Shown piece by piece: positions 1 to 20,000 of a stretch of 20,000 bases of DNA. Each line of letters begins with the position of its first letter. Within the stretch, counting starts at the first letter, position 1. Source of the stretch: Myxococcota bacterium. GTDB lineage: Bacteria > Myxococcota > Myxococcia > Myxococcales > Myxococcaceae. The notes beneath the pieces are model-generated. The model was not told the DNA's origin, searched no databases, and worked only from the letters and a program-made list of their open reading frames with translations. A program made the position numbers and the translations under genes. The stretch lies in assembly GCA_049322255.1 (NCBI GenBank), contig JBMORE010000157.1:46539-66538 (forward strand), read 5' to 3'.

Positions 1-1
1 A

Positions 2-1474
2 TACCTGCCGCTGCTCGGCGTGTTCGACCGGCTGGCGGACGAGGGCGTGCCCTTCGCCCTGACGATGACCCTCTCGCCCACGCTGGTGTCGATGCTGCGC
101 GACGAGCTCTTGATGTCCCGCTACGCGCGCCGGCTCGACAAGCTGTGCGAGCTTTCCGAGAGGGAAGCTCACCGCACCCGGAACGACCCGGCGTTCGCCC
201 AGGTGGCGCGCTTCTACCGCGACCACTTCACCGGCTTGCGCCACGCCTTCCATGAGCGGTATCGGCGCGACCTGGTGGGTGGGTTCCGGAGGCTGCAGGA
301 CGCCGGCCACCTCGAGATCATCACCTGCTGCGCCACCCACGGCTTTTTGCCCCTGATGCAAAACCAACCGGCGGCGGCGCGCGCACAGATCTCGGTCGCT
401 GCGCAGCACTACCGGCAGGTGTTCGGCAAGAATCCCAACGGCATCTGGCTCGCCGAGTGCGGCTACTACCCCGGGGTGGAAGAGCTGCTCGCGCGCGAGG
501 ACATTCGCTTCTTCTTCGTCGACACGCATGGCATCACCGACGCCACCCCACGGCCGGTGTACGGAGTGTACGCGCCGGTGTTCACCGAGGCCGGAGTGGC
601 GGCGTTTGGCCGCGACATCGAGTCGAGCCAGCAGGTGTGGAGCGCCGAATTCGGTTACCCGGGAGACGCGGTGTACCGGGAGTTCTATCGGGACGTGGGC
701 TGGGATTTGGACCTCGAATACGTGCGCCCTTACGTCCAGGCCACCGGGGAGCGGAAGAACACCGGGCTCAAGTACTTCCGCATCACCGGGAAGACCCCCC
801 ACAAAGAGCCGTACGATCCCGGCGCCGCGCGCGAGCGGGCGGCGATCCACGCTGGCAACTTCCTCTTCAACCGCGAGCGACAGATCGAGCACCTCGCCGC
901 GCAGATGAACGGCCAGCCGCCCATCGTGGTCGCTCCCTACGACGCCGAGCTGTACGGCCACTGGTGGTTCGAGGGGCCGTGGTTTCTCGACTTTCTCATT
1001 CGCAAGGTGGCGTTCGACCAGAAGGTCTTTCAACTGGCCACACCGGCGCAGTACCTGCGTGAGCACCCCGAACAACAAGTGTGCACGCCGGCCATGTCCA
1101 GCTGGGGCGAGAAGGGCTACGCCCACATGTGGCTCGACGGCTCGAACGACTGGGTTTACCGTCACCTCCACAAGTGCGCCGAGAAGATGACGGCGCTGGC
1201 CCGCGACTACCCCGAACCGAGCGCGTCGACCCGGCGTGCCCTCGACCAGGCGGCGCGGGAGCTGCTCTTGGCTCAGGCCTCGGACTGGGCGTTCATCATG
1301 AAGACGGGCACCATGGTCGACTACGCCGTCCGCCGTACCAAGGAACACGTGCTGCGCTTCCTCAAGCTCGAAGCGCAGATTCGCGCCGGACGCATCGACG
1401 AGCGCTGGCTGTCGTACGTGGAAGGGAAGAACAACCTCTTTCCCGAGATCGACCATCGCGTCTACCGGTCCTGA
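2..1474 (+). CDS. GH57 family 1,4-alpha-glucan branching enzyme (DUF1957-containing), 5'-truncated by the window edge
   Basis: The frame is open from base 2 (YLPLLGVF, matching the family's ETYLPLL segment). GH57 motifs: CATHGFLP, WLAECGY (catalytic Glu), PYDAELYGHWWFEG (catalytic Asp), ARELLLAQASDWAFI. Stop TGA at 1472-1474. Confidence 0.93.
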   Translation, partial: YLPLLGVFDRLADEGVPFALTMTLSPTLVSMLRDELLMSRYARRLDKLCELSEREAHRTRNDPAFAQVARFYRDHFTGLRHAFHERYRRDLVGGFRRLQDAGHLEIITCCATHGFLPLMQNQPAAARAQISVAAQHYRQVFGKNPNGIWLAECGYYPGVEELLAREDIRFFFVDTHGITDATPRPVYGVYAPVFTEAGVAAFGRDIESSQQVWSAEFGYPGDAVYREFYRDVGWDLDLEYVRPYVQATGERKNTGLKYFRITGKTPHKEPYDPGAARERAAIHAGNFLFNRERQIEHLAAQMNGQPPIVVAPYDAELYGHWWFEGPWFLDFLIRKVAFDQKVFQLATPAQYLREHPEQQVCTPAMSSWGEKGYAHMWLDGSNDWVYRHLHKCAEKMTALARDYPEPSASTRRALDQAARELLLAQASDWAFIMKTGTMVDYAVRRTKEHVLRFLKLEAQIRAGRIDERWLSYVEGKNNLFPEIDHRVYRS

Positions 1475-1478
1475 CCAC

Positions 1479-3494
1479 GTGCGCACCCAGAAGCTCAACA
1501 AGAAGAAGGCGGCGGCGATGCTCGAGGAGGCGAAGCTGCACCTCGCCGCTGGCGATGCGACGCGCGCCGAAGAGCTTCTCCAAGAGGTGGCATTTGCCTC
1601 CGAGGTGTCGGCGCCGGTCTTCTTCGCGGTGCTCGCCGACGCACAGGCCCGCCAAGACAAGTACGCCGACGCGGTGGTCTCGCTCGAAGAGGGCTTGCGC
1701 CGCTTCCCCCACGAGCCGGACCTCGAGGCGCGGTTGGGCAACGCCCTCGTCCTCACCGACCGGGTGGAAGAGGGTTTGCGCCACTTCGAGCGCGCCAAGG
1801 CACGTCTGGGCCGCCAGGCAGAGTTCCTCGTTCAATACGCCCTCGCTCTCGTTCGCGCCGGGCGTCTCGACGAGGCTGAAAATGCGCTCTCGGCCGCCGC
1901 CGCCGCCGGGGGAGGGCCGCAGGCGCGGCTGATGACCGCACTGGTGTGGGGCCGCCGGGGTCGCTACGCCGAGGCGGAAAAGTTGGCGCGCTCGGTGGAG
2001 GAGGCTTCCGCCACCAAAAACCCCGAGCTTTCTTCCGCCGCCGCCGCGATGCGCGCCGACGCCAAGCTCTTTCAGGGAGACGCCGCCGGAGCGCTCGCCC
2101 TGTGGAAGGACCTGCGCCGAAGAGGCGTGCTGGAGGACGATCAGCTCGGTCACATGGCTTACGCCGCGCAGCTCGCCGGTGAACCCGAGCTTTGCGACGA
2201 GCTGGTTTCCCTGCGCACCGAGCGCGGTCCTTTGGCGGAGGACCTCTTGCTCTTCGCGCAGATTTCCAACCTGCGCGGCAGGCCCCAGGAAGCGCTCACC
2301 CACCTGGCGGCGTCGGAGCGGGCAGGTGGCGAGCGTCACCCCGGTCACGCCTTCGAGATGCTGGCCACCCGCGGGCGTGCGCTGAGGCTGTTGGGCGAGC
2401 GCGAAAAGGCGCGCGCGGCGCTCGATGTGGCGGCGGCGATGCCGGAAGCGGCGAGCGGGCGGTTGGGCCCCAAGGTGCGGGTCGACCTCGGCCACCTGGC
2501 TGCCGAAGAAGGCGATTTTGAACGCGCGTCCGCGCACTTTTTGGCGGCCCAGGCGATGGACCCCAGCGATCCCGAAGCCAAGCACGCGCTGTCTTTGACC
2601 GAGCGGCGAGTGGCGTGGCGAACCGAGCTGGAGGCCTCTGCCCAGGCCCGGATCGAAGCCGCGCAGGCCGAGGCCGAGGCGCTGCGCCGGAGGTTCCTCT
2701 CTCGTGAAGGTGAGCTGGAGGGCCTGCGCCGTGAGCTTGAGCGCATGAAGGCGGCCCAGCGCGACACCGAAGAGAAGGCCCACCGTGTCGTCACCTCGGC
2801 GGTGGCCGAGCAAGAGAAGAAAGTGCGCGAGGAGCTGTGGGCCCGCGAGCAGGAGATCGAGGAGAAGGCCGTCGCCAACGTCGAGCGCGCCCTGGGGCCG
2901 CACCCAGAAGCGTGCCCAGCGCCGCTCAAGAATCTGCTCCTGGTCGCCGAGCGCACCTTTCAGAAGGCGCTGTATACCGAGCTGCCGGCGGCGGCGGTGG
3001 CGGTGCTCTTCTCGGGTGCCCTGGAGCGGGCGCTCTTCGTGCTCTTCGTCGAGCGCTTCGAGGCGTGGCTCGACGAGCAGGGCGCGCGCGCGGCGTTTCT
3101 GCAGGCAGCGGTGCGCGAGCGGCGCGGCAAGCGCGTGGAGTACTTCGACCATTTCGTCGAGGCCTTCGACCGAGAGCGGGCAGGCAAGGCTCCCTCGCTG
3201 GGCGAAGTGGGGCGTGCGCTGGAGCGGCGGCGCGAGCCTTACCTGCGCCCCTTTGTCGAGTTTCTCAAGGCGCGTTACGCGGTGAGCGATGACTTCTACG
3301 ACCAGCTCGCCCAATTCGTCTCCTGGAGCAAGGAGAAGCTGCGCGATCCGGTGGCACACGGCCGCGGCATCGATTTGGGCTACGAGGAGCTCAAGCGCTT
3401 CCGCGAGCAGCTGCTCTTCCATTTCGGCGCGGCCGAGCACGGCCTGCTCGCCTTGCTTCTCTCCCCCTCTCCCGCTGGGAGAGGGCGGGGGTGA
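1479..3494 (+). CDS. Tetratricopeptide-repeat protein with central coiled coil and C-terminal HEPN-like domain
   Basis: 671-aa ORF starting 4 nt after the GH57 stop. Ala/Leu-rich TPR-like helical pairs over roughly the first 370 aa, then an E/R/A-rich coiled coil, then a helical domain with ALERAL and LRDPVAHG (R-x4-H). Confidence 0.8.
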   Translation: MRTQKLNKKKAAAMLEEAKLHLAAGDATRAEELLQEVAFASEVSAPVFFAVLADAQARQDKYADAVVSLEEGLRRFPHEPDLEARLGNALVLTDRVEEGLRHFERAKARLGRQAEFLVQYALALVRAGRLDEAENALSAAAAAGGGPQARLMTALVWGRRGRYAEAEKLARSVEEASATKNPELSSAAAAMRADAKLFQGDAAGALALWKDLRRRGVLEDDQLGHMAYAAQLAGEPELCDELVSLRTERGPLAEDLLLFAQISNLRGRPQEALTHLAASERAGGERHPGHAFEMLATRGRALRLLGEREKARAALDVAAAMPEAASGRLGPKVRVDLGHLAAEEGDFERASAHFLAAQAMDPSDPEAKHALSLTERRVAWRTELEASAQARIEAAQAEAEALRRRFLSREGELEGLRRELERMKAAQRDTEEKAHRVVTSAVAEQEKKVREELWAREQEIEEKAVANVERALGPHPEACPAPLKNLLLVAERTFQKALYTELPAAAVAVLFSGALERALFVLFVERFEAWLDEQGARAAFLQAAVRERRGKRVEYFDHFVEAFDRERAGKAPSLGEVGRALERRREPYLRPFVEFLKARYAVSDDFYDQLAQFVSWSKEKLRDPVAHGRGIDLGYEELKRFREQLLFHFGAAEHGLLALLLSPSPAGRGRG

Positions 3495-3504
3495 GGGGCG
3501 TCAC
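3465..3504 (+). repeat. BoxC-like palindromic repeat, copy 1
   Basis: Hairpin CCCTCTCCC-GCT-GGGAGAGGG followed by the tail CGGGGGTGAGGGGCGTCAC. Positions 3477-3504 match the reverse complement of 9002-9029 at 25/28. Confidence 0.75.
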
Positions 3505-4054
3505 CAAGCCCCAAGCGCTCGCGCTTCTCGCTCCTGGCTTCGGCGGAAGCCCAAAGCAAACGATTCTCCTCGCAGTCAAAGAGGCTCTTGCCAAGCGCCG
3601 AATCGAATCCACCGCGCTGTCTTTCCCGTCCGGAGGGCTGAGCGAAGGATTCGCGCGAGAAATCGCGCAGCTTCGGCGAGCGCGCGAAAAGCTTCGCCGA
3701 CGTCGGCGAGTCCCGATCGCGCTGATCGGCCGTTCGTTCGGGGGTCGCATCTGTGCGTTCCTTTCGCGGCAGGAACCTCCCGATGCCTTGGTGGTACTTG
3801 GCTGGCCCATTCGTCCGAAGGGGAAGCGGCGAGAGATGGACGAGGAGGCGCTCCTCGCGCTGACCTGCCCGACGCTCATCGTGCAGGGCGAGCGTGACGA
3901 GCTGGGGCCGCTGTGTGTCCTCGAGCCGCTGGTGAAGCGAAACCGGAACGTCGAGCTCCACCTGCTCCCAGGCGCCGGCCACGCCTTCGGCCGTCATGGC
4001 GAGCGCGAGGCAGCGGAACAGGTCGCCCGCTGGCTTGCGGCGCGGCTGGGCTGA
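3491..4054 (+). CDS. Small alpha/beta hydrolase (KANL3/Tex30-like, dienelactone hydrolase-like fold)
   Basis: Nucleophile elbow IGRSFGGR, acid residue in LIVQGERD, His in GAGHAF. The GTG start overlaps the upstream stop (GTGA); the exact start is uncertain. Confidence 0.85.
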   Translation: MRGVTKPQALALLAPGFGGSPKQTILLAVKEALAKRRIESTALSFPSGGLSEGFAREIAQLRRAREKLRRRRRVPIALIGRSFGGRICAFLSRQEPPDALVVLGWPIRPKGKRREMDEEALLALTCPTLIVQGERDELGPLCVLEPLVKRNRNVELHLLPGAGHAFGRHGEREAAEQVARWLAARLG

Positions 4055-4137
4055 GAGCCGCACGACAGGCGTCATCGCCCTCGCTCGAGCTTGGACGGGA
4101 AGGGGAACCGCGCGGAGGACGGGGTGCCGGAGCCGAC

Positions 4138-4956
4138 ATGACCGCCTACCTTCTGGGGCTCATGATTGCCGCAGCGCCCCCGCCAGAGCGCCAAAAGGCT
4201 TTGCGCGACGAGAAGCTCGGGCAGACGGTCGATTTCTACCGGCGATCTTTCCCGGTTCGCCCAGGCAAGGAGTGGACGACCATCTATTTGCAGCGCATCG
4301 GCGATTTCTCACCGGCGAAGCAGAAGGTGCTCGAGGCCACCGCCGACTACGTCGCACGGTTCTTCGGGCTGCCGGTGAAGCTCGCGCCCGCGCTCTCCTC
4401 ATCGGAGATTCCGGCGAGCGCCCGTCGCCTCCACCCCGACTGGGGAGTGCCGCAGATTCTGACCACCTACGTGATGAACGAGGTGCTCAAACCGCGCCGG
4501 CCCAAGGACGCGGTGGCGTACATCGGGTTCACCGCGGAAGACTTATGGCCGGGCGAGGGCTGGAACTTCGTCTTCGGCCAGGCCTCGCTCTACGACCGCG
4601 TTGGAGTGTGGAGCTTGAACCGGTTCGGCGATCCGTCGAGGTCGAAGGCAGAGTTCCGCCTCGTCCTCCTCCGCGCGCTGAAGACGGCGGTGCACGAGCT
4701 TTCGCACATGCTGGGCCTCCACCACTGCGTTGCGTTCGAGTGCGTCATGAACGGCACCAACCACATGCAGGAATCTGACTCGCGGCCGCTCGAGTTGTGC
4801 CCGCTGTGCTTGCAAAAGGTGGCGTGGAATACCGGCGTGGATTCGATGACGCGTTTCCAGAAGTTGCTCGAGCTCGATGAAAAGCACGGGCTCAAGGCCG
4901 AGGCGGCCTATGTGAGGAAGGCGCTCAGGATTTTGCGCAGCGCGAGTCATCCTTAG
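4138..4956 (+). CDS. Archaemetzincin family Zn-dependent metalloprotease (peptidase M54), possibly secreted
   Basis: Metzincin motif HELSHMLGLHHC followed by CVMNG (Met-turn) and LCPLC (Cys4 Zn site); NFVFGQA family motif. ATG at 4138 is preceded by GGAG and followed by a short hydrophobic N-terminus. Confidence 0.9.
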   Translation: MTAYLLGLMIAAAPPPERQKALRDEKLGQTVDFYRRSFPVRPGKEWTTIYLQRIGDFSPAKQKVLEATADYVARFFGLPVKLAPALSSSEIPASARRLHPDWGVPQILTTYVMNEVLKPRRPKDAVAYIGFTAEDLWPGEGWNFVFGQASLYDRVGVWSLNRFGDPSRSKAEFRLVLLRALKTAVHELSHMLGLHHCVAFECVMNGTNHMQESDSRPLELCPLCLQKVAWNTGVDSMTRFQKLLELDEKHGLKAEAAYVRKALRILRSASHP

Positions 4957-7448
4957 GGCGCCACCCCGCGCAGCACCCCGCCACCTTCGCCGCCGAGCCA
5001 GATCTCGGTCGCCGATCCCCCGGCCATCGACGTCAACCGGCGCTGCGAGCCCGAGTCGATGAGCTTCCAGTCGGCGCCGTCGAAGCGTACCGCGTAGGCG
5101 AAGGCGAGGGGCGTCACGGTGTAGCCCACCGCATAGAGGTTATCGACCGAGCTGCCCCACATGGCGGAGAACACATCGGGGAGGATGCCGCCGGGTGCGT
5201 CGATCACCGACAGCTCGGCGGTGTTCCAGTACACCCCGTAGCGCGCGTCGCCGAAGGCGAAGGCCTCGCTCTGGCCGGGAGTCCACACCGCGCGCCAAGC
5301 GCCGTGGTTGACGTTGGGCGAGTCCCGGGGAGCAAACGCGTTGCCGGAAAGCTCGAAGAGCCCGCGGTCGCCGGCGATGAACACCTCGCTCGGGCTTGCG
5401 CAGTGAACGGCATGGAGGTCTTCGATTGTCGGAGGAGGCAGCGCTTGCAGGCCGGCGGCGTTCCCGCGGAAGACGAAACCGCCCGCGGAGACGGCGAAGA
5501 CGGAGCTGCCGCAATACTGAATGTCGTTGATTTGCCCTGCCGCGCCGCCCGAGAGGGTGACCGGCGCCCAGCTGCTGCCGTCAAACCGGAGGATTTGTCC
5601 CACTCCGCCGGCGAGCACCTCGGTGGACGAGCCGACCGCCACCGAGCTCACCTCCCCGACGAAAGGGCTCGTCCCCAGCTCGCTCCAGCTCGACGCGCCG
5701 GTGCGCACCATCACTTTGCCGACGCGGGAAGTGCACGCTGCATTGGCGCACTCGTTGACGGCGGCCACCACCGTCGACCCTGCCACTGCGACGTCGGCGA
5801 CGTTCCCGTAAAAGCCGCGCGACACCTCGGTGAACGCTCCGGCGGCGTACTCCCACACCGCGCCGAAATCCCCCACCGCGTAGCCCTGCGCCCCTTGCCC
5901 GAAGAGGCCGCGAACAATCTGCGGCCCGCGCAGGGCCTGCGAAGTCCACGTGCCGCCGACCGGCTCGTAGGTCAAAAGATGCCCGGCCCTCCCGGCGCGC
6001 CCAGCGAGCACCACCTTCCCGTCCAGCAGGGCGAGCGCGGTGAGCTCGTCGAGCGCCGGGGTCGCCGGGAGGTTGATCGCCGTCCACGCACCCGCGGCGA
6101 AGTGCCACAGCTTGTCACCGCCCGCGGCCCAGGCTTCGCTGCCCGCCGCGTTGGCCAGCGTGCCCGCGGTGAGCAGCACCGACAGCTGCGTCTGGAAGAG
6201 CGAGTTCCAGGTCGTCGTCGCGGGGTCGTAGGCATAGAGGGAGCCGCGGTTGCCCAAGGTGGTGAAGCCGCCTGCCCCGTTGCCCAACACCGAGAGGAGA
6301 ATCTCGAACGAGGGGCTGTACTCGCGCACCCACGTGCCGTTGCGGCGCACGAGGACGTCGTTGCCCTGGCCCACCGCCATCCCGTGCGTGCCGTCGAACC
6401 ACATGGCGCGTGGCTGCACCGAGTCGAAGGTGGTCACCACCGGTTGGCTGTTCTTCACCTCGACCAGCACGCCGCGGTTGGCGCTCGTGCCCACCGCCAC
6501 CGCGTCGGACAGCGAGGTGCCACCCACCGCGCGCAAGGTGACGCCGGGGTTGGAGAAGTGCCGAGTCCACACGTCGCCAGCGGCTCGTGAGAGCACGGTG
6601 GCGTTGGCTCCCACGAAAAAGGCGCTCGTTCCCACCAGCGCGCCGCCCCACAGGTCGTTGCCCGTGGGGAAGGGGTTGTCGTGCACGAAGGTCTGCGGCC
6701 CCACCGCGCTGCCCTGCACGCGAACCACCGCGGTGGCAAAGAGGCTGCCTGCCCGTGCGGTCACCGTGCCGGTGCCTGGCCCGGTGGCGGTGAGAAGCCC
6801 GTTCCCGTCGATGGTCGCCACCCGCGGCGGAAGAACGCTCCAGGTGATGGGCAGGGCGAGCGGGTTGCCGGCGGGGTCGGTCACCGTGGCGCCAAATTGC
6901 TGAGTGTCTCCCACGCGGAGGAAAGCTTCGGGTGGGGAGAGCTCGATCTTCGACACCGCTGGTTGCGCCGGGCTGGTGACCCAGAACAGGCCCAGCCGCT
7001 CGCTTTTCGCCTCGACGAGGGTGACGGGTTGCCCGAGCAGCTCGGTGACGGTGCGGGCGCCCGGCAGCTGGAGGTAAGCGTCGTCGCCCGCCTGCCTGCG
7101 CATGTCGAAGGTACCCACGTCGACACCCGCCGGAACGCGCTCGGTCAAGTAGGGAAGGGTGATTTTCACCGGCTCGTTGAAGGTGAGGCTGCTGGGGGAG
7201 AAGCGGTAGCCGAAGCTCACCCGCTTGCGCCCGGGCACCTCGGGAACGCCGCTGTCGATGACGGTGACGGTGATCTGCGCCTTGGCGGCAAGCGCGTTCT
7301 TGGGAATCTCGATGGCCGCGCCCTCGCGGATGAAGATGCCGCCCTCGGGGCCAGCGAAGATGACACCGCCGCCATCGTCGCCGGTGTCGATGGAGGGTGG
7401 GCAGCCGGCGAGGGCCGCGGCGAGCGGAACCCAGTAAAGCCGTGACAT
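4953..7448 (-). CDS. Large lipoprotein: ZU5-like domain, Ig-like (Big_2) domain, beta-propeller repeats
   Basis: Signal peptide with lipobox LAGC. ZU5-like segment (GPEGG...IEIPKNAL...FSPSSLTFNEPVKITLPY). Big_2-like segment (LRVGDTQQFGATVTD...TWSV...VATIDGNGLLTATGPGT). Multiple ~40-aa propeller-blade repeats of the form (L/V)WG...(V/L)(W/Y)AVG..G...(F/Y)DG..W. Confidence 0.8.
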   Translation of the reverse strand: MSRLYWVPLAAALAGCPPSIDTGDDGGGVIFAGPEGGIFIREGAAIEIPKNALAAKAQITVTVIDSGVPEVPGRKRVSFGYRFSPSSLTFNEPVKITLPYLTERVPAGVDVGTFDMRRQAGDDAYLQLPGARTVTELLGQPVTLVEAKSERLGLFWVTSPAQPAVSKIELSPPEAFLRVGDTQQFGATVTDPAGNPLALPITWSVLPPRVATIDGNGLLTATGPGTGTVTARAGSLFATAVVRVQGSAVGPQTFVHDNPFPTGNDLWGGALVGTSAFFVGANATVLSRAAGDVWTRHFSNPGVTLRAVGGTSLSDAVAVGTSANRGVLVEVKNSQPVVTTFDSVQPRAMWFDGTHGMAVGQGNDVLVRRNGTWVREYSPSFEILLSVLGNGAGGFTTLGNRGSLYAYDPATTTWNSLFQTQLSVLLTAGTLANAAGSEAWAAGGDKLWHFAAGAWTAINLPATPALDELTALALLDGKVVLAGRAGRAGHLLTYEPVGGTWTSQALRGPQIVRGLFGQGAQGYAVGDFGAVWEYAAGAFTEVSRGFYGNVADVAVAGSTVVAAVNECANAACTSRVGKVMVRTGASSWSELGTSPFVGEVSSVAVGSSTEVLAGGVGQILRFDGSSWAPVTLSGGAAGQINDIQYCGSSVFAVSAGGFVFRGNAAGLQALPPPTIEDLHAVHCASPSEVFIAGDRGLFELSGNAFAPRDSPNVNHGAWRAVWTPGQSEAFAFGDARYGVYWNTAELSVIDAPGGILPDVFSAMWGSSVDNLYAVGYTVTPLAFAYAVRFDGADWKLIDSGSQRRLTSMAGGSATEIWLGGEGGGVLRGVAP

Positions 7449-7586
7449 GGGTGAACCTCGGTGGTCTTCCTTCGGCCCGGGTGTACCAAATCTACGGGAA
7501 GAGACCTTCTACTCCAATGTTGAAGACCGGCGAAGCGAAGTTGGGTGCTTGCCCGTGGACGTTCGCTGGTTAGTAAAGGAACCGCC

Positions 7587-9005
7587 ATGAACATTTCATC
7601 TTCGAGTGCCAAGGTTTTTGCGTTGGTTCTTGGTCTGTGCATCGCCACAGCGGTGCAGGCGCAAAAGGTCGACCCGGCCGCCGCGCTTCCCTCGTTGGCG
7701 CCGCTCATCGAGTCGGCCAAGCGCGCGGTGGTGAACGTCGATGTCCAGGTGTCACACCCCCGGTTGGCCTCCATGGGCTCGGGGGAGCACGACAACGATC
7801 TGTTCGAGCACTTCTTCCGCCAGGGTCGCGGCCGCCGCATGCCGCCGGTCATGCCCAGCGCGGGCTCGGGCTTCATCATCGACCCACGGGGCCTGGTCTT
7901 GACCAACAACCACGTGGTGGAGCACGCGGTGGCCATTCGGGTGCACCTCGACGACGGGCGCGCTTACGACGCCGACGTCCTGGGGCGCGACCCGCTCACC
8001 GACGTGGCGCTCATCAAGCTTCGGGGCAAGGTGGAGAACCTGCCGGTGGCTCGGCTGGGGGATTCCAATGCGCTGCGGGTGGGCGACTGGGTGGTGGCGA
8101 TCGGCAACCCCTTTCGCCTGGCGTCGAGTGTGAGCTTGGGCATCGTCTCGGCGCGAGAGCGCAACATCCGCGCCGGACCCTACGACGAGTTCATTCAAAC
8201 CGACGCGGCGATCAACCCGGGCAACTCAGGCGGCCCGCTGTTCAACCTCCAAGGAGAGGTGGTGGGCATCAACACCGCGATCATCGGAGGCGGCGCGGGC
8301 GGCATCGGCTTCGCGGTGCCCATCCACGTCGCCAAGGCGCTCTTGCCCCAGCTGGAGAAGGACGGCAGCGTCACCCGCGGCTGGCTGGGGGTCGGCATTC
8401 AAGACCTGAGCGGAGATTTGGCCAAGGCGTTGGGGGTGCCCGGCGGCGAGGGAGCCGTGGTCACCTCGGTCAACGACGGCTCGCCGGCGAAGAAGGGCGG
8501 CCTGCGCGAGGACGACGTGATTCTTGCTGTGGACGGCGAGAAGGTGAGCTCGGGCGGAGCGCTCTCACGCACGGTCGCGCTCAAGCGTCCGGAGAGTACG
8601 GTTTCTCTCTCGGTGCTTCGCGGTGGAAAGCCGATGGAGCTCAAGGTCAAGCTCGGCACCCGGCCCGATCTGGAAAACGTGGGGATGCGTGGGCGAGCTC
8701 CGGCCGCCGAGGAGCGTCAGCAGCGGGTGGGCCTGCTCTTTTCCGATGTCGATCCGCGGCTGGCACGCAGCGACGGGCTGCCGCCGAGTGGAGCGCTGAT
8801 CACCGAGGTGGTGCCCGGGTCGCCCGCCGAGCGCGCCGACCTCATGCCGGGAATGGTGGTGATTGAAGCCGATCGCAAGCCGGTGAAGAGCGCCGCCGAC
8901 TTGGCCCGCATCGTCAAGGCGAGTCGCCCGGGCGATGTCGTGCTCTTGCGTGTGGTGGGGCCGCAGGGCACCGCCCGGTCGCTGCGCGCGCTTCGGGTGC
9001 CGTGA
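7587..9005 (+). CDS. DegP/HtrA (Do family) periplasmic serine protease with two PDZ domains
   Basis: AAGGA RBS at 7576-7580, ATG 7587, Sec signal peptide ending AVQA. Motifs GSGFII, TNNHVV (His), DPLTDVAL (Asp), QTDAAINPGNSGG (Ser); two PDZ domains. Confidence 0.95.
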   Translation: MNISSSSAKVFALVLGLCIATAVQAQKVDPAAALPSLAPLIESAKRAVVNVDVQVSHPRLASMGSGEHDNDLFEHFFRQGRGRRMPPVMPSAGSGFIIDPRGLVLTNNHVVEHAVAIRVHLDDGRAYDADVLGRDPLTDVALIKLRGKVENLPVARLGDSNALRVGDWVVAIGNPFRLASSVSLGIVSARERNIRAGPYDEFIQTDAAINPGNSGGPLFNLQGEVVGINTAIIGGGAGGIGFAVPIHVAKALLPQLEKDGSVTRGWLGVGIQDLSGDLAKALGVPGGEGAVVTSVNDGSPAKKGGLREDDVILAVDGEKVSSGGALSRTVALKRPESTVSLSVLRGGKPMELKVKLGTRPDLENVGMRGRAPAAEERQQRVGLLFSDVDPRLARSDGLPPSGALITEVVPGSPAERADLMPGMVVIEADRKPVKSAADLARIVKASRPGDVVLLRVVGPQGTARSLRALRVP

Positions 9006-9042
9006 CGCCCCTCACCCTAACCCTCTCCCAGGGAGAGAGGGG
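9002..9042 (-). repeat. BoxC-like palindromic repeat, copy 2, between convergent genes
   Basis: The + strand reads GTGACGCCCCTCACCCTAACCCTCTCCCAGGGAGAGAGGGG. It contains the degP stop (9003-9005) and the cyclase stop (9012-9014). Confidence 0.75.
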
Positions 9043-11006
9043 ATCTTCGTCTCGCCGCTCTTGGTGCGTTTGGCGGCGAAAGGCCCGCGCTCGCGGCCGG
9101 GGTGCAGCTCCATGCCGGAGGCGTAGCCGGTGACTTTGTTTCTGCCCGCGCGCTTGCTGGCGTAGAGCGCCGAGTCGGCGCAGTCGACCAGCCGCTCCTG
9201 CTCGCTGGCGTCAGCGGGAAGGTTGGAGACGCCCACCGAGATGGTGACGCGGCCTCCGGGCTGGACCTGAGCGTGCGGCAGGGGGGCCTCCTCGACGCTG
9301 CGCCGGAGCTTCTCCGCCACCTCGATCGCCTCGGCCTTGGACACTTGGGGGAGGATGAGCAGGAACTCCTCCCCTCCGTAGCGCCCGAGCACATCGACCT
9401 TGCGGGTCATGGTCTTCATCTGCTCGCACACCTTGCGCAAAACGTCGTCGCCCGCGCGGTGGCCGGCGGCGTCGTTCAAGTGCTTGAAGTGGTCGATGTC
9501 CACCATCAAGAGGGACACCTGGGTGCCGAAGCGGTTGGCGCGGTTGATCTCCAGCTCCAGGCGGGAGAAGAGGTGTCGACGGTTGGGCACGCCGGTGAGC
9601 GGGTCGGTGATGGACAGCTCGACGGTCTGTTCGTGCAGCTGGGCGTTCTTCACCGCCATCGCCACTTGATCGGCCACCGTGGTGAGAAAGTCGATCTCCT
9701 CGGCGGAGAAGCCCGCCGCCTCGGGGCGCTCGAAGTTGATCACCCCCAACAGGACGCCGCCGTGCAGCATCGGCAGGCACAGCAGTGAGCCCCGCCCGTG
9801 GGCGCTGCCTCCGCGCACGCGGAAGATCGAGCTGTCGGCCCCGAGGTCGGGGATGTAGAGCGATTTTTTGGTCTGCGCCGCCTTGCCGCAGGCGCCTTCG
9901 CCGACGTCGAAGGTCATGCCCTCGGTGCCCAGCCCGGCAGGGACCGCGCTTTTCACCTCGAGCTTGCCTTCGGCGTTGAGCAGCATGATGGAGAACTTGG
10001 GAATGCGCAGGCGGTCAGGCACCAGCGAGGTGATGCGCGAAAACACCTCGCCCGGCTCCAAGGTGGAGCTGAGCAGGCGCGCCACGTCGTTCAAAGTAGA
10101 CAGCTCGGTGAGGCGGTTTTCGAGCTTGGCGTTGGTCTCTTCCAGAGTGCGCTTGAGCAAAAGCTGCTCCTGGGCGGCCTGGAGATCGCGGTTCTTGTCG
10201 ATCTCCTCCGCCTTCATCGAAGTGATACGGGCCAGCATGCGGTTGAAGGCGAAGGAGAGCGCGCCCAGCTCGTCGTTGCGCCGCTCGTCGGCGCGCACCA
10301 AGAAGTCGCCGTCCTCGGCGCGCCGCATCGCCGCCGTCAGCCTGCGCAAAGGGTGGGTGACGAAGACGCGCAGGCCGATGGCGGTGGCGGCCGCCAGCAC
10401 CGCGGCGAACAAGAGCACGCTGTAGAGCGCGCCGCGGAACACCGACTGCACCTGCTGGTGTAGCTTCGGTTCGTCGATGGTGAGCTGTAGGACGCCGACC
10501 TTCATCGTGGTCTGGCCGGTGTGGCAGCCCGCGCAGGCCATGCCGCCCAAGGGGCGAACGAGCTCGATGCGTGACTTGCCCCCGAGCACGGGGAGGGCAG
10601 GGGAAGTGTCCACCTGCACCGTCTGGGGGCCGACGGCCAAAAGGCGCGTGCTTTCCGGGTGCGGCTTGCCCTCCTCTTCGACGCGCCGGGACCAGCGCAC
10701 CACCCCGCGGCGATCGACGATGCGCAGGCCGGAGACATAGCGGAACATCTTCCAATCCGAGCGCATGGCCTCGGTCACCGAACGGTGCACGCTGGCAGGG
10801 GCGTCTTCGGCCGACTTGCGATCGGTGAGGGTGAAGGTGGTGGAGAGGAGCTCCGCCAGCGCCACCGCCTCGTCGCGGGTCGCCTCGGAGACGGCGCGCT
10901 CCGCCTGGCGCCAGAAGAAAACCACGCCGCCCACGGCCACCAGCACCGCCGGGAGCGCAATGCCCCACAGCAGTTTTCTTCCAACCGAATCGAGACCCAG
11001 TGCCAA
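9012..11006 (-). CDS. Membrane-anchored diguanylate cyclase (TM - periplasmic CxxCH sensor - TM - HAMP - GAF - GGDEF)
   Basis: Two TM helices; HAMP (PLRRLTAAM...DELGALSFAFNRM); GAF (GACGKAA...SLLCLPM...LGVINF); DPLTG, MVDIDHFK, I-site RKVD, active site GGEEF, ADSALYASK. The TTG start is uncertain. Confidence 0.93.
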   Translation of the reverse strand: MALGLDSVGRKLLWGIALPAVLVAVGGVVFFWRQAERAVSEATRDEAVALAELLSTTFTLTDRKSAEDAPASVHRSVTEAMRSDWKMFRYVSGLRIVDRRGVVRWSRRVEEEGKPHPESTRLLAVGPQTVQVDTSPALPVLGGKSRIELVRPLGGMACAGCHTGQTTMKVGVLQLTIDEPKLHQQVQSVFRGALYSVLLFAAVLAAATAIGLRVFVTHPLRRLTAAMRRAEDGDFLVRADERRNDELGALSFAFNRMLARITSMKAEEIDKNRDLQAAQEQLLLKRTLEETNAKLENRLTELSTLNDVARLLSSTLEPGEVFSRITSLVPDRLRIPKFSIMLLNAEGKLEVKSAVPAGLGTEGMTFDVGEGACGKAAQTKKSLYIPDLGADSSIFRVRGGSAHGRGSLLCLPMLHGGVLLGVINFERPEAAGFSAEEIDFLTTVADQVAMAVKNAQLHEQTVELSITDPLTGVPNRRHLFSRLELEINRANRFGTQVSLLMVDIDHFKHLNDAAGHRAGDDVLRKVCEQMKTMTRKVDVLGRYGGEEFLLILPQVSKAEAIEVAEKLRRSVEEAPLPHAQVQPGGRVTISVGVSNLPADASEQERLVDCADSALYASKRAGRNKVTGYASGMELHPGRERGPFAAKRTKSGETKIPSLPGRGLG

Positions 11007-11099
11007 GGAAGGCGGCAGTGTCCGTCGTCTTGACGCACGAAGTCAAACCTTTGGCGGCAAGGTTTCGCCGACGTTTTCGCGGGGATACGCTGGGTGTCG

Positions 11100-11834
11100 A
11101 TGAGCGCGTTGTTCATCGTCTCGAGGTTGTTGCCCGTGCCGCACGGGTTTTCGGTGCGTGAAGGGGGTGTCTCCACTGGCCCTTTCGCCTCGCTCAACCT
11201 GGGCTTTTCGGTGGGAGATGCGCGGGCCCACGTCGAGGAGAACCTGGCGCGGTTGGCGCGTGCGGCAAACCTGCGCCCCGAAGACGTTCAATGTGTGTCC
11301 CAGGTGCACGGAGATGTGGTGCTCCACGATCCGGCTGTGGGTGCGGAGGCAGACGCCCTGTGGACCGAGCAACCGGGGAGCGCGGTGGGAGTGAAGACCG
11401 CCGACTGCGTGCCGATTCTGCTGGTCGATCCGGTTCGCCGGCGGGTGGCCGCGGTGCACTCTGGTTGGCGCGGCACGGATTTGGAGATCTCCGCGCGCGC
11501 AATCGAGGCGCTCGTGCGCGAGGGCTCCCGACCCGAGGACATGCTCGCGGCGATCGGCCCCGCCATTCAGGCCTGCTGCTACGAAGTCTCCTCCGAGCTC
11601 GCCGAGCGTTTTCGTGCCAAGTTCGGATCCGAGGTGCTGTCCGAAGGGGCAAACCAACCGCACCTCGATCTGGCTCGTGCAGTGCACGCGACGCTGCGAC
11701 GCGCGGGGCTGTCGCCCGACCGCATCGATCTCCTCAGGGAGTGCACCAGCTGCGATCGGACCCGCCACTTCTCGCACCGCCGCGACAGGGGACGCACCGG
11801 GCGGCATCTCTCTTTCGTGGTGTGTCGGTTCTGA
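11100..11834 (+). CDS. pgeF: Peptidoglycan editing factor PgeF (YfiH / laccase-domain family)
   Basis: Motifs HGFSVREGGVS, SLNLG, QVHG, TADCVPIL, HSGWRG, IGPAI..CCYEV, FSHRR. Start is either ATG 11100 or GTG 11094. Confidence 0.93.
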   Translation: MSALFIVSRLLPVPHGFSVREGGVSTGPFASLNLGFSVGDARAHVEENLARLARAANLRPEDVQCVSQVHGDVVLHDPAVGAEADALWTEQPGSAVGVKTADCVPILLVDPVRRRVAAVHSGWRGTDLEISARAIEALVREGSRPEDMLAAIGPAIQACCYEVSSELAERFRAKFGSEVLSEGANQPHLDLARAVHATLRRAGLSPDRIDLLRECTSCDRTRHFSHRRDRGRTGRHLSFVVCRF

Positions 11835-11890
11835 CGCTACAGCCTTGTGTCAGGCGTGGCTTTTCCGCCGCGGGGCTTTGGGAGGGATTC

Positions 11891-11920
11891 TTGACGCTTT
11901 CGGAGAGCGCTCCCTAGACT
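11891..11920 (+). promoter_or_regulatory. Putative sigma70-type promoter for the cpoB-tsaP genes
   Basis: TTGACG (11891-11896), 18-nt spacer, TAGACT (11915-11920). Confidence 0.55.
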
Positions 11921-11926
11921 TTCGCC

Positions 11927-12694
11927 ATTCGTTACCCATTCCTCATCCTCGTGCCCGCGCTTGGCGCGTGCGCGACCGACTCTGTGTCGAAGGCCGAGCT
12001 CCACGAGCTGCGTGCCGAGCTGCGCGCGATCCGCGAAGAGAACGCGCGGCTGGAGCGGCGGCTGGAGCGCGTCGAGGTCGGCTCCTCGGTGACCGGGAGG
12101 GTTTCGGGCACGCCGACGGCGGCGAAGGGTGCCTCCCACACGTTGCCTCCGCTCACCGTGGTCAAGCTCAAGCCCAAGGTCGAGCCGGCGCCCAAGCTGG
12201 AAACTGGTACCGCAGTGGTCGAGCCGGGGCCCGAGCAGATCGAAGCGCTCGCTTCGCCTCCGGCCACTGAGCCCTCCGAGGAGATCGAGCTCGATCCCGC
12301 GGTGGGCGAGGCGATGTTCGAGAACGGGCTTTCCGCGCTCAAGACCGGCAACGTGGCGGGGGGAGTCGACTCGCTCTTGCGCTTCGTCGAGCAGTTCCCC
12401 AAGCACGCCAAGGCGGACAACGCGCTCTACTTCAGTGGCGTGGGGCTGATGTCGCTCGAAGCGCTGGAGGATGCCGCCACCACCTTCGGGCGGGTGCTGA
12501 GCGCCTACCCGGCCAGTGACGCGGTGGTCGACGCGATGCTCAAGCTCGCCGAGTGCAACGTGAAGTTGAACCGGCCCGCGGAGGCGCGGGCGGTTTACGA
12601 AAAGATAGTCTCCACCTTCCCCGGCTCCGCTGCTGCCACGCAGGCATCGGCGCGGCTGGCCTCCATCGGCGCCACTGGCGCTGGCAGTCGTTAG
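11927..12694 (+). CDS. cpoB: CpoB/YbgF-like lipoprotein (coiled coil + C-terminal TPR); start codon ambiguous (ATT 11927 or GTG 11951)
   Basis: Lipobox LGAC, N-terminal coiled coil, YbgF-type TPR (FVEQFPKHAKADNALYF...YPASDAVVDAMLKLAEC...IVSTFPGSAAA). Confidence 0.8.
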   Translation: MRYPFLILVPALGACATDSVSKAELHELRAELRAIREENARLERRLERVEVGSSVTGRVSGTPTAAKGASHTLPPLTVVKLKPKVEPAPKLETGTAVVEPGPEQIEALASPPATEPSEEIELDPAVGEAMFENGLSALKTGNVAGGVDSLLRFVEQFPKHAKADNALYFSGVGLMSLEALEDAATTFGRVLSAYPASDAVVDAMLKLAECNVKLNRPAEARAVYEKIVSTFPGSAAATQASARLASIGATGAGSR

Positions 12695-12707
12695 GAGTTT
12701 CACACCG

Positions 12708-13904
12708 ATGCGAAACGTGCTCGCCGCTCTCCTCGCCGCCGTCAGCTTGACCTCGTGGCACGCCTCCGCTCAAGAGGGCGAGGAGGAGGCGCCCGCAGAA
12801 GAAGAGGCCCCGGCCGCCGAAACCGAGGGCGCCGAAGTGGTGGACCAAGGCGACCAAGTGCGCACGACGGGCAGGGAAGCCGCTCCGGGCGAGGTGCACA
12901 CCGTGGTGCGGGGCGACACCCTGTGGGACCTCTCGCAGCGCTACCTGGGCAGCCCCTGGTACTGGCCGAAGGTCTGGTCCTACAACCCGGAGATCGCCAA
13001 CCCGCACTGGATCTACCCGGGCAACCAGGTGCGCTTCTTCCCGTCCGGCGAAGAGGTGCCGACCCAAGTCGAGGTGGGCGAAGGGCCCGAGGTAGGTGAG
13101 GAAGTGGAGGCGGCGGAGCTGATCCCCGAGGACACCGAGGGCGTGCAGGTGGCGGGGAAGATTAGCTACAAGCCCCCCAGCACCACGCGGCTGACCGAGA
13201 TCGGCTTCGTCACCTCCAAGGAGCTCGACGAGACGGGGAAGATCGCCGGCTCCTTCGCCGAGTCGCAGATGCTCGCCTTCCCCGACAAGGTCTACCTCCA
13301 GTTCCGCCGCCAGAGCGACGCGCGGGTGGGCGATCGCTACGTGGTGTTCCGCACCCTCAAAGACGTGGAGCACCCGGTGACCGGCGCCAACGTCGGCTAC
13401 CTCACTCAGTTCTTGGGCGCGGTGCGCGTCACCGAGCTGTCCAACCGGCTCATCACCGCGCAGATCACCGACTCGTGGGACGAAATTTCCCGCGGCGACC
13501 TCATCGGCCCCTTCGGCGAGCAGATTGGCAAGCCGGTTTCTCCGCGCCCCAACGAGAAGGAGATGAAGGGGTACGTGGTGGAGGCGCTGATTCCGCACCT
13601 GACCATGGTGGGCGAGCACCACCAGGTGATCATCGATAAGGGCAGCGCCGACGGAGTGCTCCCGGGTAACACCTTCACCGTGGTGCGCCAGAATGACGGG
13701 GTGGCGGGCGACTTCATTCACCCGTCGGAGAACGACGAGGACTACCCGGTGGAGGACATCGCCACCTGCATGGCGATCGAGGTGAAGGATCGCGCCACCA
13801 CCTGCTTGATGCTCCGCTCGCTGCGCGAGGTGGTGGGCGGCGATCGAGTGGTGATGCGCGTGGGCGGCAGTGGCGCGCGCCCGGCCCAGGCGTCGATTCA
13901 CTGA
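12708..13904 (+). CDS. tsaP: LysM-domain protein, TsaP-like (type IV pilus secretin-associated)
   Basis: AGGAG RBS, signal peptide (ASA/Q), acidic linker, LysM HTVVRGDTLWDLSQRYLGSPWYWPKVWSYNPEIANPHWIYPG, C-terminal beta domain (IIDKGSADGV.PG). Position upstream of dprA is typical of tsaP. Confidence 0.78.
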   Translation: MRNVLAALLAAVSLTSWHASAQEGEEEAPAEEEAPAAETEGAEVVDQGDQVRTTGREAAPGEVHTVVRGDTLWDLSQRYLGSPWYWPKVWSYNPEIANPHWIYPGNQVRFFPSGEEVPTQVEVGEGPEVGEEVEAAELIPEDTEGVQVAGKISYKPPSTTRLTEIGFVTSKELDETGKIAGSFAESQMLAFPDKVYLQFRRQSDARVGDRYVVFRTLKDVEHPVTGANVGYLTQFLGAVRVTELSNRLITAQITDSWDEISRGDLIGPFGEQIGKPVSPRPNEKEMKGYVVEALIPHLTMVGEHHQVIIDKGSADGVLPGNTFTVVRQNDGVAGDFIHPSENDEDYPVEDIATCMAIEVKDRATTCLMLRSLREVVGGDRVVMRVGGSGARPAQASIH

Positions 13905-13927
13905 CTTCGGCGGTCGGCCTGGCCCGA

Positions 13928-14246
13928 AAGGGTGGGAACGCGAGGGCTCTGGCGCACCGGCAACATCGTCGAGCCCCGCGTTTTCGGGCGCCGTGACTCT
14001 GGCCCCCCTGGGGTTCTCTTTGCGGGTCTCCGATTTTCGGGAATTCGCTATTACCCTCGGCGCTCGTAACCCTGCGAAAGTTTGTCATCCATCCGCTGCG
14101 GAAACGCTCAAAACGCTCCGATCTGGTAACGGCGATTACCCGGAATTCAGAAGGGGCGAAACAGGACCCCAGGGGGGCCGCAGCGCCCGAAGACGTGGGG
14201 CTCGCTCTCGGTGCTTCCGCGCCGGAGCCCTCGCGTTCTCACTCTT
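13928..14246 (+). ncRNA. Candidate structured RNA: ~320-nt imperfect rod-like hairpin, family unassigned
   Basis: Nested stems: 13928-13955/14219-14246 (28 bp, 3 G-U), 13970-13991/14183-14204 (22 bp, 2 G-U), 14001-14017/14163-14179 (17 bp, 1 G-U), 14032-14041/14139-14148 and 14045-14055/14125-14135 (each with one mismatch). The inverted repeat is directly visible; transcription is inferred. Confidence 0.55.
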
Positions 14247-14262
14247 ACAAGCCGCGCCTACC

Positions 14263-14291
14263 TTGACCAGCCGAGGGGCCGCATTTATAGG
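14263..14291 (+). promoter_or_regulatory. Possible sigma70-type promoter for dprA-topA
   Basis: TTGACC (14263-14268), 17-nt spacer, TATAGG (14286-14291); the -10 lacks the conserved final T. Confidence 0.35.
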
Positions 14292-14382
14292 AACGCCCCC
14301 TTTCGTGTCGGACCCCACCTCTATATACGCGTGGCGTGCTGCAAGAGGCCCACGGGGCGAGGCGGAAAGGGAGGCGACGGGT

Positions 14383-15510
14383 ATGGCTTCTGGGTTGAAC
14401 CACATCGAGGGTGAACGGCGAACGGTGCTCGGGCTGTGGGCGGTGCCTGGCGTTGGCTCCAAGTCGATCGCCGCCATCCAAACGACGTTCGAGGACCTGG
14501 CAAGCCTCGCCGACGTCTACCCACATGAATGGCTCAGAAAGGTCGACCTTCCCGAGCAGGCGCGGCGGGCGTTGGCCTCGGCCCCCAAGCCGGGAGTGTT
14601 GGCCGACCGCGCCGTGGAGCGTTGTCTTTCCGCGGGCATCTCCATCGCCTTCCAAGGGGACGAGGCCTACCCTTCGCGCCTGGCCGAGGTGGGCGATGCG
14701 CCGCCGCTCCTTTTCTACAAGGGTCGCGTCGGCCCTCCTCGCCGCCGGCTCGCGCTCGTCGGCACCCGCCGGCCTGACATGACCACCTCCAAGTGGGCGC
14801 GCGAGTTCGCGCAGAGGGTCGCTGCCAAAGGCCTTGGGGTGGTGTCGGGCGCGGCGGACGGCATCGACCAGCAGTGCCACCTGGGCGCTCTCGACGTCGG
14901 TGGCGAGACGTGGGCGTTCCTCGGTTCGGCGCTCGATGAGATCGACCCCTCGCAGAAGCGGCTGTGGCGATGGGTGGAGGCGGGTGGCGGAGTGTACTTC
15001 AGCGAGCTGCCCCCCGGAGTGAGGGCAGACCGATCGACCTTCCCGCGGCGAAACCGGCTCATCTCCGGCGCGGCGGACGCGGTGGTGATTCTGCGTGCGC
15101 CGGAGGGCTCGGGCGCTCTGTACACCGCCGAGTATGCCGAAGCACAGGGGCGGCCGATTCTGGTAGTGCCCGGTGACGTCAGCAACGACAGCACCCGTGG
15201 AGGCAATGCCTGGCTGCGTGCCGGCCGGGCCACCGCGTGCCTCGACGTGGGCGATGCGCTCGCCGCCGTCGGCATGGACCGAGCCCTCTCCGGCCCTCCG
15301 CCCAAGCCCACCGCTCCCCGGGTGGACGTGGACTCCCTCTCTGCCAGCGCCCAGGCCGCGCTCCGGGTCGTCGACCGGACGCCGCGCGGCTTCGAAGAGC
15401 TGCTCTTGGCCAGCCGGGTGGAGTCGGGAACCTTGAGCAGCGCGTTGTGCGAGTTAGAGCTGTTGGGGCTTGTCGTGCAGCACCCGGGCAAGCGATACGA
15501 ACGGCTATAA
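14383..15510 (+). CDS. dprA: DNA-processing protein DprA (Smf)
   Basis: AGGGAGG RBS then ATG 14383. Motifs YPSRLAEV.DAPPLLFYKG, ALVGTR, VVSGAADGID...H.GAL, FPRRNRLISG, SGALYTA, VPG, and a C-terminal winged helix (LCELELLGLV). Confidence 0.95.
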   Translation: MASGLNHIEGERRTVLGLWAVPGVGSKSIAAIQTTFEDLASLADVYPHEWLRKVDLPEQARRALASAPKPGVLADRAVERCLSAGISIAFQGDEAYPSRLAEVGDAPPLLFYKGRVGPPRRRLALVGTRRPDMTTSKWAREFAQRVAAKGLGVVSGAADGIDQQCHLGALDVGGETWAFLGSALDEIDPSQKRLWRWVEAGGGVYFSELPPGVRADRSTFPRRNRLISGAADAVVILRAPEGSGALYTAEYAEAQGRPILVVPGDVSNDSTRGGNAWLRAGRATACLDVGDALAAVGMDRALSGPPPKPTAPRVDVDSLSASAQAALRVVDRTPRGFEELLLASRVESGTLSSALCELELLGLVVQHPGKRYERL

Positions 15511-15522
15511 GGGAAGGAACGA

Positions 15523-18009
<2,487 letters not shown>

Positions 18010-18047
18010 AAGGCATAGGAATTTCACGGGTCTAGACTTTTCAATGT

Positions 18048-18077
18048 GTTGACAAGCGCGAGGGGTCAACTAAGAAT
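18048..18077 (+). promoter_or_regulatory. Putative promoter with overlapping palindrome upstream of the motor cluster
   Basis: Consensus -35 TTGACA (18049-18054), 17-nt spacer, AAGAAT (18072-18077). Inverted repeat GTTGAC-N11-GTCAAC at 18048-18070. Confidence 0.45.
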
Positions 18078-18111
18078 CTCGCCGCGTCTCGCCGAAAGGA
18101 CTCGTACGTCG

Positions 18112-18840
18112 ATGACCTTCAGCATCGTGGTGCCCCACGTCGTGGATACGCTGCTCGCTGCCGGCAAGGCGAGCTTCCTCGACACCTCCGTCAAGTTCTT
18201 CAAGGACGGCGGTCCCTTCATGTTCGTCAACGTGTTCTGGCTGGCATGCGCGCTGGCGGTGGCGGTGGAGCGGATCATCACCTTGATGTTCCGCTACAAC
18301 CTCAACGCGCCTCCCTTCATGGAACAGATCACCAAGCTCGTGCTCACCGGCAACGTGGACCGCGCGGTGAAGCTGTGCGGCGCCGCGCCCAACGCGCCGT
18401 TGGCCAAGGTGATTCGCGCCGGGCTTTCGCGGGCCAACCGTGGCGAGATCGAGGTGGCCAAGGCGGTGGAGGAAGCCATCGTCGAGCACACCCCGCCGGT
18501 GGCAGCGCGCATTCCCTGGCTTTGGTCGATCGCCAACATCGCCACCCTGGTCGGGCTGGTCGGTACCATCTTCGGCCTCATCGGCACCTTCCAAGCGCTC
18601 GGTAACGTCCCTGCCGATCAGAAGCAGGTGCTGCTCTCCGACGGTATCTCCAAGGCGATGAACAACACTGCGTTCGCGCTCTCGATCGCGGTGATCTGCA
18701 TCATGTTCCACCTCTTCCTCACCTCGTATTCGAAGAACATGGTGGAGACGGTGGAGCTCAACGCCTTGCGGCTCGAGAACCTGCTGTCGCGTCGCAGCGC
18801 CGGCGAAACCTCGGCGATGGACTTCGAGAAGGCCTCGTAA
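18112..18840 (+). CDS. MotA/TolQ/ExbB proton channel family protein
   Basis: AAGGA RBS then ATG 18112. GGPFM...AVERI first TM, IATLVGLVGTIFGLIGTF, GISKAMNNTAFAL. Confidence 0.92.
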   Translation: MTFSIVVPHVVDTLLAAGKASFLDTSVKFFKDGGPFMFVNVFWLACALAVAVERIITLMFRYNLNAPPFMEQITKLVLTGNVDRAVKLCGAAPNAPLAKVIRAGLSRANRGEIEVAKAVEEAIVEHTPPVAARIPWLWSIANIATLVGLVGTIFGLIGTFQALGNVPADQKQVLLSDGISKAMNNTAFALSIAVICIMFHLFLTSYSKNMVETVELNALRLENLLSRRSAGETSAMDFEKAS

Positions 18841-18846
18841 GGCCCC

Positions 18847-19407
18847 ATGGCCTTCTATTTCTCCAGACGCAAAATCAAGCCGCGGCCGCACGAGCACATC
18901 GGCGAGCTGAACATCGTCCCTTACCTCGACATCTTGATGAACCTCATCATCTTCATGCTGATGAGCATCACCGGGCTGGCGGCGTTCGGCATCTTGAACG
19001 TGAACGCCCCCAGCTACGGTGGGCCGAGCGCGGGCGCGGGCGCCGAGAACCCCGACGGGCCCAAGCTCTTGCTCACCGTGGGCATCTCGGACAAGGGTTT
19101 TTTCGTCGCGGCCACTGGAGGCGTTCTGGGGGGCGAGCAACCCGCGCCAGGTGGGCAGCCTCCCGCCCAGCCGGGAGAGGGCGAACCCACCATTCCCAAG
19201 CTGGCCGACGGCAGCTACGACTACAAGGCGCTCAACGCCAAGATGCTGGAGATCAAAAAGGCGTTTCCCACCGAGACCAAGGTGATCGTCGCCGCGCAGA
19301 ACGAGGTGGCCTACGAGACCCTGGTGGCGACGATGGACGCGTGTCGGGAGACCATGGGGAAAGAGCGGCGGCTCCTGTTCCCCGACGTCACGCTGGGGGC
19401 ATTCTAG
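18847..19407 (+). CDS. ExbD/TolR family protein (first copy)
   Basis: ELNIVPYLDILMNLIIFML TM with conserved Asp28; C-terminal VIVAA..VAYETLVATMDA. Confidence 0.92.
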   Translation: MAFYFSRRKIKPRPHEHIGELNIVPYLDILMNLIIFMLMSITGLAAFGILNVNAPSYGGPSAGAGAENPDGPKLLLTVGISDKGFFVAATGGVLGGEQPAPGGQPPAQPGEGEPTIPKLADGSYDYKALNAKMLEIKKAFPTETKVIVAAQNEVAYETLVATMDACRETMGKERRLLFPDVTLGAF

Positions 19408-19410
19408 GCC

Positions 19411-19992
19411 ATGGCGAGCACCACCGCGGACAAGGCGCTTCAGCCCGACCTCGACTCGATTCAGCGCATGCGCTTTCGCAAGGCGATGGCGCGCAAGAAG
19501 CGCGTCGAGCGCGAAGCAGAGAACGAGATCTCCGAGCTCAACCTCACCGCGATGATGGACATGATGACCATCATCTTGGTGTTCCTCTTGAAGTCGTTCT
19601 CCGCCTCGACGGTGTCGATGACCACCTCGGAGGACATTCGCCCGCCGGTGTCGAGCACGCGCGCCGTGCCCAAGGACACCGTGGCGGTGACCATCACCAA
19701 CAAGACCATCTTGGTGGGAGACAAGAAGGTGGTCGATCTGGCGCAGGGCCGCGTCCCTGAGGGCGCCCTCTCGGGCCGCTTGGTGGTTCCGCTGCACGAG
19801 CGGCTGCAAAAGGAAGTCGAGAAGCTCAAGACCATCGAATCGCGCGGCGGGGCGCCTTTCTCCCGAGAGATGTCGGTGATCGCCGACCGGAAGATTCCCT
19901 ACGACCTTTTGCTCACTGTGCTCTACACCGCCGGCCAGAACGAGCTGGAGAACTACCGCTTCGTGGTCATTCAGAAGGAAGGCGGCGAGTAG
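19411..19992 (+). CDS. ExbD/TolR family protein (second copy)
   Basis: ELNLTAMMDMMTIILVFLL TM with conserved Asp; C-terminal VIADRKIPYDLLLTVLYTA. Confidence 0.92.
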   Translation: MASTTADKALQPDLDSIQRMRFRKAMARKKRVEREAENEISELNLTAMMDMMTIILVFLLKSFSASTVSMTTSEDIRPPVSSTRAVPKDTVAVTITNKTILVGDKKVVDLAQGRVPEGALSGRLVVPLHERLQKEVEKLKTIESRGGAPFSREMSVIADRKIPYDLLLTVLYTAGQNELENYRFVVIQKEGGE

Positions 19993-20000
19993 ACCTAGAG

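Follow-up and report, generated by a model that had tools for sequence, protein, structure and literature searches.

MITEs are less than 500 bp long, with terminal repeats of about 4-30 bp and fading duplications; stable stem-loop transcripts, truncated copies and, for some transcripts, cleavage by RNase III are described for them in the available part of PMC10969869. Tagged REPs and TIR families mobilised by RAYT/TIRYT are described in the available part of PMC3733652. For IS91, oriIS/terIS ends with a target 5'-CTTG or GTTC, the lack of a duplication and the presence of subterminal palindromes only are given in the accessible portion of PMC13181058. In the myxococcal retron ncRNA (Mx162 type), a long inner hairpin is flanked by inverted repeats on the outside (PMC6868368, available part), and 6S RNA (RF00013) has a rod-like fold.

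The sequence between tsaP and dprA is closest to the MITEs. Like ERIC, Correia/NEMIS, RUP, QMITE and Chunjie, as described in the available parts of PMC10969869 and PMC3733652, it is non-coding, shorter than 500 bp, bounded by terminal repeats, intergenic and able to form a stem-loop; as with MITEs, full-length copies occur beside truncated ones and one copy adjoins an IS insertion. It differs from these named families, which were compared by description, in having four copies only, a GC content of 63.6%, nested inner repeats over most of its length and no partner IS found. It shares extragenic palindromes and a repeat-rich host genome with REPs and REPINs, but it is ten times longer than a REP; membership in this group was rejected, as neither a GTAG/CGTC tag nor a Y1 transposase (RAYT gene, PF01797) is present. 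We consider that it is probably a low-copy, aged, non-autonomous palindromic MITE-like element, so far confined to this lineage.

The window, i.e. the whole stretch of 20,000 nucleotides that was analysed, belongs to a genome of 4.85 Mb in 196 contigs that is 99.6% complete. In this window, the gap from the tsaP stop (13904) to the dprA start (14383) is 478 nt. The tsaP product matches the M. xanthus TsaP chain 3jc8_Ta (E 6e-123), and topA was assigned via Pfam. The element, of about 326 bp, lies 23 nt past the tsaP stop, on the sense strand. The features of the locus are the following:

12708..13904, + strand: tsaP, left flanking gene
13924..14249, unstranded: whole element, with bounds from its similarity to the full-length paralogue C178:30469-30806 (blastn and pairwise alignment)
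13928..13955, + strand: left terminal inverted repeat, outer stem of 28 bp with 3 G-U, also in the full copy on C178
13970..13991, + strand: left arm of the second stem, 22 bp with 2 G-U (MFE)
14001-14017/14163-14179: third stem, 17 bp with 1 G-U (MFE), closing the core
14001..14179, unstranded: core of about 180 nt, common to all four copies (nhmmer, covariance model, alignment)
14004..14056, + strand: left inner arm, the best conserved sequence, with CTTTGCG at 14018 and ATTACCC at 14050
14057..14119, unstranded: apical region, diverged in sequence and fixed in length (ATTACCC-GATC spacing)
14120..14148, + strand: right inner arm motif GATCNGGTAA... (four-copy alignment)
14183..14204, - strand: right arm of the second stem, recognisable too in the truncated copy C178:50718-50952
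14219..14246, - strand: right terminal inverted repeat, followed by A-CA, which gives TA at 14246-14247
14263..14291, + strand: host dprA promoter-like site (TTGACC, 17 nt, TATAGG), outside the element and just downstream of it
14383..15510, + strand: dprA, right flanking gene (Pfam)

The long fold-back at 13928-14246 is real. The nested structure with long stems described in the initial annotation was recovered, with MFE helices of 28, 22 and 17 bp followed by shorter inner helices, and so was its count for the three long stems, six G-U and no A-C, for which a two-sided binomial test considered by itself gives p = 0.03. Folding against shuffled sequences, as that annotation had proposed, showed that both strands are far more stable than chance (+ strand: MFE -200.9 kcal/mol, z -11.8, 0/100 shuffles as stable; - strand: MFE -181.5, z -9.7). 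Two finer elements of the proposed structure are present as sequences but not as helices: the 7-bp pairing of GCACCGG (13954-13960) with TCGGTGC (14208-14214) is not in the MFE, and the GNRA hairpin GCGGAAACGC (14098-14107) is neither used by the MFE nor kept in the other copies.

The initial annotation could not match the fold to tRNA, tmRNA, RNase P or SRP. The Rfam search gave no hit at gathering score over the window, with two chance hits at E <=10 in 13850-14450, and likewise no real match on the other copies. ARAGORN gave no match. The suggestion of an extended 6S-like RNA was abandoned; the fold is rod-like and its core is of similar length to 6S RNA, but RF00013 is not matched even at E 10 and the 6S RNA of this genome is encoded elsewhere (C54:86578-86713, 55.7 bits vs a cut-off of 46.4). 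This 6S RNA is short, at 136 nt for a model of 187 positions, its apical stem is truncated, and the gene downstream of it is presumably a 5-formyl-THF cyclo-ligase. A peptide-coding element was rejected in turn: one frame is open in three copies, the substitutions are even over codon positions in all six frames, and a Pfam search of the open frame gave no match. The dprA frame is itself open upstream: starting with a GTG at 13870 (window 13870-15510), it runs through all of the element, without a codon bias indicative of coding.

The search for extra genomic copies by BLASTN that had been suggested revealed three further copies, so that the genome holds four (blastn, nhmmer, covariance model), located at unrelated intergenic sites with unrelated genes alongside. 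Indeed (i) a full-length paralogue (C178:30468-30808), 74% identical over 341 columns (blastn E 8e-50), has a 3-hydroxyacyl-CoA dehydrogenase gene (hbd) and a small membrane gene as neighbours, (ii) a core-only copy (C178:50718-50952) neighbours a fatty acid hydroxylase gene and another small membrane gene, and (iii) a second core-only copy (C69:16134-16314) neighbours an ISKra4 fragment. Profile and covariance-model searches of the genome found no fifth copy. The terminal inverted repeats measure 28 bp in the window copy and 37 bp in the full copy on C178, and both full copies sit just upstream of sigma70-type motifs, at 13 nt (dprA) and 5 nt (hbd). The reading of the core as the right end of an ISKra4 element was rejected, since none of 31 related transposase loci has the core, each stopping at a terminal repeat of its own; at C69, the IS ends before the core. 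The ISKra4-family element directly left of this core copy (L034:6380-7125) has an internal deletion; both its terminal repeats are present, as is a 9-bp near-duplication.

A 32-kb contig, assembled separately from the probable source run, covers the stretch with 0 differences; that run does not count as an independent sample. A scaffolding artefact is excluded by this contig. At 31.6, it has the same depth as the contig that carries the full-length paralogue (32.8), which gives no sign of collapsed extra copies. The contigs of two other runs of the study do not span the stretch.

Extraction of the intergenic region from relatives, with a covariation test, was another check proposed in the initial annotation; among the four copies, the covariation term is near zero. 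In 17 of 29 relative loci (BLAST in 40 relatives), tsaP and dprA are about 35-271 nt apart and the element is absent; of the other loci, 2 contain inserted genes and 1 a different element, 1 is unmeasurable and 8 lack one of the genes. As 478 nt minus about 325 leaves about 150 nt, a typical gap of the relatives, the fold-back is, judging from these comparisons, an insertion of about 325 bp into a gap that is short in relatives. The second copy is found in none of the 24 orthologous hbd upstream regions of relatives. The nearest relatives compared all belong to other genera (TsaP <=62% identical), so that the comparison is one between genera. One relative (G024, C770:2055-2955) carries in the same tsaP-dprA gap an unrelated inverted-repeat element of about 700 bp, with a terminal stem of about 55 bp; with 40 of the 143 candidates scored, at least 54 matches to it lie on 25 contigs of G024, and there are none in the genome of the window.

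Wider searches, which lose anything below about 65-70% identity, returned no homologue: none by BLAST in 40 relatives; none in 207 family genomes, where one 46-nt match in G148 was judged to be chance; six matches of 24-40 nt in 350 order genomes, none of them inside a comparable fold-back; 0/150 family genomes with the covariance model (strict filters, 16 candidates per genome scored); and, for patterns with three mismatches, 0/400 phylum genomes and no true match in the 207 family genomes, in which terminal-repeat matches were at the level of the control (13 vs 9). Exact patterns gave no true match in public genome, metagenome and viral contig collections, nor did blastn in plasmid and phage collections. 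Two single matches lack any structure around them: one in L041 (Bacteroides), and one in a Holophagae MAG (L098:2684-2709), where 26 nt agree exactly with the C178 copy in its right terminal repeat, with no partner arm nearby, probably by chance. A terminal-repeat look-alike at C53:140143 is isolated and has three mismatches. A published description of the element was not found in a search that left subscription journals largely outside its scope, a weak negative. The sequence is apparently undescribed among the collections searched.

Of the options offered in the initial annotation, the third, a non-autonomous mobile element, fits best, given the four dispersed copies and the short gap in relatives. 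The element has the size, the non-coding sequence, the terminal repeats and the dispersed copies, absent from orthologous sites of family relatives, of a MITE. The MITE-like reading would imply that a transposase recognising the terminal repeats copied the element in trans and is now lost or unassembled, the simplest guess being an enzyme of the TA-duplicating IS630/Tc1 type, that two copies later lost their outer arms, and that copies survived where they had landed between the end of a gene and the next promoter. The rod fold would then be a by-product of the inverted repeats; RNA reading through from tsaP would form a long duplex, and RNase III cleavage or stabilisation of the 3' end could follow as a secondary effect. 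If so, this is one more lineage-specific MITE-like repeat and matters little.

The ends are less clear. Many copies with target-site duplications had been named as the mark of a MITE; four copies were found, but TA lies directly outside both terminal repeats only in the full copy on C178, the window copy having TA at the right only. Both full copies also share CCGA further left and CA further right, which counts against independent TA insertions, because such insertions would not give shared flanks. As far as their sequence goes, the ends could be explained by a TA duplication, now decayed, at a strict target, or by asymmetry in the absence of any duplication. An autonomous element with the same ends was not found in the 196 contigs; these ends were detected on none of the transposase or reverse transcriptase loci of the genome, and no terminal-repeat match was detected at 476 contig or gap ends. 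Y1/RAYT (PF01797), IS66, IS630, TnpB and IS110 had no match in the genome, which carries two IS91-like Y2 remnants, one rve gene, one ISKra4 fragment and two group II intron RT fragments. The presence of only four copies, the lack of an autonomous partner and the shared junction bases thus count against the MITE reading.

Paired columns are better conserved than unpaired ones (167/207 vs 74/118, p = 0.0006), a core block of 148 nt is free of gaps in three copies despite 37-53 differences, the distance from ATTACCC to GATC is 70, 70, 70 and 71 nt across the four copies, and the left inner arms are identical in 29-32 of 35 columns among three copies vs 24-26 for the right arms. The conservation of the stems, the gap-free core and the conservation of the left arm all point to a constraint past neutral decay. 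Any one of three things would explain these features: binding sites for proteins set at a fixed distance, a structured RNA, or gene conversion among the copies. Compensatory change between copies is little. Counting the flanks, the window copy has 120 long-range pairs; in the paralogue, 76 of them are kept unchanged, 15 are kept with one change and 7 with two (3 of these 7 in the flanks), 19 are broken and 3 fall on gaps; between the two full copies, 4 sites changed in both arms together vs 8 that are side-specific.

Among the alternatives, the one that survives best, though we consider it unlikely, is a lineage-specific family of paralogous structured ncRNAs with a core of about 180 nt, probably encoded on the strand opposite to that initially proposed, which duplication would have spread and selection kept. 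The fixed geometry of the core and the better conservation of the stems are in line with it, as are the conserved side-specific mismatches at columns 141, 147 and 163, which are G-U on the - strand, the four-copy consensus fold, which is better on the - strand (-47.1, 49 pairs) than on the + strand (-41.35, 41 pairs), and the double change of 11 of the 49 consensus pairs in at least one copy. Against these stand a covariation term near zero (0.25 kcal/mol), the absence of the element from every relative searched, the favoured strand, which differs between the two full copies, and the fold of the C69 copy, which is no better than shuffles (z about -1). At the window copy, a promoter/terminator scan gave no promoter call and no terminator-like site. 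A conserved structured sRNA was rejected on the lack of homologues in relatives (0/150 family, 0/400 phylum) and on the same covariation term.

The G-U asymmetry had been taken to show selection on a + strand RNA. This claim is not supported: the full-length paralogue is biased the other way, the consensus folds better on the - strand and relatives do without the element. A strand-neutral comparison of arms counts 8 isolated G-T mismatches and 1 A-C for the window copy, against 1 and 5 for the full paralogue in the same orientation (Fisher p = 0.011); over all aligned columns, the G-T/A-C counts of the four copies are 10/4, 7/12, 5/6 and 3/7. The leading or non-transcribed strand gains G and T through transitions. 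The strand-balanced GC skew is +0.075 for C157, -0.036 for C178 and -0.042 for C69, and in three of the four copies the G-T side coincides with the G-rich strand, whereas the neutral C178:50718-50952 does not fit. A control for mutation bias on 199 short hairpins of another family gave the same lean but a weak one (10 G-T/4 A-C vs 2/3). The G-U bias most likely reflects strand-biased mutation; selection on the fold of a read-through mRNA might still act at the window copy, whose G-U strand is the tsaP-dprA sense strand. As a caution, an excess of G-U over A-C in one palindrome may track the strand bias of the genome and is, alone, no proof of an RNA.

Next comes the doubtful possibility of an undescribed small mobile element whose asymmetric core of fixed geometry (148 nt free of gaps, conserved left arm) would be a functional structured RNA or ssDNA, and which would move through a single-stranded intermediate without target duplication, at the shared CCGA/CA junctions, and settle a few bases upstream of sigma70-type promoters. 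In that case, an unknown mobiliser would have placed a small structured element next to promoters of competence and metabolic genes.

Less favoured again, and distinctly unlikely, is a non-autonomous element moved as ssDNA by an HUH enzyme (IS91-like Y2 or REP/IS200-like Y1); its ends would be asymmetric, the target would not be duplicated and the rod would be an ssDNA hairpin. The asymmetric junctions shared by both full copies (CCGA left, CA right), without a clear duplication, recall IS91, and the CAAG that follows the window copy reads on the other strand as 5'-CTTG, the IS91 target; the paralogue, the other full copy, has CATG in its place. Folds computed with DNA parameters are strong for three copies. 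The two Y2 loci of the genome would supply an enzyme family, but they show no match to the element or its core model, and long terminal inverted repeats, such as the element has, are not an IS91 feature according to the available part of PMC13181058. A Y1 enzyme is no better placed, as no Y1/RAYT gene was found in the genome and neither GTAG nor CGTC was read at the ends of the element.

It is very unlikely that the fold-back is a cis-acting RNA that arose at this locus and uncouples tsaP from dprA-topA via RNase III cleavage. Its sense-strand position, 23 nt beyond the tsaP stop, and its long-stem mismatches, all G-U, would suit such a role, and RNase III processing is reported for MITE-containing transcripts in the available part of PMC10969869. 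The three other copies lie at unrelated loci, however, relatives manage without the element, and dprA has its own promoter-like motif downstream. This motif (TTGACC-17-TATAGG at 14263-14291) scores under the threshold of the consensus promoter scan; by eye, CTTGAC occurs in 12 of the 17 short tsaP-dprA gaps of relatives, and TTGAC near the hbd start in 21 of 24 relatives. With this conserved promoter-like motif of its own downstream of the element, dprA would not need RNase III uncoupling. An RNase III effect in cis is possible as a side effect of the insertion, on the model above.

A retro-transposed, msDNA-like relic of a retron, an origin reportedly proposed for repeats in Nannocystis exedens, is most improbable: the core of 176-180 nt is near the 162-nt msDNA of Mx162, the outer inverted repeats enclose a long inner hairpin and the genome contains reverse transcriptase fragments, but both RT hits read, from their translations, as group II intron maturase fragments, no RT lies beside any copy, the symmetric internal loops leave no room for an msr, and no sequence or model match was found, nor any match to 20 RT upstream regions of relatives (mainly retron-like) or to 30 further RT loci. 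Upstream of the retron-type RTs of relatives (L188-L206), msr-msd sequences of at least two distinct types occur, whose long hairpins are near-perfect.

Several other repeats and mobile elements were encountered. A degraded tyrosine integrase and an IS91-like Y2 transposase are encoded at L044 (C116:3522-6815), followed by sequence that, by eye, we take to resemble integron attC-like sites. In G155, an inverted repeat pair of about 280 bp (C88; L154:196-465 and 1889-2170) shows 65% identity between arms about 1.4 kb apart. Other palindromic repeat families of the genome include a short CCCTCTCCC...GGGAGAGGG hairpin family with 202 motif hits, an element of about 140-150 bp with tandem CGGGAG arms with 36 motif hits, and small families of A/T-richer palindromes of 82-91 bp (C185:29649-29739, C174:14817-14903, C27:1716-1804, C29:12758-12839 and C195:6498-6585).
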